A stretch of DNA of 64,000 nucleotides, taken from positions 16,072-80,071 of the forward strand of contig CAZBAF010000004.1 of NCBI GenBank assembly GCA_964490245.1, written 5' to 3'. The notes beneath the pieces are model-generated. The model was given only the letters and a program-made list of their open reading frames with translations. It made no database searches and had not been told where the DNA came from. Positions 1 to 64,000 of this stretch are shown here, piece by piece; the stretch's first letter is position 1; every line of letters starts with the position of its first letter. The translations under genes and the position numbers were made by a program. This DNA comes from an uncultured Candidatus Saccharibacteria bacterium. GTDB lineage: Bacteria; Patescibacteriota; Saccharimonadia; Saccharimonadales; JACDBH01.

Positions 1-131
1 TTCGGCGGGATTATTACTTCAGGCCGGGCCGAAGTATTCGGCTCGGCTTCTGTATATAGCCGTTTACCCGCCAAATCCAGGCGGGCAATCCGTTATCTGA
101 ACCCGAACGGGTTCGTCTCCTCTTGGGCTTT

Positions 132-169
132 CACGAAAAAACCCCAGCAAATGCTGAGGTTTTTTCGTG
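132..169. terminator. Bidirectional hairpin terminator
   Basis: Perfect 12-bp inverted repeat CACGAAAAAACC / GGTTTTTTCGTG with a 14-nt loop. It has A/T runs on both sides and abuts the 3' end of tRNA-Glu. Confidence 0.6.
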
Positions 170-244
170 GTGATCCCGGCGGGATTCGAACCCGCGATCT
201 TCTGGATGAGAACCAGATATCCTTGACCACTAGACGACGGGACC
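168..244 (-). tRNA. tRNA-Glu (anticodon CUC)
   Basis: The reverse complement reads GGTCCCGTCGTCTAGTGGTCAAGGATATCTGGTTCTCATCCAGAAGATCGCGGGTTCGAATCCCGCCGGGATCACCA. It has a 7-bp acceptor stem, a GGTTCGAATCC T-arm, the anticodon loop TTCTCAT and an encoded CCA. Confidence 0.9.
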
Positions 245-309
245 GTGTGGCTTCTATGGCTGCTACTTAGTCTAACATAACAGAGGTGGATTGTCCAGCT
301 TGTGCTGAT

Positions 310-720
310 TTATTGTTCGAGGGAAAGCTTGTCCAGGAAAGCGACCAGCTCCTTAGGAGTAATGGCGGCCTTGATAATATAGCCGTCCGCCTGGCTTTCT
401 ATTTCGGATCTGGTATCATCTGCCTGATCAAGGTTGGTCGTGATGACAATCTTACTTTTAAAGCCCGGACTGAGTGAAGGATCGCGCAGGGTGCGCAGGA
501 TCTCTATGCCCGTCATTCCCGGTACCATTAGATCAAGCAAAATAATGTCGTAATGGTTGGTCTGGGCTGCCTGCAGGCCGTCCTGGCCGTTGAGCACGGT
601 GCTGACTTCGTAGCCTGCTTTTCTGAGCGCCCGTTCATAGAGTTCGCTGATAAAAAACTCATCCTCAATACACAGCACTTTTATGGGAGTTTCGGAATTT
701 GTGTTGCTGTCTGCGGTCAT
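310..720 (-). CDS. Single-domain (CheY-like) response regulator
   Basis: 136 aa, receiver domain only (IEDE...ILLDLMVPGMTG...K). It lies 5 nt downstream of the histidine kinase gene. Confidence 0.85.
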   Translation of the reverse strand: MTADSNTNSETPIKVLCIEDEFFISELYERALRKAGYEVSTVLNGQDGLQAAQTNHYDIILLDLMVPGMTGIEILRTLRDPSLSPGFKSKIVITTNLDQADDTRSEIESQADGYIIKAAITPKELVAFLDKLSLEQ

Positions 721-725
721 GATGT

Positions 726-2267
726 TTACCTCCTGTATAGCGAATGATTTTTTATCCAGCCGCCGGCCTGGCGTTCGATGCCGTCTTTATTAAGGCTGCC
801 GGCCTGGTCTTTGGCGTTTTCGTATGTCTGGATGCTGAAGCCGAAGGTACTGCCCTGACCTTCTTTACTGTTGACCCAGACATTGCCGCCGTGAGCGCTT
901 ACGATGGATTTGACGATGTACAGACCCAGACCGCTGCCGCTGACGGCGTTACGCGAACGGTGCGACCGGTAATAGCGCGTGAACAAGCCGTCCATGGCGC
1001 TTTGCGGCATTCCCGGGCCGAAGTCCTGGATCTCAGTTTCTATGCTACCACTTTTACCCAGGCGCGTATGAATAATAATTTCGGACGATTGTCCGCTGTA
1101 CTTTATGGCGTTATCAACAAGATTGCTGACCACCTCGTACATGCTGATACGGTCTATGGCAGCCGCCGGCAGGCCGGGAGCGATATTCAGTTTCAATTTT
1201 TTGCCGCGTACGGTGGCGCGTATGCTGAGATCATCGATAATCTCTGTTAAAACCGCCGGCCAGTCTGCTTCCTGCAGATTGAGGACGAGCTGGTTTTCGT
1301 CGATCCGGGCGATATTGAGGATGTTACTTACAAAGGCTGTCAACGTTTGGGCCGAGGCGTTCATTTTGCGCATAAACTCGCTGAGCTCGGGGGTTAGTTT
1401 ATCGCCCAGCTCGTCTTCAAATACTTCAATATAGCCGCGCAGCAGCGTCAGGGGCGTGCGCAGTTCGTGTACTGCGACCGCAACGTAGCCTGCGGATTGA
1501 TCAAGCTTGCTGTACAGTTCGGTTTTGTCAAAAAGCGCCAGCATGAGCTCATTGCCGGCAGGATTCTCTTTGCTGTAGGTTGCAGCAAGATCAAATTGGC
1601 GGACGGATTTGTTATCAGGCGGTGTGAGCCGGACATGCTCCCAGGTGCGTGTATCGATGGCTCTGGTCGTACTGACGTGCGTCAGCCAATTATCGAGTGT
1701 ATCGTCTGATGTGAAGGACAGCTTTAGGACGTCGTACATGCTTTTGCCCGCCAGTGACCGAGGGTCCTCGCCCAGCACTATGCCGGCCTGCCGGTTCGCC
1801 CAGCGGATGCCCCTGTCTTTATCTATAACAAACAGGGCGAGCGGCATAGCATCGACCAACTCCATGCCGCCCTGTACCCCGGAAGTCGCTTCTGCGGCGT
1901 CTTTACCGGTGGTAGCCGGGCTGCCGGCGAGTTCGTAAATCTGCTGAATGACGGAACGCACGAGTTCGCGGCCGGTCTTGAGGGATTCAAGCTTCGGTGC
2001 GGCCACGTTATTGCGCTGGGGACTGATGTGCCAGACGGCCTGCCAGATTTTTTCAACCGGCCCCATGCTGATGCGGGCCAGGCGGATATAGAACAGAGTA
2101 GCCGAGACAGTAAAAACCACGGCACCGGCTGACATGACAATCCATGCGTCCGCTTGGAGGTAATAGTGGACCACCAAAACCGTGCCGGCTGCAAAGATGC
2201 CCGGCAGCAGCATGGCCGCCACGATATAGCCGGTCAGCTGCTGGCTATATCGTTTGAGGTGGTTCAT
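726..2267 (-). CDS. Sensor histidine kinase (2 TM, PAS-like, HisKA, HATPase_c)
   Basis: 513 aa with an H-box HELRTPL, N/G boxes (DNAIKY, DFGPGM, GSGLGL) and N-terminal TM helices. Confidence 0.85.
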   Translation of the reverse strand: MNHLKRYSQQLTGYIVAAMLLPGIFAAGTVLVVHYYLQADAWIVMSAGAVVFTVSATLFYIRLARISMGPVEKIWQAVWHISPQRNNVAAPKLESLKTGRELVRSVIQQIYELAGSPATTGKDAAEATSGVQGGMELVDAMPLALFVIDKDRGIRWANRQAGIVLGEDPRSLAGKSMYDVLKLSFTSDDTLDNWLTHVSTTRAIDTRTWEHVRLTPPDNKSVRQFDLAATYSKENPAGNELMLALFDKTELYSKLDQSAGYVAVAVHELRTPLTLLRGYIEVFEDELGDKLTPELSEFMRKMNASAQTLTAFVSNILNIARIDENQLVLNLQEADWPAVLTEIIDDLSIRATVRGKKLKLNIAPGLPAAAIDRISMYEVVSNLVDNAIKYSGQSSEIIIHTRLGKSGSIETEIQDFGPGMPQSAMDGLFTRYYRSHRSRNAVSGSGLGLYIVKSIVSAHGGNVWVNSKEGQGSTFGFSIQTYENAKDQAGSLNKDGIERQAGGWIKNHSLYRR

Positions 2268-2370
2268 TGTGTCCTGCTCCGTGTGTTATCTGAAAATAAG
2301 TGGAGGTGATCTGTGTTTTTGCAGTGTTGGGTCATGCGGCATTTTTAGCAGGCTCTAAGGCTCGTCCGGT

Positions 2371-3747
2371 TTATGGATTATGGGTGACTCTATCGGCTGA
2401 TTCAACAATACTGAACCAGGTTTGGCCGGGGTTGAGCGCAATGACGTTGCCCTCATTGTCCTTTAGCTGCCATTGTGCGGTACGGCTGGGCTTGCTCCAG
2501 GTGCCTTCAATGACTTTGCCATCCTGAAACACGTACACTTTGCCGCTGCCGGTTGTGCCGTAAATAGTGTGGATACGGTTGGCGTGAATGCTCTTGTTGA
2601 CAATCGGTACAATCACTACGTCCGGCGCCAGCTGTTCGCCGCTTTCGGCATCCAGGTGGGCGGCGCCGCCCTGACTGCGCAGGTAGCGATTGGTGTTTTT
2701 GTCATAGCGGAAGGTGACGTTATAGAGTGCGCTTGAGATACGCAGGTTTACAACACTGGCTGCGGGCAGCTCGGGTTCTGTTGTCGCTTCGGTTGTATCT
2801 TCTACGTCGCCGCTTTCGGTCTCGGCCGGCTCGTCCTCGGTAACAGGCTCTTTGCGCGGCAGACTGGTAAAGGTGCCGTTACTGTAGCCTTTTGCGTTGA
2901 ACAGATCCAGCATCTGCTGTCCGGTTGAGTAAAGATTGTGCGGTGCGTAGCGGTTGGTAACGCGGCGGAATGAACCGCCGTTGACGCCGTGGTCCATATC
3001 CTGCACGCCCATAGTGCGCACGTCATTGAGAGCTTCAGGCGAGCCGCCGGCGTGCACGATCGGCGCGTTATACGGCATAAACCAGTCTATAAAATACGGC
3101 CGCAGACTGCGGATTGGTCCAATATTGGCCGGGACGTTGTCGTGATAGATGGCATTAAAGCGTGTAATGCCGCCCTCAGCGATGGCTTCCATTATAATAT
3201 CGGCTTCGCGCAGACCGGACTGTGGGCGGGCCTCGGGGCTGTTTTCGATCTGGACGGCATAGATCGGCTTATTGTTTTCGCCGATAGGCAGCTGCCGGCC
3301 GCTGACGCGTGAGGCTTCGGTGGTGGGTGCTGGTTTTGGTTCGGGTTCAGGCTCCTGCTGCTGGACGACAGGCGGGGTGGTGTCACGGATGGCAAACCAG
3401 TAGACCGCACCGGCAATAACTCCCAGTAGCACTGCCCCGGCGGCAATGGCGATTATCCATTCTTTTTTATTGCGCGGTTTTCTAAGCGGCAGCTTAAAGC
3501 GCTTTTTTGGCTTTGGCGGCGTTGGAGCCGCCGGCTTATCTGGCCTGGACTCGGGGTTCGGTGCGGGTTTGGGGGGCGGCGGGGCTGCCGTGGTAGGCGT
3601 CTGTACCGGAGCAGCTGCCGGCGCACGGGGCGGAACCGCCTTATGCGCCAGAGTTTGGTCTGGCCTGGCGCGAGGCGTCAGCGGTTGGCCAACAGGTATA
3701 CGGGGTCGCTTTGACGGGCGAACAAAATCATCCATACTTGGAAGCAT
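2371..3747 (-). CDS. DUF3048 (YerB-like) membrane-anchored protein with a Pro-rich linker
   Basis: 458 aa. After a TM helix and a P/A/K-rich stretch it carries the motif AVQIENSPEARPQSGL..ADI..E..AEGGITRF. Confidence 0.65.
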   Translation of the reverse strand: MLPSMDDFVRPSKRPRIPVGQPLTPRARPDQTLAHKAVPPRAPAAAPVQTPTTAAPPPPKPAPNPESRPDKPAAPTPPKPKKRFKLPLRKPRNKKEWIIAIAAGAVLLGVIAGAVYWFAIRDTTPPVVQQQEPEPEPKPAPTTEASRVSGRQLPIGENNKPIYAVQIENSPEARPQSGLREADIIMEAIAEGGITRFNAIYHDNVPANIGPIRSLRPYFIDWFMPYNAPIVHAGGSPEALNDVRTMGVQDMDHGVNGGSFRRVTNRYAPHNLYSTGQQMLDLFNAKGYSNGTFTSLPRKEPVTEDEPAETESGDVEDTTEATTEPELPAASVVNLRISSALYNVTFRYDKNTNRYLRSQGGAAHLDAESGEQLAPDVVIVPIVNKSIHANRIHTIYGTTGSGKVYVFQDGKVIEGTWSKPSRTAQWQLKDNEGNVIALNPGQTWFSIVESADRVTHNP

Positions 3748-3950
3748 TCTAGCATAAGCGTCCGCTGCAGAGAAAGCGGTTGAAAAAATACCAAAAAATG
3801 CTTTTGCAGTAGAGTGTAAACCCTCGGTCCTGGTAACGGTTCTTTGCCGTGCTGCTGCCTGGCCCTTCCGCTAGGCAAAAGTGCAGCAGATACAGGCCGC
3901 AGCGCTTTAGCAGCTTATTCGGCGCTGCGTCATCTGTTATACTTTGATAG

Positions 3951-5570
3951 ATGTATTCACCTGCCCTAATTGAGAGACTAATTAAACTTTTGGCGCCGGA
4001 CGGTTATGTGCCGCGCGCTGAAAGCGAGGCCCGTTACCCTGCCCGTGATTTACCGGATGGCGCAGAGGTTATGCGTGTACCGCCCAGTCCGACCGGTTTT
4101 GTGCATATCGGGACCATTTATGCAGGCCTGGTAAACGAGCGTATTGCCCACCAGTCCGCCGGTGGCGGAGGCGGCGTGTTTATCCTGCGCATTGAAGACA
4201 CCGATAAAAAGCGCGAAATCGAAGGCTCGGTTGATGGCATTATCAACGCGTTTAAAGCGTTTGAGCTGGAGTACGACGAAGGCCCGGACCGTGACGCGTC
4301 ATACGGCCCGTATCTGCAGAGCGAACGGGCGCAGATCTATCTGGGTTATGCGATTGAGCTGCTTCAATCCGGCCGCGCCTACCCCTGTTTTGCGACACCC
4401 GAGGAGTTGCAGGCCGCCGTCAAGGACCAGCAGGCTCAAAAGCTCCGTCCCGGCTATTATGGCCAGTGGGCGCTGTGGCGTGATCGTTCCGAACAGGACG
4501 TTATAGAGGCGCTTGATGCGGGCAAGCCGTTTGTGCTGCGCTTTAAGAGTCTTGGTTCGCACGACCGGCGCATTCGCTACACCGATGTTTTTAAGGGCAA
4601 AATGGAAGTACCTGAGAACGATCTTGATGTGCCGCTGATCAAATCTGACGAAACCCGCCTGCCCACCTATCATCTGGCGCATGTGGTCGATGATCATCTG
4701 ATGCGCATCACTAAGGTCTTCCGCAGTGACGAGTGGCTGCCCTCGACCGCGCTGCATATTGAGCTTAGCCAGGCACTTGGGCACCAGCCGTTCACCTATG
4801 GTCACTTTGCACCGATCTCTGTTATTGATAAAAACGGCGGCGGCAAGCGCAAACTCAGCAAGCGCAAAGACGACGAGGCCGACGTGCAGTACTGGCTTAA
4901 GGCCGGCTATCCGATTGAGGCAGTCAAGGCATATCTGCTGGGTCTGGCCAATAGCAACTTTGAGGACTGGTACCGTGCCAATCCCGACAAGCCGGTAACA
5001 GAATTCACTGTCAGTCTAGAGAAACTGGCGGCAAGCCGCGCCCCTCTGCTTGACATGACAAAACTAGAAGATTATGCCAAAGATTATATTGCCCGCCTGC
5101 CGCAGGACGAGTTTAATCGGCAGATAAGCGACCATGCTGACGACGTGTTTCATGCGGCACTTGAGGCCGATCCTGAGTACACCGGCCGCGTGCTGTCCAT
5201 TGAGCGCGACGGCGACAAACCGCGTAAAGATCTGGCCAAATGGAGCGATGCGTACGAGCAGTACGGCTACTTTTTTGACGGGATGTATGAGGCGGACTTC
5301 AAAAACCGCATCACGGACGAGCTAAAAGATTTGTCTAAAGAAACTATTAAATCAGCCCTGGACAGGTATCTGCAGGATTATAAACAAACGGATGCGCAAG
5401 ATGTCTGGCTCAGCAAAGCCCGCGCCGGCGCTGAAGAAGTTAGCCTGCACATGCGCGATTATACCCGCATCATCCGTGTCAAGCTGACCGGCAAAACCCG
5501 CACCCCGGATCTGTACGCTATCCAACAGGTTATGGGTGACGACCGCGTCCGTGCCCGGCTAGGCTTCTAG
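3951..5570 (+). CDS. gltX: Glutamate--tRNA ligase
   Basis: 539 aa with class I signatures PSPTGFVHIG (HIGH), RIEDTD and KLSKRK (KMSKS). Confidence 0.9.
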   Translation: MYSPALIERLIKLLAPDGYVPRAESEARYPARDLPDGAEVMRVPPSPTGFVHIGTIYAGLVNERIAHQSAGGGGGVFILRIEDTDKKREIEGSVDGIINAFKAFELEYDEGPDRDASYGPYLQSERAQIYLGYAIELLQSGRAYPCFATPEELQAAVKDQQAQKLRPGYYGQWALWRDRSEQDVIEALDAGKPFVLRFKSLGSHDRRIRYTDVFKGKMEVPENDLDVPLIKSDETRLPTYHLAHVVDDHLMRITKVFRSDEWLPSTALHIELSQALGHQPFTYGHFAPISVIDKNGGGKRKLSKRKDDEADVQYWLKAGYPIEAVKAYLLGLANSNFEDWYRANPDKPVTEFTVSLEKLAASRAPLLDMTKLEDYAKDYIARLPQDEFNRQISDHADDVFHAALEADPEYTGRVLSIERDGDKPRKDLAKWSDAYEQYGYFFDGMYEADFKNRITDELKDLSKETIKSALDRYLQDYKQTDAQDVWLSKARAGAEEVSLHMRDYTRIIRVKLTGKTRTPDLYAIQQVMGDDRVRARLGF

Positions 5571-6101
5571 CAGTGTGAGCAGCTTAACTGTCGTGTTCCA
5601 GCTGCGGATGGTGACGTTTTTATAAACCGGCTGGCTGATGATTTTATTAAGCCGGCTTTTAGTCCGTTCGCTGCTAAGACGCTGAAAATATACCACCCCA
5701 TTTGCCTGCCATGCCTTGTCGACTTCAGGATTTACTTCGGTGACTTGTATGATTTCACCGCTTGATATGCCCATGGGGAACAGCACGTCGCTGTGGTATT
5801 TCTCTGGTTGGCTGCCGAATCCGGCCGGAGCGTTGTTAACGATTTGTCCAAGTTGCACCGGGTTAAGCACCAGTACTTTAATGAGTTCGCTGTCGGTTTT
5901 GAAATGCCTGGTAATAACCTCCTCCACGCGGCGCCCCACTGTATCGGCCGTCAGCGGAGATTCAAGCAAAATGTTGCCGCTGTTTATGTAGCTGGAGACG
6001 TTTTTAAAGCCGTCATCCCATAGGTGCGACTTTAAGTCGGTCATAGAAACTGTATTTTTACCCCCGACATTCACGCCGCGCAGCAGACAAAGATATCGCA
6101 T
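5559..6101 (-). CDS. DUF1697 domain protein
   Basis: 180 aa. The N-terminus MRYLCLLRGVNVGGKN...INSGN is typical of DUF1697. Confidence 0.8.
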   Translation of the reverse strand: MRYLCLLRGVNVGGKNTVSMTDLKSHLWDDGFKNVSSYINSGNILLESPLTADTVGRRVEEVITRHFKTDSELIKVLVLNPVQLGQIVNNAPAGFGSQPEKYHSDVLFPMGISSGEIIQVTEVNPEVDKAWQANGVVYFQRLSSERTKSRLNKIISQPVYKNVTIRSWNTTVKLLTLLEA

Positions 6102-6261
6102 GCAGGTATTGTAGCGTATGTGCGTAAACCTACATTCTTCTTATTCTACATTATACCATACGGCGTCAAGTATGTCAATTCTCACCCTTGTCACAAGACT
6201 AAAGTATAAATTATAGAATACAGAGTACCGTATATCGTATTACGCATATCGTAGTACGAAT

Positions 6262-6726
6262 AAGCGGCCGGAGGCCGCTATAAAACAGTGCCCGTTAGGG
6301 CTTCTGCTTTTTTTGGGCATCGGCTTTTGCCCTGAGCGGATGTGCCAAACAGACAACGGCCAAAGGCGGCCAGGTGTTAAGCAATCCCATCCCAAGTAGC
6401 AAGGGATTGTGTGTTCTGGCCGTGCCGTTGTCTGGCTTGGCAACAGGCGCATCAAGGCAAAAACGCAGCCCAAGTTTTTTGGGTTCCGTTTTTGGCGATC
6501 CAAAAATGGAACAAGTTGCTTCTTGGTTGCAAGAAGGTATGAAAAGGAGTTAGTCTTTTTTTGCATACTTTTCTGCTGAACCAGAAAAGTATGGCGGTCA
6601 AAAGCCCGATGAGGCTTTACCGAAATTGTTTTAATAGAAAAGATAGACTTAAGACCCTACAGTGGTTTATAGAAATTACTTTGAAAATCCAAGAATAAAA
6701 CAGCCTGACTCTTGGTTCTAAGAACA
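6262..6726 (+). ncRNA. Unclassified multi-copy structured element, copy A (subtype 1, with an extra hairpin insert at 6466-6555)
   Basis: Shares the ordered scaffold and central domain with copies B and C. Stems covary and loops are conserved. The internal ORF 6240..6566(-) is not frame-conserved between copies. Confidence 0.6.
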
Positions 6727-6729
6727 AAA

Positions 6730-7782
6730 CTACATAGAAGTAGCAATACGTATCAACTGGTCGCTGTTAAGCTTGGCATCGCCCTTAATGTCATACCAGA
6801 TGCCGCCGCTGATCCAGGTAGCGTTCGATTCGCCATACAGATAAATAGTACGGCCCTTGTCTTCATAAGTATGAATATTATCGTCTGTGCTGGCAACATA
6901 GTTATCCCGCAGTGTTTCGCTGTTCCAGTTTGATTGACGCTGGGTGATGCTAAAGCTGCGCTCATCTGCATTTGACTGGAAGCTGACCGTTATTTGGCCG
7001 GGTGTGTACTGAATGTGGTGGTCCAGCGCAAAGCCTGCCGGCCGCCAGCCTGGCAAGGAGGCGTTGATGCCTGCCCTGGTGGCTGCGTAACGGATGGCAA
7101 TGTTCGGTATGTTCTGATAGGCGATAAAGGCGCCCAGCAGCAGCACGCTTAAACCGGCCGCTGCAAGACCAGTCAGGCGCCGTTTACCGGCACTGCGCTT
7201 GCGCGGTGCTTTTTTGGCGGGCTCGGTATGGCTTTGGGCGGCGCGCAGGCCGTTGTCCAGCATGGTTTGTATAGCAGACGGGCGCTGGGGGGCGCTTTTA
7301 GGTACGGGCCGGACGTTTGCCGCGGCAGCCGTTGCCGGCTTGACTTTAGCTGATGCCGACGGGCGGGCAGCTGCTTTTGGAGGTTGGGTGTTGAGGTTGA
7401 ATCTACTGACAAGTTTGCTGCGTTTGACCTCTGCTGCGCGCGCCTGGCGGGCAGGATCAACGCTCGTCGGACGCGGACCGGGCCGCTTGCCTGCCGGCCG
7501 CACCGGAGCGGCCACATCGGTCACCGGACGAACGGCTTTTGGCCGCGGCGTTGCAGCCACCGGCCTTTTGACGGCCTGACGCATCAGGGTTTTGCTGCGC
7601 TCCTGGACGCGCCGTGCCGGTATGGAGGTGCCGGCCCGCCGTACGTCCTGCAGGGCGCGCCTGACGGTGGTGGCGGTTTTTGCGACCGGCACAGGCGACG
7701 AGCCGCCGGGCCGCAGCAGGTGGCCGGTACGGGCATCATAAAGCTTGCCGTTTATTTCGATGGTTGTTTGTCGTTTGCCCAC
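6730..7782 (-). CDS. Membrane-anchored hypothetical protein (basic Pro/Ala-rich N-terminal half, possible DUF4367-like C-terminal domain)
   Basis: 350-aa ORF with one TM helix (LTGLAAAGLSVLLLGAFIAY). The C-terminal beta-rich domain assignment is tentative. Confidence 0.55.
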   Translation of the reverse strand: MGKRQTTIEINGKLYDARTGHLLRPGGSSPVPVAKTATTVRRALQDVRRAGTSIPARRVQERSKTLMRQAVKRPVAATPRPKAVRPVTDVAAPVRPAGKRPGPRPTSVDPARQARAAEVKRSKLVSRFNLNTQPPKAAARPSASAKVKPATAAAANVRPVPKSAPQRPSAIQTMLDNGLRAAQSHTEPAKKAPRKRSAGKRRLTGLAAAGLSVLLLGAFIAYQNIPNIAIRYAATRAGINASLPGWRPAGFALDHHIQYTPGQITVSFQSNADERSFSITQRQSNWNSETLRDNYVASTDDNIHTYEDKGRTIYLYGESNATWISGGIWYDIKGDAKLNSDQLIRIATSM

Positions 7783-7967
7783 GTTGATGTTTTCGAGCTT
7801 TTCGTGCTGTATTAACAGCCAAGTTGTTACCCTAACTTAGTGCTTCCTATAGTACTGCTTTTTGCCTGCTTTATGCAAGACGCTTCATCCACATTGCGGG
7901 TATTCGTGATGAAAAGGCCGCAGCTGCTGTTATAATAAGGCGTGAATTTATCTCGCACTGTATACTT

Positions 7968-9437
7968 ATGGATTTTCTAGACCCACGCCGTAAAAAAGCT
8001 CACCGCCGCCGTCTGTTTATAGGCTATATCCTGATGGGTATTGGCATAATTATCGGCACCATTACTTTATTCTATCTGGCGTATGGGTATGACATCGACC
8101 GCAAGACCGGCACGGTGATTCAAAACGGCATTGTCTTTGTCGACTCCAAGCCCGGCGGCGCGGTAATTTATTTGAACGATGTACGGCAAAACAGCCGTAC
8201 CGCTTCGCGAATGGCCCTGCCCGCCGGGGTGTACACTGTACGGCTCGAGGCCGAGGGTTACCGCCACTGGGAGCGAACTTTCAATCTGGAGGGCGGACAG
8301 ATTCAGCGGCTCGTCTATCCGTTCCTGTTGCCAAACGTTTTTGAAACTGACGATATGCATCAGTACGAGTTCCAGCCGCAGCTGACCAGCCAAAGTCCGG
8401 ATCGCCGCTGGGTGTTCGTACAGCAGCCCGGTCAGACCTATCTGTTCGATGTCTTTGATCTGCGCGATGCGCAGAAAGCACCTGTTCAGGTGCTGGTTCC
8501 GCCTGCCATACTGACCGAGCCGGCGGCGGAGGCCAGCCTGAAGTTTGTCGAATGGTCCAATGATAACCGTCATGTCCTGCTGGAGCGTACCTTTGGTGAC
8601 AGAACCGAATATATTATGCTGGACCGCGAAAACCCGGCCCAGTCGGTAAATATTAATACAATGATGGGCATAGAGCCCAGGATGCCCTCGCTGCGCAACA
8701 AGCGTCATGACCAGCTGTATTATTTGGACGCCGTACCGGGCGTGTTGCGGGTAGCTGATTTGTCCAGCCGCACAATTTCGGCACCGCTTGTTTCTTCTGC
8801 TTTGGCTTATAACTCATACGGCGATGATATTGTGCTGTTTGTAACCCAGGAGGGCATGGACGAGGGGCGGGCCGAGTTTCGGGTGCTCGAGGGTGATAAG
8901 GTGTATCCGCTCAAGTCTGTCTCGGCTGCAGATGCCTATGTCCTGGATGTGTCACGCTATAGCAACAAGTGGTACTATGTGGTCGGCAGCGCCGCGGACA
9001 ACATGGCATTTGTCTATGAAAACCCCTTGCCCGCCCTGAAGGCGCAAACCAGAACCCCGCTGATTGTGACTGCGATTTTACGGCTCGAGAACCCGCGTTT
9101 TGTAAGCTTCTCGGCTAACACGCAGTTTATCGCGCTGCAAAGCGGCAATAAGCTGCTGGTGATCGACCTCGAGGACAGCCGTCAGTACCGCACCAGCCTG
9201 ACACACGATATACCGCTGGACAGGCAGCTTAAGTGGATGGACGGCCACCGACTTTTGTTTATGGTTGGCAGCCAATCGTACATTCTTGATTTCGACGGCT
9301 CAAACGAGCAAACCCTGGTGACATCGCTGGTCGATCGGCCGTACTTTGACCGCGATTATGACAACGTGTTTACGCTGGAGCGGTCCAAGCAGGATGGCAG
9401 CCGGTTTGCTTTGACCCGGACGGTGATTGAGGATTAG
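7968..9437 (+). CDS. PEGA domain membrane protein with a C-terminal beta-propeller-like region
   Basis: 489 aa with an N-terminal TM helix and a PEGA-type motif (VDSKPGGAVIYLND...YTVRLEAEGY). Confidence 0.65.
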   Translation: MDFLDPRRKKAHRRRLFIGYILMGIGIIIGTITLFYLAYGYDIDRKTGTVIQNGIVFVDSKPGGAVIYLNDVRQNSRTASRMALPAGVYTVRLEAEGYRHWERTFNLEGGQIQRLVYPFLLPNVFETDDMHQYEFQPQLTSQSPDRRWVFVQQPGQTYLFDVFDLRDAQKAPVQVLVPPAILTEPAAEASLKFVEWSNDNRHVLLERTFGDRTEYIMLDRENPAQSVNINTMMGIEPRMPSLRNKRHDQLYYLDAVPGVLRVADLSSRTISAPLVSSALAYNSYGDDIVLFVTQEGMDEGRAEFRVLEGDKVYPLKSVSAADAYVLDVSRYSNKWYYVVGSAADNMAFVYENPLPALKAQTRTPLIVTAILRLENPRFVSFSANTQFIALQSGNKLLVIDLEDSRQYRTSLTHDIPLDRQLKWMDGHRLLFMVGSQSYILDFDGSNEQTLVTSLVDRPYFDRDYDNVFTLERSKQDGSRFALTRTVIED

Positions 9438-9440
9438 GTT

Positions 9441-9824
9441 TTAGTTCTTGCGGCCAAGAGACAGGCTGTTTCATTATTGATCGTCGAAGTTATTTCGACA
9501 AACCCTGGGGACTCTTGACTTCACTTCCTTTTATTAAAACAATTTCGGTAAAACCCCATTCAGGGCTTTTGACCGACATCCTTTCTTGTACTGACAGAAA
9601 AGTAACCAAAAGAGCTCGGCCGGGAACACATCCCGTGACTGTGCTTCCAGTCGAAAAGAACAACGACGCGGCCAGAACTCAAAAATCCTTAACTACTTGG
9701 GATGGATTTTCTTAAACATACTGGCCGCCTTGGTCGTTGTTCTTTCGACGAAGCCCAATCAGGGTATGGTTCCATGCCCAGGAAAAGCTGAAACCCGCTA
9801 AAGCGGGCGCTGTTTTTTATAAAT
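9441..9824 (-). ncRNA. Unclassified multi-copy structured element, copy C (subtype 1, reverse orientation)
   Basis: The reverse complement aligns module by module with copies A and B. The central long stem is fully compensated: GTCGAAAGAACAACGAC/GTCGTTGTTCTTTTCGAC versus GCCAAACAGACAACGG/CCGTTGTCTGGTTTGGC. Confidence 0.6.
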
Positions 9825-9880
9825 CCCTACTTTCGTCGTTTACGACTCGTCAGAACGGCTATGTTATCCGTTGAGTAGGG
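9825..9880 (-). ncRNA. Type III hammerhead self-cleaving ribozyme
   Basis: The minus strand reads CCCTAC-TC|AACGG-ATAACATAG-CCGTT-CTGACGA-GTCG-TAAA-CGAC-GAAA-GTAGGG. All core nucleotides are present: CUGANGA, GAAA, the A15.1-U16.1 pair, the G10.1-C11.1 pair and C17. Predicted cleavage is between 9873 and 9872. Confidence 0.8.
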
Positions 9881-10005
9881 TTTCATGGGGGCAGAATCGG
9901 TTTTTTGACGGTGGTTAGACCGAAAGACGGGACAATCCCATCGCGATTCAACGCCTCCATGGCCTGGATAGTCCAGGGCTTTATCGAGTCTCCGTGTCAC
10001 GGGGA

Positions 10006-10443
10006 TCAGCCGGCGTTGCGCTGCTCGTTGAGCGAGCCGATACTGGCCAGCTTGGCCTTGCTGCCGAACCGCCGCCTAACTGTGTTCGCCACCAGCACGA
10101 TCAGGAACCCGATCACGTAACTGACGTTCAGGATGATGTACAGAGCCCAGGCGGGCCGAGTTACATAGGGATTGATGCTAATAAGGTAGCAAATGAGCCC
10201 ACCGCTAATCAGGCAAACGATCAGCATTCCAATGAAGTTTTCGATGGTCTCATGTCGCTTGCCTTCGCTGATCGTTATTAGCACAATGCTGCTAGCGGCG
10301 CCGATGCCGATCAGGCTGAACCCGAACATGGCCCAGAACTGCGTTCCTGGATCGGCATCGCCGGGCAGACGGAAGCTCAGGTGCCAGCAGGCGAAGCCGC
10401 TGACGAGGAACAGGACGAGGGTTGAGGCGACGATGAGTCGCAC
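10006..10443 (-). CDS. Small multi-pass membrane protein (hypothetical)
   Basis: 145-aa ORF with four hydrophobic segments. It is flanked by copies C and B of the structured element. Confidence 0.6.
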   Translation of the reverse strand: MRLIVASTLVLFLVSGFACWHLSFRLPGDADPGTQFWAMFGFSLIGIGAASSIVLITISEGKRHETIENFIGMLIVCLISGGLICYLISINPYVTRPAWALYIILNVSYVIGFLIVLVANTVRRRFGSKAKLASIGSLNEQRNAG

Positions 10444-10582
10444 GTCACGGACGGATATGATGCTCCTTAGGGAGACTCTTGGTTGTTCCCAGGTTTGGTC
10501 AAGGGTGGAAACGTCCCTATCCTCTCATTGTAGCATACTTTAATAATATTGTCAATACCTTACCCCTGTTGATGACTAAGAA

Positions 10583-10673
10583 GTGATTAGTTATTAGTGT
10601 TTAGTGATTATAAGCCAGAAGTTAGAAGTGAGTTATTTAGTAGATGGTAGTTAGTAGATAGTAGTTGGTAAAG
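10583..10673 (+). repeat. Heptanucleotide tandem array (13 units), stop-codon rich
   Basis: GTGATTA GTTATTA GTGTTTA GTGATTA TAAGCCA GAAGTTA GAAGTGA GTTATTT AGTAGAT GGTAGTT AGTAGAT AGTAGTT GGTAAAG. The 7-nt register is strict. Confidence 0.8.
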
Positions 10674-11095
10674 GCGGCGTTAGCCGCCATTTAAAACAGC
10701 GCCCTTTAGGGCTTCTGCTGTATCTGGGCATCGGCTTTTGCCCTGAGCGGATGTGCCAAACAGACAACGGCCAAAGGCGGCCAGGTGTTAAGCAATCCCA
10801 TCCCAAGTAGCAAGGGATTGTGCGTTCTGGCCGCGCCGTTGTCTGGTTTGGCAACAGACGCATCAAGGCGAAAACGTAAGCCCGAGCTTCTTTGCATACT
10901 TTCCTCCACCCCACGAAACGGGTTTCGTGGGGGCCCCGGTTGTCGGTACAAGAAAGTATGGCGGCCGAAACCCTGAAAGGGTTTGCCGAAAATTCTTTAT
11001 TAAACAAAAAAGACGGGGTTAAGACCCCCGCAGGGCTTTACCGAAACAACTTTGAAATCCAAAAATAAAACATTCTCACTCTTAGCTGTAAAAAA
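10673..11095 (+). ncRNA. Unclassified multi-copy structured element, copy B (subtype 1)
   Basis: Full scaffold present. Near-identical to A in the central domain (10727-10890). Carries the same insert hairpin as copy F. Confidence 0.6.
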
Positions 11096-11143
11096 TTTAA
11101 AAATTAGTTCTTAATCCAAGACAAGTCATGCCCATTAAAAAAC

Positions 11144-12361
11144 TTAAAAAACCCAGTTCCACATCCGTGACCACAAGGACGGTGCGTTGCCCGCCAGAAT
11201 CTCGGCACTTTGTTCGGTCTTTATGGCTGTGCTTTCTTTATTCTGGTTGGGGTCAGGACTTATCTGCTCGCCCCATATAACCAGGCGGTTAACGTTGGTG
11301 CCGGGCGGGTCGCAGGTCACTAGAATCATGGTACTGGTTTTGCCTGGCACGTCATCAAGTACGCTGATATCGGTCGGCGGCACGATCTTGGTGTCAAAGA
11401 TCCGGTACAGATAGCGCACGCCGTCTTTTTCTATGTAGAAGGTGTCGCCCAGCTCGAGCCGGTTTAAGAGCGCAAAGGCAAATTTGTATTTGCCTCGGTT
11501 AAGAATGTTGCTGCTGGAGTGGCCAAAGATGGCGCCGTTACCCTTTTCGCCCGGCTGGGAGGTGATGGGATAGTGCACGACACCGCGCTCGAGGCCCGCC
11601 TGGATATCCGCCTCTTCAATACTGGTGACATCATAGACAACCGGCGCGTCGACGTTGATTTTAGGGATGATAACGCGCGGGTCAGGGCCGACGGCTGCCG
11701 TGCCGTCCAGGATTAGCGGTGTGGCGCTGACGTCGCGGCTGGGGGTGATAAACGGCGCAATAATACGCTCATTAAAGAAGCCGAACAACAGCAACAGCAT
11801 CATAAAACAGCCGGCTGCCAAGCCAAATGCCAATGACTTGAGGTGTTGTTTGCGGCTGAGCTTGCCGCGGCCCTGGACGCGTTTAACGATTTGCTGCTTG
11901 GCGTCGGCGATGGTGTGTGCGCTGGCTTTTTTGGCGGCCGTTTTTGGCCGGAAGGTGCGCGCACCGGGGACGGGCTCGGTCTCGTCAACAAAAGTGCCGG
12001 TCACGGTTGCGGATGATTTTGCCGATGACTGCCGGCTGCCCGGGGTTTGCGCGGCGTAGAATTCCTCCCAGACCTCGTGCTTTTCGCGGTCCGGCAGCGC
12101 TTTGTAGTAATCGTGCCATTCAATCTGAATCTGGGCGAACGGTTTGCCGCTGGCAGCCAGATCGGCCATAAACTTCTGGTGCTTACTGCGTGACTTGGCC
12201 GGCTCCTGCACGCTTTCTATGGCCTCGGTTACGACATCGGGCTCGCTGGCGTAGAGGCTGTCGAGCTTTTGACGTATCAGGTTTGCGGCCGCGTCACTAC
12301 CGCCCGTCGGGTCGTCATCGGGCAGCTGCAATGATGGTTGTGAGGCAGGGTCCAGTTTCAT
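11144..12361 (-). CDS. Sortase family transpeptidase with a long N-terminal extension
   Basis: 405 aa with a TM helix, then a sortase fold with GHSS and the LVTCDP (TLxTC-type) catalytic Cys motif. Confidence 0.8.
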   Translation of the reverse strand: MKLDPASQPSLQLPDDDPTGGSDAAANLIRQKLDSLYASEPDVVTEAIESVQEPAKSRSKHQKFMADLAASGKPFAQIQIEWHDYYKALPDREKHEVWEEFYAAQTPGSRQSSAKSSATVTGTFVDETEPVPGARTFRPKTAAKKASAHTIADAKQQIVKRVQGRGKLSRKQHLKSLAFGLAAGCFMMLLLLFGFFNERIIAPFITPSRDVSATPLILDGTAAVGPDPRVIIPKINVDAPVVYDVTSIEEADIQAGLERGVVHYPITSQPGEKGNGAIFGHSSSNILNRGKYKFAFALLNRLELGDTFYIEKDGVRYLYRIFDTKIVPPTDISVLDDVPGKTSTMILVTCDPPGTNVNRLVIWGEQISPDPNQNKESTAIKTEQSAEILAGNAPSLWSRMWNWVF

Positions 12362-12478
12362 CCTTGTTCATTATAGCAAGACATCGGGGTTGTTCCCTTC
12401 ACTGGTATAGCGCGGTATAGTATAATCTATCTGTTAATTACCGCGGCGGTCAGGCAGCGGACGTTATCAACAGGTGGA

Positions 12479-12563
12479 GCCGGAGTGGCGGAATTGGTAT
12501 ACGCGTACGACTCAAAATCGTATGTCTTCGGGCTTGAGGGTTCAAGTCCCTCCTCCGGCACCA
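12479..12563 (+). tRNA. tRNA-Leu (anticodon CAA)
   Basis: GCCGGAG...CTCCGGCACCA acceptor stem, long variable arm (GTCTTCGGGCTT), GGTTCAAGTCC T-arm, anticodon loop CTCAAAA and an encoded CCA. Confidence 0.9.
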
Positions 12564-12653
12564 CGTATTGATAACAGAGCTATTTCATCCCTTTTCACCT
12601 CTTGCGCTGCTGCAGTCGAGTCGTGCAGAAAGAAGCTAAAGGTGCGCTATCGC

Positions 12654-12779
12654 ATGGCGTCAAAGCGCGGTTTTTGCCCTGATGATATTTATGTGCGCGG
12701 TGTCGAGGTAAGCGACGCCGGAATCTTTGAGGGAGAAAGCGATCATCGCGGTGTTTGGGCGAAGATTGTGACTGGTTAG
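12654..12779 (+). pseudogene. Possible C-terminal remnant of an endonuclease/exonuclease/phosphatase (EEP) family gene
   Basis: The 41-aa tail ends in ...SDHRGVWAKIVTG, resembling the EEP C-terminal SDHxPV motif (compare xth here, GSDHCPVSIELA). No upstream domain is present. Confidence 0.3.
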
Positions 12780-12785
12780 ATCAGT

Positions 12786-13454
12786 CTAGATGACATGACG
12801 GGTGCCATTGGGGGCTTTTTGAGTGCGCAGTTCGCGCAGCAGACTGTTCCAAGCCATAGACAGAGTAGCTTCATCGCCGGCGCTGATTGCCTCATGCAGA
12901 TCAGGGGTCCGCGCATCAGGGTCAAGAAGTAGGTTCTGGGGCGAAATGACGACAATATCTGCCGTGTACCTTTGAATATCCCCGGGCTTAAGCAATGACT
13001 TGGCCTGTATCTTGTGACGCCGATCATTTGTCCTGAAGATAAGGTCGACACCACGGTTCCTGCCGAACACACCGCCTGCATCCTCACTGTTGTGCGCCAG
13101 TCTGGCATAGCGCCCGAGGCCTTGCGAAGCAATACCCCACCATGTGACGGCATGGATGGCCACTTCTGTTTCGATACCGACTCTTTTGTCATCATGTCCG
13201 GAGTGCACATAGCCATCATTGAGAACCTCGGCGCTGATTTTTTGACAGCCTTCAAATACCGCCTGCGAATGTCTGCTTGGATCTTTATCGAGCAGGAGCG
13301 CTTCATATGCGTCGCTGGCCTCTAAAACAGCGTCATCGTAGGCGTCCCGCGGGCCGCCTGTCTCGCGCAGCTTATGCAGATGATGTATGCGTTCATCTCT
13401 ACTGGAACCAGTAGCGAAAAACACCGCAGTAATAATATCGTGGCCAAACCTCAT
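12786..13454 (-). CDS. Hypothetical protein (possible PD-(D/E)xK-like motif GVDLIF...IQAK; weak)
   Basis: 222-aa ORF with a protein-like composition and no family I recognise. Confidence 0.45.
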   Translation of the reverse strand: MRFGHDIITAVFFATGSSRDERIHHLHKLRETGGPRDAYDDAVLEASDAYEALLLDKDPSRHSQAVFEGCQKISAEVLNDGYVHSGHDDKRVGIETEVAIHAVTWWGIASQGLGRYARLAHNSEDAGGVFGRNRGVDLIFRTNDRRHKIQAKSLLKPGDIQRYTADIVVISPQNLLLDPDARTPDLHEAISAGDEATLSMAWNSLLRELRTQKAPNGTRHVI

Positions 13455-13484
13455 AAGATTGACTATATTTTACAACCATTACAT

Positions 13485-14264
13485 CTATTGCGCAACACTG
13501 GTCGTAATGGCTTCAAAGGGTTTGGCTGGGTGTTGTAGCCAAAAAACCGCTGCTTTGGCGGCGGTTTTTACCTGCCACGCCGGACTGTCTTCGGGCAGCC
13601 GGGTGGTACTGACCCTGCCTTGACGGGCAACGACAAGATTATTCTGTTCTTTTGTGACGATAATAAACGGATGCCGCTGCGTAAAGGTATGCAGGGCCTG
13701 CACCAGTAACAGCAGGCCCATGTCGAGCAGGAAGGGCTTGTCAAACTTCAGGGCGGTTCCCAGGCGTTGCAGTTGGGCCACGGTGACGACCAGACAGGTA
13801 TGAGGGCGCGCTGCTGCCGGTGCGGGTTGGGCCAGCACGTACTCAACCGTATCGCCCGTAAGGGTCAGCAGGCCGTCATACTTTTGCATATAACCTTCCA
13901 GCAATATGGCGGTTTCGCTGTTGCGCCCTAGATCGCCCGCCAGCAGCACGCCGTCTGCCCACGCTGACTGGATTAAAAATTCGTTCAGGGCGTCGCGGCC
14001 AAAGCTGCCGCTGGGGCTGCTGGGCGCAAACTCGTACGGACCCAATGGCCCCAGCGTTTTTTTAAGCGCATCCGGCAGCAGAGTCCGTACGGTGCCGGCG
14101 CCGGCCTGCTCTGCTGCCGCAAATGCCTCTCCGGGCGACGCAAAGCCGTGGGCACTGCCGCCGATTACCAGCAGCTTGCCGGCGTGCTGGCGGTTCTCGG
14201 GGCGGCTCCATAAAATATCTTCAAACAGCGGTGCGTCAGTTGTTTGCTTGAGCCAGTAGTCCAT
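13485..14264 (-). CDS. YjeF C-terminal / NAD(P)H-hydrate dehydratase-like carbohydrate kinase family protein
   Basis: 259 aa with HAGKLLVIGGS..G..GA...A..A...GAG and ADGVLLAGDLG motifs. Confidence 0.5.
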   Translation of the reverse strand: MDYWLKQTTDAPLFEDILWSRPENRQHAGKLLVIGGSAHGFASPGEAFAAAEQAGAGTVRTLLPDALKKTLGPLGPYEFAPSSPSGSFGRDALNEFLIQSAWADGVLLAGDLGRNSETAILLEGYMQKYDGLLTLTGDTVEYVLAQPAPAAARPHTCLVVTVAQLQRLGTALKFDKPFLLDMGLLLLVQALHTFTQRHPFIIVTKEQNNLVVARQGRVSTTRLPEDSPAWQVKTAAKAAVFWLQHPAKPFEAITTSVAQ

Positions 14265-14355
14265 TTCTTTAGAGTACAGAGTTTATGGGACCGAGTACAG
14301 AACCTTAAAAAGGTTTCAGTATCCTTTCAGCTTGGCATGAGACTATACTAGAGCC

Positions 14356-15015
14356 ATGCGCGTGCTTGTTGTTGAAGACGAACCGAAGATCGCGCAGGCG
14401 ATCAAGAAAGGCCTGGAGGCCGAAACATTCAGCGTCGACGTGGTGGAGGACGGTGACAGCGCGCTGAGCTATGGCCGCAGTCCCGAATATGACATCATTG
14501 TTCTTGATTGGATGTTACCAGGCAGTATTGATGGTCGTAAGGCATGCGAGACTTTACGACGCGAGGGTGTCAAAACGCCGATCCTGATGTTGACGGCGCG
14601 CGACGCCACCGAACACAAAGTCAAAGGGCTCAACAGTGGCGCTGATGACTATCTGGCCAAGCCCTTTGACTTTGATGAGCTGATTGCGCGGCTGTACGCC
14701 CTCCTACGTCGGCCGCGCAACCTACTCGGCGAGCAGATCACCGCTGGGGACATTGCGCTCAATCCGGTGACCAAAGAGGTGTTTTATAAAGACAGACCGG
14801 TGCAGCTGACGGCAAAAGAGTTTGCCCTGCTTGAGTACCTGATGCGCCACGCGGGCAACGTGGTCAGCAAAGACGATCTTATCGCGCATGTCTGGAGTGA
14901 CGAGGATGACATCCTGCCTAATACCGTAGAGGTATACGTCGGCTACTTGCGCCGCAAACTGAGCCCTGAGGTGGTTCAGACAAAGCGTGGCTTTGGTTAT
15001 ACAATACAAGCATGA
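14356..15015 (+). CDS. OmpR-family DNA-binding response regulator
   Basis: 219 aa with a receiver domain (VVEDE...DWMLPG...K) and a winged-helix output (LTAKEFALLEYL...GFGY). Confidence 0.9.
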   Translation: MRVLVVEDEPKIAQAIKKGLEAETFSVDVVEDGDSALSYGRSPEYDIIVLDWMLPGSIDGRKACETLRREGVKTPILMLTARDATEHKVKGLNSGADDYLAKPFDFDELIARLYALLRRPRNLLGEQITAGDIALNPVTKEVFYKDRPVQLTAKEFALLEYLMRHAGNVVSKDDLIAHVWSDEDDILPNTVEVYVGYLRRKLSPEVVQTKRGFGYTIQA

Positions 15016-16037
15016 ATCTGCTCCAGAGAGGTCTCAATCTAACTGCATCGCCACGAGCGCGGCTGGCGCTGACATATCTGACCATTATTATGGTCCTGAC
15101 GGTCAGTTTCAGCGCGGTGTTTTATCAGCAATCCATCAGTGAGGCGCGCGCCAATCTGCAGCGGCAGGAATCCAGGCTGCAGCAGTATCTGTACTTTACA
15201 ACGCCCGAAGGCATCAGCAGCATTCAGGCGGCCGAGCTGAAGGCCTTTCGGCGTAATGTGCTGAAGCGGCTGGCGGCGCTGAATATCGGCATGCTGGTCT
15301 TAGGCGGGCTTGTCAGTTATCTGTTGGCCCGCCGCTCGTTGCAGCCGCTTGAGGAGGCGCTGGAGGCACAGGGCCGCTTTACCAGTGATGCGGCACATGA
15401 GCTGCGCACGCCGCTGACCGCCATGAAGACCGAGATTGAAGTGGCTTTGCGTTCGGGCAGCATAACCAATAGTGAAGCGCGCCGGCTGCTGGCCAGCAAT
15501 CTTGAGGAGATTGATAAGCTGCAGCTGCTGACTGCGGCGCTGCTGCGTCTGGCCCGGAGCGATACAACCGATACGTCAACACACAAACGGTACCGGCTTG
15601 CAGATATTTTGCAGGCTGCTGCAGAGCGTCTGGAGTCCCGGGCTGCTGAGCGTCATATCCGTATCGAGCTGCCCGCCACCCGCCTGCTGGTGCGCGGCGA
15701 CAGTGATCAGCTGGTGGAGCTGTTTGTGCCGCTTATTGCCAACGCCATAAAGTACAGCCACGATAATTCGACTGTGTCCATTAAGGCGCGCCGGCGCGAA
15801 GGCCGGCTGTGTGTCGATGTGATCGACACCGGTATTGGTATTGCCGAGGTTGATTTGCCTCATATCTTTGACCGGTTTTATCGGGCTGATCAGTCGCGGA
15901 ACAAGTCCGGTGTGGAAGGCTACGGATTGGGCTTGTCGCTGGCTAAAGCCATCGCCGAAGCGCACGGCGGCCGGATTACGGTTAAAAGCCGGTACGGCAA
16001 AGGCTCGACCTTTCGGGTTATACTGCCGGGCGCATAA
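15012..16037 (+). CDS. Sensor histidine kinase
   Basis: 341 aa with the H-box AAHELRTPL and an HATPase_c domain (NAIKY, DTGIGI, GYGLGL). A 4-nt overlap joins it to the upstream response regulator. Confidence 0.85.
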   Translation: MNLLQRGLNLTASPRARLALTYLTIIMVLTVSFSAVFYQQSISEARANLQRQESRLQQYLYFTTPEGISSIQAAELKAFRRNVLKRLAALNIGMLVLGGLVSYLLARRSLQPLEEALEAQGRFTSDAAHELRTPLTAMKTEIEVALRSGSITNSEARRLLASNLEEIDKLQLLTAALLRLARSDTTDTSTHKRYRLADILQAAAERLESRAAERHIRIELPATRLLVRGDSDQLVELFVPLIANAIKYSHDNSTVSIKARRREGRLCVDVIDTGIGIAEVDLPHIFDRFYRADQSRNKSGVEGYGLGLSLAKAIAEAHGGRITVKSRYGKGSTFRVILPGA

Positions 16038-16096
16038 AATCCGCTGACGAACAGATTATTGATAATAACGCCTAAATATGTGATAATAACAACATT

Positions 16097-17365
16097 ATGA
16101 CCGCACGATCTCCTCTGTCACCGGAACTTGCGCAGGGCGAACAGCTACTGTTTGAGAAAACTACTAATTTTATCCGCGTTACAGACGACGGCCAGTATCA
16201 ATATGCAATGCTGAAAGCGCCTATCCCGCAGTTTTTGCAGGGGCTCATCAGCTGGAGTGATACCTCTCAGGATTTTCTGATGGTAGCTGCGGCTGATATG
16301 TATGATCGCAATATTATCGACATTGCCGGGGATGATATCGAGCATACCATTGACGCCCGCAGCCTAATGGTGCCGAAAGCGCTGGACCGCAAAGCCGGCG
16401 ACGTACAGCATAGTACCCAGATCATGTTCGAGCTGGCAAACATCGCTTTTAAGGGCGTGCTGTTCAGGCCAAAGGGGCTGGATGTGCCGCGGGTTGACCG
16501 GCAGCTGTACGCATCTGACCTGCGTCATAATCATTCCGGCGGCTGGCTCGTCGATGCTTTCAGATACCGGTTGAACGCACTGAAAAGGGTCGAGACAAAA
16601 AAGAACATCGGCAAAGCGGCCGCAGGCCGCCTGCGGGAGCTGGTACCCGGCGCGGGCGAGGACGGCTTTGTGCTAGAGGAAGCACACGTGCACGATTTTA
16701 TACAGAGCGGCCGGGCAGCCACGAGGCCGCGGGCTGTTGAAGCTCTTGCCCCTGTTTTTATGGGGCGGTTTGCTGCCGGGTTGGTGCCGCTTTTAACCGC
16801 CGGCAGTGGCGAGGCCGAGTACTTGAGGCGGCGCTTTATTGATCGCGCCTACGAAGAGTTTCACGAGTCGGGAGCCAGTAAAAAAGTCGGCGAAGTACTG
16901 TTTCATAAAGAAATTGACGAGCGGGCAAAGAGGCACATTCTGGCTGGGGATGCGTATGGCGGCGGCCATCATCTGCCGCGACTGGATCCAAAATACTTCC
17001 GGGTGATCGGGCCTGTGGTCCAGATTGACGGCGGGGTAACGGGCAGCAGTCAGCGAATCAGCGTGGCCCGTACGCAGCGCATGGATAAGGACGGCCGTAC
17101 TGTGGATGACCGCGTACAGGTGTTTTTCCCGCATGAGTGGAGCGATGACGAAGTGCTGGATGCCGTATGTAATCCCAGCCGTCTTGTGCTGCACCGCGAG
17201 AAAGACGGTGTGATAGAGCAGTATATGCATGCGCGCGGTATCGCAATGAAGCGCATTCTCGGCCTGCTTGCCGACAGTGATGACGGGCCGCTGATTACAG
17301 CCTACCCCGTCGCTCATGTGTCGGCTGATCTGCAGAAGCAGCTGGGCGGCCGTCAGGCCAGCTAA
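16097..17365 (+). CDS. Hypothetical protein with a possible C-terminal bacterial EndoU-like nuclease domain
   Basis: 422 aa. The C-terminal motif RHILAGDAYGGGHH...FFPHEWSDDEVLDAV resembles the HIxxGDxxGGGH...FPxxWSxxxI signature I recall for EndoU_bacteria toxin domains. Not verified. Confidence 0.45.
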   Translation: MTARSPLSPELAQGEQLLFEKTTNFIRVTDDGQYQYAMLKAPIPQFLQGLISWSDTSQDFLMVAAADMYDRNIIDIAGDDIEHTIDARSLMVPKALDRKAGDVQHSTQIMFELANIAFKGVLFRPKGLDVPRVDRQLYASDLRHNHSGGWLVDAFRYRLNALKRVETKKNIGKAAAGRLRELVPGAGEDGFVLEEAHVHDFIQSGRAATRPRAVEALAPVFMGRFAAGLVPLLTAGSGEAEYLRRRFIDRAYEEFHESGASKKVGEVLFHKEIDERAKRHILAGDAYGGGHHLPRLDPKYFRVIGPVVQIDGGVTGSSQRISVARTQRMDKDGRTVDDRVQVFFPHEWSDDEVLDAVCNPSRLVLHREKDGVIEQYMHARGIAMKRILGLLADSDDGPLITAYPVAHVSADLQKQLGGRQAS

Positions 17366-18156
17366 GCCAGTTCAATGCTGACCGGGCAGTGATCCGAGCC
17401 CATTTGATCGGGGTGGATTTCGGCCGATTTCACTTGATCTTTCAAAGTTTCTGAAACAAGAAAATAATCGATACGCCAGCCGACGTTGCGTTCGCGGCTT
17501 TTGGCAAAATGACTCCACCAGGTGTAGTAACCGTTTCCCTGCTTGAACATGCGGAAGGTGTCAACAAAGCCCGCCGCCAGCCAGTTGTCAAAGCCCTGGC
17601 GCTCTTCCATCGTAAAGCCCTTTTTGCCCTCGTTTGGCTTGGGGTTGGCCAGGTCGTCCTCGGTGTGCGCCACATTCATGTCACCGCAGTAAATGACCGG
17701 CTTTTTCTTTTGCAGCTCGGCGCAGTAGGTCAGAATGGCTTTGTCCCATTGCTGGCGCAGCGGGATGCGGGTCAGGTCGTCTTTGGCATTTGGCGTGTAG
17801 GCGGTGACGACATAAAAATCCTCATATTCGGCAGCAATGACCCTGCCCTCGTCGTTGCTGTGGCCATAGCCGTCCGCCACCAGCCCGTTGGCCTGCACAA
17901 ACTCCTCAGGGATATCGTTGATAATAGCCAGCGGCTTGATCTTGGTAAAGATTGCCGTGCCGCTGTAGCCCTTTTTGGCTTTGGATGAGTTCCAGTATTC
18001 CTCGTACTGCGGCAGGTCAATCTCGGCCTGCCCCTGTTCTGCCTTTGTCTCCTGCAAGCACAGGATATCCGGGTCGTGCCTGGCTATAAATTTTTGAAAC
18101 TCACCTTTTCTGACGACGGCCCGTATGCCGTTGACGTTCCATGAGAATAGCTTCAT
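17362..18156 (-). CDS. xth: Exodeoxyribonuclease III
   Basis: MKLFSWNVNGIR...QETK...GSDHCPVSIELA. The ORF extends to 18234, but the conserved N-terminus starts at Met27 (18156). Confidence 0.85.
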   Translation of the reverse strand: MKLFSWNVNGIRAVVRKGEFQKFIARHDPDILCLQETKAEQGQAEIDLPQYEEYWNSSKAKKGYSGTAIFTKIKPLAIINDIPEEFVQANGLVADGYGHSNDEGRVIAAEYEDFYVVTAYTPNAKDDLTRIPLRQQWDKAILTYCAELQKKKPVIYCGDMNVAHTEDDLANPKPNEGKKGFTMEERQGFDNWLAAGFVDTFRMFKQGNGYYTWWSHFAKSRERNVGWRIDYFLVSETLKDQVKSAEIHPDQMGSDHCPVSIELA

Positions 18157-18253
18157 ACGCTGTATTGTATCGGAATCCTGATGTTTATTGCCAGCTTCGC
18201 CGTTTTTGGTGGTAAATTGTCGAAAACTTCTCATGCTGATAGACTAAAGTTCA

Positions 18254-18958
18254 ATGGCTTACAAACGAGTACTCTTAAAGCTGTCCGGCGAACAGCTGGC
18301 CGGCCGCGAAGGCGGCATTGACCCTGACTTTGTTGCCTGGCTGGCCAATGAAATCAAAAAAGCTACCGAAACAGGGGTCGAAATGGCAATTGTGGTGGGC
18401 GGCGGCAACTTTTTGCGCGGCGCAACCATTGCCGGCGAGGGGCTGGAACGCGCCACTGCCGACTACATGGGTATGCTGGCTACGGTCATGAACGGCTTGG
18501 CATTGATGGACATGCTGGAGCACCACCACCAACCTGCCCGCCTGCAGACCAGCATTCAGATTAACCAGGTGGCCGAGCCGTTTATTCGCCGCCGGGCCAT
18601 CCGCCACCTTGAGAAAAAACGGGTGGTGATTGTGGCCGGGGGCTTGGGTAAACCCTATCTCACAACCGATACGGCAGCGGCCTCGGTCGCGCTTGAGCTG
18701 GACTGTGACATTATTCTTAAAGCCACAAAAGTTGACGGTATTTATGACAAAGACCCGGCCAAGTACTCTGATGCGCGCAAGTTTGACCGGCTCAAATATC
18801 AGGAGGCGGTCGAAAACCCCGCTATCGGCGTGATGGACAAGGCCGCTCTGGGTCTGGCTATGGAGCAAGGCATTCCCCTGCTGGTGTTTGACCTTCATCA
18901 GGACGACAATATCCTGCGTGCTGTCTCCGGTGGGCCAATTGGCACCCGGGTCGAGTAA
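18254..18958 (+). CDS. pyrH: UMP kinase
   Basis: 234 aa with KRVLLKLSGE...VVGGGN..RG...MGMLATVMN. Confidence 0.9.
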   Translation: MAYKRVLLKLSGEQLAGREGGIDPDFVAWLANEIKKATETGVEMAIVVGGGNFLRGATIAGEGLERATADYMGMLATVMNGLALMDMLEHHHQPARLQTSIQINQVAEPFIRRRAIRHLEKKRVVIVAGGLGKPYLTTDTAAASVALELDCDIILKATKVDGIYDKDPAKYSDARKFDRLKYQEAVENPAIGVMDKAALGLAMEQGIPLLVFDLHQDDNILRAVSGGPIGTRVE

Positions 18959-18982
18959 TCCGCTCTCCGGCAGAGCAGCATA

Positions 18983-19012
18983 TTGACAAGACTTGACAAA
19001 GTGTGCTATAAT
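18983..19012 (+). promoter_or_regulatory. Sigma70-like promoter (TTGACA-N18-TATAAT)
   Basis: Exact consensus hexamers at 18983-18988 and 19007-19012. They lie 14 nt upstream of the ATG at 19027. Confidence 0.5.
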
Positions 19013-19026
19013 ATAGTTATAGACCC

Positions 19027-19527
19027 ATGAGAAATATTTCCGGCCTCTTTATGCAATCCGGCTATCGCCCTGGTTTGCTGCAGACTTATGAGACACGCGC
19101 CCCATTCGTAGGGGATGAGGTTCTGCTTGGATCTGGGGAAAGATATTATGATGTCCGTAAAGTTGGCACCGTCGCAACGGTTGGTATTACTATAAAGCAA
19201 AGTGCGCGTGAACCGGTTGTTCACTGCAGATACTACCTTAGGGAGCCCGCCCGGGGGGTGATGGTTGCTGACACCAGCATACCGACACAACCGTTCAACA
19301 CTATCTATTTGCACGCCACAGCTGGCCGTAATGTCCTGCTGTTTGGCTGGGCAGAGTCCGATGCGCCGGAGGCGCGTACGGTAACTATCCGACCGAATCT
19401 GAACGAATGGCAGTATAATGCGGCTGCCGATGGACTTGGCGAAAGCACACTGGAAAAGCTGAACAGATTGACCGCGCGCAAAAGCTGTGGGGCTTTGCTG
19501 CAACCGCCACAGGCCGTAACCCCTTAA
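19027..19527 (+). CDS. Hypothetical protein
   Basis: 166-aa ORF directly behind a consensus promoter. I prefer it to the overlapping antisense ORF 19006..19659, which is Arg/Cys-rich and low quality. Confidence 0.45.
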   Translation: MRNISGLFMQSGYRPGLLQTYETRAPFVGDEVLLGSGERYYDVRKVGTVATVGITIKQSAREPVVHCRYYLREPARGVMVADTSIPTQPFNTIYLHATAGRNVLLFGWAESDAPEARTVTIRPNLNEWQYNAAADGLGESTLEKLNRLTARKSCGALLQPPQAVTP

Positions 19528-19536
19528 AGGGTATAT

Positions 19537-19908
19537 ATGATGATTAAAGACTACCATGATGGCTCGGTTGATAGAGAAAATGGCGTGGCGTTGAGCCAAG
19601 ACGGCGTGACGCGGTTTCGCTATCCGCGTCTGGCCTATGCGGCCGAGAAAGTCGGCCAATTTACTGCAGACCTATATATAGGGTTTTTGCATCTTCGGCC
19701 GAATGTTGCAAAAAGCGTTGGCGTATCAGAGATAACACCCCGTACAGCGCGGCGTCTTGGTGCGGCTCTGTTGGCGGTTGCGCTGCCGGTTGCTGCTGCC
19801 GGCCTGGTGGATAAGGCCCCGGATGCGGCGGCTGTAGTGACCGATGCCGCCGCTGACAGTCTGGATTGGCTGAACCCCTGGCAGTATTACCAGCCGCCCC
19901 GCCCTTAA
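19537..19908 (+). CDS. Hypothetical protein with a C-terminal hydrophobic segment
   Basis: 123-aa ORF in tandem with 19027..19527, with an AAAGGG sequence upstream of the ATG. Confidence 0.45.
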   Translation: MMIKDYHDGSVDRENGVALSQDGVTRFRYPRLAYAAEKVGQFTADLYIGFLHLRPNVAKSVGVSEITPRTARRLGAALLAVALPVAAAGLVDKAPDAAAVVTDAAADSLDWLNPWQYYQPPRP

Positions 19909-20541
19909 TTACCCGATATCGATTGATTCGCCAACGCCAAGCCGTTTGTAGGTGCTGCCGGCGCTCTCGGCGGCTTCCCGCAGATGCGCATCGTAAACTT
20001 TGCAGCCGATTTCGGACAAAAGGGCGTCATGCGTCGGTATGGTCATGTCGGCCTGCGCATTAAAGACAAACGAGTAGGCGTGCGCGATATGCAGCCACGG
20101 CGCACTGGACGGCGCCATAATAACCTTAACCCGCTTGCCCAGCTGGGCGTACGAGTCGCCCGGATAAGCGACAGCGCCGTTTATACAGACACCAATGTTC
20201 TTAATCTGTGGTTTGCCGGGGCGTGCCAGTTCGTGCAGGTCGCCGTAAAACTGCAGACTGAACGGACCGGCCTGATACGTATGGGCTTTGGCGGGTTCAG
20301 TACAATCCGGCAGTTCGCGGACCACCTCTTGGGCGCCAAACAGCTGCACGTCGGGGTTGTGTTGCCGGATTTTTTCGATATTCGGCGGGCTGAAGTGATC
20401 GCTGTGGACGTGGGTGATCACCACGGCTGCTATGTTGCTCAGATCGTCCGGCAGCTGCGTATATTCGCCCGGATCGACAATAATTTTTTGCCCCTGCTCT
20501 TCAACGACAAAGCAGGCATGGCCATACTTGGTAAGCTTCAT
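19909..20541 (-). CDS. MBL-fold metallo-hydrolase
   Basis: 210 aa with MKLTKYGHACF and ITHVHSDH (HxHxDH). Confidence 0.8.
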   Translation of the reverse strand: MKLTKYGHACFVVEEQGQKIIVDPGEYTQLPDDLSNIAAVVITHVHSDHFSPPNIEKIRQHNPDVQLFGAQEVVRELPDCTEPAKAHTYQAGPFSLQFYGDLHELARPGKPQIKNIGVCINGAVAYPGDSYAQLGKRVKVIMAPSSAPWLHIAHAYSFVFNAQADMTIPTHDALLSEIGCKVYDAHLREAAESAGSTYKRLGVGESIDIG

Positions 20542-20620
20542 AAAACCATGTTAGCACACCTTTTTAAAGACAGGCCTTTTAAGGATCTGGTCTCTGGGCG
20601 CCCAGATGCGCTTGTTGAAA

Positions 20621-20656
20621 ACAAAAAGACAAAAAGGGTCCGACCCTTTACAGGGG
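20621..20656. repeat. REP-like hairpin, left flank of the RAYT gene
   Basis: AAAAAGACAAAAAGGGTC-C-GACCCTTTACAGGGG. It is the inverted copy of 21338-21372. Confidence 0.6.
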
Positions 20657-20681
20657 TAAAAAATTGCAGTAACCTGTTGTT

Positions 20682-21299
20682 ATGCCCGCAAAGAATACCG
20701 TACGCGCGTTTGAGACAGGGGGATATTATCATGTCTACAACAGGGGTGCCGGCAAGCGGATTGTGTTTCATGACGACTACGACAAGGCATATTTTTTAGG
20801 CATCATTGCGCGATACCTCGACCCAAAAGTTCATGATTATGACGGTAATGGAGCGGAATATCCCAAATACGATACAGACATAGAGCTCCTCGCTTATTGC
20901 CTAATGGGCAATCACATCCACTTATTGTTCTACATAAAGCAAAGCCCGAATGCGCTATCCATGTTAGTAAAGTCCATAATGGTCAGTTACACGATGTATT
21001 TTAACTTAAAGTACAAGGAATCCGGTACGCTTTTTCAGGGTAAATATCGTGCGTCACGAATTACTCGTGATGACTACCTTCAGCACATTAGTCGCTACAT
21101 ACACCTAAATCCAAGGAACTATGCGACCTACCAGTTTTCGAGCTTTCAGGCGTACACCGGTGGCGCAGTTCCCCGCTGGTTGAATCCTCAAAGACTCCTG
21201 GCGCTTTTTAATACAAATGAGTACAAAGCATTTGTCGCTGATTACGAGGGGCATAAAGAGGCTCTTGAGTCGATACGCTCTGAGTTAGCCGACAGATAA
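20682..21299 (+). CDS. IS200-like / REP-associated tyrosine transposase (RAYT, Y1 HUH family)
   Basis: 205 aa with YHVYNRG, the HUH motif YCLMGNHIHLL, and SRYIHLNP carrying the catalytic Tyr region. Confidence 0.8.
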   Translation: MPAKNTVRAFETGGYYHVYNRGAGKRIVFHDDYDKAYFLGIIARYLDPKVHDYDGNGAEYPKYDTDIELLAYCLMGNHIHLLFYIKQSPNALSMLVKSIMVSYTMYFNLKYKESGTLFQGKYRASRITRDDYLQHISRYIHLNPRNYATYQFSSFQAYTGGAVPRWLNPQRLLALFNTNEYKAFVADYEGHKEALESIRSELADR

Positions 21300-21337
21300 G
21301 CCCCGCTAGGTGTTAACAGATGAGTGCAGAGATATAC

Positions 21338-21372
21338 CTCTGTAAAGGGTCAGACCCTTTTGTCCTTTTTAC
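21338..21372. repeat. REP-like hairpin, right flank of the RAYT gene
   Basis: CTCTGTAAAGGGTC-A-GACCCTTTTGTCCTTTTTAC. Its reverse complement matches the left-flank repeat at about 27 of 31 positions. Confidence 0.6.
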
Positions 21373-21603
21373 TTTGAGTTGGGGTCGGGCTTTTTGAGCT
21401 GGGGGCGGAACGTTTGGTTGGGTTTGTCGCTGTGTTGGCCGGTATTTAGTGTTAGCGGCTATTTAAGGTAGCGGGCGGCGTCGCGCTCTTGGTCACGCTT
21501 CTTCAAAGCCTGACGTTTATAAAGCTTCGCGCCGTAAAATCTCTCTATTTTAAATGATCTGATTTTGTCGGGCTCGGCATATAATTCTCCTTTATCAGTC
21601 GAA

Positions 21604-22074
21604 TTATCTAACTTGCCGTTTTATTAATGATCGAGCGTTTCTTTCCTCTTCTCGTTTTTTTATGCTCTGACGTTTATCGAACTGTTTCTTGCCGCGGCCG
21701 ATGGCTATTTCTATCTTAATAAACCGGCCTTTGGTCAGGAACTTCACAGACACAATGGTATTGCCCTGCTTCTTGGCCTCGATCAGCTGGTCGAGTTCGC
21801 GCTTTTTTAGCAGCAGCTTGCGGTTGCGGCTCTGCATCTCGTTGGGCAGCTGGGCGGCATTGGTCTTGAGCGGCGTAATAAGGGCGTTATACAGCCAGGC
21901 CTCGCCGTCTTTTATCTGCACAAAGGCACCCTGCAGACTGCCGTGATTTTCACGCAAGGACCGCGTCTCTGCCCCGGTTAAGGCAATACCGGCAATATAC
22001 GAGTCTTTCAGCTCGTAATCATACGTCGCCCGCTTATTGCGGATAATACCGGTTGGCTGCTTTTTCTTTGCCAT
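21604..22074 (-). CDS. smpB: SsrA-binding protein
   Basis: 156 aa with NKRA.YDYE....GI.L.G.E..S, typical of SmpB. Confidence 0.9.
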   Translation of the reverse strand: MAKKKQPTGIIRNKRATYDYELKDSYIAGIALTGAETRSLRENHGSLQGAFVQIKDGEAWLYNALITPLKTNAAQLPNEMQSRNRKLLLKKRELDQLIEAKKQGNTIVSVKFLTKGRFIKIEIAIGRGKKQFDKRQSIKKREEERNARSLIKRQVR

Positions 22075-22198
22075 AATTACTCTATTGTAGCTATAATCTG
22101 TTAATTCTTACAGTAACAGATGAAAATTTTACCATAAGAATATTGACAAATCAAACAATGTGTGCTAAAATGATACAGTCTTGCCGAGTAGCCTAAAT

Positions 22199-23368
22199 TT
22201 AGTTTTTGGTTAAACTCTGGTTTTCGGCGTCTATCCGGCGCAACTCTTCTTTGGCGGTGTCCCAAAGGGCCGGGTCGTTGTGTTTGGTCTTGCGCCAGTA
22301 CCACCACTCTACGCCCCATAGATCCATGGTGCGCATGCCGGTGGCTTCGCCATAACGGATGCGGTCTTTGAGCCTTTTTGGATCGAGAGACTTGTATTGC
22401 TCGTCGAGCGGAGTTTCTTTGGTGCCGCCAAAGGTGTCGGGTGTCCAAGCTTCGGTTTGTAGCTCGTGCATAAAGACATCGCGGCCCCGCGTGATCTCTG
22501 TCCAGCCGGCACGGAAGGCGTAATACCAAGCCGGGATGGGATATTCAAAATAACGGTGGGTGATATTCTTATCCCAAACGCGCTTATAGACTGATATGGC
22601 CCATATGTCGGGCGTGGGATCGCCGATGGGAGTGCCGATAGCGTTATTGCTCATGCTGACAACCACAGGAGTCGCCGGGTCAAGCTTTTTCACCAGATTG
22701 TATTCGCTGATCAGCCGGTCGCGGTTAAAGTCATAACAGATACCAAAGGCTTTTAAAAAGAACTCGTTCTCCAGCTGGTAACTATGCAGGGCCGGACTGT
22801 CTTTATAGCGCTCTACAACCGCGGCAATAAAATCCTCAAGCGGTTGATACCAGCCGTGTCCGGGTATCTCTTGTGCCCAGGACGGCATGTGGCATTCGGG
22901 CCAGCGTGGCTGACGTAAGCCCAATGCCAAGCTGACCTGAACATCGTTTTCTTCGGCCATCTTAAACTGCCAGTCCAGCTCGTCAAAGTTGTAAAGCCCG
23001 CGGTCTTTCTCTATGTCGCTCCAGTAGCTGACGAGACGCAGGCGCTTAACCCCTAAGTCGCTTATCATGGCATCCAGGGTTTCTTTAGGGTCGAGATCAT
23101 AATAGCGTGCATAATTTGGAATAAAAGTAGCCCCTACGGCCAGTGGTGTGTCTTTGTGTTTGTTGATGTACCACTGGGCCAGGCCGTACATACCGCCAAC
23201 AGCGAGAATGACAAATACGACAAGTCCGATCAAAAGCCGCTTCCAGAACTTGGTGCGAACGCCCCAGTACGAGAACCGGTACCAGAACACCTGCCAGAAG
23301 CCAGCGTGTTTAGGCGGCGGCTTCAGGGTGGTTTTAACTGATTTCTCAGGCTTTTCTTGTTTTGGCAT
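22199..23368 (-). CDS. Membrane-anchored glycoside hydrolase-like TIM-barrel protein (GH5/GH42-like)
   Basis: 389 aa with an N-terminal TM helix and YQLENEF (NE catalytic-type motif). The family assignment is tentative. Confidence 0.5.
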   Translation of the reverse strand: MPKQEKPEKSVKTTLKPPPKHAGFWQVFWYRFSYWGVRTKFWKRLLIGLVVFVILAVGGMYGLAQWYINKHKDTPLAVGATFIPNYARYYDLDPKETLDAMISDLGVKRLRLVSYWSDIEKDRGLYNFDELDWQFKMAEENDVQVSLALGLRQPRWPECHMPSWAQEIPGHGWYQPLEDFIAAVVERYKDSPALHSYQLENEFFLKAFGICYDFNRDRLISEYNLVKKLDPATPVVVSMSNNAIGTPIGDPTPDIWAISVYKRVWDKNITHRYFEYPIPAWYYAFRAGWTEITRGRDVFMHELQTEAWTPDTFGGTKETPLDEQYKSLDPKRLKDRIRYGEATGMRTMDLWGVEWWYWRKTKHNDPALWDTAKEELRRIDAENQSLTKN

Positions 23369-23388
23369 GATAGACTTTTATAGAATCA

Positions 23389-24210
23389 ATGAAATCGCTA
23401 ACGCTTAGTATAGTTATACCAGTTCATAACGAAGAAGACCATATACAGAATTGCCTGGATGCAATTGCCGACCAGACTGTGCTGCCTGATGAAGTGATTG
23501 TGGTTGACAATAATTGCACTGACCGTACGGCAGAAATTGCGCGGCAGTATCCGTTTGTGCGCGTAGTGAAGGAAAAAAAGCAAGGCATTGCCTATGGGCG
23601 TAATGCCGGTTTTGATGCGGCCAAAGGTAAGCTGATTGGCCGGATCGACGCCGATACAATTCTGGCAGAAAATTGGGTTGAGCAGGTTGTGGAGATTTAC
23701 AGGGACAGGCAGGATTTTGCCCTAACAGGCGGCGGGTATTTTTATAATGTCCCCTTGCCGCGCCTTAACGGTTGGGTGCTGGGCCAGTTGGCGTACCGTA
23801 TGAACCGTTTTATTATGGGGCACTACATTTTGTGGGGGTCTAATATGGTTTTGCCGGCAGCGGCCTGGAAAGAAGTGCGCTCAGAAGTGTGTACGCATCG
23901 GCTGGACATACACGAAGATCTTGATCTTGCCATTCACTTACACCGGACGGGCATGTCTATTGTCTACCTTGAAGGCTTGCAAGTCGGGGTTGAGATGAAG
24001 CGGGTCTACAATACGGAAGGAAGCGTACATAAGGCGCGTATGGCCATGTGGCCAAATACGCTGTACGCGCATGGGCTTAAACGGGCATGGTTGGGCAGCG
24101 TTGGCGCGTGGGTCTTATACCAGGGGCGGTTTGCGGTTCGTGTCGGAAATATGGTGGCTGCGCTTTACCGGCGCGGTCGCGAACATCTTTCGGAGGAATG
24201 GCAGGCTTAG
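23389..24210 (+). CDS. Glycosyltransferase family 2
   Basis: 273 aa with LSIVIPVHNEE...VVDN.CTD and a DAD motif. Confidence 0.8.
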   Translation: MKSLTLSIVIPVHNEEDHIQNCLDAIADQTVLPDEVIVVDNNCTDRTAEIARQYPFVRVVKEKKQGIAYGRNAGFDAAKGKLIGRIDADTILAENWVEQVVEIYRDRQDFALTGGGYFYNVPLPRLNGWVLGQLAYRMNRFIMGHYILWGSNMVLPAAAWKEVRSEVCTHRLDIHEDLDLAIHLHRTGMSIVYLEGLQVGVEMKRVYNTEGSVHKARMAMWPNTLYAHGLKRAWLGSVGAWVLYQGRFAVRVGNMVAALYRRGREHLSEEWQA

Positions 24211-24791
24211 GCCGGGTTGGTGGTCTTTTTGTCGCCGTCCTGCTTGATGTCGCAGGCACTCCACAGCCCTAAATTCTGTTCCCTGGCCTGGCGTTCGAGT
24301 TCGCGAAATTCCTCCATTTTGCTGAATGGGAACAACACGTATGCAAAACCATAGCCCTGGCGGATAATCTCGGCATTGACCAGCCGGCCGTCGGGTAAAT
24401 ACACATAACGCAGCAGGCGGTTATAGCGGTCGCGGTTGGTGTTCTGCGGGTCGGCCTCCAGCCTGACGGCGCTGGTGCCAACCAGGCTTTTGGTGAATTC
24501 GCTGGCCGCCTTGCCAAAACACTGCACGCTGGTGCGCGGGTCCTGAGTCTCTGGGGTGTCGACACCGATAAACCGTATGCGCTCGGTGGTGCCGTTCATA
24601 TCCACCGTAATGGTGTCGCCGTCTTCAAAGCTTGTGACTGCGTACAGGCCAGGCTGCGATTGCTGGACACTATTGCCGGCCTGCTCCACCCAGCCCATTC
24701 GCTGCGCCAGCAGCAGAACGCCGGCCAGCACAAACGGCATCATCAGCCGGACAAGCTTTTTGCGCGTACGTTTGGATTGCCAAAATTTCAT
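24207..24791 (-). CDS. Thermonuclease (SNase) family secreted nuclease
   Basis: 194 aa with a signal/TM segment, then DGDTI...RFIGVDTPE...YGR.L. Confidence 0.8.
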   Translation of the reverse strand: MKFWQSKRTRKKLVRLMMPFVLAGVLLLAQRMGWVEQAGNSVQQSQPGLYAVTSFEDGDTITVDMNGTTERIRFIGVDTPETQDPRTSVQCFGKAASEFTKSLVGTSAVRLEADPQNTNRDRYNRLLRYVYLPDGRLVNAEIIRQGYGFAYVLFPFSKMEEFRELERQAREQNLGLWSACDIKQDGDKKTTNPA

Positions 24792-24810
24792 CTATCCGTA
24801 TTATAAGCAC

Positions 24811-25047
24811 ATGAGTTGGCCCGATGGTATCCCTGCCCCTGATTTGATTTGGCCTGAAGCCACCCGTCCGGATCCGGCCAGTATGCACGAACTTGCCATG
24901 AGTATGCGTGATCTGCCCGAATATCGTCAGTTTGCCGACTGGCTGCCCTTTCCGCCCTCGACCATCCCCAGCCGGCAAAAATGCGTTTTGTTTTTACTGT
25001 ATCTGCATTTGCGGGCGGGGATAGAGCTGACGTTTGAGCATTTTTAG
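24811..25047 (+). CDS. Small hypothetical protein (possibly leaderless)
   Basis: 78-aa ORF that fills an otherwise empty 268-bp gap. A TATTAT box lies 6 nt upstream of the ATG. No homology recognised. Confidence 0.3.
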   Translation: MSWPDGIPAPDLIWPEATRPDPASMHELAMSMRDLPEYRQFADWLPFPPSTIPSRQKCVLFLLYLHLRAGIELTFEHF

Positions 25048-25059
25048 ATACAGGCACTC

Positions 25060-26073
25060 TTATGACTGGGTGCCGGTTTTTGCCCGTGGCTGCTTAAACA
25101 TAAACGAACCGATAATGCCGCCGCACAACAGCCCGCCGATAATCAGCAGACTAAGATTGGTCGGAATGTGTATATTGAACCAGGCGATGCCAAAGATCTC
25201 GCGTGGTGCAATCACCAGTTTGAGCCCGACAAACAGCAGCAACAACGCCAGGGCGTAGCTTAGCATCCAGAATCGTTCTTTAATGTGGTCAAAGACAAAG
25301 TACAGCGCGCGCATGCCTAAAATAGCCGCCGCGTTGCTGGCAACGATAAGGAACGGTTCGTGCGATACGGCCAGTGCGGCCGGTACGCTGTCTACGGCAA
25401 AGATGACGTCAGTAAACTCAACAACCAGCAGTGCCATGAACAGCATGGTGGCGACCCGTTTGCCGTTTTTGCGAGTGAACAGCTTGTGCCCGTCAAAACT
25501 GTGGGTCATAGGGATAATGGCTTTCGCGACCCTGAAAAAGCGGCTGTTATGCGGGTCGTATACGTGATCTTTTTTGGTTCTAAGCAATCTTATGCCGCTC
25601 CACAGCAGGATACCGCCGAACAGGATAAGTATTGGCTCGAACCGCTTGATTAAGGCAATACCGGCAAAGACAAATATGGTACGCAGTACGATTGCGCCAA
25701 TGACACCCCAGAACAAAATACGGTGCTGGTACTTTTTGGGAATGCGAAAATACGCCAGAATAATCGACCAGGTAAAGACATTGTCGATGGACAGGGATTT
25801 TTCGACCAGGTAGGCGCTGAAGTACTGGCTGGCCGCCTCGCCGCCAAATGCGTTGAGGATGACGATACCCAGTCCGGCACCGAGCAACACCCACGCAACG
25901 CTTTGCCAAATGGCTTCACGAATCCCGACAGGCTTGTCCTTGCGGTGCAGTACCAAAATGTCGACCAGAATAAGCAGCAAGAACCAGCCGCCCAAAAGTG
26001 CCCAGTGCCACCACTGGATATGGAGATTAAGAGCCAGTGTATTAACCGCAGCTTCAGCAAACAAATGCATCAA
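25060..26073 (-). CDS. TerC family integral membrane protein
   Basis: 337 aa, multi-TM, with E.SLS.DN and FA.DS.PA motifs. Confidence 0.85.
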   Translation of the reverse strand: MMHLFAEAAVNTLALNLHIQWWHWALLGGWFLLLILVDILVLHRKDKPVGIREAIWQSVAWVLLGAGLGIVILNAFGGEAASQYFSAYLVEKSLSIDNVFTWSIILAYFRIPKKYQHRILFWGVIGAIVLRTIFVFAGIALIKRFEPILILFGGILLWSGIRLLRTKKDHVYDPHNSRFFRVAKAIIPMTHSFDGHKLFTRKNGKRVATMLFMALLVVEFTDVIFAVDSVPAALAVSHEPFLIVASNAAAILGMRALYFVFDHIKERFWMLSYALALLLLFVGLKLVIAPREIFGIAWFNIHIPTNLSLLIIGGLLCGGIIGSFMFKQPRAKTGTQS

Positions 26074-26128
26074 TAAAAAATAGTTTACGGTTTTTTATGG
26101 CAGAATGCGAGAGGGATATGGGGGAGGA

Positions 26129-26240
26129 GTGGTTAGTGGTTAGTGTCTAGTGATTAGTTATTAGTGTTTAGTGATTAGAAGCCAGAAGTGCGAAGTGAGC
26201 TAAGAGTAGATGGTAGTTAGTAGATAGTAGTTGGAATAGG
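26129..26240 (+). repeat. Heptanucleotide tandem array (16 units), stop-codon rich
   Basis: GTGGTTA x2, GTGTCTA, GTGATTA, GTTATTA, GTGTTTA, GTGATTA, GAAGCCA, GAAGTGC, GAAGTGA, GCTAAGA, GTAGATG, GTAGTTA, GTAGATA, GTAGTTG, GAATAGG. Confidence 0.8.
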
Positions 26241-26590
26241 CGACGTTAGCCGCCTATTAAAACAGCGCCCTTTAGGGCTTCGGCCTGTTCTGGCCATGCC
26301 CGCCTGCCCTGATTCGGGTGGTGTAATAAAACACAATAGAGAGCAAGGCGTCAGCCCCAATACTCAAATATGAAACTATTGGGGCCGACTGAAAGGAGTC
26401 CGCCTTACGTATTGTATTTTTGAACAACAAGCCGAGTCACGGCAGGCGGGCCGGCCGAGCTTCTTTGTATTCTTTTCTGTCGACACAGAAAAGAATGTCG
26501 GTCAAAAGCCCTGTAAGGGCTTTACCGAAATTGTTTTAATAGAAAAGATAGACTTAAGACCCCGCAGGGGTTCATCGAAATAAGTCTTAA
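26238..26590 (+). ncRNA. Unclassified multi-copy structured element, copy D (subtype 2)
   Basis: The 5' and 3' modules match subtype 1. The central domain (26292-26455) is different and is shared, with covariation, by copies E and F. Confidence 0.6.
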
Positions 26591-27156
26591 AAATCAATCC
26601 CCTTATTAGCAAGAAACTTATCATCAAAGTGGTGTTTCATTTTGGTCATGTGGGTAGCGATGTCGACAATATCCAGTAGGTCTTCCGGGAAGTTGCGGCC
26701 GGTCAGACACAGGCTGGTCTTGCCTGCCCGCTTTTCTATCAGTTCTTTAAGTTGGTCTTTGGTGAGCAGGCCGTCATTGACGGCGTTGTTGATTTCATCG
26801 CATATGACCAGATCGTAGTTTCCGCCGGCTGCTGCCTGCAGGGCGGCATTGAACGTATCGGCGGCGGCCTGTTTGTGCTCTTGTTCGGTTACGTCTTTTT
26901 CGCTCAAAGCGCCGGCGTTATAGAACCCCTTGCCGCCCTTATGAAACAGCAGCTTATCGCCGTACAGCGGCTGGATGCTTTCGATAAAATCATGCTCGCT
27001 CACCTGCCAGGATTTGACGAACTGAATAAACGCCACCTGCCAGCCGGCACCGAGTGCGCGCGCCAGCAGGCCAACAGCGGCAGACGTCTTGCCCTTGCCC
27101 TCGCCGGTGTAGACGACTACAACCGAATCTTTGGTCTGATAATCCTCAAATGCCAT
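26587..27156 (-). CDS. Cob(I)yrinic acid a,c-diamide adenosyltransferase (CobA/BtuR type)
   Basis: 189 aa with YTGEGKGKTSAA.G...RA.G.G..V...QF.K and ..CDE. Confidence 0.8.
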   Translation of the reverse strand: MAFEDYQTKDSVVVVYTGEGKGKTSAAVGLLARALGAGWQVAFIQFVKSWQVSEHDFIESIQPLYGDKLLFHKGGKGFYNAGALSEKDVTEQEHKQAAADTFNAALQAAAGGNYDLVICDEINNAVNDGLLTKDQLKELIEKRAGKTSLCLTGRNFPEDLLDIVDIATHMTKMKHHFDDKFLANKGIDF

Positions 27157-27179
27157 TTTCTAAGAGCAAGTATAGCAGC

Positions 27180-27614
27180 TCAGGCGGCCGAATTGTCCTC
27201 GCGGGCGGCACTGTGGATCATAAAAGCCAGTATGGTTCGGCGGGCGCGGATAAGCTGCGAGAACTTTTCGTCAGACGAATAGCGCTGCCGTTCGGCAAGC
27301 AGTCTGGTCATAAGTTCGTCCTCGTAGATTGTGTCTTCTACCGCATCGTCGTAGACAGCGGTGTTATTGCGGGCAAGCCCGATCAGTTCTTTCTCATCGT
27401 CGTTAGTGGTGGCTGCGAATGGACGCTCGATGAGCGAGGCCAGAGACAGCGCCCCCAGTTCTCTTTGATGGCGGTCGGTGCCGTGTACCCACTCGGTACT
27501 AAAAAGCCCCAGCAACTGCTCGGCTGCTATCTCGGTATGTTCGGCCAATCGGGCAAGCCACTCTGCCCGCTTGTCGGGATCCGGTGTGTAGCTGCTGTGT
27601 GCACTGCCGCGCAT
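27180..27614 (-). CDS. Hypothetical protein
   Basis: 144-aa acidic ORF with no recognised family. Confidence 0.5.
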   Translation of the reverse strand: MRGSAHSSYTPDPDKRAEWLARLAEHTEIAAEQLLGLFSTEWVHGTDRHQRELGALSLASLIERPFAATTNDDEKELIGLARNNTAVYDDAVEDTIYEDELMTRLLAERQRYSSDEKFSQLIRARRTILAFMIHSAAREDNSAA

Positions 27615-27688
27615 AGTTCTAATCTAATACAAAACAATACTTATCAGCTGTGATAATTATCACCGTACCCCTGTGATGCAGATGTCTT

Positions 27689-27934
27689 TTACTGGTTGAC
27701 GATGTTGTGAGCCTGAAGCGCCGCGTCAATCTTGGGGCGGTCAAAGCCGATAATGATATCACCCTTGATATCTATGACCGGTATGCCCATCTGGCCGGAT
27801 TTTTGAATGGATTCCTCGGCGTGGGCACGGTCTGCCTCGATGTCTTTAACTTCATACTTTACGCCCAATTTGTCCAGATATTCCATGGCGGCGTGGCAGA
27901 ATGCGCACCAGGTGGCGCTGTATACGGTTATCAT
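27689..27934 (-). CDS. Glutaredoxin/NrdH-like redoxin
   Basis: 81 aa with a WCAFC active site (CxxC) and GIPVI. Confidence 0.8.
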   Translation of the reverse strand: MITVYSATWCAFCHAAMEYLDKLGVKYEVKDIEADRAHAEESIQKSGQMGIPVIDIKGDIIIGFDRPKIDAALQAHNIVNQ

Positions 27935-28140
27935 TTGTTTTGCTCCTTTTCTTTGACAGGCAGTTCAATGACGCTGAATTTCTGTAAGACAAAAATCGCG
28001 GAGCCCATCAGCCCGGCAACCAGCGCGGTGACCAGGATGGTAATAAGAATTATCTCCGGCAACGAGTGGGTAACGGCCTCGGCGACGGTTTGGTGATGTA
28101 CTCCGTTATGGGCGAATGTATCCATATCTTTATTATACAC
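27931..28140 (-). CDS. Small membrane protein (hypothetical)
   Basis: 69 aa with one TM helix. A 4-nt overlap joins it to the downstream redoxin gene. Confidence 0.45.
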   Translation of the reverse strand: MYNKDMDTFAHNGVHHQTVAEAVTHSLPEIILITILVTALVAGLMGSAIFVLQKFSVIELPVKEKEQNK

Positions 28141-28181
28141 CTGATTACTTTTTATATAAGCCTGCTTGCTATAATAACGGT

Positions 28182-28802
28182 ATGAACAAATACAAGACGG
28201 TTGCGTTGCTGGTTGGTATAGGGTTTTTGGGCGGAGTGCTGTGGCTGGCGGCCATGCGGTTCTTTCTTGTTGCCACTCCCGAGACGCACTATCATGCCAA
28301 TTTTGCCGTCTATATCAACGGGCAGCGTGAGGCGTTTGAAGAGTTTACTTACTATGAAGAAGTTGCCGCCTGCACCAGCGGCTATGCTGATAACCCTAAG
28401 GGGCGCGTACACATGCACGATCAGGTCAATGATGTTATCCATGTGCATGACAAGCGGGTGACGTATGGCAACTTTTTTCAGAATATCGGCTGGAATGTCG
28501 GGCCCGGCTATATTGCTACCCTGGACCGGGTCTATGTAGCTGACGAAGATAACACAGTGGTGTACATGCTTAACGGCGAGAAAGTTCGCGATATCAGCGG
28601 CCGTGTGATCGGCAATCTGGACCGGCTACTGGTGGCCTATGGCGATGCCTCTGATGAGGAGCTGCAGCGATGGTACGATGACGTGCCAGCCACCGCGGAA
28701 GAGGTCAACAAGTATCAGGATCCTGCCAGCTGCAGCGGCATAGGCGGTGCGGGTTATGACTCTTTGGGTAATCGCATCAAGCGCGCCACTTTTTGGCCGT
28801 GA
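28182..28802 (+). CDS. Membrane-anchored His-rich hypothetical protein
   Basis: The ORF runs from 28116, but MNKYKTVALLVGIGFLGG... at 28182 gives a signal-anchor. A TATAAT box at 28170-28175 lies 6 nt upstream, which suggests a leaderless mRNA. Confidence 0.6.
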   Translation: MNKYKTVALLVGIGFLGGVLWLAAMRFFLVATPETHYHANFAVYINGQREAFEEFTYYEEVAACTSGYADNPKGRVHMHDQVNDVIHVHDKRVTYGNFFQNIGWNVGPGYIATLDRVYVADEDNTVVYMLNGEKVRDISGRVIGNLDRLLVAYGDASDEELQRWYDDVPATAEEVNKYQDPASCSGIGGAGYDSLGNRIKRATFWP

Positions 28803-28806
28803 GCCT

Positions 28807-29290
28807 GAGTTATTGGTAGATAGTAGTTAGTAGTTGGTATATGGAATAGGCGACAAAGCCGCCATTAAAAAACGCCCGCTTTAGCGGGCTTCTGCTGTGT
28901 ATGGCAATGCCCACCTGCCCTGATTCGGCTGTTCGTCAAAAATACAATAGAGAGCGAGGACTCAGTCCAAAACTTCTACCTAAAATCAGTATGAAGTTTT
29001 GGACCGACTGGAAGGAGTCGTCCGAGCGTATTGTATTTTTGAACAACAAGCCGAGTCACGGCAGGCGGGCCGGCCGAGTTCTTTTGCATTCTTTTCTGTC
29101 GACACAGAAAAGAATGTCGGATAAAAGTCCGACAGGACTTAGCCGAAATGTCTTGTTGGCGCAAGAAAGAAAGGGTCGGTTCTTGGCTACAAGAACAAAA
29201 AGGCCCTTGAAAGGGCTGGTCGAAACTATTTAAATAAAAAGATGGTATAAAACCTGCATAACTAAGCCAAAACAAGACTTAAAATAAAAA
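28807..29290 (+). ncRNA. Unclassified multi-copy structured element, copy E (subtype 2, short heptamer leader, duplicated 3' module)
   Basis: Aligns with D and F. Two consecutive copies of the hairpin + CGAAA + AT-rich module sit at 29120-29155 and 29199-29255. Confidence 0.55.
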
Positions 29291-29395
29291 AGAATAATAA
29301 CTACACTACAAGAACTAGAAAATTACGAAAGAACACAAAACCCTGCAAAGATTTTGCAAAAACGGCCCAATATTTTTATCAAAAGCCACCAAGTC

Positions 29396-29425
29396 TTGTA
29401 GACTTCTCACCCTATCTGTTATAGT
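29396..29425 (+). promoter_or_regulatory. Candidate atp operon promoter (TTGTAG-N18-TATAGT)
   Basis: The hexamers lie 11 nt upstream of the atpZ ATG at 29437, so the leader would be very short. Confidence 0.45.
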
Positions 29426-29436
29426 AACGCAAAGGT

Positions 29437-29781
29437 ATGGGCAAAATTTTTAAGCGCGCCAAGCGGACAAAGGCTGCCAATGATCCGATTATGGATCATT
29501 TAGCCGTGGTCAACGCCCGTACACTGCTGATCAGCAACCTTATTGGCATGGGCTGGCGGTTGGCGCTGGTGGTGCTGGTACCGATTTTTGCCGGCGTACA
29601 GCTGGATAAGCGGTTTGATTCTGCTCCATCCCTGACATTGGCAGCTTTTTTTATTGCTATTTTTGCGGCGAGTATGCTGATATATAAGACGTATGTTGAG
29701 ATGAGCGCCCAGGCCGCTTCAGAAGAAGCCAAGAAAGCCAAGCGCCGGGCGAATAAAGTAAAGAGGGAGACAGATGTTTAA
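29437..29781 (+). CDS. AtpZ/AtpI-like ATP synthase accessory membrane protein
   Basis: 114 aa with two TM helices. It is the first gene of the atp operon and overlaps atpB. Confidence 0.6.
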   Translation: MGKIFKRAKRTKAANDPIMDHLAVVNARTLLISNLIGMGWRLALVVLVPIFAGVQLDKRFDSAPSLTLAAFFIAIFAASMLIYKTYVEMSAQAASEEAKKAKRRANKVKRETDV

Positions 29782-30616
29782 TAGGCTTGCTATTTTTGCG
29801 GCGACAGAAGCGGATGGTCCGGCCATTCATATGACACCGGGCGAGTTATTCACGATAGGCGGTTTTAGCGTCACTAACTCCATGCTCTATGGTGTGACCA
29901 GTTCGCTGCTGATTATTATGCTGTTGACTGCCGCCGCCCGCCGTATGTCGGTCAGGCCCAAGCGCGGTTTTGTGCAGTTTATAGAAATCGGGACCGAGTT
30001 TATTATCGGCACTATCCAGAACTCTATGGGATCGCGTAAGAAGGCGATCAAGTACGCACCGTTCTTTGTGACTGCGTTCTTCTTTGTCATGTTCAGCAAC
30101 TGGCTGGGTCTGATACCGGGCGTCGGCGAGACGCTGACGTACAATGGGCAGCCGGTGTTTCGTCCCTTTACGGCCGACCTGAACGGCACCCTGGCGGCAT
30201 CGACAGTTATGATGGTGCTGGTTCAGTATTTTGCCATCAAAGAATCAGGCTTCAAGCGTCATATCCGGCACTATTTTGCCGGCAGTCTATGGAACCCGGG
30301 TACTTATTTACTGGGGATCTTTGAGCTCTTTTCAGAGCTTACCCGTATCGGCAGTCTGGCGCTGAGGCTGTTTTTGAACGTGGCAATTGGAGAGGTGATC
30401 ATCGCGATCTTTACCTATCTGGGCAGCTATGCCGCGCCGATAACCGCCATGCCTTTTATTATTCTGGAGCTGTTCATCGGGGCCCTGCAGGCCTATATCT
30501 TTACGATGCTGACCATTATGTATCTGTCTGCGGCTATCAAGCATAACCACGAGGCCGAGGATTTGCAGCGTCACGAGCTAGCCAAGCTGCAGGCCAGGAA
30601 TGTTGCCAATGCGTAG
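29774..30616 (+). CDS. atpB: F0F1 ATP synthase subunit a
   Basis: 280 aa, multi-TM, with the conserved LALRLF.N....E region. Confidence 0.9.
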   Translation: MFNRLAIFAATEADGPAIHMTPGELFTIGGFSVTNSMLYGVTSSLLIIMLLTAAARRMSVRPKRGFVQFIEIGTEFIIGTIQNSMGSRKKAIKYAPFFVTAFFFVMFSNWLGLIPGVGETLTYNGQPVFRPFTADLNGTLAASTVMMVLVQYFAIKESGFKRHIRHYFAGSLWNPGTYLLGIFELFSELTRIGSLALRLFLNVAIGEVIIAIFTYLGSYAAPITAMPFIILELFIGALQAYIFTMLTIMYLSAAIKHNHEAEDLQRHELAKLQARNVANA

Positions 30617-30751
30617 GTCAGGTAAAGATGAAATAAAATAACGGTTGTTCTGATGGCACGCGTCTGGCTGGTTTGACGAACGGACGTGAAAGTACCCGGG
30701 CGTGTGTTATCAGCACTACCACTAACAAGATAAGGTTAAGGAGATATAAAT

Positions 30752-30958
30752 ATGGATACAGAAGTACTCGCAAAAGGTATTATGATGAGCTTTGGTATGC
30801 TGGGCCCGGCTATAGGTATCGGTATGATCGGTGCGTCGTTTATGAACGCTGTCGGCCGCAATCCGGAAGCCGCCAAATACTTTGGTCAGATTTTTGTGGT
30901 CATTGCAATTGTTGAGCTTATGGCTCTGCTGGTATTTGCTTCATTATTCATTATTTAA
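30752..30958 (+). CDS. atpE: F0F1 ATP synthase subunit c
   Basis: 68-aa hairpin proteolipid with GIGMIG...RNPE...VIAIVELMAL. Confidence 0.9.
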   Translation: MDTEVLAKGIMMSFGMLGPAIGIGMIGASFMNAVGRNPEAAKYFGQIFVVIAIVELMALLVFASLFII

Positions 30959-31094
30959 GTTCGGGGAGTTACATGATTAGTCTTATAAATAAAAAGCGGT
31001 TTGTGGTTGGCAGTGAATGTCTGTCCGTCTCAGGTTGGCGGCCTGCTGATTACTGCTTACAGCTGTTGGCAGCCGTCCGACGGGGGGTTGCATA

Positions 31095-31622
31095 ATGCTA
31101 CCAACGTATTTTGCAGCAACAGAAACCGAGAGCGGCATCTTGGGGTTTAGCGTTGAATCTTTTATCATCCAGATTGTCACTTTTATCCTGGTGTTCATTC
31201 TGTTGAAAAAGTTTGCTTTTGACCGCATTGTTGCCCTGCTGGATCAGCGCCACAAGGTTATTAACGAAGGGGTGCGCCACGGGCTGGATATGCAGAAAGA
31301 GCGCGAGAAGGCCGAGTCTGAAACGGCCAAGATTCTGCGGCGTGCACGCGCCGAAGCAGACAGCATCATCGGTGATGCTCAAAAGGAAGGCCGCGAAATC
31401 GTGCGCGATGCCGAAAAAGCTGCGCACAAGAAGTCAGAAATCATGCTGGCTGACGCCGAAGCCCGCATCAATGAAGAGGTCGAACAGGCCCGCCGCAAAC
31501 TCGAAAAGGAAATTACTGGTCTTGTCTCTGAGGCCACCGAAGCCGTGGTAGAAGAAAAAATCGATGCCGGCAAAGATGCCGAAATCATTGATCGCGCCAT
31601 TAAAAAGCGCCGTAAGAAGTAA
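31095..31622 (+). CDS. atpF: F0F1 ATP synthase subunit b
   Basis: 175 aa with an N-terminal TM helix and a long charged coiled coil. Confidence 0.85.
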   Translation: MLPTYFAATETESGILGFSVESFIIQIVTFILVFILLKKFAFDRIVALLDQRHKVINEGVRHGLDMQKEREKAESETAKILRRARAEADSIIGDAQKEGREIVRDAEKAAHKKSEIMLADAEARINEEVEQARRKLEKEITGLVSEATEAVVEEKIDAGKDAEIIDRAIKKRRKK

Positions 31623-31636
31623 GGACTGCCCTGCTC

Positions 31637-32041
31637 ATGCAACACGTCACCCGCAAGCAACTGGCACAGATCATCGGTGAAAAGACGATGCACATTGTTG
31701 ATCGCCGGCAGCTGGTTACCGCAGTCGCAGCGTTTTTGTCAGACGGGCATGAGTCAATCGATATAGACTCTTTGGTGCGTGACGTGATGCAGTATCGGCT
31801 CGAGCACGGCCTGGTTGAGGCGACTGCCGTCAGCGCGCATGAACTGACACCGGCAGTTATAAAAGACGTCGAGGATGTGCTCAAAGAGCGCTTTCCAGAC
31901 GCGCAGCAAATCATCATAAACCAGCGGGTTGAGCCGGAGGTGGTCGGCGGTGTGCGCATAGAGCTTCCGCGCGAAACGCTGGATTTATCAGTAAGAACAA
32001 AATTGAACACCTTAAAGCGGCTTGTTGCAGAGGAGAAATAA
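31637..32041 (+). CDS. atpH: F0F1 ATP synthase subunit delta (short form)
   Basis: 134 aa. The position in the operon and the OSCP-like C-terminus VVGGVRIE....LDLSV..KL fit subunit delta. Confidence 0.75.
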   Translation: MQHVTRKQLAQIIGEKTMHIVDRRQLVTAVAAFLSDGHESIDIDSLVRDVMQYRLEHGLVEATAVSAHELTPAVIKDVEDVLKERFPDAQQIIINQRVEPEVVGGVRIELPRETLDLSVRTKLNTLKRLVAEEK

Positions 32042-32046
32042 ATTAT

Positions 32047-32136
32047 GAAATATGAAATAAGAAATAAGAAAAATGGGAAAGACATTGGGCTACTGACTGC
32101 AGCTACCCATATTTCCTATTCCCTATTGCATATTTC
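32047..32136. repeat. Heptamer-based imperfect inverted repeat (empty IVS-like hairpin) between atpH and atpA
   Basis: The arms GAAATATGAAATAAGAAATAAGAAAAATGGG and CCCATATTTCCTATTCCCTATTGCATATTTC are complementary at 26 of 31 positions, with a 28-nt loop. Confidence 0.7.
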
Positions 32137-32157
32137 TGCGACTGAAAGGAGCAACTG

Positions 32158-33714
32158 ATGGCGATAAAGGATGATATTTCGATTGCGGACTTGTCAGCGG
32201 ATATCCGGGCTGCGATTGCCGAGCTGAAAAAGCGTCCCGAAATAGAAGAAACAGGCATCGTTACCCGTGTCGGTGACGGCGTGGTCTGGATTTATGGGCT
32301 GACAAGTGTTGGCTATAACGAAATGGTCGAAGTCGAAGCCGCCGACGGCGGTACTATGACAGCTTTTGCCTTTAACCTGGGCAGCGAAGAGATCGGTGCG
32401 GTGCTGCTGGGTGAGGATACGCATGTCAAAGCCGGCGCTAAAGCACATCGTACCGGCAAAGTTGTCGAGGTGCCTGTTGGGCCGGAGCTGATCGGCCGCG
32501 TGGTTGACCCTATGGGCCGTCCGCTGGACGGTAAAGGCGCCATCAAAGCCAAGCAGACCAGCCCGACCGAAAAAATTGCCCCAGGCGTACTGGCGCGCAA
32601 ATCTGTCCACGAACCAATGATGACTGGTATTATCGCAATCGATGCAATGGTGCCGATTGGCCGCGGTCAGCGCGAGCTGATTATCGGCGACCGCCAGACT
32701 GGTAAGACTGCCGTGGCGCTTGACACCATGATCAACCAGCACCGCCAAAACACCGGGGTCATTAACATCTATGTCGCCATTGGTCAGAAGATGAGTAAAA
32801 TCGCCCGCCTGGTGGAGCGCCTGAAGCGCGAGGGTGTCATGGAGCAGACGATTGTGGTGGCAACCAGTGCTGCCGACCCTGCACCGCTGCAGTATCTGGC
32901 CCCGTACGCCGGTGCTGCGATGGGCGAATATTTCCGCGACAACGCCCAGCATGCTCTGATTATTTTTGACGACCTGACCAAGCACGCAGCTGCGTACCGC
33001 CAGATGTCGCTGCTATTACGCCGCCCGCCAGGACGCGAAGCGTACCCCGGTGACGTGTTCTACCTGCACAGCCGCCTGCTTGAGCGTGCCGCCAAGCTCA
33101 GTGACGAGCTGGGGGCTGGATCGCTCACTGCCCTGCCGATTATCGAGACGCAGGCCGGTGACATCAGCGCCTATATCCCGACCAACGTGATTTCTATCAC
33201 GGACGGTCAGATTTTCATGGAAACCAACCTGTTCTATCAGGGTATCCGCCCGGCTGTATCGGTCGGTTTGTCGGTGAGCCGTGTAGGCGGTAACGCCCAG
33301 ACTAAAGCTGTTAAGTCCGTTGCCAAGTCTTTGCGCGTTGATCTGGCACAGTTCCGCGAACTGGCCAGCTTTAGCCAATTCTCGACCGATCTTGACGCTG
33401 ACACCAAGCAGCGCATTGAACGCGGACAGCGTCTGACCGAACTGCTCAAGCAACCGCAATATACCCCGTACAGCACCTGGCAGATGTACGTCATGCTGCT
33501 GGCAGCAACTGAGGGGGCATTTGACGAGGTCGAGGTGCCAAAGATTAAAAAGGCCGAGGCCGCTCTGCTGCGTGAATTCAAGGCTAAACACGGTAAGCTG
33601 CTGGAGAAAATCGACAGCGGTGCCGAAGCCGAGGATAAAGAGAAAGAAGAAATCCTCAAGCTTGCCCAACATGTTGCCGAAAGCTATAAGCCAGTCGAGA
33701 AAGAAGCAAAATAA
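32158..33714 (+). CDS. atpA: F0F1 ATP synthase subunit alpha
   Basis: 518 aa with the Walker A motif GDRQTGKT and the full alpha signature. Confidence 0.95.
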
Positions 33715-33717
33715 GAC

Positions 33718-33794
33718 ATGAAATATGAAATAGGAAAAATGAAAAACGGGATCGCGATAAAAGCCCATATTCCATATTTCATATTTCATATTCC
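33718..33794. repeat. Heptamer-based imperfect inverted repeat (empty IVS-like hairpin) between atpA and atpG
   Basis: The arms ATGAAATATGAAATAGGAAAAATGAAAAACGGG and CCCATATTCCATATTTCATATTTCATATTCC are complementary at about 24 of 31 positions. Confidence 0.65.
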
Positions 33795-33811
33795 TGCAAG
33801 CGGGGCTTGTC

Positions 33812-34681
33812 ATGGCTAGTACGCAGCAATTAAAGCGCCGGATTGGCAGCGTTAAGAACACCAAGCAGATTACTAAGGCTATGGAGCTTGTTGCTGCCAG
33901 TAAAATGCGTAAGGCTACAGAGGCTGCGCACCGCGGCCGTGCCTACCGCCAGGCAGCGCACAGCATGTTGGCACGCCTGAGTGCGGTGACCGAAATCAGC
34001 GAACATCCGCTGTATCAAACGCGCGAAATCAAAAACCGCCTGTACGTGGTGATCACCTCTGATCGCGGTCTGGCCGGTGCCTATAATGCCAATATCATTA
34101 AGCTGCTGACACGTGCTGTTTCGGATGATCGCCGTGCCAATATCAAAAGCCAGGTGATTATTATCGGCAAGCGCGGTGCGCAGTTCCTCCGCCGGGTCGA
34201 GCATATCAACATTGTCGGTGTCTACAGCGACTTTGGCGATCACCCGACCGCCAATGATATCCGTCCCATTCTGGATACAATTGTCGAGCAATATCGCACA
34301 AAGCAGACCGATGAAGTCCGCCTGCTCTACACCGAGCATAAGTCCAACATCACGCAGATTGCCCAAAGCCTGGCTGTGCTGCCCGCAAAGTTTGACGAAG
34401 AAGTAGCCGAGGAGCAGCCGCTGTCTGACGTTACCTTTGAGCCCTCTGTGTCAGAGGTGCTGGAAAACGTGACCGAGCGTTTGCTGGAGGTGCAGATCTG
34501 GCAGGCTTTGCTTGAGTCCATCGCCAGCGAGCAATCCATGCGCATGCTGAGTATGAAAAACGCCACCGACAACGCCAGCGAGATTATCGATGATCTGACG
34601 CTCGAGTTTAACACAGCCAGACAGGCCAAGATTACTCAGGAGCTGGCAGAAATAACCGGCGGCGCGGAGGCGATGAAATGA
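33812..34681 (+). CDS. atpG: F0F1 ATP synthase subunit gamma
   Basis: 289 aa with I.SV.NT.QITKAM.LVAA.K..KA and the C-terminal ITQEL.EI..GA.A. Confidence 0.9.
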   Translation: MASTQQLKRRIGSVKNTKQITKAMELVAASKMRKATEAAHRGRAYRQAAHSMLARLSAVTEISEHPLYQTREIKNRLYVVITSDRGLAGAYNANIIKLLTRAVSDDRRANIKSQVIIIGKRGAQFLRRVEHINIVGVYSDFGDHPTANDIRPILDTIVEQYRTKQTDEVRLLYTEHKSNITQIAQSLAVLPAKFDEEVAEEQPLSDVTFEPSVSEVLENVTERLLEVQIWQALLESIASEQSMRMLSMKNATDNASEIIDDLTLEFNTARQAKITQELAEITGGAEAMK

Positions 34682-34877
34682 GATCTTTTGATCAGCCGCC
34701 GTTGTTTGATGGGTTTGAGCCGGCTGTGTCTGATTTGACAGCGAGCACATCCACCCCCCAAGAGCTTCTGGAGGTTTATGACGCACTGCTTGCAGCAGGC
34801 GATCATAAAGGATTGGACAGGCTCATAGAGCAGTATCCGCTTGAACTTGATGAGGTTTTTTATGAGGAAGTGCGCAG

Positions 34878-34881
<4 letters not shown>
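34678..34881 (+). CDS. Small hypothetical protein embedded in the atp operon (paralog 1)
   Basis: 67 aa. Its start overlaps the atpG stop (ATGA). It shares the motif AAGDHKGLDRLIEQYP with the next ORF. Confidence 0.5.
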
Positions 34882-36489
<1,608 letters not shown>

Positions 36490-36522
36490 CTCCTAAGACT
36501 GGAGTGAGGAGTGCGGAGAGCT

Positions 36523-36972
36523 GAAATATGAAAAATGAAATAAGGAATATGGGGGATGGGGCCAAAGCCCTCAAGTCGTTCCAGCAGCTGGATGCATGGC
36601 AGGCCAGTCGTAAACTTTTCTTTATTGTTTTTCATATTACAAAAAAATTTCCCAGCGAAGAGCTGTTCGTTTCAGTGTCGCAAATGCGTCGAGCGGCACT
36701 GTCAGTGGCCTCAAACATTGCCGAAGGATTTGGCAGATCTTCCGCCGCTGATAAATTGCATTTTTATGTTATGGCAAGGGGCTCTCTGACAGAACTGCAG
36801 AACCAGATCATATTAACCAAAGACGTCGATCTCATTCGCGAGGCGGATGCGACAGTCGTCCAGTCGCAAGCTGAACTTGCCCATAAGCTTGTTGTTGGAC
36901 TTATTAAAGCTACGGAGAAGAGAAAATAATGCAGCTAATCCCCTATTTCATATTTCATATTTCATACTCCCC
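36523..36972 (+). mobile_element. IVS-like cassette: heptamer inverted repeats enclosing a four-helix-bundle ORF
   Basis: The left arm GAAATATGAAAAATGAAATAAGGAATATGGGGG pairs with the right arm CCCCTATTTCATATTTCATATTTCATACTCCCC over about 28 bp with one bulge. The architecture matches 23S rRNA intervening sequences that carry this ORF family. Confidence 0.45.
36528..36929 (+). CDS. Four-helix-bundle protein (TIGR02436 / 23S rRNA-intervening-sequence protein family, Avd-like)
   Basis: 133 aa (or 126 aa from Met8 at 36549) with F..L.AWQ......FP..E......Q.RRAA.SV.SNIAEG.GR......F...ARGSL.EL. Confidence 0.8.
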   Translation: MKNEIRNMGDGAKALKSFQQLDAWQASRKLFFIVFHITKKFPSEELFVSVSQMRRAALSVASNIAEGFGRSSAADKLHFYVMARGSLTELQNQIILTKDVDLIREADATVVQSQAELAHKLVVGLIKATEKRK

Positions 36973-36993
36973 TGCTTTTGAGAGGCTAAACTC

Positions 36994-37419
36994 ATGATAT
37001 CCTTCCAGCTAGTCGCCCTCGACGGCGTTAAATTTGACGAAGAGGTCTATGAGATTATCCTGCCGACCATGTCAGGTGATATTGGCGTTTTGCCGGGCCA
37101 CATGCCGCTTATCAGCGTGGCTAAGGCCGGGGCAATTTCTGTACGCCGCGACAAATCGCATCCGGACGATATGATGGAGCACTTTGCGATTTCAGGCGGC
37201 GCGATTGAAGTTTCCAACAACTCCCTGCGCGTGCTGGTGGATGAAGCCGATGCTTCGGCAGACATTTCTGAAGAAGAAGCAAGAGAGGCGTACGAGCGTG
37301 CCCAGAAACTCAAGGCAGAAGCTAAAGACCAGGTCAGTCTGGAACAGGCTCAGAGTCTGATAGACCGCTCGGCAGTGCGCCTGCAGGTCGCCGGCCTGAA
37401 GCGCCGACAGAGGCGGTAA
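36994..37419 (+). CDS. atpC: F0F1 ATP synthase subunit epsilon
   Basis: 141 aa with a beta-sandwich N-terminus (GDIGVLPGHMPLI) and a helical C-terminus. Confidence 0.9.
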   Translation: MISFQLVALDGVKFDEEVYEIILPTMSGDIGVLPGHMPLISVAKAGAISVRRDKSHPDDMMEHFAISGGAIEVSNNSLRVLVDEADASADISEEEAREAYERAQKLKAEAKDQVSLEQAQSLIDRSAVRLQVAGLKRRQRR

Positions 37420-37626
37420 CTTATTTAGCCCGCCGTCTGACAGTGCCAGTTGCCTGCCAAAATAACTTACGTTTACGATTCGGCCGCCGGGAGTCGATAG
37501 CTGCAGTACGCTTGCGGATCAGATCCGGTGTAGTTGTAGAATATACAATGTGACTTTTCTCACAGACATTGCAGGAGTATTCTGTAGGGCGAAAGTTTTT
37601 TGCAAGCAACCTAAATAAGGAAGTTT

Positions 37627-39018
37627 ATGATCCGTAAAGCCCTCTATTCTTTGGCCTTTGGTCTTGGTGCGCCGATTATTACACTAAGCGCAACAGCAAA
37701 CGCGGCTACAGGAGGGGGCGAAGAAAGCGGAGGTCACACTGCCCATTTCGGGCTGGTTTTTGCGATGCTGGCCCTTGTTCTGGTCGCGGGTAAAATTGGT
37801 AATTTCGTAGAGCGTTTCGGGCAGCCTGCCGTCATCGGCGAGCTTCTTGCCGGTATCGTGTTGTCGGCAGCTGGGTATTTTGGCTGGCATTTTATTGATG
37901 AAGTTACCTCAAATACTGTCATTGCATTTGTGGCCAGCTTTGGCGCTCTATTGTTGCTGTTCTCGATCGGCCTTGAGTCAAATATGCAGGAGATGAAGAA
38001 GGTTGGGCTGAACGCGCTATTCGTTGCGCTCATCGGGGTAACTCTTCCCTTTATTCTTGGTACCTATCTTTTGGGACCGATTTTCTATGGCGACGCATCA
38101 GCCAATGCAAGGCTATTCCTCGGTGCCGCCCTGGTTGCGACGAGCGTGGGAATCACAGCTTCAGTATTCAGATCACTGAAAATCATACGATCCCGTGCGG
38201 CGCAGACAGTACTCGGTGCAGCGGTGATAGATGATGTACTTGGCTTGATAGTGCTGGCCGTGGTATCGGCTCTAGCGGCAGGGGGCACAGTCACTGTGAT
38301 TTCTGTGCTGGCTATCGCGCTGAAGTCATTCGGATTTCTTGCCGGCGCACTGTTGTTGGGAACGCTGCTCGCAAAGCAGCTGTCGTTTGTGTTCAGTAAG
38401 ATTAACAGCGGCATTGCCATGAAGCTGACATTTGCGCTTGGTTTTGCGTTGATGTTTGGGTATCTGGCAGAATTGTTCGGGTTAGAGCCAATTATCGGTG
38501 CGTTTGCAGCCGGCTTGCTGCTTGACCAGGTGCACTTTAATAACTTTGCCGATCCGCAAATCGTCCATGACTTAAAAGAGCTTGATTTCAAGGCACCAAA
38601 AGACCGTGAAGCTGTTTTGCGCCTCATCAATAAACACAAGCATGCACATATAGAGGATCTCATCTCAACAGTAAGCTTGATTCTTGTGCCCGTATTCTTT
38701 GTGTATACCGGCATGCAGATTGAGTTTGGTTCATTACTGCAGCCGAAACTCTACCTGATCGCTTTCGTGATCGCAGCGTTTGCGGTTGCGGGTAAGGTTG
38801 CAGCCGGACTGGCAGCCAAGGGCGATATGAAGGAAAAGCTTTTGGTCGGTGTATCAATGGTGCCGCGTGGTGAAGTCGGCCTTATTTTTGCGGCTACCGG
38901 AAAGGCGCTAGGTGTGCTTACGGATGAAATTTTCTCAGTGGTAGTAATTGTGGTTATCATTACTACCTTTGTGGCTCCGCCGCTTATAAAAAAGCTCGGA
39001 TCCAATGTGGTCAAATAG
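37627..39018 (+). CDS. Cation:proton antiporter (CPA2, Na+/H+ exchanger family)
   Basis: 463 aa with about 12 TM helices and GQPAVIGELLAGI. Confidence 0.8.
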   Translation: MIRKALYSLAFGLGAPIITLSATANAATGGGEESGGHTAHFGLVFAMLALVLVAGKIGNFVERFGQPAVIGELLAGIVLSAAGYFGWHFIDEVTSNTVIAFVASFGALLLLFSIGLESNMQEMKKVGLNALFVALIGVTLPFILGTYLLGPIFYGDASANARLFLGAALVATSVGITASVFRSLKIIRSRAAQTVLGAAVIDDVLGLIVLAVVSALAAGGTVTVISVLAIALKSFGFLAGALLLGTLLAKQLSFVFSKINSGIAMKLTFALGFALMFGYLAELFGLEPIIGAFAAGLLLDQVHFNNFADPQIVHDLKELDFKAPKDREAVLRLINKHKHAHIEDLISTVSLILVPVFFVYTGMQIEFGSLLQPKLYLIAFVIAAFAVAGKVAAGLAAKGDMKEKLLVGVSMVPRGEVGLIFAATGKALGVLTDEIFSVVVIVVIITTFVAPPLIKKLGSNVVK

Positions 39019-39195
39019 CACCAGGTCTCATCCATGCCCTGCTGCTGGATTGCCGCCGGTACCTAATATGCAGTAAGAGAACTTGGCGTGCTAATAATGC
39101 AGGAATAAAGCAGGCGGAGTTGTTTACTTAAAGTATTTGCAATTCTACGGATAAACCACTATTGTAAATGCATAAATAAACGGAGGGTTTCTGTA

Positions 39196-39948
39196 ATGAC
39201 AGTGCGATCAAGGATCGCGATGTTGACGGCGGAATTTTTGGGTACAGCTGTACTCGCGACCGTCATGATTAACGTATCGCGTTCACAAATCGGCATCGGC
39301 TATTTTGTCGCTATTGCCGCGGGTGGTGCGTTGGCGTTTCTGACGCTGGTGCTGGGGTCTGCTTCGGGCGGCCATTTTAACCCGGCAGTGACCATTGGTC
39401 TGTGGACCCTGCGCCGTATACAAACCGTTCAAGCCATAGCCTATCTGGCCGTACAGATGTTGGGTGGTTTGGCAGCGTGGCAGCTGGCCAATTACTTCAT
39501 TGGCGGCGAGTTGCGCAGTATTGCAGGTAACGAGTTTGACTGGCGCGTGCTGGTCGCTGAAGCTGTTGGTATGGCGGTCTTTACGTTTGTAGTGGCGGCA
39601 GCCGTGTACCAGAAGTACGAAGGCGGCAGGGCTGCGGCGCTTATCGGCGGCGGCTTCTTCCTGGGTATCATCGTGGCTTCACTGGCCTCGAACGGTATAC
39701 TGAACCCGGCGGTGGCATTGGGCAACCAGTCGTGGTCACGGGCATATATCTTTGGTCCGATTATCGGTGGCGTCATTGGTATGAACCTGTATGTTCTGTT
39801 GTTTGCACCGGCCCGCGCGCTGGTTTCGGGTGCGGTTGCTTCAAGTGCCGGTACGACAGCAAATGCCAAGACAAAAACGACTGCGGTCGCCAGCAAGGCC
39901 AAAAAGACCGTAAAGCGCAAAACAACCACTTCGCGTAAAAAGAAGTAA
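39196..39948 (+). CDS. MIP family channel (aquaporin/glycerol facilitator) with a Lys-rich tail
   Basis: 250 aa with two NPA boxes (GGHFNPAVT, ILNPAVA). Confidence 0.85.
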   Translation: MTVRSRIAMLTAEFLGTAVLATVMINVSRSQIGIGYFVAIAAGGALAFLTLVLGSASGGHFNPAVTIGLWTLRRIQTVQAIAYLAVQMLGGLAAWQLANYFIGGELRSIAGNEFDWRVLVAEAVGMAVFTFVVAAAVYQKYEGGRAAALIGGGFFLGIIVASLASNGILNPAVALGNQSWSRAYIFGPIIGGVIGMNLYVLLFAPARALVSGAVASSAGTTANAKTKTTAVASKAKKTVKRKTTTSRKKK

Positions 39949-39977
39949 AACAGCGCTTTTAAGTCCAGGCGTTAACC

Positions 39978-40007
39978 AAAAACTCCCCTTTTGCAGGGGA
40001 GTTTTTA
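39978..40007. terminator. Bidirectional rho-independent terminator
   Basis: AAAAACTCCCC-TTTTGCA-GGGGAGTTTTT. Confidence 0.65.
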
Positions 40008-40061
40008 TAATCGCTGGGGTTTTAAACCGCCGGTGGTTCTATGCCGAGCTTTAGGCAGAAT

Positions 40062-40505
40062 CTAGAAATGGACGAGCTCCCGCTTGGCCAGGCTAAGGTC
40101 ACGAGAGGCCTTGATGGTATTCAATCCATTACCAGGCTCCTCCTCAGCTGCCCGGACGTAGGCCTGCTTGATATTGGGGTACTCTCTTTTAAACGCTCGT
40201 GTGCGTTCGGTCACGCCGCTATCGTTCATATAAAGCCTCAGAGGCTGAGGAGAGCGCTTTAAATTCTCATCAACAATAAAAAACAGTTTGACCAGCCAGA
40301 ATCCATGCCTGCCCGTTCTTTCTGCCCGCTCGCCGCAGGCAACCGGTGTCGACAAGGCGTCAGCGCCGGCAACTGCCGGACGGTTGTATAACAGCATAAG
40401 TGTGTAGGTTTCATCGACCACAAGCTGATCCGGAGCCTGGCGCTCATGAAAGTATTGCTGGTATTCTTCGATACTGCATCTGCGGGGTCCGTCGATACTC
40501 TTCAT
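40062..40505 (-). CDS. Hypothetical protein
   Basis: 147-aa ORF with no recognised family. Confidence 0.5.
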   Translation of the reverse strand: MKSIDGPRRCSIEEYQQYFHERQAPDQLVVDETYTLMLLYNRPAVAGADALSTPVACGERAERTGRHGFWLVKLFFIVDENLKRSPQPLRLYMNDSGVTERTRAFKREYPNIKQAYVRAAEEEPGNGLNTIKASRDLSLAKRELVHF

Positions 40506-40620
40506 AGAATATGACTATATAACATTATTTGATGAAAGGCAAAAGTAACTTACCTGATTTGCGAGGTCTATAAGGGTTATCGGGAAAAAGCACGCATGGT
40601 CAGGAGTCGGCAACCGCCGC

Positions 40621-40968
40621 TTAAAGTTCGGTGTATTTTTTATGGTTGCCTTTGGCTTTTTCGACGGCGTATTTTTTCTCGTTTTTGGTCATTTTTTCTT
40701 CAAAACTTTTATTGAGATCAATGCCCAGATCGTGGGACATCAACAACACCCAATACAGTACATCGACCAGTTCTTCGCCCAGGTCGGCGCGGTGTTTAGT
40801 AAGATGCTTGTCGATCTCTGGCGGCGTTTTCCACTGAAAATGCTCGATAACCTCGGCAGTCTCGAGTACCAGGGACAGCGCCATATCCTTAGGGGTATGG
40901 AATTGCTTCCAGTCACGCGCATTACGAAAATCAACCACGCGCTGCTGCATTTGTGCCAAGCTGCTCAT
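40621..40968 (-). CDS. MazG-like nucleotide pyrophosphohydrolase (dCTPase-like)
   Basis: 115 aa with F...RDW.QFH.PK....L..E..E..E.FQW and GEEL.DVL.Y. Confidence 0.75.
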   Translation of the reverse strand: MSSLAQMQQRVVDFRNARDWKQFHTPKDMALSLVLETAEVIEHFQWKTPPEIDKHLTKHRADLGEELVDVLYWVLLMSHDLGIDLNKSFEEKMTKNEKKYAVEKAKGNHKKYTEL

Positions 40969-41040
40969 TATTGCCTCCTGTTTGCAGGTATTCTAGCCGG
41001 TTTTGGGTAGATTTACCAAGTCGTGTCCTATGTAAAGCGG

Positions 41041-41070
41041 CAACAAAAAACCGCCCTGTTCAGGCGGCAA
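41041..41070 (-). terminator. Rho-independent terminator
   Basis: The minus strand reads GCCGCC-TGAACAG-GGCGG followed by TTTTTTGTT. It lies downstream of 41182..41814. Confidence 0.55.
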
Positions 41071-41181
41071 AAGCGGGTATTCATACCCCTATCTTTTTAT
41101 TGTAGCACACTGTAAATAATTTGTCAAGTAAGAGAGATATTTTAAGGTCTAAACAGGGGTAATTTGCCAGTCCTTGTCGCT

Positions 41182-41814
41182 TTATGCCCTCCAGCGTAAC
41201 GGATCATCCCAGTTGAGATTGGCAGTCTCGGCCTCGACGATTCTGTTTATAGCGCGATGGTGCTCTATGGTCGCCTGCCACGCCTGGTCCAGTAGGCAGA
41301 CGGTAAAGCCTGCCCCGTAAAAGGCAATTTTGCCCATGCTTCTATCATTGTTGATAACGGTAAAAAAGGATTCGACAGCGTCGATCTGCACCTGGAATTC
41401 GGGGTGGGCGTTATATCCGGAGTGTGCCATTGCATCAACGGTCTGAACGACCTGTCGCCGGTTGTCAGACCTTAGGTCGTCAGGCAATTCGGCGTCGGCA
41501 AGCCGGCGCAGCGTTGCCTCGCGCAATACACTGGTCGTGTTAGAATCTGCAAATGCCAGACAGGCCAGGCCGCCGGCTTCCGTAAATATATCGCGCCGCC
41601 AGTCCTCAATGGCAGGTCCCGCATCAGGTATCAGCAGTTCGGCGGCCGTCTGGATAGGTAGTCTGCAATCGTGTCGTTCCAGGCATTCAGCAGCAGCTAT
41701 AAGAGTTAGTCTCGGATCACTCTCGAAGTTCCGGCCTACTTGGCCAAATTGATCCAAGCTGTACCGTTCAGGCAATGCATCACTCATAATGAAATATATT
41801 ATACCAACAAACAT
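41182..41814 (-). CDS. Hypothetical protein
   Basis: 210-aa ORF with no recognised family. Confidence 0.5.
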   Translation of the reverse strand: MFVGIIYFIMSDALPERYSLDQFGQVGRNFESDPRLTLIAAAECLERHDCRLPIQTAAELLIPDAGPAIEDWRRDIFTEAGGLACLAFADSNTTSVLREATLRRLADAELPDDLRSDNRRQVVQTVDAMAHSGYNAHPEFQVQIDAVESFFTVINNDRSMGKIAFYGAGFTVCLLDQAWQATIEHHRAINRIVEAETANLNWDDPLRWRA

Positions 41815-41887
41815 AAAAAAAGCAATACCTATTCTCTTAACATTTATAAACCCTTGTACTGAAACAGTCTGCTACAATACCGGCAGT

Positions 41888-42685
41888 ATGGCGGAGCAGG
41901 ATTTATCGTTATTGCTGCGGTATGTAACCGAAGAGACCGACGGTGTTGACCCTGATGACTGGCCGGTTAAGTTATTGAACGAACTGGCCTTTGATGTCTT
42001 GCCTCAGGGTATGCGCGTGCAGCTTCTTGGCAATAGGTATTACGAGGTGCGCGGTGCGAATGAGTCGGATGCGGCGATGACGGCACATATCGGACAGGTT
42101 TCTTTAGGGGGTTACTTTATGGGGCTGCAACGGGTTCGGTACACTGATTATCTTGAGGCCGATATCAGGTACGAAGTCAACGAACTGACGGTAAGGGTTA
42201 ATGCGGGCGATAATATAACAGCGCTGGTGCCGGTCCAGGATCTTCTGGTGTTTGAGGCGGACACGCTCAAAGCAGCCGAGGTGCTTGATGGTGATGACGA
42301 GCTGGCTAAGGAAATAGATCTAATGATCGTAAACGGGACAATTGATCTGGCCGGACTCAGTAAGCTGTTTGCGGGCCTCAATCCCGAAGACATGCGTACG
42401 CAGCTGTACCTGGACTATTTGAACGAAGCACTTTATTTACCGGATATTATTAGTCGTATGGTTGCCAATAGACTCCTCTACCTTGAGGGCGAAGAGCCTG
42501 TCGAGCCAGGTGCTGGGTCGGTACGGATTGTGACACCGGATAGGGGCAGATCATTTACTGCGGTGGGTGCGACGTATGATGATGGCAGTCAACAGCTGAT
42601 TTTGTGCGCAAACGCGCGGACAGGTAATGATGAGCTGGTAAAGGTGCCTGTAGAGGATATTTCACAAATTATTAAAGCAGTTTAG
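41888..42685 (+). CDS. Hypothetical protein
   Basis: The ORF runs from 41789, but that start overlaps the divergent gene, so Met34 (MAEQDL...) is more plausible. Confidence 0.5.
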   Translation: MAEQDLSLLLRYVTEETDGVDPDDWPVKLLNELAFDVLPQGMRVQLLGNRYYEVRGANESDAAMTAHIGQVSLGGYFMGLQRVRYTDYLEADIRYEVNELTVRVNAGDNITALVPVQDLLVFEADTLKAAEVLDGDDELAKEIDLMIVNGTIDLAGLSKLFAGLNPEDMRTQLYLDYLNEALYLPDIISRMVANRLLYLEGEEPVEPGAGSVRIVTPDRGRSFTAVGATYDDGSQQLILCANARTGNDELVKVPVEDISQIIKAV

Positions 42686-45534
42686 TTTTCTGATAGCGGC
42701 GGATGCAGGCAGTAGTCATGCAGTTTGCCTGGCAGGAAGTCGCCGGTTTTAAAGCATTCGGCGGCTTTGCTCAGGCGCGTCACCAGGCCGTCAATGCCGC
42801 GCTGGGTCTTCTTGACTTGCCCTATCAGGTTGGTGTCGACAAATTCCAGCGACAATCTGGCCGGCAGTTGACCGTCGTGCTGCAGTTGCCAGGCCAGTGC
42901 GTACATGGTCAGCTGGGCGCTGGCCGCGGCGCGCCGGTTGGCCTTTTCCTGATCGCGTACGCCATCACCGGTTTTGTAGTCGCGGATTTCAATGCTGTCT
43001 TCGTCGCCCAGCACGACATCCAGCCGGCCGTACAGGACAATGCTGCCCGGAAGCTCGACTTCAAAATCCTGCTCGACAAACAAGGGCGCGGGGTTTTGTT
43101 GGCAGTTATTATAAAAATTAGACAAAGTCGTTTTGGCGCGGGCCAGCGCCCGCTCCTGTTGCTGCCGTGATACATAGCCGGCCTTTTGCCAGCCGGCTTC
43201 AAGCTGCTGCAGCAGGGGTTCCAGCGGCGGCAGCGTGCCCTGCTGACGGGCCTTATTGAGCTGTTCAAAAAAGCCGTGCAACTGTGTGCCGTACGAGGTG
43301 CGGACGGTGGCTTCCTCTGGCGCTTTTAGCACAAACTTGTAGTAAAAGTTAAGCGGGCATTCCAGTAGCGCCGATGCCTGGCTGACGCTCAGGCGAATTC
43401 TTTCTCCGTCGTATAGATTTGCCGGAATTGCGACCTTTGGCACAGGATCGATGGGGATATCGAGCAGGGACTGCTGCTGCCCGGTGACCGGATCGCTTAT
43501 CGGCACTGATTCGGCCGTACCGGCACCGAACGCCTCATCAATAAAGCGCGATGGTTTGCGGCTGGTGCCGGTCTTGCTTTTGCCGGCAAAACTAAGCATG
43601 AGGTTCTGGCGTGCGCGGGTTAGCGCCACGTACATCAGCCGGCGCTCCTCGGCATAGTGTTCGTCGGCCGGGCTGGTCGAAGCGGCGCGCAGTGCCTCAG
43701 GCAGCTGCAATCCCCCGCCCCGTCTGGTCCACGGGAACGAGCCTTCCACGAGACATGGCAGATAGACCGTTTGCCACTCCAATCCTTTGGCTTTATGAAT
43801 CGTGGTGACCGTGACCTCGCCGTCCGGGATGTTAAGCGTGCCGTCCTCGGTGGTTTCGCCAGCCGCCATAAGGGCCGGCAGCGACACCAGATACTGTGCG
43901 GTTGTCGGTTGGGTGGCAATGGACTCGAACTCGCGCAGCGAATCAAAAAATTGCTTAAGATGCTGAATGCTGGCAGCGGCCTGGTCATCGTCCGATGCGC
44001 GCGTCAACAGACGGTCTTTGTAGCCGGTCTCGCCGATGCCCCGCCATAACAGCCGGCCGACCGAGACACTTGCGGCGTCCTCACGCAAGCTATTGATAAG
44101 GGTGACGGCGCGCAAAATCTCTTGCGAGTCGCTGGCCGCCAGCAGGTCCTCAAGCCGTTCGTGTTCGTAGCGGGCCTGCGAAGCAAATGGCGCGATCAGT
44201 TCGTTACTGATGGTGAAAAGATCGCTGACCAGGGTGTGGTGCAGGCTGGCGTTGTTGTTTGGTTCGGCCAGTGTGCGGGCAAACTCCAGCAGCATGCGTA
44301 CCACCGGCCGGGTGTAGAGATCCTGGCTGGCCCCGACAACACGGTGCTGGACACCGGCTACCAGAAGCGCGTCATGCACCTGCCGGGCAATGGGGTTGCT
44401 GCGGGTCAGGACAGCGATTTGGCCCGGGTCGTCGCCGGCCGCAATGCGGGCCGCAATGTCGGTTGCCAGCCACTCCAGTTCGTCATTGATGTCATTAAAC
44501 CGTTTTATAAGCGGCGCCTGCCCTGTCTGATCAGAGGTTAGAACTTTGTTAATGCCCAGGGAGGCTTCGAGCCGGTTGGGATTATTGTACTGAATAAGCC
44601 GGTAGGCTGCGTCCAGGATGGCCTGATGGCTGCGGTAATTTTGGGTCAGCGCGGCCTCTGCGGCGTCGGGATAACGCTCTTTAAAACTGAGAATATTCTG
44701 CAGGGTGGCACCGCGAAAACCATAGATAGACTGGTCGTCATCGCCGACTACGATAAGATTCTGCCGGCCGTTAACCAGCAGATCGATCAGGCGCGACTGC
44801 ATGGGGTTAGTGTCCTGGAACTCGTCAATAAAAAGGGTATGAAACCGCTGCTGCAGGGTTTTACGGACATTGGGGCGGGTTTCGAGCAGCTGAATCGGCA
44901 GATAAATCTGATCGTCATAATCGATGACGTTCTCGGTACGGGTAAGGCGCATGTAGGTGGCATAGGCGCCTGAGAGCTCCTGATGCTTTTTCTTTTCGAG
45001 CGACTGCGCTTCGTCGTTTTGCGGCAGGCTGTCGGCATAGGACTGGTAAGTTTCGGGCGTAATAATATGCTGTTTTAGCTGACTGAACAGGCTGAGAATA
45101 TCCTCAATAATGCCGTCCGGCGATGCGGCCAGGGGCAGAAAGTAGTCCAGGCCGAACTCGTCGATGCGCTCGCGGAAAAAGATAATCTGTGCCTGCGGGC
45201 CGATCAGGCGAAAATTGTGCGGAATACCGATGTCGGTGCCAAACTCGCGCAGCAGGCTTTCGCCAAAGCCGTTAAAAGTCATAACGGCCAGATCGGCATG
45301 AAATCCGCTGCGTGCCATTAAAATGCGGTCCAGCATTTCGGCAGCGGCCTTTTCGGTAAAGGTAACCGCCAGGATGGCGGACGGCGGCACGCCTTCGTCC
45401 AACAGTTTGTTGATTTTCTCGACAATGACGCGGGTTTTGCCGGTGCCGGCTCCGGCCACGACCAACAACGGTCCCGACTGATGGTCGACAACCTGCTGCT
45501 GACCCGAATTGAGCGCGAAAACTTCCTCTGCCAT
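42682..45534 (-). CDS. UvrD/PcrA-type ATP-dependent helicase fused to a C-terminal PD-(D/E)xK (AddB/Cas4-like) nuclease domain
   Basis: 950 aa with the Walker A motif AGAGTGKT, FIDEFQD, VGDDDQSIY and TIHKAKGLEW. The C-terminus has GRLD...IRDYKTG. Confidence 0.8.
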   Translation of the reverse strand: MAEEVFALNSGQQQVVDHQSGPLLVVAGAGTGKTRVIVEKINKLLDEGVPPSAILAVTFTEKAAAEMLDRILMARSGFHADLAVMTFNGFGESLLREFGTDIGIPHNFRLIGPQAQIIFFRERIDEFGLDYFLPLAASPDGIIEDILSLFSQLKQHIITPETYQSYADSLPQNDEAQSLEKKKHQELSGAYATYMRLTRTENVIDYDDQIYLPIQLLETRPNVRKTLQQRFHTLFIDEFQDTNPMQSRLIDLLVNGRQNLIVVGDDDQSIYGFRGATLQNILSFKERYPDAAEAALTQNYRSHQAILDAAYRLIQYNNPNRLEASLGINKVLTSDQTGQAPLIKRFNDINDELEWLATDIAARIAAGDDPGQIAVLTRSNPIARQVHDALLVAGVQHRVVGASQDLYTRPVVRMLLEFARTLAEPNNNASLHHTLVSDLFTISNELIAPFASQARYEHERLEDLLAASDSQEILRAVTLINSLREDAASVSVGRLLWRGIGETGYKDRLLTRASDDDQAAASIQHLKQFFDSLREFESIATQPTTAQYLVSLPALMAAGETTEDGTLNIPDGEVTVTTIHKAKGLEWQTVYLPCLVEGSFPWTRRGGGLQLPEALRAASTSPADEHYAEERRLMYVALTRARQNLMLSFAGKSKTGTSRKPSRFIDEAFGAGTAESVPISDPVTGQQQSLLDIPIDPVPKVAIPANLYDGERIRLSVSQASALLECPLNFYYKFVLKAPEEATVRTSYGTQLHGFFEQLNKARQQGTLPPLEPLLQQLEAGWQKAGYVSRQQQERALARAKTTLSNFYNNCQQNPAPLFVEQDFEVELPGSIVLYGRLDVVLGDEDSIEIRDYKTGDGVRDQEKANRRAAASAQLTMYALAWQLQHDGQLPARLSLEFVDTNLIGQVKKTQRGIDGLVTRLSKAAECFKTGDFLPGKLHDYCLHPPLSEN

Positions 45535-45649
45535 ATATATCTATTGTACCTTTATCTGCCCGCCGGGGCGAACAAGCCATAGTAATATACCTGCCTGTCC
45601 GGCGCAATAGGTTGCGATTATTCTATAATAGTTCACAATAGTATTTATT

Positions 45650-46120
45650 ATGTCGGAGACACAGACACATCAATTATCGGTTGTTGAAATTGCTGAGGGC
45701 TATATCGCGCCTGAGTTTAAACCGCAGCTGCCTATTGATATGGTTCTGAGACCGCATCAAGAGTATTTTCGCAAATGGCAGTTTCCGATATTTGGAACGC
45801 CTGCGCCAACGTATGATCGCGGACTGGCGGCTGCTGTGTGGCTGCCTGACTTGTCTATCAGGACTACCAACGATAGTGACCTGCCGGTGATTGCCGTGTC
45901 GACCCCAAATATTTCAGAAAAAACCCCATCGCCTGAAAGCGCGCACTGGTTTGTTGGTTCGCTGCACCCTGAAGAGGCCGAAAAGGCTCGAAAATGCGGC
46001 GGCTACACTATGTCACTTATGGCTGTTGAGGTGGCTGTCTTTGGGCCCCTGTCACTCGAGAGGGCGTTCAGTCATCTTGGTCAGCATGTACGGGCGTGCT
46101 ATGTGATCGGTTCTTCATAA
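45650..46120 (+). CDS. Hypothetical protein
   Basis: 156-aa ORF with no recognised family. Confidence 0.5.
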   Translation: MSETQTHQLSVVEIAEGYIAPEFKPQLPIDMVLRPHQEYFRKWQFPIFGTPAPTYDRGLAAAVWLPDLSIRTTNDSDLPVIAVSTPNISEKTPSPESAHWFVGSLHPEEAEKARKCGGYTMSLMAVEVAVFGPLSLERAFSHLGQHVRACYVIGSS

Positions 46121-46521
46121 TCGCGCAGGTACGCGATGCAGTCCATCAGCTGGTTGGGGTCGCTGGCCAGGTCTATCTGGATCCATGAGGCCAGCATGTT
46201 ATAGCTGCGCAGCACTTGGCGTTCTTCAGGGAACAGTTCGTCGTCAAACCACAAAAACGGCTCGCGCCAGTTGATGGCGTCGGTTTTCCACTCGTGCCAG
46301 TCGGTGGGCCTGACCCGCTTTATGAGCTGGGCAGTGTGCGGTCGGAGTACCGGACGCAGCACATCAACCGCCCGGTTCTGGCCGCGCCAGCAGTGACTGC
46401 TCAGCCAATAGGTAGTGTCCGGCCATCTGCTCAGCACCAGCTGCAAAAAGTCATCAGCAAAAGGTGCTGCCCTGCTATCGCCGGTGCGCAGTACGCCGTC
46501 AATCCCGAGATAAATATTCAT
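46099..46521 (-). CDS. Hypothetical protein (HAD-like N-terminal DGV motif; weak)
   Basis: 140 aa starting MNIYLGIDGVL. Confidence 0.4.
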   Translation of the reverse strand: MNIYLGIDGVLRTGDSRAAPFADDFLQLVLSRWPDTTYWLSSHCWRGQNRAVDVLRPVLRPHTAQLIKRVRPTDWHEWKTDAINWREPFLWFDDELFPEERQVLRSYNMLASWIQIDLASDPNQLMDCIAYLRDYEEPIT

Positions 46522-46574
46522 TTCCCTAAGTATAAGGCAGTTTACCTGCAGGTAGGGTATAATCAGGCACGATA

Positions 46575-47267
46575 ATGCTTAAGCTTAACAACCGGCTTTT
46601 TTGTTTCTCGCCGCCCGTCATGCTGGCAACTTTTTTAATTGAGATTGTGCTGCTTGTTTATGCGCTGTGGCGCTATAGGCTGACGCCGGTGACTCGCTTG
46701 GCCGGCCTGTTGCTGTTCTTTTTGGCGGCGTTTCAGTTTGCCGAGTATATGATCTGCGGGGCTTTAGGGCTGACGGGCGTGGAGTGGGCGCGTTTTGGCT
46801 TTGCCGCTATTACCCTGCTGCCGCCGCTGGGCCTGCACCTGGCTTTGACGCTTGCCAAAAAACGCCTGCCGTGGCTGCTTGCCCTGGCTTATGCCAGCGC
46901 CGGGTTCTTTTTGTATTTCTTTGTGTTTGTTGCCGGTTCTCTTTACGGCGAGGAATGCCGACCCAACTATGTGGTTTTTCATGTGCGGGACTGGCTGGTG
47001 TATCTGTATAGCGGCTATTATTACGGCTGGCTGCTGCTTACGACCGGCTTGTCGCTGCGTTGGGCGCGGCACAGCCGGTATGGCCGTCAGCTGCGGGCTT
47101 TGGCAGTCGGCTATGCCGCGTTTATTGTACCGGTGACACTGGCTACTATACTTAATCCGTCAACGATTGCCGGAATCCCATCAATCATGTGCGGTTTTGC
47201 TGTGCTGATGGCGCTGGCGCTGGTGGGCTGGGTGCTGCCCGGCGCTGCCCCGATACGCAAGAAGTAG
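46575..47267 (+). CDS. Multi-pass membrane protein (hypothetical)
   Basis: 230 aa with about 7 hydrophobic segments. Confidence 0.6.
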   Translation: MLKLNNRLFCFSPPVMLATFLIEIVLLVYALWRYRLTPVTRLAGLLLFFLAAFQFAEYMICGALGLTGVEWARFGFAAITLLPPLGLHLALTLAKKRLPWLLALAYASAGFFLYFFVFVAGSLYGEECRPNYVVFHVRDWLVYLYSGYYYGWLLLTTGLSLRWARHSRYGRQLRALAVGYAAFIVPVTLATILNPSTIAGIPSIMCGFAVLMALALVGWVLPGAAPIRKK

Positions 47268-47291
47268 CACATCTGTTATTATGTATGCCGG

Positions 47292-48305
47292 ATGAGCGAT
47301 GGACTGTATGATTTTGAACTGCCTGACGAACTGATCGCCCAGGTGCCGGCCCGGCCGCGTGATCACGCCCGCCTGCTGGTGTACCGGTTGGCGGACGGCA
47401 GCATCACGGACACGGTATTTTATGAGCTTGAGCAGTATTTGCCGGCGGACACGACGCTGGTGATTAACGACAGCAAGGTCGAGCACTGCCGCCTGCTCTT
47501 TAACGGCGGTGCCACAGAGATTTTTATAGTAGAAAAAAACGACCCGGTCACCGTGCGGGCGATGGTGCGGCCGGGCCGCAAATTTAAACTTGGTGCAATG
47601 GTTGATCTGACCGATTGGCTGCGGGCTGAAGTACTGGCAATAGACGGCGAGGGCATGCGTACGCTGCGCCTGAATGTTCAGCACGATGACAGCAGGCTGA
47701 AAAATCACGAGCACGTTCCCCTGCCGCCGTATATCAGGCAGGACGACAATCTGGCGGATGAGTACCAGACAGTGTATGCAGACCCCGCGGGCAGTCTGGC
47801 GGCGCCGACGGCCGGTTTGCATTTTACTGACCAACTGTTGGCGGCGATCCGGCACAATCATGAGGTGGCGCAAGTGACGCTGCACGTTGGTCTGGGCACA
47901 TTTGCCAAGCTGACAGACGACAATCTGCAGACAGGCCGCCTGCACCGTGAGCGATATGAGGTTGATGAGGCTGCGCGCACAATCCTGGAGCGCTCAACGC
48001 ATCGTACTGCAGTCGGCACCACATCGGTGAGGACGCTGGAGACATTCTATAAAGACAAATCACAGACCCGAGGCGATACGGATATTTTTATTCGGCCAGG
48101 CTATTCATTTACGGCCGTTGACAGTATGATTACCAACTTTCACCTGCCGGGCACCAGTCTGCTGATGCTGGTGGCGGCATTGATTGCCGATAAGAGAAAT
48201 CTGCCCGAGCCTGAGGCTGCAGCCGAGCTGCAGCGGATTTACAGACATGCCGTAAATCAGCGCTATCGTTTTTATTCGTTTGGCGACGCCATGCTATTGG
48301 TTTGA
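47292..48305 (+). CDS. queA: S-adenosylmethionine:tRNA ribosyltransferase-isomerase
   Basis: 337 aa with FELPDELIAQ.P...RD..RLLV, PLPPYI and TAGLHFT. Confidence 0.9.
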   Translation: MSDGLYDFELPDELIAQVPARPRDHARLLVYRLADGSITDTVFYELEQYLPADTTLVINDSKVEHCRLLFNGGATEIFIVEKNDPVTVRAMVRPGRKFKLGAMVDLTDWLRAEVLAIDGEGMRTLRLNVQHDDSRLKNHEHVPLPPYIRQDDNLADEYQTVYADPAGSLAAPTAGLHFTDQLLAAIRHNHEVAQVTLHVGLGTFAKLTDDNLQTGRLHRERYEVDEAARTILERSTHRTAVGTTSVRTLETFYKDKSQTRGDTDIFIRPGYSFTAVDSMITNFHLPGTSLLMLVAALIADKRNLPEPEAAAELQRIYRHAVNQRYRFYSFGDAMLLV

Positions 48306-48392
48306 CGAGCATCAAGATGCTTGTGCATAAGTAATTGCAAAGTCATGAACGCAAAGCTATGCTTAATACAAACATAAGGAGGATTTCTTGTA

Positions 48393-48914
48393 ATGGAAGT
48401 AGTCAACAAAGCCGAAAAAGCGCTCGAAGGCCCGTTTTCTAGCCTGCCGGTGCTGCCAAAAGACGCCAGTAAGGGGTTGGCTCAAATTGTACCCTGGCTG
48501 GCGCTGATTGGCGGCGTGCTGCAGCTGGCCAGCGCCTGGTGGCTGTATGACTGGGCACGTACTGTTAATGAGTGGACCGAGGCGGCCAACCGCTTCAGCG
48601 CTGCGTTTGGCGGCGGACGGGTTAATGCGGGGCTTACCGTATGGGTATGGCTTGCCGTGGCTGTTCTGGCAGTGAGCGGCGTTATTTTGCTGGCGGCTTT
48701 TCCTAAACTGCAGAAAAAAGCAAAAGCCGGCTGGAATCTTTTGTTGCTGGGCGTATTGATCTACCTGGCTTATGGTGTCGTCAGTCTGTTTATTGACGGC
48801 CGCGGGGGAGTAGGCAGTCTGCTGGGCGTGCTGATTGGTTTTGCAATCTCTACCTACCTGCTGTTCCAGGTGCGCGAATATTTTGGCGGCAAGGCGCTGC
48901 AGGCTAAAAAGTAA
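48393..48914 (+). CDS. Membrane protein (hypothetical)
   Basis: 173 aa with four TM segments. Confidence 0.6.
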   Translation: MEVVNKAEKALEGPFSSLPVLPKDASKGLAQIVPWLALIGGVLQLASAWWLYDWARTVNEWTEAANRFSAAFGGGRVNAGLTVWVWLAVAVLAVSGVILLAAFPKLQKKAKAGWNLLLLGVLIYLAYGVVSLFIDGRGGVGSLLGVLIGFAISTYLLFQVREYFGGKALQAKK

Positions 48915-48931
48915 AATCTCAATTGCTTTAT

Positions 48932-48966
48932 AAAAACCCGGGTCAGCGCCCGGGTTTTTGTTTTTT
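48932..48966. terminator. Bidirectional rho-independent terminator
   Basis: AAAAACCCGGG-TCAGCG-CCCGGGTTTTTGTTTTTT, between convergent genes. Confidence 0.7.
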
Positions 48967-48979
48967 ATGCAAAGCTGTT

Positions 48980-50179
48980 TTAATTCAGAGCGTCGACGCG
49001 GGTAGCGCAGACCAGGCAGTTGTCCTCGCGCTCGCGGTCTGCCAGCAGGCGGTCGGTTGCCTTCCACCAGGGCTCGACATCGCGGTAGCCAATCCAGTCA
49101 GCGGCTTTACGCAGCCACCACGCCAGGCGTCCGTAGATGTGCAGTTTGCCCCACACAACCATAGCCCAGCCCTTCCCGACAGGTGTGATATACACAGGCT
49201 TCTTGGGCTTGTACGCATAGGGTGCCTTGCCGGCGGCGTGGCGTTTTAGGTTGCGGGCTATAAACATGGCGTCATGCAGGGCTGTTTGGGCCATGCCGCT
49301 GTATTTGGTGTCGGCGTTATCGCCAATGACAAAAATGCCCGGCCAGGCCTGCAGCAGCTGATCTACCTGGACGCGGCCGTTTTCACTTAGGATAAAGTTG
49401 TTCTTCGCAAAAAACGGATTATTGGCAATACCGGCTGTCCAGATAATAGTGTGTGTGCGGACCGGCTTACCGTCGAGCAGCAGCGTATCGGCGCTTTCTG
49501 CCTGTACCGGACGCCCAAAGTACAGTTTGACGCCAAGCTTCTTCAGTCGGCGCGCCAGCGACCGGCTGACGCTTTCCGGCATGCGCGGCATCAGGCGCGG
49601 TGCTGCCTCGACCAGGTCAATGTGCAGCTTACGCCTGGTTTTGATGCCGTGTTGTTTCATAAGGTATTTGAGGTATGCCGGCAGGGCCCCGGCCAGCTCG
49701 ATACCGGTTGGTCCGCCGCCAATAATTATATAGTTGCTGTCCGGTTCGCGTTTATCCAGCAGCTGTCGGTGCAAATGTGCCTTGAGCTCCTCGGCGTCAT
49801 GCAGCGACTTGATGCCAAACGAATACTCTGCCATGCCGGGAATATTAAAGTAGTTGGTGACAGTGCCCAAAGCCAGGATAAGGATGTCGTACTCCAGCTT
49901 GCCGCCGCTTTTAAGGGTCAGTTTTTTGGCGGTCCGGTTGAGCTTGACCGCGGTGTCGATGACGATGTCAATGCGCTTACCGGAAAAGATTTCACCCAAC
50001 GGTATAGTCGAGACTACTTTGCTGCCGCCGGTGGCGGTGTGGTACATCATCGGGTAGTATTCAAAAAACGGCTTGTTGGCCACCAGCGTGACATGAAAAC
50101 CGGGGTGCTCGGCCAGCTCAAGCGCTGACTTTACGCCGCCAAAACCGCCCCCTACGATAAGAACTTCTTGCTTGCGCAT
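48980..50179 (-). CDS. ndh: Type II NADH dehydrogenase (NDH-2) family FAD-dependent oxidoreductase
   Basis: 399 aa with two dinucleotide folds (VGGGFGG, IIGGGPTGIE). Confidence 0.8.
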   Translation of the reverse strand: MRKQEVLIVGGGFGGVKSALELAEHPGFHVTLVANKPFFEYYPMMYHTATGGSKVVSTIPLGEIFSGKRIDIVIDTAVKLNRTAKKLTLKSGGKLEYDILILALGTVTNYFNIPGMAEYSFGIKSLHDAEELKAHLHRQLLDKREPDSNYIIIGGGPTGIELAGALPAYLKYLMKQHGIKTRRKLHIDLVEAAPRLMPRMPESVSRSLARRLKKLGVKLYFGRPVQAESADTLLLDGKPVRTHTIIWTAGIANNPFFAKNNFILSENGRVQVDQLLQAWPGIFVIGDNADTKYSGMAQTALHDAMFIARNLKRHAAGKAPYAYKPKKPVYITPVGKGWAMVVWGKLHIYGRLAWWLRKAADWIGYRDVEPWWKATDRLLADREREDNCLVCATRVDALN

Positions 50180-50333
50180 GTATGTATTGATAGTTACTGT
50201 TTAGTTTATGCTTACGGTTATTGTATCAGGAAGGAGCGATTGCATAAACTATTCAGCGCAAGTATCCGGTCTTTCTTTTGGTGCTAAGCGGCAGCATGTT
50301 TTCTTTTTAGCCGGCATGCCCATGGATGGAAAA

Positions 50334-50438
50334 GTGATTAGTGATTAGTGTTTAGTGGTCAGTGATTAGTGACCAGTGACTAGAAGTGAGGAGAGAGTTA
50401 TTTAGTAGATGGTAGTTAGTAGATAGTAGTTAGTAAAG
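50334..50438 (+). repeat. Heptanucleotide tandem array (15 units), stop-codon rich
   Basis: GTGATTA x2, GTGTTTA, GTGGTCA, GTGATTA, GTGACCA, GTGACTA, GAAGTGA, GGAGAGA, GTTATTT, AGTAGAT, GGTAGTT, AGTAGAT, AGTAGTT, AGTAAAG. Confidence 0.8.
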
Positions 50439-50852
50439 GCGGCGTTAGCCGCCTATTAAAACAGTGCCCGTTAGGGCTTCTGCTTTGTTGGCCATGCACG
50501 CCTGCCCTGATTCAGGCGTTGTTCAAAAGTACAATATCTGCAAACGTGTTAGCCTGCCAACTCTATTATGAAACTTGGCAGGCCGACTGAGCCGGGGCCC
50601 CCGCAGAACCTGTTCTGTGGGGTAAGGCCGAAAGGAGTCCACGTTTGCATTGTACCTTTTGACAACTGGCTGAGTCACGGCAGGTTTTCCGCCCGAGCTT
50701 CTTTGCATCCTTTTCTCCACCCCACGAAACAGGTTTCGTGGGGACCCCGGTTGTCGATACAAGAAAGGATGTCGGTCAAAAGCCCTATAGGGGCTTTACC
50801 GAAAATGTTTTTAAAAAAAAGATGGGGTTAAGACCCCGCAGGGGGTCTATAG
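50438..50852 (+). ncRNA. Unclassified multi-copy structured element, copy F (subtype 2 with two insert hairpins)
   Basis: Aligns with D and E. The central stems are compensated (GCAAACGTG/CACGTTTGC versus AAGGCG/CGCCTT). It shares an insert hairpin with copy B. Confidence 0.6.
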
Positions 50853-50970
50853 GAGCATAGCCATTAGCAGCGTAGTACGATTTAACCAGCAGTTCGCCTC
50901 TTTACCAAAGAACACCCCGCCCCTGCCTTGCACCAGCCAGCATTTCTAGCTACACTAAACCATAAGAACT

Positions 50971-52626
50971 ATGCAGACATTCATTGATAACCTGCGCGCC
51001 GCAGGCTTTGACGGTGGGATTGATGATACCCCTGCCTCTAAGGACTTTTATAGTCACGACGCGTCATTGTTTGAAATCCGTCCGCAGCTGATCGTACATC
51101 CAAAGGACAGTTCGGATGTGCAGGCGCTGGTGCGTACGGTAAATAAACTCAAATCAAAGGATAAAACGCTTAGTATTACAGCGCGCAGTGCGGGTACCGA
51201 TATGTCCGGCGGTGCTATCAATGATTCGATTATTGCGGATTTTACCAAGCATTTTGATAAGGTGCTCAGTGTCAGCGCCACGGCCGCACGCAGCCAACCG
51301 GGTGTTTATTACCGTGATTTTGAAAAGAAAACGTTGCGCCACGGCGCGCTTTTGCCCCCCTACCCCGCCTCGCGTGATCTGTGCACTATCGGCGGCATGG
51401 TCAATAACAACTCGGGCGGCGAAAAATCTTTGCAGTACGGCAAGACCGACAATTTTGTGACCGAGCTGAAGGTAGTGCTGTCGGATGGCAATGAGTACGT
51501 GGTGCGGCCGCTTAACCGCAAAGAGCTGGACGCCAAAATGAAACAGAAAAACTTTGAAGGCGATCTGTACCGCCGCACCTACGAACTGCTCGAGAATAAC
51601 TACGAAGTGCTGCAGGCGGCGCGGCCGAAAGTAGCCAAAGATTCGACCGGTTATCATCTGTGGGATGTCTGGAACCGCGAAACAGGCGTGTTTGATCTGA
51701 CCAAGCTGTTTGTGGGCGCACAGGGTACGCTTGGTTTGACGACCGAGATGAAGTTCCGCCTGGTCAAGGCGCCCAAGCACAGCGGGACGCTGGTTATCTT
51801 TTTGCGTGATCTGGATCAGCTTGGCAGGATGATTAATAAGGTGCTGCGGCATAATCCGGCGGCTTTTGAGGGCTTTGACAACTATACGCTCATGCTGAGC
51901 TTCAGGCTGTTCCTGTCGTTTCATAAGCTGATTGGCTGGGAGGAAACCATCAAGCTGGCGCTGCAGCTGTTTCCGAATGCGCTGATGCTGTTCCGCGGCA
52001 TACCAAAGATGGTGCTTTTGGTTGAGTTTAACGGTCAGACGCCGGACGAGGTGGCGCAGCGGATTAATGATCTAAGGATGGATCTGGAGGAGTTTAAGCA
52101 CAGCTCGCTGTTCGAAGAGAATGAGACCGAAGCCAAATCACGCAAGTTCTGGATTATGCGCCGGGCCAGCTTTAAGCTGCTGCGCGAAAAGGTTAAAGAC
52201 AAGCACACGGCACCTTATATTGATGACCTGGTGGTTAATCCGGAGCATTTGCCCAAGTTTTTGCCTGAGCTGCGTAAAATACTTAAAAAATACAAGCTGC
52301 TGGCCACTATTGCCGGACATATGGGCGAGGGCAACTTCCATATCATTCCGCTGATGAAACTCGAAGAGAAAAAAGAACGTGCCAAGCTTGAGCCCAGTAT
52401 GCGTGAGGTTAATCGGCTTATCCTGAAGTACGGCGGCAGTCTGAGCGGTGAGCACAACGACGGACTGGTGCGCGGCCCGTGGCTCGAGGAAATGTACGGC
52501 AAAAAAGTCGTATCACTGTTCCGCCGGGTAAAGAAAATTTATGATCCGGAAGGTATTTTTAACCCGCGCAAAAAAGCTGACGCTACCTGGGAGTACAGTT
52601 TCAAGCACGTGCGTGATCATTTTTAA
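50971..52626 (+). CDS. FAD-binding oxidoreductase (FAD-linked oxidase, GlcD/D-lactate dehydrogenase-like)
   Basis: 551 aa with an FAD_binding_4 N-terminus (ARSAGTDMSGGA) and a C-terminal oxidase domain. Confidence 0.8.
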   Translation: MQTFIDNLRAAGFDGGIDDTPASKDFYSHDASLFEIRPQLIVHPKDSSDVQALVRTVNKLKSKDKTLSITARSAGTDMSGGAINDSIIADFTKHFDKVLSVSATAARSQPGVYYRDFEKKTLRHGALLPPYPASRDLCTIGGMVNNNSGGEKSLQYGKTDNFVTELKVVLSDGNEYVVRPLNRKELDAKMKQKNFEGDLYRRTYELLENNYEVLQAARPKVAKDSTGYHLWDVWNRETGVFDLTKLFVGAQGTLGLTTEMKFRLVKAPKHSGTLVIFLRDLDQLGRMINKVLRHNPAAFEGFDNYTLMLSFRLFLSFHKLIGWEETIKLALQLFPNALMLFRGIPKMVLLVEFNGQTPDEVAQRINDLRMDLEEFKHSSLFEENETEAKSRKFWIMRRASFKLLREKVKDKHTAPYIDDLVVNPEHLPKFLPELRKILKKYKLLATIAGHMGEGNFHIIPLMKLEEKKERAKLEPSMREVNRLILKYGGSLSGEHNDGLVRGPWLEEMYGKKVVSLFRRVKKIYDPEGIFNPRKKADATWEYSFKHVRDHF

Positions 52627-52728
52627 CTGGCGTTGCCTTTTTGAGAGGGGAGCATCCCCTCTCAACGCGCGGGGCGCGGGCAAAAGCCCGCCGCTCCGGC
52701 TTCTCTCCCCTGCCCAGGAGAGTAGGGC

Positions 52729-52758
52729 TTGACAAAAGCATAAGAAGTATGCTATAAT
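52729..52758 (+). promoter_or_regulatory. Orphan consensus promoter (TTGACA-N18-TATAAT)
   Basis: Exact hexamers. No ORF lies downstream before the terminator at 52781. Confidence 0.45.
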
Positions 52759-52780
52759 GAGAAGACAGGGTAATAAAATA

Positions 52781-52808
52781 GCGCCACGAGATAAGTGGCG
52801 CTTTTTTT
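52781..52808. terminator. Rho-independent terminator (bidirectional)
   Basis: GCGCCAC-GAGATAA-GTGGCGC followed by TTTTTTT. It also serves the convergent gene 52824..53084. Confidence 0.7.
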
Positions 52809-52823
52809 ACTAAACCAAGACCC

Positions 52824-53084
52824 CTACTTGTCGGCTTCTTGTAGTGCCAAGCGGCGGCGGGCGGTTTCGTTCAGGACGCTGACAATACCAAAGAATGCAA
52901 TACCGGTCAGGCAGGTGCGGATAATGCTTGCGTGGCTGAAAACGATCAGCAGTATGCCCGATGTCAGTGTGCCGGCGGCAAGCCCGTAGCTTGCTTTAAG
53001 CCTGTCGGCCTGGGGCTTAAAGTTATTAAAAGCCGACAGTGCCAATGCGCTGAGGGCAAGAATTACGTGGATAAGTATAAGCAT
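52824..53084 (-). CDS. Small membrane protein (hypothetical)
   Basis: 86 aa with three hydrophobic helices. Confidence 0.5.
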   Translation of the reverse strand: MLILIHVILALSALALSAFNNFKPQADRLKASYGLAAGTLTSGILLIVFSHASIIRTCLTGIAFFGIVSVLNETARRRLALQEADK

Positions 53085-53161
53085 GATTTCAGTATAGTCC
53101 TAAAGCGGTTCGGGCGCAACCTAAATGGCCGATTGCGGGCCGGAAGCGGCTGGCGGTAATC

Positions 53162-54022
53162 TTACGGCAGCCACGGATTGACTGAAATAGTCAGGCAGAA
53201 CAGTACCAGTACAGCCAGCGAGTAGTGAAAGTTACGACGGGCCCACTGCTCTTTATTATGCGCCAGAAACCCTTCGGCAGCCAATTGCAGCCAGCGCAGG
53301 CTGAGTACTAACATCAGCACCCAATACGTCCAGCTGGTGAGCGGGCTGACAGCCAGGCCCAGCAGACACGCGACGGTGAGAATGGTGTAAATAAAAATGT
53401 GTCGAATAGTTGCCGGTATGCCGCGCTTGACCGAACTGACCGGGATACCGGCTTTGGCGTACTCTGCTTTACGGAAAACAGCAATGCTGTAAAATTCGGG
53501 CATCTGCCAGAAGAAAATAACGCCGAACAGTATAATCCCTGTCCAGTCGGGATTGTTGGTTGCTGCCACATAGCCGGCCAGGATGGGCGCGGCACCGCTG
53601 ATGGCCCCCACCAGTGTGCCATGAACGCTGAGCCGCTTGCTCAAAGCGCCGTAAAGCCAGACATACACCATCCAGCCAAACAGCCCGACGGCGACCACCC
53701 ACCAGTTGGTGAACAGCGCCAGCAGCACGGTGCCGATGATGCCCAGTGCAGCGCCAAAAATAACTGCCTGCCGGCCGGTGACCTCGCCGGTCAGAAGCGG
53801 TCGTCCCTGGGTACGGGTCATGAGCGCATCAATATCCTGGTCAAGAAAATTATTAATGACGCACGCGCTGGCAATCACAAACCAGGTACCGACCGTGAGC
53901 GCCGCAAGCACTGTCCAGTCTATGCGGCCGTTGGCTGCAAACAGGTAGCCGGCAATTGTGGTAATAAGGTTGCCGTAGGTGACACCGGGCTTGGTCAGCC
54001 GATAGAGCGCCCCGAAATTCAT
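53162..54022 (-). CDS. cyoE: Heme O synthase (protoheme IX farnesyltransferase)
   Basis: 286 aa of the UbiA family with N..D.DID..M.RT..RPL. Confidence 0.85.
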   Translation of the reverse strand: MNFGALYRLTKPGVTYGNLITTIAGYLFAANGRIDWTVLAALTVGTWFVIASACVINNFLDQDIDALMTRTQGRPLLTGEVTGRQAVIFGAALGIIGTVLLALFTNWWVVAVGLFGWMVYVWLYGALSKRLSVHGTLVGAISGAAPILAGYVAATNNPDWTGIILFGVIFFWQMPEFYSIAVFRKAEYAKAGIPVSSVKRGIPATIRHIFIYTILTVACLLGLAVSPLTSWTYWVLMLVLSLRWLQLAAEGFLAHNKEQWARRNFHYSLAVLVLFCLTISVNPWLP

Positions 54023-54129
54023 ATCCTTAGTCTAGCACGTGTGTTTTACTGCTCCTTGAAAAGTGCTTATTTTGCTTAAGCTTGGTGTGGTATAGTGGGT
54101 GTAAATACTTAATAGCTCGAAGAGGGTTA

Positions 54130-55053
54130 ATGGCAAAACAGCAAAAAAAACAGCATAAGTCCGCATGGCTTGCTGTATTTGGGCTGGCAGGTACCGGACT
54201 TTTTATAGCCGTACTGGCATGGTTTATGCGCGGCCGCGATATTGCCCTGCTTAACCCCAAAGGGTTTATTGCCAACGAGCAGTACAAGCTGCTGGTGATA
54301 TCGACCGCTATTATGGTTGCATTTGCTGCAGTGGTTATCTTTTTTATATATTTCTTTGCCTGGCGATACCGCGAGACAGCTCAACAGACGGCGGTGGATC
54401 AGCAGGCCGGACGCAACAAAAAGCTGCTGACGACCGCCTGGGCCTCCCCGATCGTCATCTTTTTTATACTTGCTGCGCTGATGTTGCCCGCCACTCAAAA
54501 GCTGGTGCCGAACAAGCCTATAGAGGCCAGTAACGGCCATCTGACTATTCAGGTGGTTGCGCTTAGGTGGAAGTGGCTGTTTATCTATCCCGAGCAAAAG
54601 ATAGCAACCGTCAACTTTGTTCAAATCCCGGTTGATACTCCGGTCAGGTTTGATCTGACCGCAGACGAGGCGCCGATGAATTCGTTCTGGGTGCCCCACC
54701 TTGCCGGTATGCTGTATGCCATGACAGGGCACGTTAATCCACTGCACGTGATGGCTGATACGACCGGCGATTTTGACGGCGGTGCGGCAGAGATCAACGG
54801 CGGCGGCTTTGCGGACATGAGGTTTACGGCCCGCGTTTCGACCAAGAGCGAGTTTGACTCGTGGGTTGATCAGATAAAATATTCGGCCGGCCGGCTCGAC
54901 GCCCAGGAATACGACAAGCTGCTGGAGCCAACCAAGGAACACCCCGTGACCGCTTATTCACACGCCGGACCGGAAATTTTTAATACCATTCTGAGCAAAT
55001 ATCCCGAATCGCACACCGGCAGCGGGCATAATCATACAGGAGGGGGATACTAA
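54130..55053 (+). CDS. cyoA: Cytochrome ubiquinol oxidase subunit II
   Basis: The ORF runs from 54082, but the Met at 54130 follows AGAGGG. It has two TM helices and a cupredoxin domain that lacks the CuA Cys/His set, with FWVP.L.G. Confidence 0.85.
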   Translation: MAKQQKKQHKSAWLAVFGLAGTGLFIAVLAWFMRGRDIALLNPKGFIANEQYKLLVISTAIMVAFAAVVIFFIYFFAWRYRETAQQTAVDQQAGRNKKLLTTAWASPIVIFFILAALMLPATQKLVPNKPIEASNGHLTIQVVALRWKWLFIYPEQKIATVNFVQIPVDTPVRFDLTADEAPMNSFWVPHLAGMLYAMTGHVNPLHVMADTTGDFDGGAAEINGGGFADMRFTARVSTKSEFDSWVDQIKYSAGRLDAQEYDKLLEPTKEHPVTAYSHAGPEIFNTILSKYPESHTGSGHNHTGGGY

Positions 55054-57128
55054 TGAGAGAGTTTCTGCTCGGCCGACTGGACGCCAGCGCCTTGCCGCAC
55101 GAGTGGCATACCATTGCCGGTTCCATATCCTTTATTCTGATGGGTCTGGCGCTGGTGGGCTTTATTACCTACAAAAAGCGCTGGAAGTGGCTGTGGAATG
55201 AGTGGCTGACATCTGTTGACCCCAAGAAAATCGGTATTATGTACTTTATTGTCGGCGGCGCTATGCTGCTGCGCGGCGGTCTGGACGCTGTCATGCTGTG
55301 GCTGCAGCAGGCGCTGGCTGCCGATGGCTCCGGCGGCTATCTGTCGGCTCAGCACTTCCAGGAGATCTTTACTGCCCACGGCAATATCATGGTGTTCTTT
55401 GTGGCTATGGCGCTTATTTTTGGATTTATTAATTACATTGTTCCGCTGCAGATTGGCGCGCGTGATCTGGCGTCACCGTTCTTGAACACCTTGGGCTTCT
55501 GGCTGTATGTGGCCGGCGTGGTGATGATCAATATGTTCTTCTTCTTGGGCGGTGAGTATGCGGCCACTGGCTGGCTGGCGGTTGCCCCTTTGTCCGGGCC
55601 GGAATTCAGTCCCGGCGTGGGCATGGATTACTGGGTATGGAGCCTGCAGATATCCGGTATCGGTACAACGCTGGGCGGTATTAACTTCATTATGACTATC
55701 TTAAAAATGCGCGCTAAAGGCATGACGCTATGGAAGATGCCTCTCTTTACCTGGGGCAGCCTGTGCAGCATGCTGATGGTGGTGACGGTCTTTCCGCTGC
55801 TGACAATGACTATCTTTCTGCTGTTCTTTGACCGCTACCTGGGTACGCACTTCTTTACGACCACCGGCGGCGGCAATCCCATGATGTACACCAACCTGAT
55901 ATGGATGTGGGGTCACCCCGAGGTGTATATTATTATGCTGCCATCGTTCGGTATTTTCTCGGAGGTGGTATCGACGTTCAGCCGCAAGCCCGTGGCTTTT
56001 TATAAGACTGCAGTTGTCGGTATTATTAGCGTGGCCAGCATCTCTTTGGTGGTGTGGCTGCATCACTTCTTTACCATGGGCGCCGGCGCCAATGTCAACT
56101 CGGCCTTTGGTATCGCCACCATGCTGATCGGCATACCGACAACCGTGCTGATGTTTAACTGGATCGCAACGATGTACAAGGGCCGCATACGCTTTACGAC
56201 GCCGATGCTGTGGTTTTTGGCATTTGTTTTTGTATTTGCAATCGGGGGTATCACCGGTATCCTGCTGGCTATTCCGCCGGTTGATTTCCAGCTGCATAAC
56301 AGTCTGTTCCTGGTGGCGCATTTCCACTCTACGGCTGTGGGCGGTGTGCTGTTCGGTATTTTTGCGGGCCTTACCTATTGGTTCCCCAAGATGACCGGTG
56401 TGCGCTTGAACGAGCGCATTGGCCGCTACTCGGTTATCGCCTGGGTGGTCGGCTTCTTTGTGTCCTTTACTCCGCTCTATATCCTGGGCCTGATGGGCGC
56501 AACCAGGAGGCTCGACCGCTACAGCAATCCGGACTGGCAGCCTTTCTTTGTCATGGCGCTGATTGGCAGTCTTATTATCTGTTTAGGCGTCGCGCTGCAG
56601 ATTATACAGATTATTGCCAGCTACATGCAAAAGCGTCATTTGGCCGATACAACCGGCGATCCGTGGGATGGCCGCAATCTGGAGTGGTCGACTGCATCGC
56701 CGCCGCCAAGCTATAACTTTGCGGTTATTCCAAAGGTAAAATCCCTTGATGCATACTGGAATATGAAAAAGGCCGGCCTGCAAAAGCCTGAATATGAGGA
56801 CGTGCACATGCCCAAGAATACGGCGACCGGTATTTACATCTCGATCTTTGCCTTCCTGGCTGGCTTTGGTTTTGTCTGGGAGATGAACTGGCTTGCGGCT
56901 GTCTCGATTATTGGCGCCATTGTGGTGCTGGTGATGCGAATGTTTGACGAGCATACCGAATACACCATCCCAGCTCAAGAGGTGAAGAAAATGGAAGAAG
57001 ACCGTATGGCCCGCGATAAGGCGATAGAAAGCAAACGGGATCCCGATGAAGAAGATATGGGTCTGATCGAATTTATACAAACAGTGCTTAGATGGGCACT
57101 TGGTCTCGTCAGGAGGAATAAGCGATGA
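55053..57128 (+). CDS. cyoB: Cytochrome o ubiquinol oxidase subunit I
   Basis: 691 aa of the heme-copper oxidase family with WFFGHPEVYI-like WMWGHPEVYI and HHFF. Confidence 0.95.
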   Translation: MREFLLGRLDASALPHEWHTIAGSISFILMGLALVGFITYKKRWKWLWNEWLTSVDPKKIGIMYFIVGGAMLLRGGLDAVMLWLQQALAADGSGGYLSAQHFQEIFTAHGNIMVFFVAMALIFGFINYIVPLQIGARDLASPFLNTLGFWLYVAGVVMINMFFFLGGEYAATGWLAVAPLSGPEFSPGVGMDYWVWSLQISGIGTTLGGINFIMTILKMRAKGMTLWKMPLFTWGSLCSMLMVVTVFPLLTMTIFLLFFDRYLGTHFFTTTGGGNPMMYTNLIWMWGHPEVYIIMLPSFGIFSEVVSTFSRKPVAFYKTAVVGIISVASISLVVWLHHFFTMGAGANVNSAFGIATMLIGIPTTVLMFNWIATMYKGRIRFTTPMLWFLAFVFVFAIGGITGILLAIPPVDFQLHNSLFLVAHFHSTAVGGVLFGIFAGLTYWFPKMTGVRLNERIGRYSVIAWVVGFFVSFTPLYILGLMGATRRLDRYSNPDWQPFFVMALIGSLIICLGVALQIIQIIASYMQKRHLADTTGDPWDGRNLEWSTASPPPSYNFAVIPKVKSLDAYWNMKKAGLQKPEYEDVHMPKNTATGIYISIFAFLAGFGFVWEMNWLAAVSIIGAIVVLVMRMFDEHTEYTIPAQEVKKMEEDRMARDKAIESKRDPDEEDMGLIEFIQTVLRWALGLVRRNKR

Positions 57129-57727
57129 GTTCTGAAACCCATACGGTGTCAAAGAAAAAGCACGAAGAAGCAATGACCGACCGCATCATATTCGGTTTTT
57201 GGGTTTACCTGATGACCGACTTGCTAATGTTTGCGGTGCTGTTCGCCGTTTTTGCGGTGCTTCGGAACAACACGGTTGGCGGCGCACCGGGCAGCGAGCT
57301 GTTCAGCCTGCCGTTGGCATTAACCGGCACTCTGTTGCTGCTGACCAGCAGCTTTACAGCCGGTATCGGCATGATGTTTGCCCGCAGCGGGCTTAAGAAA
57401 CAGACGCTTATCTGGTTTGGCGTTACGTTCCTGCTGGGCCTGGCCTTCCTGGGTGTGGAGTTGTTCGAATTCTACGAGCTGGCCCATGAGGGTTATACTT
57501 TGACGCTCAATGCCTTTATGTCGTCATTCTTTATTCTGGTCGGTACACACGGGGTGCACATTGCGTCTGGTTTGATTTGGCTGGCGATTTTGATGGTTTA
57601 TGTGGCAAAACGCGGGCTTACTTATTCCAATGTGCGTAAGCTCTCGCTGCTGAGCCTGTTCTGGCACTTCCTTGATCTTGTCTGGATATTTATCTTCACC
57701 GTGGTGTATCTGGGGGCATTTGTATGA
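57125..57727 (+). CDS. cyoC: Cytochrome o ubiquinol oxidase subunit III
   Basis: 200 aa with five TM helices and the FWHFLD.VWI motif. Confidence 0.9.
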   Translation: MSSETHTVSKKKHEEAMTDRIIFGFWVYLMTDLLMFAVLFAVFAVLRNNTVGGAPGSELFSLPLALTGTLLLLTSSFTAGIGMMFARSGLKKQTLIWFGVTFLLGLAFLGVELFEFYELAHEGYTLTLNAFMSSFFILVGTHGVHIASGLIWLAILMVYVAKRGLTYSNVRKLSLLSLFWHFLDLVWIFIFTVVYLGAFV

Positions 57728-58407
57728 GCGAAAAAGTACATCAGTCAAAAAACAGCGAACACGGCACCATACTGTCTTATGCAACCGGCTTTGCCTTGTC
57801 GCTTTTGTTGACGTTTATTCCGTACTATCTTGTTGTTAATAAGGTCTTTTCCGGCAAAGGACTATGGCTGGCAATTTTGACGATTGGTGTTCTGCAAATG
57901 AGCGTACAGTTGCTGTTCTTCCTGCATCTGGGCCGCGGCCCTAAGCCGCTTTACAACATCGTCTTCTTTTTTGCGACAGCCGGCGTGATTATTATTACCA
58001 TAGGTGCCTCCCTGTTTATTATGGATAATCTCTACCGCACCATGTCGCCGCAGGAGATGACCCAGAAACTGGCTCAGCAGGAAGGCATAGCCCAGGTGGG
58101 CGGCAAGGAGACCGGCGCCTGCGGCCAGCTGCGGGACAACCATGTGGTGACTATCGCCAACGATACTGTTTATCCGATCCGGACCGAGGCAAAATTGTGC
58201 GATACGCTGACGTTCGTGAATAAGGATGGGGATGACCGGGACCTGCTGTTTGCTTCATACTTTGGCCCCGAAAGCTACGGCGGCGAGGATAAGGTCCATG
58301 TGCGCAGCGGCCGCCCCGAGGTGATTACGCTCAATCAGGAGGGTGACTTCAGCTACTTTGATGAGCGCAATCCCGATATTACCGGCTACTTTATTGTCTC
58401 CAGATAA
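57724..58407 (+). CDS. cyoD: Cytochrome o ubiquinol oxidase subunit IV fused to an extra ~100-aa C-terminal beta-rich domain
   Basis: The N-terminal ~115 aa match CyoD (three TM helices, Y..GF.LS..LT.IP...V). The remaining ~110 aa are soluble, and 227 aa is twice the usual length. Confidence 0.7.
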   Translation: MSEKVHQSKNSEHGTILSYATGFALSLLLTFIPYYLVVNKVFSGKGLWLAILTIGVLQMSVQLLFFLHLGRGPKPLYNIVFFFATAGVIIITIGASLFIMDNLYRTMSPQEMTQKLAQQEGIAQVGGKETGACGQLRDNHVVTIANDTVYPIRTEAKLCDTLTFVNKDGDDRDLLFASYFGPESYGGEDKVHVRSGRPEVITLNQEGDFSYFDERNPDITGYFIVSR

Positions 58408-58531
58408 GTTGACGCTTAACGGGGGCGGAAGGTGATAGATTGCCGCCAAGCAGCACTTTGCCCTGCCGAATCTGCCGAGGATTTGCTATGATAGCAGCTA
58501 TACTATTCAGCCCAGTCAGGATGTACAACAA

Positions 58532-59242
58532 ATGAAAGCCCGGTACGCACTTACCTTACTGAAAGTTTTGCTCTGTGTAACTTTTTTGATTGTAGTTACA
58601 CATCTGGCGCTTAAGTACATTAGCGTGCAGGTATATAACGAAAAGCACGGTTTTATCTTTGAGTTGTCCAACCGGTTTGATCTGAATGATGAAGCCAGTG
58701 TGCCGCAGTGGTTCAGCCAGGCGCTGTTTCTGGCTATTGCCGGCTTGTCGCTTGTAGCGGCATGGGGCGCAGCGAATAAAAAAGGCTATCGTTTGTGGCT
58801 GGCGATTGCGGTTATTGCACTGATTATGTCTATTGATGATGTGGCAACTTTGCATGAGTTTGTGCTGCAATCTTTGCATAACACTTTCTTTTTGGACACC
58901 GATCCGACACTTATAGAGAATGCCTGGTTGCTGCTTTTGCCGTTTATTCTGGCGGGGGCTTTATGGTTGTTTGTCGTGATGCTGCGGACGCTGCCGCGGG
59001 ACACGATGGCGCTGCTTGTGGCTGGAGGCGTTATCTTTATCTTTGGCGCTGTTGTGGTGGATTCATTTGCCAACACCGTGCCCAGCCGTGATTTTATGAA
59101 CCAGGGCGTGCTGGGTGCGCTGGAAGGCGGCTTGCAGCTGCTCGGTTCGGTTACGGTGCTGTTTGCGATTGCCCGCCATCTTGAGCTGAATCATGCCAGC
59201 CGGATCAGGGCTGCCTACCGCCAGCTGCGGCCTGCACGCTAA
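58532..59242 (+). CDS. Multi-pass membrane protein (hypothetical)
   Basis: 236 aa with about 6 TM segments. Confidence 0.55.
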   Translation: MKARYALTLLKVLLCVTFLIVVTHLALKYISVQVYNEKHGFIFELSNRFDLNDEASVPQWFSQALFLAIAGLSLVAAWGAANKKGYRLWLAIAVIALIMSIDDVATLHEFVLQSLHNTFFLDTDPTLIENAWLLLLPFILAGALWLFVVMLRTLPRDTMALLVAGGVIFIFGAVVVDSFANTVPSRDFMNQGVLGALEGGLQLLGSVTVLFAIARHLELNHASRIRAAYRQLRPAR

Positions 59243-59345
59243 GGCACGATCTGCCGGTATTGCTATAAAACCCGCGCTAAGATTTGGTCATCGGCTCGGG
59301 GTTGTTGATATACCTGCAAGCTGGCATACTGTATATGGTTAAACT

Positions 59346-60005
59346 ATGAAAAACAAACAGAAGGCTCAAAAAGACAGGCGTTTTACGTTCAGCCCGACCT
59401 ATCAGCTGGGCGCGGCTGTGTTGTTGTTTGTGATTGCAGCGATGGCGTCTCGCGGCGCCGATATGATGGCCTGGGAGGTCTCGGTTTTTCACTTTGTATA
59501 TGATTGGCCGGACTTTCTGCATCCGCTTTTCTTTGTGGTGACGCAGGCGGGCAGTATTCATGCCGCCGGTCTGTTGCTTGTGGTATATCTATGGCGCCAG
59601 CGCTATCATAGTGCGGTTCGGCTCCTGCTGACAGCAACGCTTGCCTACCTGTTTACCGGGTTCGCCAAAGATATCTGGGGACGTGCCAGGCCTAACGAGT
59701 TTTTGCTGGGTGTCGTAAATCTGGATTACGTGGTGCGCGGGCCGGGATTCCCGTCCGGGCATATGGCGCTGGCAACGGCGCTGGCGCTTACGGTTGGCCG
59801 CTATCTGCCTAAAAAATATCAGTGGATTGTGCCGGTCTGGATAGTTGGTGTCGGGTTATCCAGGGTTTATCTTGGCATTCATGCGCCGCTTGATATCATA
59901 GGCGGGTTTGCAATCGGCTGGGCAGCTTATGCTTTGTTTCGTCATGTACGAATTTATTCGCTGTTGCCGTTTGGCAAGTCCCGGTTCCCTAAGAAAGCCG
60001 CTTAG
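59346..60005 (+). CDS. PAP2 family phosphatase
   Basis: 219 aa with the motifs KD..GR.RP, PSGH and SRVYLG.H...D. Confidence 0.8.
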   Translation: MKNKQKAQKDRRFTFSPTYQLGAAVLLFVIAAMASRGADMMAWEVSVFHFVYDWPDFLHPLFFVVTQAGSIHAAGLLLVVYLWRQRYHSAVRLLLTATLAYLFTGFAKDIWGRARPNEFLLGVVNLDYVVRGPGFPSGHMALATALALTVGRYLPKKYQWIVPVWIVGVGLSRVYLGIHAPLDIIGGFAIGWAAYALFRHVRIYSLLPFGKSRFPKKAA

Positions 60006-60119
60006 GTTCTGCGACTTTCTTAGGGTTTTGCCTCCCTTCCGCCTCGCCTGGCGGACAACTTACGATGGTGCAAGCGGTTGAAGTTGACGATTCGCTATTG
60101 TCTCCATAGAATAAAGATA

Positions 60120-62021
60120 ATGTTCCGGTTAAGTTTACTAGACAGGGCAAAAAAGAGCCGGCGTCATTCGATCAATCGGAGTGCGGAGCATACGAAAAAA
60201 CTTCTGTTCATCGCCTCCTTTGCTGTTGTGGGTGCCTGGCTGCTTTTTTCTGTACGCGCGGCAGATGTGCAGCCGCCAGTTCCGTCCGATCGCCCTTTTG
60301 TACGTCTGTTTACTGAGGTCAATCACCCGACGGTTATCAGGAACGCAAACAATGCAGCCAGCATTAATCAGCTCAAGCAATGGTACGTACATGTTCATGC
60401 CGAGGGCAGCAACACCTTCCCGCTTGGCGATGCTTCGCGCACCAGCGGTTCTGATACGACGTTTGCCTATAAAGCGGCTCAGGCCGGGTTATGGACATCA
60501 AATTACCGCAACGGATCATATGTCTCTCAGGCAAATTCGGACCAGGTGAACTTTGGTGAAGCAGCCAGCATAGAACAAAATGCGCCGCTTGCTATTGGCA
60601 CCTGGTGGCCGGGTAACTTTGCCCCTTACGTTAACGGTAACAACAATGCAGCTATAGCACGCCTGACCGCTAATATTACTTCTTCGGCTACGACAGTGAA
60701 CGTAACCAGTGCGGCCAGCGTCAAGCCTGCGTCAAACCTGCCTAATACCTGGCCGTATATACGCTCCACCAACACCGGCACCTATTCAAAAAGTACGGCG
60801 GATTATGTCTCCTGGATACGGATCAATAATGAGATCATGCGTATCACCGGTACGCCAACCGAAAGCAACGGTGTGGTCAGTATTCCGGTACAGCGGGGCT
60901 ACTTTGGCACCACGCCGGCGGCTCATGCCTCCAATACACGCGTGCAATCACCTACCTATATCGGCAGTACGCAAGCAGTTATTTCCGACCAGACGCTTGC
61001 CGGCTCGCCCAATGTAAACAGCGCAAACAAAGCCTTAAGATACAGTATTAAAATCTGGCAGCCCGACGGCTATAAGTGGATTGCGCAGCGCATTAAGGAC
61101 ACTTTCGGCACATCATCCTTTCTTGGCGGACACAATACCGTCTGGCTGGATGTCTCAAGTTGTAACCAATACAACAACTCATCAAGCTCGGGGCACATGG
61201 TCTGGAATTGGAATGAAGCCACCAATCAAAAAATACTGCGTGACGAATGGGGCCAGCATCAAAAGACAAAGCTGGCAGGACTCCGAAGTGAGCTCCCGGG
61301 TATTAAATTTACCGGCAATAACCTCGGTAGTAACTTTAATCCCTGCACTGACGAGCTGCTTGGCAATGCTTACGACGGCGGCGTTTTTGAGCATTGGATG
61401 AAAACCGACCCCGTATGGAGCTTGGACTGGAATGGCTCAATGCAGCAGAATTTTGACGTGCAGAAAAACAACTGGCCCGGAATATACTGGGTCCGATGGA
61501 ATTATGATTTTTATGCCGCCAACGGCGGCCCGACGGCTGCGCAAATAGATGCCTATAAGCGTTTTAGTTACGGTTCGCTATTGCTGGCGTATCGCACGAC
61601 CGCAGACCGCTATCAATATGGCGGGTTGTGGGAACTTAGCAAGCCTGACGAACTGTATTTCTGGGACTGGGGCGCGCCGGTCAATCCGACTCCGAACGGG
61701 CTGGCAGATGTCTCGGCGGGCAGCGGTGGCCTGTACAAGCGCGACTTTGCGAACGGTATGGTTATCGTTAACCCCGGCACGCAATCGGTGACGTACAATC
61801 TGGGCGGCACATATTTTGATGTCACGCGAAAAAACAGCTCGAATCAACCTATTGCGGTGCAGTCGGTCACGATTGGCCCTAAGGATGCAGCTTTTGTCAT
61901 GAAGGGCGTATCGGATGCTCCAAACCTTAGCCTTGAAGCTGAGCATGGTATGCAGAATGGTTCGGTAACGACCATTAATGACCCGAATGCCTCACAGGGC
62001 AAAGCCGTTCGCTTTGATTAG
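60120..62021 (+). CDS. Secreted hypothetical protein (possible glycan-active; CBM-like C-terminal tail)
   Basis: The ORF runs from a TTG at 60078, with an ATG at 60120. It has a signal anchor (LLFIASFAVVGAWLLF). Any family assignment is tentative. Confidence 0.5.
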   Translation: MFRLSLLDRAKKSRRHSINRSAEHTKKLLFIASFAVVGAWLLFSVRAADVQPPVPSDRPFVRLFTEVNHPTVIRNANNAASINQLKQWYVHVHAEGSNTFPLGDASRTSGSDTTFAYKAAQAGLWTSNYRNGSYVSQANSDQVNFGEAASIEQNAPLAIGTWWPGNFAPYVNGNNNAAIARLTANITSSATTVNVTSAASVKPASNLPNTWPYIRSTNTGTYSKSTADYVSWIRINNEIMRITGTPTESNGVVSIPVQRGYFGTTPAAHASNTRVQSPTYIGSTQAVISDQTLAGSPNVNSANKALRYSIKIWQPDGYKWIAQRIKDTFGTSSFLGGHNTVWLDVSSCNQYNNSSSSGHMVWNWNEATNQKILRDEWGQHQKTKLAGLRSELPGIKFTGNNLGSNFNPCTDELLGNAYDGGVFEHWMKTDPVWSLDWNGSMQQNFDVQKNNWPGIYWVRWNYDFYAANGGPTAAQIDAYKRFSYGSLLLAYRTTADRYQYGGLWELSKPDELYFWDWGAPVNPTPNGLADVSAGSGGLYKRDFANGMVIVNPGTQSVTYNLGGTYFDVTRKNSSNQPIAVQSVTIGPKDAAFVMKGVSDAPNLSLEAEHGMQNGSVTTINDPNASQGKAVRFD

Positions 62022-62199
62022 CCGCCGGCTTGATTATGCACGGTGCGTGCTGCCGGGGTGCATAGTCGCCTGACTGCTGATGGATACGGCCGCCAGGCCG
62101 ACTATGGCATGGAAGGCCAGATCAAGCTCTGTCAGACCGCTCGGCAATATGCCAAACAGATCCCTTGAAGGCAGTCCGGCAATCGCCATGCCTACATAT

Positions 62200-62550
62200 A
62201 TGACCAGTCACCGAATTTATGCCATGAGTTTTGCAAAGGTATATCCCCTGTACGTGGCCAAAGCCGAGAGAAAGGGCCGCACAAAAGCCGAGGTTGACGC
62301 AATAATCCGCTGGCTGACAGGTTACACGCAGGCGGGTTTGGAGGCAGAAATTCAGAAAGAAACAGACTTTGAGACTTTCTTTGCCCATGCTCCGGACCTC
62401 AATCCGGCGCGCAAGCAGATAACCGGCGTGATCTGCGGCATCAGGGTGGAAGACATCAAAGAACCGCTGATGCAGGAAATACGCTATCTTGATAAGCTGA
62501 TCGACGAGCTGGCCCGCGGCAAGGCGATGGAAAAGATCCTCCGGAAATAA
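62200..62550 (+). CDS. DUF2200 domain protein
   Basis: Conserved [35 protein letters not shown]. The ORF extends upstream to 62080, but the family starts near Met41. Confidence 0.75.
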
Positions 62551-62721
62551 TCGGTGCCAACCTATCCTTTTATTTCAGGTTTTATACATGCCCGTCATGT
62601 TAAACATCTCGCCATGGCTCCACATCATGCTATTCAGAACACCTGATCGCCTGTGCCTTCTATAGCGTAAGGCTGGTTGTCCGCCGAGTTTCCCCGTTCT
62701 TGCCGCGAAACTTCTATATCA

Positions 62722-62764
62722 CGACAAGAATTAGAAAACCGCCATCCTTTCAGATGACGGTTTC
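62722..62764 (-). terminator. Rho-independent terminator
   Basis: The minus strand reads GAAACCGTCATC-TGAAAG-GATGGCGGTTTTC followed by TAATTCTT. One G-T pair is valid only on the minus strand. Confidence 0.6.
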
Positions 62765-62785
62765 TTGGTTTTCCTAGTCAATTAA

Positions 62786-62818
62786 TGGCTGGGGTTATGT
62801 GACATACTTCGCAACTTT
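62786..62818. repeat. 33-bp perfect direct repeat, copy 1
   Basis: TGGCTGGGGTTATGTGACATACTTCGCAACTTT, identical to 63202-63234. It abuts the stop of the gene 62817..63155. Confidence 0.85.
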
Positions 62819-63155
62819 AGCGAACAATTTCAGACTCAAACCATTGTTCTTGAAAATTAGTTAACTCTCTAATTTTTTCGTCGTCAAATTCTTTTCCGTC
62901 TTCACAAACAATTAGCTTGTCATCATTGTCGTTTAGTCGATGTATTATGGCTATGCACCTACCCTCAAAAGTTTTGAGAGGCTCATCAGGACCAAGCACA
63001 TAAGCATCAAGCTCCTCTCCGTCAGGCGCCTCAGTGCCAGGAATAAATCCGTAGTTAACAGGATATTCAAATCCATGCTTTGGATGAGTGGACCCAAGAG
63101 GCCTGTCCATTTGCACGCTAACCATCTCACCTAAATATGGACTACTGTATTTCAT
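62817..63155 (-). CDS. Short inorganic pyrophosphatase-family protein
   Basis: 112 aa with YPVNYGFIPGT...DGEELDAYVLG. AT-rich codon usage. A TATGAT box 6 nt upstream of the ATG suggests a leaderless mRNA. Confidence 0.55.
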   Translation of the reverse strand: MKYSSPYLGEMVSVQMDRPLGSTHPKHGFEYPVNYGFIPGTEAPDGEELDAYVLGPDEPLKTFEGRCIAIIHRLNDNDDKLIVCEDGKEFDDEKIRELTNFQEQWFESEIVR

Positions 63156-63159
63156 GAAC

Positions 63160-63196
63160 TAATCATAAAACAAAAAAGCACTAATCCATAGTGCTT
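63160..63196 (-). terminator. Rho-independent terminator
   Basis: The minus strand reads AAGCACTA-TGGAT-TAGTGCTT followed by TTTTTGTTTTATG. Confidence 0.6.
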
Positions 63197-63201
63197 ATGC
63201 T

Positions 63202-63234
63202 TGGCTGGGGTTATGTGACATACTTCGCAACTTT
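63202..63234. repeat. 33-bp perfect direct repeat, copy 2
   Basis: Identical to 62786-62818. It abuts the stop of the GT2 gene. Confidence 0.85.
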
Positions 63235-63237
63235 GTT

Positions 63238-64000
63238 CTAGGCAGAAGCTCCACTTCTTTGCCATACAGTCCATTCTGTACGCTTTCTTCGGATTAATCT
63301 ATAGATTGATTTTAATAAAGCAATAAACTCTATAAACTCTATAAATACCAACATTATAGGCATTAGAAAAACCCAAAGATTTTTCTTACTATGTTTTTCT
63401 CTCATATCACCCAATAGTAAGAGAGCGAAGGGGACTATTGAGTATGCCAGTATTAAAGCTGGGATATTTGCACTAATAAACACTAGATATCCTAAAGTTA
63501 GAATAATTACGGGGAACAATAACACTTCCAGCAAGCCAAACAATTGAAGTGGCAAGTCGATTAGTGTCAAGTATCGTCCCTTCCTAAAGGAAAATAGAAA
63601 GTCTTTGTGAAATCTTAAGCACTCCAAATAACCGTGCCTCCATCGTGTTCTTTGATTCAAGAGACCTTTAACGCTTGACGCGCCTTCAGTAATACATACA
63701 GCATCGTCAACGTATGCAATTTTATGGCCAGCCATTTTGATTCTCATGGATATGTCTAAATCCTCGGTACTACTGTAGTCAGTAAACTCACCTGTTTTCC
63801 TCAAAACACTGGATCTAAACATAGTTAATGCTCCTGGGAAAATATATGCAGAATCAAAAATATGTTGGGCACGCTTAACATGGAAACCTACTGTGTATTC
63901 GAAATGCTGGGCATAACCTAACCAATTTTTTGTATTTCCCACTATAACTTCACCTATCGCTACGCTGAACCTCTTATCAGATAAAGCGTCTACCATTTTA
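63238..64000 (-). CDS. Glycosyltransferase family 2 (processive, QRxRW type), C-terminal part; continues beyond the window
   Basis: Contains SEDLD-like STEDLD and the QRTRWRHG motif, followed by C-terminal TM helices. AT-rich. Confidence 0.75.
   Translation of the reverse strand, partial: KMVDALSDKRFSVAIGEVIVGNTKNWLGYAQHFEYTVGFHVKRAQHIFDSAYIFPGALTMFRSSVLRKTGEFTDYSSTEDLDISMRIKMAGHKIAYVDDAVCITEGASSVKGLLNQRTRWRHGYLECLRFHKDFLFSFRKGRYLTLIDLPLQLFGLLEVLLFPVIILTLGYLVFISANIPALILAYSIVPFALLLLGDMREKHSKKNLWVFLMPIMLVFIEFIEFIALLKSIYRLIRRKRTEWTVWQRSGASA

Follow-up and report, generated by a model that had tools for sequence, protein, structure and literature searches.

Heptanucleotide arrays within a mosaic, hairpin-rich intergenic element of a Candidatus Saccharibacteria genome

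Several described systems resemble in part the heptamer arrays reported here. The name STRR applies to heptamer repeats of cyanobacteria with specific units. BIME/REP sequences, which occur with RAYT, and the pneumococcal BOX elements are mosaic, modular and hairpin-rich intergenic repeats of variable module content, and a TRAP site is composed of 9-11 (G/U)AG triplets lying 2-3 nt apart. [quoted passage not shown] According to Mrazek et al. (2007), as their work is summarized in PMC4679880, among the long simple sequence repeats (LSSR) of many prokaryotic genomes those with a heptanucleotide unit are the most frequent, and they have been put down to polymerase slippage. TAACTGA repeats, known from marine Beggiatoaceae, Cyanobacteria and Bacteroidetes, lie just upstream of start codons (MacGregor 2015, PMC4679880), heptamer repeats of Nostoc affect the expression of recF and recO (10.1101/2022.06.06.494920), and the TTTTGAT heptads of the cholera toxin (ctxAB) promoter offer, like the TAACTGA repeats, a precedent for an expression level set by unit number.

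The window analysed here, a 64,000-nt stretch of a Candidatus Saccharibacteria (CPR) genome, contains six copies (A to F) of an intergenic element in which heptamer arrays are embedded. We give about an even chance to the reading that these arrays are slippage-born heptanucleotide simple repeats of the LSSR/STRR-like kind, captured as a spacer within a mobile, mosaic terminator-promoter element.

Anatomy of the arrays

Tandem Repeats Finder (TRF) detected period-7 arrays at all four sites listed in an earlier note on this DNA (B, D, E and F; Table 1). A lag-autocorrelation scan of the window over periods 3-21 returned seven regions at period 7, a single region at period 11 and the multiples 14 and 21, while shuffled sequence gave no period-7 region; period 7 is essentially the sole tandem periodicity of the window.

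Table 1. Coordinates of the arrays, elements, hairpins and promoters in the window
Feature	Coordinates	Strand	Remarks
Array F	50333-50437	+	15 heptamers, perfect 7-nt tiling; TRF segments 50333-50383 and 50402-50435
Array F, block 1	50333-50381		AGTGNTT x7
Array F, linker	50382-50402		
Array F, block 2	50403-50437		5 units
Array D	26128-26238	+	about 16 units; TRF segments 26128-26178 and 26205-26232; edge 54 nt from the start codon (26073) of the minus-strand TerC gene
Array D, block 1	26128-26176		x7
Array D, linker			27 nt
Array D, block 2	26204-26238		
Array B	10582-10672	+	13 heptamers, perfect 7-nt tiling; TRF segments 10582-10610 and 10620-10670
Array B, block 1	10582-10609		x4
Array B, linker	10610-10637		
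Array B, block 2	10638-10672		
Array E	28807-28848	+	6 heptamers (last linker unit + block 2); TRF segment 28816-28839; begins 4 nt past the stop codon of ORF 28116-28802
Array A	6229-6263	+	5 variant heptamers (CGTAKWW) at the position of block 2
Element A	6130-6713	+	outward promoter module; duplicated H5-H6 module
Element B	10527-11083	+	outward promoter module
Element C	9526-9817	-	sole minus-strand copy; no array, no H1
Element D	26128-26581	+	between cobA-like gene (26587-27156, -) and TerC gene (25060-26073, -)
Element E	28806-29260	+	between ORF 28116-28802 and atp operon (atpI-like gene at 29437)
Element F	50333-50852	+	between divergent genes
Hairpins H1 and H2, copy F	50438-50486	+	
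Promoter at element A	6150-6178	-	TTGACA-17-TGnTATAAT, sigma-70-type consensus, 12/12; outward, toward gene 5559-6101
Promoter at element B	10527-10555	-	TTGACA-17-TGnTACAAT, 11/12; outward, toward ORF 10006-10443

Tiling of the units backward from hairpin H1 confirmed the three unit types in fixed order that the earlier note had described: (AGTGNTT)n (block 1) is followed by three to four AGAAGNN units (the linker) and then by block 2, which reads AGTAGAT GGTAGTT AGTAGAT AGTAGTT plus one degenerate unit. This order is common to B, D and F. The array sizes it had given also stood (13 units in B, 15 in F, 6 in E and about 16 in D), save that D measures 111 nt instead of 112, and the perfect 7-nt register claimed for all arrays is retained in B and F and fails by 1 nt in D, which lacks one linker base. 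Arrays are present in five of the six elements, not in four, since element A carries a short array whose units read, in order, CGTATAT CGTATTA CGCATAT CGTAGTA CGAATAA, with a concerted change from R to C at the first position of the block 2 unit. The reported variability in unit number applies to block 1, which has 4, 7 or 7 units or is absent, and to the linker, but not to block 2, which has five units in all five array copies. All these comparisons are between paralogous copies, the six elements coming from one genome.

The units are degenerate, with approximately 81% matches, and the arrays are thus not perfect microsatellites. Higher-order periods of 14 and 21 nt are found within them, and array D equals array B with one additional 21-nt triplet of units, which together suggest the duplication of blocks. 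Substitutions in block 1 are unevenly distributed: AGT never changes in the 14 non-redundant units, and the 12 departures from AGTGATT are confined to positions 4-7, for which (4/7)^12 gives about 0.001 in a post hoc test whose units lack independence. The pattern is a hint that a core of 3-4 nt is constrained, which slippage alone does not predict.

In the plus-strand reading, array F contains 7, 7 and 6 stop codons in its three frames, 20 in 105 nt, compared with 3.9 +/- 2.0 in random segments of the same length. The stop codons in all frames, possibly ribosome-excluding according to the earlier note, are as it had stated; their density, however, follows arithmetically from a period of 7 and a unit containing TAG or TGA.

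Among the three functions that had been proposed for the arrays, STRR-like heptamers fit best. As in LSSR and STRR, tandem 7-nt units, head-to-tail and longer than expected by chance, lie in intergenic DNA (all arrays are intergenic) at several loci of one genome and in more than one context, with a dominant period of 7 and a proposed origin by slippage. Variation in unit number, seen here between paralogous copies in block 1 and the linker, may be a further common trait. The present arrays differ by their CPR host, by having three unit types in fixed order, by forming a module of a larger repeated element and by the conserved 3-4-nt core of their degenerate units. As the host belongs to the Saccharibacteria and the units are others than those of cyanobacteria, we file the arrays under LSSR in general and not under STRR proper.

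The host elements, their relatives and arrays elsewhere

In copy F, H1 is GGCGGC-GTTA-GCCGCC and H2 is AAAACAG-GCCC-loop-GGGC-TTCTGCTTT; flanked by an A-tract and, across the hairpin, by a T-tract, H2 was flagged as terminator-like on both strands and resembles a bidirectional intrinsic terminator. On the minus strand, terminator-like hairpins are accompanied by T-runs. The H5-H6 hairpins of the element are 93.7% paired, and seven of their pairs display compensatory change, a level reached by none of 500 shuffles. The array sits between H1/H2 and, in A and B, an outward minus-strand promoter, array B starting 27 nt and array A 50 nt upstream of the -35 box. Such promoters adjoin A and B and are absent beside D, E and F. 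Read as minus strand, elements A, B, C and D run in the direction of the gene before them, while E has the opposite orientation relative to its neighbouring genes and no downstream gene on that strand. The terminator-like hairpins and the perfect outward promoters of some copies suggest that the elements can cut and restart transcription between genes, and the element looks like an inserted terminator-promoter cassette.

Rfam 15 in gathering mode found only two tRNAs in the whole window, and in E-value mode nothing better than E 4 in the F region. No inverted copy of the array end of the element exists in the window, and no target-site duplication was seen by eye at the element borders, so that neither mark of a MITE, terminal inverted repeats or target-site duplications, was observed. 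It shares with BIME/REP and BOX a mosaic, modular and hairpin-rich make-up, yet it is much longer (450-520 nt) and adjoins a promoter in two of six copies (A and B). The window also encodes a RAYT-like Y1 transposase with inverted hairpin flanks (ORF 20682-21299). Mobilization by RAYT is unsupported, since the 27-nt inverted flanks have no match in the six elements and a relative with an orthologous RAYT-like gene has no elements in the 20 kb examined.

Comparison with syntenic relatives showed that the element sites span 513-791 nt here versus 17-126 nt in the relatives: 791 nt versus 111-126 nt in L005 and L006 for the F site, 513 nt versus 17 nt in L060 and 48 nt in L063 for the D site, and 634 nt versus 57 nt in L060 for the E site. 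The elements are lineage-specific insertions. The nearest relatives display protein identities of 83% (FAD oxidase), 79% (TerC) and 73% (Y1 transposase), so none of them counts as a close strain. When the elements were compared by blastn and nhmmer with 58 loci of relatives, only a Logan contig of the same genome matched; two exact or gapped DNA patterns had no matches in genome and metagenome contigs, one element DNA pattern had none in viral contigs, and a chimeric six-frame pseudo-protein built from the six elements had none among 5.8 billion proteins. Once the TerC neighbourhoods of relatives were taken in, homologous elements were found in four related genomes, all of them without an array: L059 (nhmmer E 1.5e-15; 81 bits with covariance model R1), L062 (70 bits), L012 (35 bits) and L064 (23 bits and a recognisable H2), the latter at the D site and in D orientation. 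The elements in L059 and L062 share the opposite orientation of E, and that in L064 has an outward consensus promoter (12/12). In the alignment (A5), the L064 promoter module abuts the H1/H2 region directly, and it is this junction that the array occupies in A, B, D and F. No period-7 arrays occur in L059-L065, the closest relatives, and L012 (approximately 88 kb). The array is therefore an accessory module and not part of the core.

Heptamer arrays are also found away from the element. Unrelated arrays of the TGAAATA type lie in the atp operon of the same window, and arrays with units other than those of the element are located at 30940, 32044, 33718, 33765, 36522 and 36944. In viral contigs, AGTGATT tandems were found in 43 stretches and AGTAGWT tandems in 51, and a search for the H5-H6 module was negative at all 43 AGTGATT loci. 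Tandems of two scrambled control heptamers were present in at least 80 and in 25 viral stretches, being as common or commoner, which leads us to reject the idea of AGTGATT as a special recurrent heptamer. The viral arrays precede start codons by 1-52 nt and adjoin portal, prohead-protease and tail genes. They share with the TAACTGA repeats a position just before the start codon, whereas the arrays of the window consist of another unit, keep a distance of 54-153 nt to the next start codon and form part of a structured element. The link between array and element put forward in the earlier note thus stands for five of the six copies, with the order shared by B, D and F, and, by the refuting condition which that note had set itself, fails as an exclusive one, given the arrays at positions unrelated to the element: the association is real in this genome, and neither exclusive nor essential.

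Strand, structure and possible docking functions

The earlier note had taken the plus strand as sense and had likened its UAG/GAG triplets to the binding arrays of HutP and TRAP; in this view, an oligomeric protein bound to the transcript would control the terminator-like hairpins H1/H2. Some features resemble HutP sites: UAG motifs at 7-nt spacing have the 4-nt spacers of HutP, array F contains 13 UAG in 105 nt, the triplet recurs in the loops of H1 and H2, and two UAG-rich blocks separated by a linker precede GC-rich, terminator-like hairpins. The match does not go beyond UAG spacing. The linker is longer (21-28 nt), the blocks have 4-7 units instead of three and both precede the hairpins, whereas HutP sites lie on either side of the stem, and the 4-nt spacers disagree with the 2-3 nt of TRAP. 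Neither family is encoded among the approximately 65 ORFs of the window, array A has one UAG, and the homologous elements work without arrays. Transcription of the plus strand is likewise unsupported: scans of the DNA before the arrays yielded no plus-strand promoter-like site other than a weak one in A (9/12), and near viral gene starts the AAUCACU strand is mRNA-sense 26 times versus 11 for AGUGAUU. Plus-strand array RNA has a P(unpaired) of 0.36-0.44 versus 0.38-0.39 for random inserts, which rejects an unstructured platform on this strand. We regard regulation by a HutP- or TRAP-like protein as very unlikely.

The minus strand displays the opposite behaviour. It reads (AAYCACU)n...(AACUACY)n, G-poor and essentially structure-free, with a predicted P(unpaired) of 0.68-0.83 versus 0.41-0.47 +/- 0.06-0.07 for random inserts, and in B, D and F the next gene reads in the sense of the AAYCACU strand. 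Folding of whole elements gave preference to the sense strand for A, C, E and F and to the antisense strand for B and D, and the H5-H6 model has four G-U pairs and three C-A mismatches, an indecisive basis for a choice of strand. The minus strand is indicated by the U-tracts of the terminators, by the outward promoters and by the lack of RNA structure, and the plus strand assumed as sense is, on these sequence features, probably the wrong one.

On the minus strand, the array could act as a rut-like pad that loads Rho just past the intrinsic terminator hairpins, a back-up that would stop read-through before the next promoter or gene. The tract, 90-110 nt long and strongly unpaired, does lie downstream of terminator-like hairpins, A, B, C and D have the same direction as the upstream gene, and the composition is among the most skewed of the window, with 24-30 C versus 2-4 G per 78 nt (ranking first for D, fifth for F and eighth for B in G minus C among all 78-nt windows). 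A C-rich, G-poor and unstructured tract of about 70-80 nt or more, as expected of rut sites, is seen in B, D and F, and there on the minus strand alone. However, array A shows no C-richness on the minus strand, the elements of E, L059 and L062 are oriented the other way, and a Rho pad at the viral arrays, 1-52 nt before start codons, would be polar on the gene; for Rho in Saccharibacteria, nothing was found in the literature searched. We consider a Rho-loading function quite improbable.

The arrays might instead tune the neighbouring minus-strand gene, either as AT-rich DNA ahead of an outward promoter or, in the transcript, as a 5' leader free of structure that offers a ribosome standby site; unit number would set the level of expression. 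The position of arrays A and B, 50 and 27 nt upstream of a consensus -35, that of array D, 54 nt from the TerC start codon, the sense orientation of the AAYCACU strand in B, D and F, and the viral AAUCACU-sense arrays, which outnumber the reverse by 26 to 11 at 1-52 nt before gene starts, are in line with such a role. The distance to the next gene (54-153 nt) is inconsistent, though, no gene follows E on the minus strand, and units this degenerate speak against rapid phase variation; moreover, the promoter at B lies between array and gene, so that array B is not in that leader. We consider a promoter or leader function unlikely.

At the DNA level, the arrays could be an operator or centromere of contiguous heptads for a ribbon-helix-helix (RHH) protein of the Omega (ParB-pSM19035) type, of which one dimer per 7-bp unit would coat the array cooperatively and either repress the outward promoter beside it or define a site for partition. 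Omega is the only known system that accounts for a gapless 7-bp period, and the likeness extends to unit, number and position: in reverse complement AGTGATT reads AATCACT and fits 5'-WATCACW-3' exactly, the AGTG core of the unit corresponding to the CACT of the heptad, 4-7 contiguous units occur where at least four are needed, and array B precedes the -35 of a consensus promoter by 27 nt. The context, by contrast, is chromosomal and multi-copy, with a second block of a different unit. Only 7 of 18 units match WATCACW exactly, CACW alone being conserved while most units deviate in the ATC part, and block 2 and array A are off consensus. For such an operator a cognate RHH protein, with ParA, would be expected on the same replicon and usually next to it; no RHH, Omega_Repress or ParA family is found among the approximately 65 ORFs of the window, 10 small ones included, the viral arrays adjoin phage structural genes and not partition genes, and scrambled heptamer tandems are equally common in viral contigs. 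Since the WATCACW match came from a text search for the 7-mer, the resemblance is likely to be due to chance, and an Omega-type site is in our judgement improbable.

A broader proposal would make the array a functional, strand-specific docking tract in a mobile terminator-promoter cassette that rewires CPR operon boundaries. Docking could possibly take the form of a gapless heptad operator for an Omega-type ribbon-helix-helix protein, chromosomal and with many sites, or else that of a G-free, structure-free minus-strand RNA pad loading Rho, S1 or a cold-shock-type protein, and in either form unit number might set the strength of insulation between neighbouring genes. We hold this proposal to be rather unlikely.

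Proposed capture of simple repeats and its significance

For the preferred explanation, captured heptanucleotide simple repeats, the most likely course of events would be that the tracts grew by slipped-strand duplication of 7-, 14- and 21-nt blocks in the spacer that separates two conserved modules of the element, a mosaic, hairpin-rich and lineage-specific intergenic sequence whose run of hairpins keeps its pairing through compensatory changes, and that the arrays were then copied along with the element. The anatomy, the insertion status, the array-free homologous elements, the strand asymmetry and the non-exclusive occurrence of the arrays are observed here; the slippage origin, the co-mobility with the element and a role as spacer or insulator we infer. 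If the array acts at all, the minus strand is the most likely place for it: there a non-coding spacer of variable length, unable to base-pair, would separate the terminator hairpins from the promoter or leader of the next gene. Against this explanation stand the uneven substitutions in block 1, the fixed number of five units in block 2, the concerted changes in array A, the confinement of the outward promoter to A and B, and the opposite orientation of the elements E, L059 and L062.

Saccharibacteria and other CPR have small, tightly packed genomes, of which the non-coding DNA is very little known. One lineage has gained hairpin-rich elements of about 0.5 kb at six sites in 64 kb, and the heptamer tracts add a length-variable spacer to this cassette. 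The arrays look like an add-on of a common heptanucleotide repeat kind and not like a dedicated RNA-protein device. Should the spacer be unbound, it would represent a further case of the widespread and unexplained excess of 7-nt repeats in prokaryotes and phages; should it be bound by a protein, it would open a simple and testable way into the gene regulation of a group that is hard to culture.

Organization of the arrays and of the element that carries them

The heptamer arrays form the 5' module of a 450-520-nt repeat, a hairpin-rich intergenic element present in six copies (A to F) in the window. The element is composed of successive hairpins (H1, H2, a long irregular stem, H5, H6 and H7), and no Rfam family matched it. 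Its copies are mosaics of hairpin modules: the apical domain of the irregular stem exists in two types (A/B/C versus D/E/F), and an extra hairpin is inserted in H5 of B and F. The H5-H6 module has 93.7% of its cells paired, with compensatory changes in seven pairs, a level reached by none of 500 shuffles, while slid controls were 35-54% paired. Copy A carries a second, weaker H5-H6 module (27 bits with R1, the covariance model of the element) just upstream of the main one, an internal duplication. The hairpin inserted in the H5 loop, CCCCACGAAAC(A/G)GGTTTCGTGGGG, was also found alone in a related genome (L003, 6159-6196), just downstream of the FAD-oxidase gene, and at a different position inside the element of locus L062 (about 95-125); it seems to be a module that moves or recombines independently.

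The elements are insertions relative to syntenic relatives. The spacer between divergent genes that hosts copy F is 791 nt, against 111-126 nt in two relatives; the cobA to TerC spacer (copy D) is 513 nt, against 17 nt in L060 and 48 nt in L063; and the spacer before the atp operon (copy E) is 634 nt, against 57 nt in L060. The FAD-linked oxidase near the element shares 79-83% identity with proteins from Candidatus Saccharibacteria MAGs, and the gene content of the window (sortase, TerC, atp operon, quinol oxidase) is consistent with this group. The window also encodes an IS200-like Y1 transposase (PF01797, 37 bits; 40 bits against the NCBIfam REP-associated tyrosine transposase, below its cutoff), flanked by 27-nt inverted repeats that each contain the palindrome AAAGGGTCNGACCCTTT and with an orthologue (73% identity) at the same site in loci L066-L069; its flanking hairpins are absent from the six elements. 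A short stretch of DNA downstream of this gene is very rich in G (35 G and 10 C within 78 nt) and includes two 17-nt tandem units, GTGTTAGCCGCTATTTA-like, loosely resembling the 3' half of H1 plus spacer (GCGTTAGCCGCCTATTA), which they did not match at 3 mismatches.

Coordinates of the elements, arrays, promoters and neighbouring features (window positions unless another locus is named)
Feature	Coordinates	Strand	Remarks
Element A	about 6130-6713		
Element B	10527-11083		
Element C	9817-9526	minus	no array, no promoter; between convergent genes, where restart is not needed
Element D	26128-26581		
Element E	28806-29260		
Element F	50333-50852		
Array A	6229-6263		five variant units: CGTATAT, CGTATTA, CGCATAT, CGTAGTA, CGAATAA
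Array B	10582-10672	+	13 units, gapless 7-nt register
Array D			111 nt, one base below 16 units
Array E			6 units
Array F	50333-50437	+	15 units, gapless 7-nt register
Promoter, element A	6150-6178	minus	TTGACA-17-TGnTATAAT, 12/12
Promoter, element B	10527-10555	minus	TTGACA-17-TGnTACAAT, 11/12
Promoter, L064 homologue	9234-9262 (L064)	+	12/12
Second H5-H6 module, element A	6475-6544		
Inserted H5 hairpin, element B	about 10905-10935		
Inserted H5 hairpin, element F	50719-50756		
Y1 transposase ORF	20682-21299		region 20632-21361
G-rich stretch	21381-21465		
(TGAAATA)n/(TATTTCA)n, first pair	32044-32135		
(TGAAATA)n/(TATTTCA)n, second pair	33718-33794		
(TGAAATA)n/(TATTTCA)n, third pair	36522-36551 with 36944-36966		
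PF05635 gene	36528-36929		

Tandem Repeats Finder detected period-7 arrays at all four elements named in the earlier note, and a lag-autocorrelation scan (periods 3-21) found seven regions of period 7 in the whole window and otherwise only one region at period 11 plus the multiples 14 and 21; shuffled sequence gave no periodic regions. Copy A, whose five variant units occupy exactly the position of block 2 in the other copies, raises the number of array-bearing elements from the proposed four to five of six. Tiled backwards from H1, the units follow the order described before: block 1, (AGTGNTT)n, with n = 4 in B and 7 in both D and F; a purine-rich linker of AGAAGNN-like units; and block 2, consisting of AGTAGAT, GGTAGTT, AGTAGAT, AGTAGTT and one degenerate unit. 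The perfect register holds for B and F and fails in D because its linker is 27 rather than 28 nt. The variation in unit number is restricted to block 1 and the linker, block 2 having five units in all array-bearing copies. Stop codons in all frames of the + strand, the sense strand proposed earlier, are indeed enriched (20 in the 105 nt of array F versus 3.9 +/- 2.0 in random segments), but since a 7-nt unit with TAG or TGA reaches all three frames in 21 nt, this is arithmetic and not design; all frames of the minus strand are closed as well. The C content of the + strand of the arrays is 2-5%, and among all 78-nt segments of the window G minus C is highest in D, with F fifth and B eighth. Cumulative GC skew climbs steadily over about the first 60 kb of the window and declines thereafter, a pattern suggestive of an origin or terminus of replication around 60-62 kb; the G-rich strand carries five of the six elements and all arrays.

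Origin of the arrays and heptamer repeats elsewhere

Exact-pattern scans of genome, metagenome and viral collections returned no element copies, and a six-frame pseudo-protein search with the elements returned nothing; homologous elements were recovered by fetching TerC neighbourhoods. The homologues comprise L059 (nhmmer E 1.5e-15; 81 bits with R1), L062 (70 bits, the contig terminating inside the element), L064 (site and orientation as D, with H2 recognisable) and L012 (35 bits). None of the four contains a heptamer array, and no period-7 array was found anywhere in the TerC-neighbourhood loci and L012 (L059-L065 and L012, about 88 kb). In the alignment of the 5' regions, the conserved upstream module of L064 runs straight into H1/H2, at the junction that holds the array in A, B, D and F. 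Together, these results argue that the array is a lineage-specific, accessory expansion within a spacer, outside the core of the element. The unit order common to B, D and F, and the identity of the last four block-1 units of D with the four of B, indicate that the array, once formed, was copied along with the element. Relative to B, D has one additional 21-nt triplet of units, and Tandem Repeats Finder also reports periods 14 and 21, as expected from block duplication by slippage, through which the array would have grown in the spacer. The array-less L059 element (about 985-1010) has a single AGTAGTT directly upstream of the H2 A-tract (GGTGAAAGTAGTTATAAACAGC), a possible starting unit for the expansion of block 2, though a weak candidate as it is only a 7-mer match.

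Heptamer arrays are not confined to the element. A second family, (TGAAATA)n/(TATTTCA)n, forms inverted pairs in the atp operon that fold into hairpins (z -2.95 and -4.0) and are absent from syntenic relatives. The third pair encloses an inserted gene of the PF05635 family ('23S rRNA intervening sequence protein'), which lies between atpD and atpC, and the first two look like empty versions of this bracketing stem. Period 7 is also the commonest tandem period in other Saccharibacteria/CPR loci, at about 1/15 of the window density. Viral contigs contained 43 stretches of AGTGATT x2.5 (GC 38-65%; none of the 43 loci with the element module) and 51 AGTAGWT-type tandems, and scrambled heptamers of the same composition were just as common (ATGGTTA x2.5, at least 80 stretches; AGGTTAT x2.5, 25), so that tandem heptamers are frequent whatever their sequence, and the units of the element are not special. 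This agrees with the report that heptanucleotides are the most abundant longer simple-repeat class in many prokaryotes, ascribed to polymerase slippage (PMC4679880). The viral arrays are intergenic (66 of 68 outside called ORFs) and adjoin phage structural genes; among 92 pattern matches, 38 are in inverted pairs able to form hairpins and 54 are solo, and a gene start follows the AAUCACU reading at a distance of 1-52 nt in 26 cases, versus 11 for the other strand. A phage contig (L100, 3038-3138 and 3946-4187; L104 is IMGVR_UViG_3300006226_000108) has 14 AGTGATT-probe matches, several arrays being inverted as (AGTGRTT)n-loop-(AAYCACT)n with a T-run behind them, predicted long hairpin terminators made of this heptamer, one arm having about 25 units. 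By these comparisons the arrays are accessory and not exclusive to the element, and the earlier interpretation is right in part: they are simple repeats of an STRR-like kind that, in this genome, are linked to the element.

Possible constraint on the units and candidate binding proteins

Among 14 non-redundant block-1 units AGT is invariant, and all 12 differences from AGTGATT fall at positions 4-7 ((4/7)^12 ~ 0.001, in a post hoc test on units that share ancestry). Together with the fixed block 2 and its concerted changes in A, this leaves room for binding by a protein. Among known systems, the closest match would be the Omega (ParB) ribbon-helix-helix protein of pSM19035, which binds 7-10 gapless 5'-WATCACW-3' heptads overlapping promoters, with one dimer per heptad and at least four contiguous heptads needed (PMC9499535). 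This consensus is matched exactly by AATCACT, which is AGTGATT read on the opposite strand; however, only 7 of 18 units match WATCACW in full, Pfam scans found no RHH or ParA gene in the window, the viral arrays do not adjoin genes for partition, and the scrambled controls make some matching 7-mer unsurprising. The two RNA-binding proteins evoked earlier fare less well. The triplet spacing is unsuitable for TRAP. A HutP-like site on the + strand RNA fits only in the spacing of UAG: its linker exceeds the HutP length, the two blocks both lie upstream of the hairpins, promoter scans found no + strand site upstream of the arrays apart from a weak 9/12 one in A, and this strand is not unstructured. 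Folded in context, its array RNA has a P(unpaired) of 0.36-0.44, versus 0.38-0.39 for random genomic inserts; blocks 1 and 2 can pair with each other through G-U and A-U pairs.

The minus strand and the flanks of the array

Minus-strand RNA of arrays B, D, E and F is unpaired at 0.68-0.83, versus 0.41-0.47 +/- 0.06-0.07, exceeding all 25 controls. A Rho-loading role on this strand would fit, its composition and lack of structure both agreeing. In A, B and the L064 homologue the conserved upstream module is a minus-strand promoter of an extended sigma-70 type, which sits at the array end and points out of the element toward the next gene. A and L064 occupy different loci but share about 50 nt of homology around this promoter, which therefore seems to move together with the element. 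At the opposite end of the array, H2 has a conserved AAAACAG 5' and TTCTGCTTT 3', thus an A-tract, a hairpin and a T-tract; the terminator scan picked it out on the minus strand of E and on both strands of L064, and picked out H7 on the minus strand of B and of F. The minus-strand order in A, B and L064 is consequently terminator hairpins, array (absent in L064), consensus promoter and gene. This orientation is co-directional with the upstream gene in A, B, C, D, L012 and L064, and not in E, L059 and L062; F lies between divergent genes.

The terminator T-runs, the outward promoters and the unpaired minus-strand RNA indicate that the + strand proposed as sense is probably not the functional one. 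The arrangement supports reading the element as an inserted, putative terminator-promoter cassette, with the promoter in only three copies, on whose minus strand the array, if it acts at all, would probably serve as a non-pairing spacer. The host element is a more interesting object than the arrays.

Follow-up and report, generated by a model that had tools for sequence, protein, structure and literature searches.

Two identical repeats at the AT-rich end of the window

From ~62.6–62.7 kb to its end, the window (the whole stretch of 64,000 nt that was analysed) falls in GC content from ~0.53 to 0.36–0.42 (~0.38), in agreement with the AT-rich tail that the initial annotation had described from ~62.8 kb. 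This tail carries two genes on the minus strand. One encodes a GT2 glycosyltransferase (63238–63996; PF13632 and PF13641) and runs past the window, which holds its C-terminal 252 aa; it is a 100% match to the 359-aa protein P0121, which is encoded on the 80,758-nt source contig. The other is a 112-aa ORF of the inorganic pyrophosphatase family, hereafter ppa (62817–63155; PF00719, 40.8 bits). Convergent with them lies a DUF2200 gene (62200–62550, plus strand; PF09966, 180 bits), the first gene of the normal-GC flank. Two further ORFs inside that flank, at 60078–62021 (plus strand, 647 aa) and 58532–59242 (plus strand, 236 aa, membrane-like), have no Pfam match.

Both minus-strand genes end at the same 33-nt sequence, TGGCTGGGGTTATGTGACATACTTCGCAACTTT, which is present exactly twice in the window (62786–62818 and 63202–63234, 416 bp from start to start). 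The perfect direct repeat reported initially and its placement at the two stop codons were thereby confirmed. Because both window genes lie on the minus strand, we read the element on the gene strand as AAAGTTGCGAAGTATGTCACATAACCCCAGCCA, and we refer to the family to which it belongs, described below, as E33. The proximal copy (63202–63234, minus strand) begins 3 nt past the TAG of the GT2 gene. The distal copy (62786–62818, minus strand), to which the proximal one is identical, overlaps the TAA of ppa by 2 nt and scores 30.6 bits (E 7.7e-8) against the family model. We found no third copy of the repeat in the window at up to 3 mismatches (chance expectation 0), and no third E33 copy at up to 9 mismatches or with the nhmmer model. 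The repeat is exactly 33 nt long with unrelated flanks on either side, and because these flanks share nothing outside the 33 nt, the pair is not a tandem duplication. The terminators that had been proposed behind each repeat were recovered on the minus strand as terminator-like T-run hairpins at 63196–63176 and 62764–62735; the second of these (62735–62764) lies 21 nt past the distal E33, in the normal-GC flank, and faces the convergent DUF2200 gene.

The 416 bp that reach from the edge of the proximal repeat through the distal one (62786–63201, minus strand) can be read as a cassette unit. It opens with the motif AGCATAAGC (63193–63201), which abuts the ...CCA of the proximal E33 and is a frequent unit start in the family, and continues with a terminator-like hairpin (AAGCACTA-TGGAT-TAGTGCTT and then a T run; 63176–63196), a −10-like hexamer TATGAT (63162–63167), the ppa ORF and the distal E33, all on the minus strand. 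The hexamer, 6 nt upstream of the ppa ATG, was recognised by reading the sequence and was left uncalled by a consensus promoter scan. Its spacing to the ATG suggests a leaderless ppa transcript. This reading, already made in the initial annotation, gains comparative support because a TAnnAT box exactly 6 nt before the ATG persists in five ppa loci (the window, L001, L002, L034 and L037). With a terminator at its opening and a promoter-like box of its own, the ppa cassette looks self-contained. Residues 30–85 of its ORF match pyrophosphatases in the PDB (E 6e-6), and more than 5000 homologs of 110–120 aa are annotated as inorganic diphosphatase; we regard the product as a putative pyrophosphatase-like protein. 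Short proteins of this type align only to the central part (~residues 45–120) of family I pyrophosphatases, which are 170–200 aa long.

Among the ppa homologs whose DNA could be retrieved, P0001 (95% aa identity; Logan contig L001) is the nearest. The window and L001 have a sole common block of 428 nt at 91.8% identity (L001 26–451), which runs from the closing 5 nt of the proximal repeat (AGCCA, followed directly by AGCATAAGC) via the terminator, which is kept with the unit in L001, and ppa to the distal repeat, with homology stopping at the element boundaries. Different genes surround the unit, among them Fic in L001 and DUF2200 in the window, and its GC content of 0.40 in the window and 0.39 in L001 compares with a host GC of 0.53 in the window and 0.45 in the rest of L001. 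Because it is found in these two different genomic backgrounds, the ppa unit is a discrete block. A homolog in L037 (78% aa identity) has a degenerate E33 on both flanks. The earlier claim of a single-gene cassette bounded by the site was thus supported, with the unit between the repeats recurring as a discrete block in L001 and L037 and the flanks not homologous. L002 shows a weak, unconfirmed resemblance to E33 after the ppa stop, and the homolog in L003 (69%) has no E33-like element. Upstream of the unit, L001 (positions 1–30) reads ...GGCGAGCCA directly before AGCATAAGC, with only AGCCA in common with E33 or tRNA-Gln. The contig ends 30 nt beyond this junction, which may represent either a secondary site of insertion or a variable junction at which the assembly broke off. 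Look-ups with the products of ppa, P0002, P0121, the PAP2 protein and DUF2200 also returned a 1.3-kb Logan contig identical to the window. The strain of the window is also present in the read set SRR7082966.

GT2 may itself be a cassette, the one that precedes ppa, or it may belong to the chromosome or an island and bear an E33 site. Its homolog in L014 (1–17191, GCA_035317825.1; 72% identity) stands in the same GT2...DUF2200 frame as in the window, filled with other genes in L014, and no E33 was found in L014, including after the GT2 homolog. Within the lineage, the stretch between GT2 and DUF2200 is a variable one. Because the L014 frame lies in a T4SS-bearing region and is without E33, the low-GC tail of the window may be the edge of a larger region of that kind. 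The order in L014 is T4SS genes (VirB4/TraG/TrbL/TrbC-like), GT2, an acetyltransferase, a DNA methylase with an NgoBV-type restriction enzyme, HTH, YCII, an 860-aa ORF and DUF2200; GC is 0.41–0.45 up to ~13.2 kb and 0.52 beyond.

The E33 family, its arrays and the tRNA-Gln anchor

Further copies of the repeat, on which the initial annotation had made the cassette idea depend, were found by the dozen in cassette-like arrays of other Saccharibacteria. With such copies elsewhere and flanks unrelated beyond 33 bp, the repeat is not the duplicated 3' UTR that had been considered as the alternative. Read on the gene strand, the family consensus is AAAGTTGCGAAGTACGTCCACTAGCCCCAGCCA. When one genome per GTDB species was scanned with a degenerate pattern, seven loci were obtained, all in Candidatus Saccharibacteria or Saccharimonadales, and a scan of JGI metagenomes with the degenerate pattern gave 17 contigs with E33; the element was found in independent assemblies from NCBI, JGI and Logan. 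The exact 33-mer had no match in the genome and viral collections, and viral contigs and plasmids contained no E33 even with relaxed queries. So far, the family appears to be known only from Saccharibacteria. The loci were ascertained by sampling with a near-consensus pattern and rescanned with mismatches and an nhmmer model, and because of this sampling the frequency and taxonomic range of E33 are lower bounds.

E33 arrays contain 2–5 copies per locus, in a single orientation within each locus and at intervals of 306–1170 bp (one of 2557 bp), and each copy lies −2 to +54 nt past the stop codon of an ORF in the same orientation. The conserved part is box-like, with a mean column identity of 91% over 33 nt and unconserved DNA on both sides. 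A terminator-like hairpin was present within 75 nt downstream of 15/39 copies, compared to 2/39 upstream, and AGCATAAGC(AC) stands directly 3' of about one third of the copies. About six copies have no abutting AGCATAAGC but show the reverse complement of the unit start, GCTTATGCTTG, 4–5 nt after the ...CCA (for example L008 2600–2615, L022 560–575 and 922–935, L033 and L017). Most arrays are AT-richer than their own flanks. Both window copies differ from the family consensus at the same five central positions, which are private substitutions, and the L001 copy of the ppa cassette carries a different E33 variant from the window pair. This combination is not predicted by a simple cassette model. 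Homogenisation of E33 within a locus or genome was considered and is unsupported overall in the pooled data.

We found no significant secondary structure in the element. As DNA, neither strand folded better than shuffles, whether the downstream motif was included or not (z −0.4 to +1.2), and neither E33 nor E33 plus AGCATAAGC showed dyad symmetry. The internal TATG/CATA palindrome noted earlier is real in the window copies; it is not kept in the family, where 47% of cells pair, as in shuffles. A hairpin had also been considered from an apparent compensatory change of T-A to C-G between the window and L001, and was rejected as the commonest variant cannot pair. RYYYAAC/GTTRRRY cores are absent from the consensus and from all 27 variants, in which GTTGCGA and TCGCAAC break the purine/pyrimidine pattern. 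At 33 nt, with no hairpin and no R''/R' cores, E33 is therefore not a classical attC, as the initial annotation had judged. The window tail and 11 array loci had no Rfam match.

Several other classes were tried for E33 and set aside. A coding sequence, considered from codon-like variation (WLGLxDVLRNF or KVAKYVx*), was ruled out, as conservation does not extend into the flanks and the window copies lie right at stop codons. A single-copy dif-like site was dropped after the arrays appeared and no dyad symmetry was found. REP/BIME elements are short palindromes of which many copies, in both orientations, are scattered among intergenic regions; E33 is not palindromic, and its 2 copies in 64 kb are adjacent and co-oriented. 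CRISPR repeats are 28–37 nt long and separated by similar-sized non-coding spacers; E33 intervals measure 306–2557 bp and hold ORFs, and the one CRISPR-DR match was at chance level and elsewhere.

The arrays are anchored at a tRNA gene. Among 26 loci searched with ARAGORN, 10/10 tRNAs were tRNA-Gln, at eight independent loci in which the array begins immediately behind this gene, and Rfam agrees. The tRNA-Gln lies on the same strand as the elements, 0.5–1.8 kb upstream of the first E33. Its 3' end reads ...CCCTCACCCCCAGCCA, and the last 9 nt, CCCCAGCCA, are identical to the tail of E33. Genuine tRNA-Gln 3' fragments of 19–22 nt terminate other array units in L011, L032 and L021. Furthermore, AGCATAAGC also abuts tRNA-Gln or its fragments in L007, L032 and L021, the partner in L007 being the tRNA itself. 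In L032 the same ORF-less unit of ~200 nt is found after the CCA of the tRNA and after the CCA of an E33; the two copies are identical over their first ~70 nt and divergent beyond, and their homology begins exactly at the ...CCA junction and ends just past the next ...CCCCAGCCA AGCATAAGCAyTTT.

Two other roles for the tRNA were rejected. The first 24 nt of E33 are no closer to the tRNA than shuffles, so that the element is not a degenerate tRNA-Gln fragment. The tRNA-Gln promoter as a common driver of the cassettes is unlikely because tRNA-Gln often has its own terminator directly after it, as is seen behind several of these genes. Inverted tRNA-like T-arm/acceptor fragments (...GGGATTCGAAC...) occur just past the terminator at array ends or right after tRNA-Gln (L019 ~8990–9060, L020 ~440–505, L024/L029, L032 ~850–900 and ~1535–1590, L011 ~3510–3560), and neither ARAGORN nor Rfam called a tRNA in them. 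The window has no tRNA-Gln, and the head of its array would fall beyond base 64000. Window positions 50971–58407 hold a FAD-linked oxidase, UbiA (minus strand) and a cyoABCD-like operon, with no tRNA-Gln there; in the MAG locus L007, tRNA-Gln and an array of five elements come immediately after homologous FAD-oxidase and UbiA genes, and a cyoD-like gene stands at the opposite end.

We extracted 40 cargo ORFs, and ppa alone was common to more than one locus. Domains in the cargo include HAD hydrolase, TauE exporter, Nramp, PRK/uridine kinase, Fic, APH-type kinase, HD, PQ-loop, BrkB and a PD40 protein, and many cargo ORFs are without any family. The genes that flank the arrays are ordinary and different per locus; those beside the array heads include UbiA, PfkB, CorA, a hydrolase, a P-type ATPase and others. 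A recombinase in the vicinity, whose absence the initial annotation had listed among the signs against a cassette, was found at no array, as the ~60 ORFs in or beside arrays included no tyrosine, serine or HUH recombinase. The ~50 units and their neighbours also contained no integrase, excisionase or phage-like remnant. Among 10 selected window ORFs there was no recombinase, and the sole transposase-like match was a Y1_Tnp protein. It is a 205-aa ORF at 20682–21296 (plus strand) with a Y1_Tnp domain (IS200-like HUH transposase, RAYT-like; 37 bits), 42 kb from the repeats. Near the arrays we saw no Y1 gene.

Proposed cassette insertion and alternative explanations

Like other CPR bacteria, Saccharibacteria live as episymbionts and have minimal genomes (~1 Mb in Saccharibacteria), and to our knowledge the gain and swapping of accessory functions in CPR bacteria are poorly understood. 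We propose that the repeats are junction sites of non-autonomous gene cassettes, inserted at ...CAGCCA by a trans-acting site-specific recombinase, and we put the probability of this reading at roughly 0.6. With the same confidence, we regard it as an integron-like way of collecting accessory genes that is not an integron. The family, the box-like conservation over 33 nt, the arrays and their polarity, the tRNA-Gln anchor, the shared 9-nt tail, the breaks exactly at ...CCA and the diverse cargo are established. From these we infer site-specific recombination with a crossover in or next to CAGCCA, a recombinase acting in trans and circular intermediates. Taken together with the interchangeable tRNA fragments and the low GC of the units, these observations find their simplest account in the insertion of circular cassettes.

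On this proposal, E33 would be the attachment site that cassettes carry in a system shared by the lineage. Circular cassettes would be inserted immediately 3' of ...CCCCAGCCA by a recombinase whose gene lies elsewhere in the genome, the target being the tRNA-Gln 3' end as the primary site, or the tail of a resident E33 or tRNA-Gln fragment. Each insertion would add a fresh ...CAGCCA tail, and because every insertion supplies a new one, co-oriented arrays would grow. In the window, the ppa cassette (62786–63201) would have entered the E33 site behind GT2, and therefore two repeats would now be seen. This 416-bp cassette, made up of a 5' terminator, a leaderless-type promoter, ppa and the 33-nt site, would form the distal end of a Saccharibacteria cassette array; directly beyond its distal repeat come chromosomal DNA of normal GC and the convergent DUF2200 gene. 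The circle junction is predicted to join E33 to the AGCATAAGC of the same unit (a 416-bp circle), and the empty site to read GT2-E33-TTAATTGACTAGG. Several observations speak against the cassette reading: no recombinase was found among the ORFs scanned, E33 has no dyad or hairpin, the window has no tRNA-Gln, the GT2 homolog of L014 is without E33, neither a circle junction nor an empty site was seen, and the two window copies have five private substitutions in common, with another variant on the L001 cassette. Most recombinase core sites show dyad symmetry or a hairpin.

The tRNA-Gln anchor might instead point to larger integrase-carrying elements, whose scars at tRNA-Gln would make up the arrays through island accretion of the kind seen in tycheposons, the "cassettes" being decayed cargo and E33 the arm-proximal part of the attP of one element family. 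The arrays do start at tRNA-Gln and hold true partial tRNA-Gln repeats, the low-GC stretch in the window extends through GT2, the L014 homolog of GT2 lies in a low-GC T4SS region, and tycheposons show stacked integrations and scattered partial tRNAs (10.1101/2020.12.28.424599). We nevertheless consider this account unlikely, as integrase, excisionase and phage-like remnants are missing from the ~50 units and their neighbours, the units measure 0.3–1.2 kb and mostly hold one intact ORF abutting E33, and the 416-bp ppa block moves as a unit; E33 is also near-identical across species, which argues for ongoing use and not for decay. An RNA-level role, in which E33 would be a 3'-UTR signal for processing, stability or protein binding and the arrays would arise from homologous recombination at 33-nt anchors after DNA uptake, is in our judgement similarly unlikely. 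Although it would suit an element that is always on the sense strand, no more than 54 nt from a stop and before a terminator (15/39 copies against 2/39 upstream), with a tail that mimics the tRNA-Gln 3' end and no recombinase nearby, E33 has no stable or conserved structure and no Rfam match, and 33 nt is a marginal length for RecA-mediated exchange. It also leaves unexplained the clustering at tRNA-Gln, the interchangeable tRNA-Gln 3' fragments and the homology that starts exactly after ...CCA.

We give very little credence to a classical integron or CALIN in which E33 would be an unusual attC used by an IntI-type integrase. The site is 33 nt long, hairpin-free in both strands at the z-scores given above and without RYYYAAC/GTTRRRY cores, no tyrosine recombinase lies next to any array head, and the ppa unit has its own terminator and promoter-like box, whereas the co-oriented ORF-plus-site units and the diverse, mostly unknown cargo are what such an integron would show. 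Practically no weight can be given to a local tandem duplication of a 3' UTR, to chance or to an assembly artefact. The 33/33 identity of the window copies and their five private substitutions in common would be expected from it, but the flanks are unrelated on both sides, 0 copies are expected by chance, the element occurs in independent NCBI, JGI and Logan assemblies, and the distribution of the family refutes it.

Going beyond the cassette reading, we entertain, with somewhat less than even confidence, the broader idea that Saccharibacteria have an integron-analogous system of their own. It would combine a non-IntI recombinase acting in trans, docking at the tRNA-Gln 3' end, an unstructured 33-nt duplex site and self-expressed single-gene cassettes (transport, nucleotide/phosphate metabolism, Fic, kinases) that circulate between species, the window ppa unit among them. 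If true, integron-style gene capture would have more than one evolutionary origin, here with a tRNA gene serving as platform, and E33 would be a simple sequence tag for tracing, in metagenomes, the mobile gene pool of an uncultured phylum. Such a system would also point to a recombinase with a compact 33-bp target, possibly a useful tool, and would explain assembly breaks at such loci.

Comparison with known gene-collecting systems

In open-access papers and preprints we found no prior description of E33, or of cassette arrays in Saccharibacteria or CPR. IS200/IS605 elements need subterminal hairpins at both ends. Oriented insertion 3' of a short target without target duplication, as by their HUH (Y1) transposases, would give co-oriented stacks like the E33 arrays; unlike these elements, E33 is hairpin-free, no Y1 gene was seen near the arrays and the Y1 gene of the window is far from the repeats. 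Sites of the dif type are 28 bp long, with two partly palindromic 11-bp arms and a 6-bp centre, and pdif modules have inverted sites. Xer modules (IMEX, Acinetobacter pdif) resemble E33 units: both are small, lack a recombinase of their own, have short conserved sites at their boundaries and presumably depend for movement on a host enzyme in trans. In contrast to them, E33 is without dyad symmetry, all its copies are direct, and it is anchored at a tRNA gene and not at dif.

The tycheposons of Prochlorococcus have a tRNA-gene hotspot, niche-type cargo and direct repeats in which the tRNA 3' end is contained; their insertions are stacked, newer ones displacing older ones outward (10.1101/2020.12.28.424599). 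E33 arrays are like these and other tRNA-targeting elements in their tRNA hotspot, stacking and niche-type cargo, and in part in their direct repeats with the tRNA 3' end. Unlike tycheposons, E33 units measure 0.3–1.2 kb and have no integrase or replication module, and E33 shares just 9 nt with the tRNA and has a conserved non-tRNA arm of 24 nt. The direct repeat of the tRNA 3' end is represented by the true 19–22-nt fragments in L011, L032 and L021 and, in E33, only by the last 9 nt; the window has no tRNA-Gln.

A close parallel in layout is offered by integrons. An attC is an imperfect inverted repeat of 57–141 nt that forms a single-stranded hairpin and carries R''-L''/L'-R' boxes, and a CALIN is a cluster of attC sites without an integrase. 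As in integrons (sedentary chromosomal ones and CALINs), E33 loci are co-oriented arrays of ORF plus site, with small units that mostly hold one ORF, a conserved end site and a fixed array head, and with highly diverse, mostly uncharacterised cargo of which single cassettes are common to unrelated genomes. The head of an integron array holds the intI tyrosine recombinase with attI and Pc (PMC6856922); the head of an E33 array is the tRNA-Gln 3' end and not attI, with no adjacent intI or Pc. Further differences are the site itself, which has 33 nt, is unstructured and lacks attC cores, and the terminator and promoter-like box carried by at least the ppa cassette. Site-specific gene-cassette arrays as such are already known; what would be new here is the type of site, the platform (tRNA-Gln) and the host phylum. 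In its formal logic, the insertion proposed for E33 would correspond to that of attI and attC in integrons.
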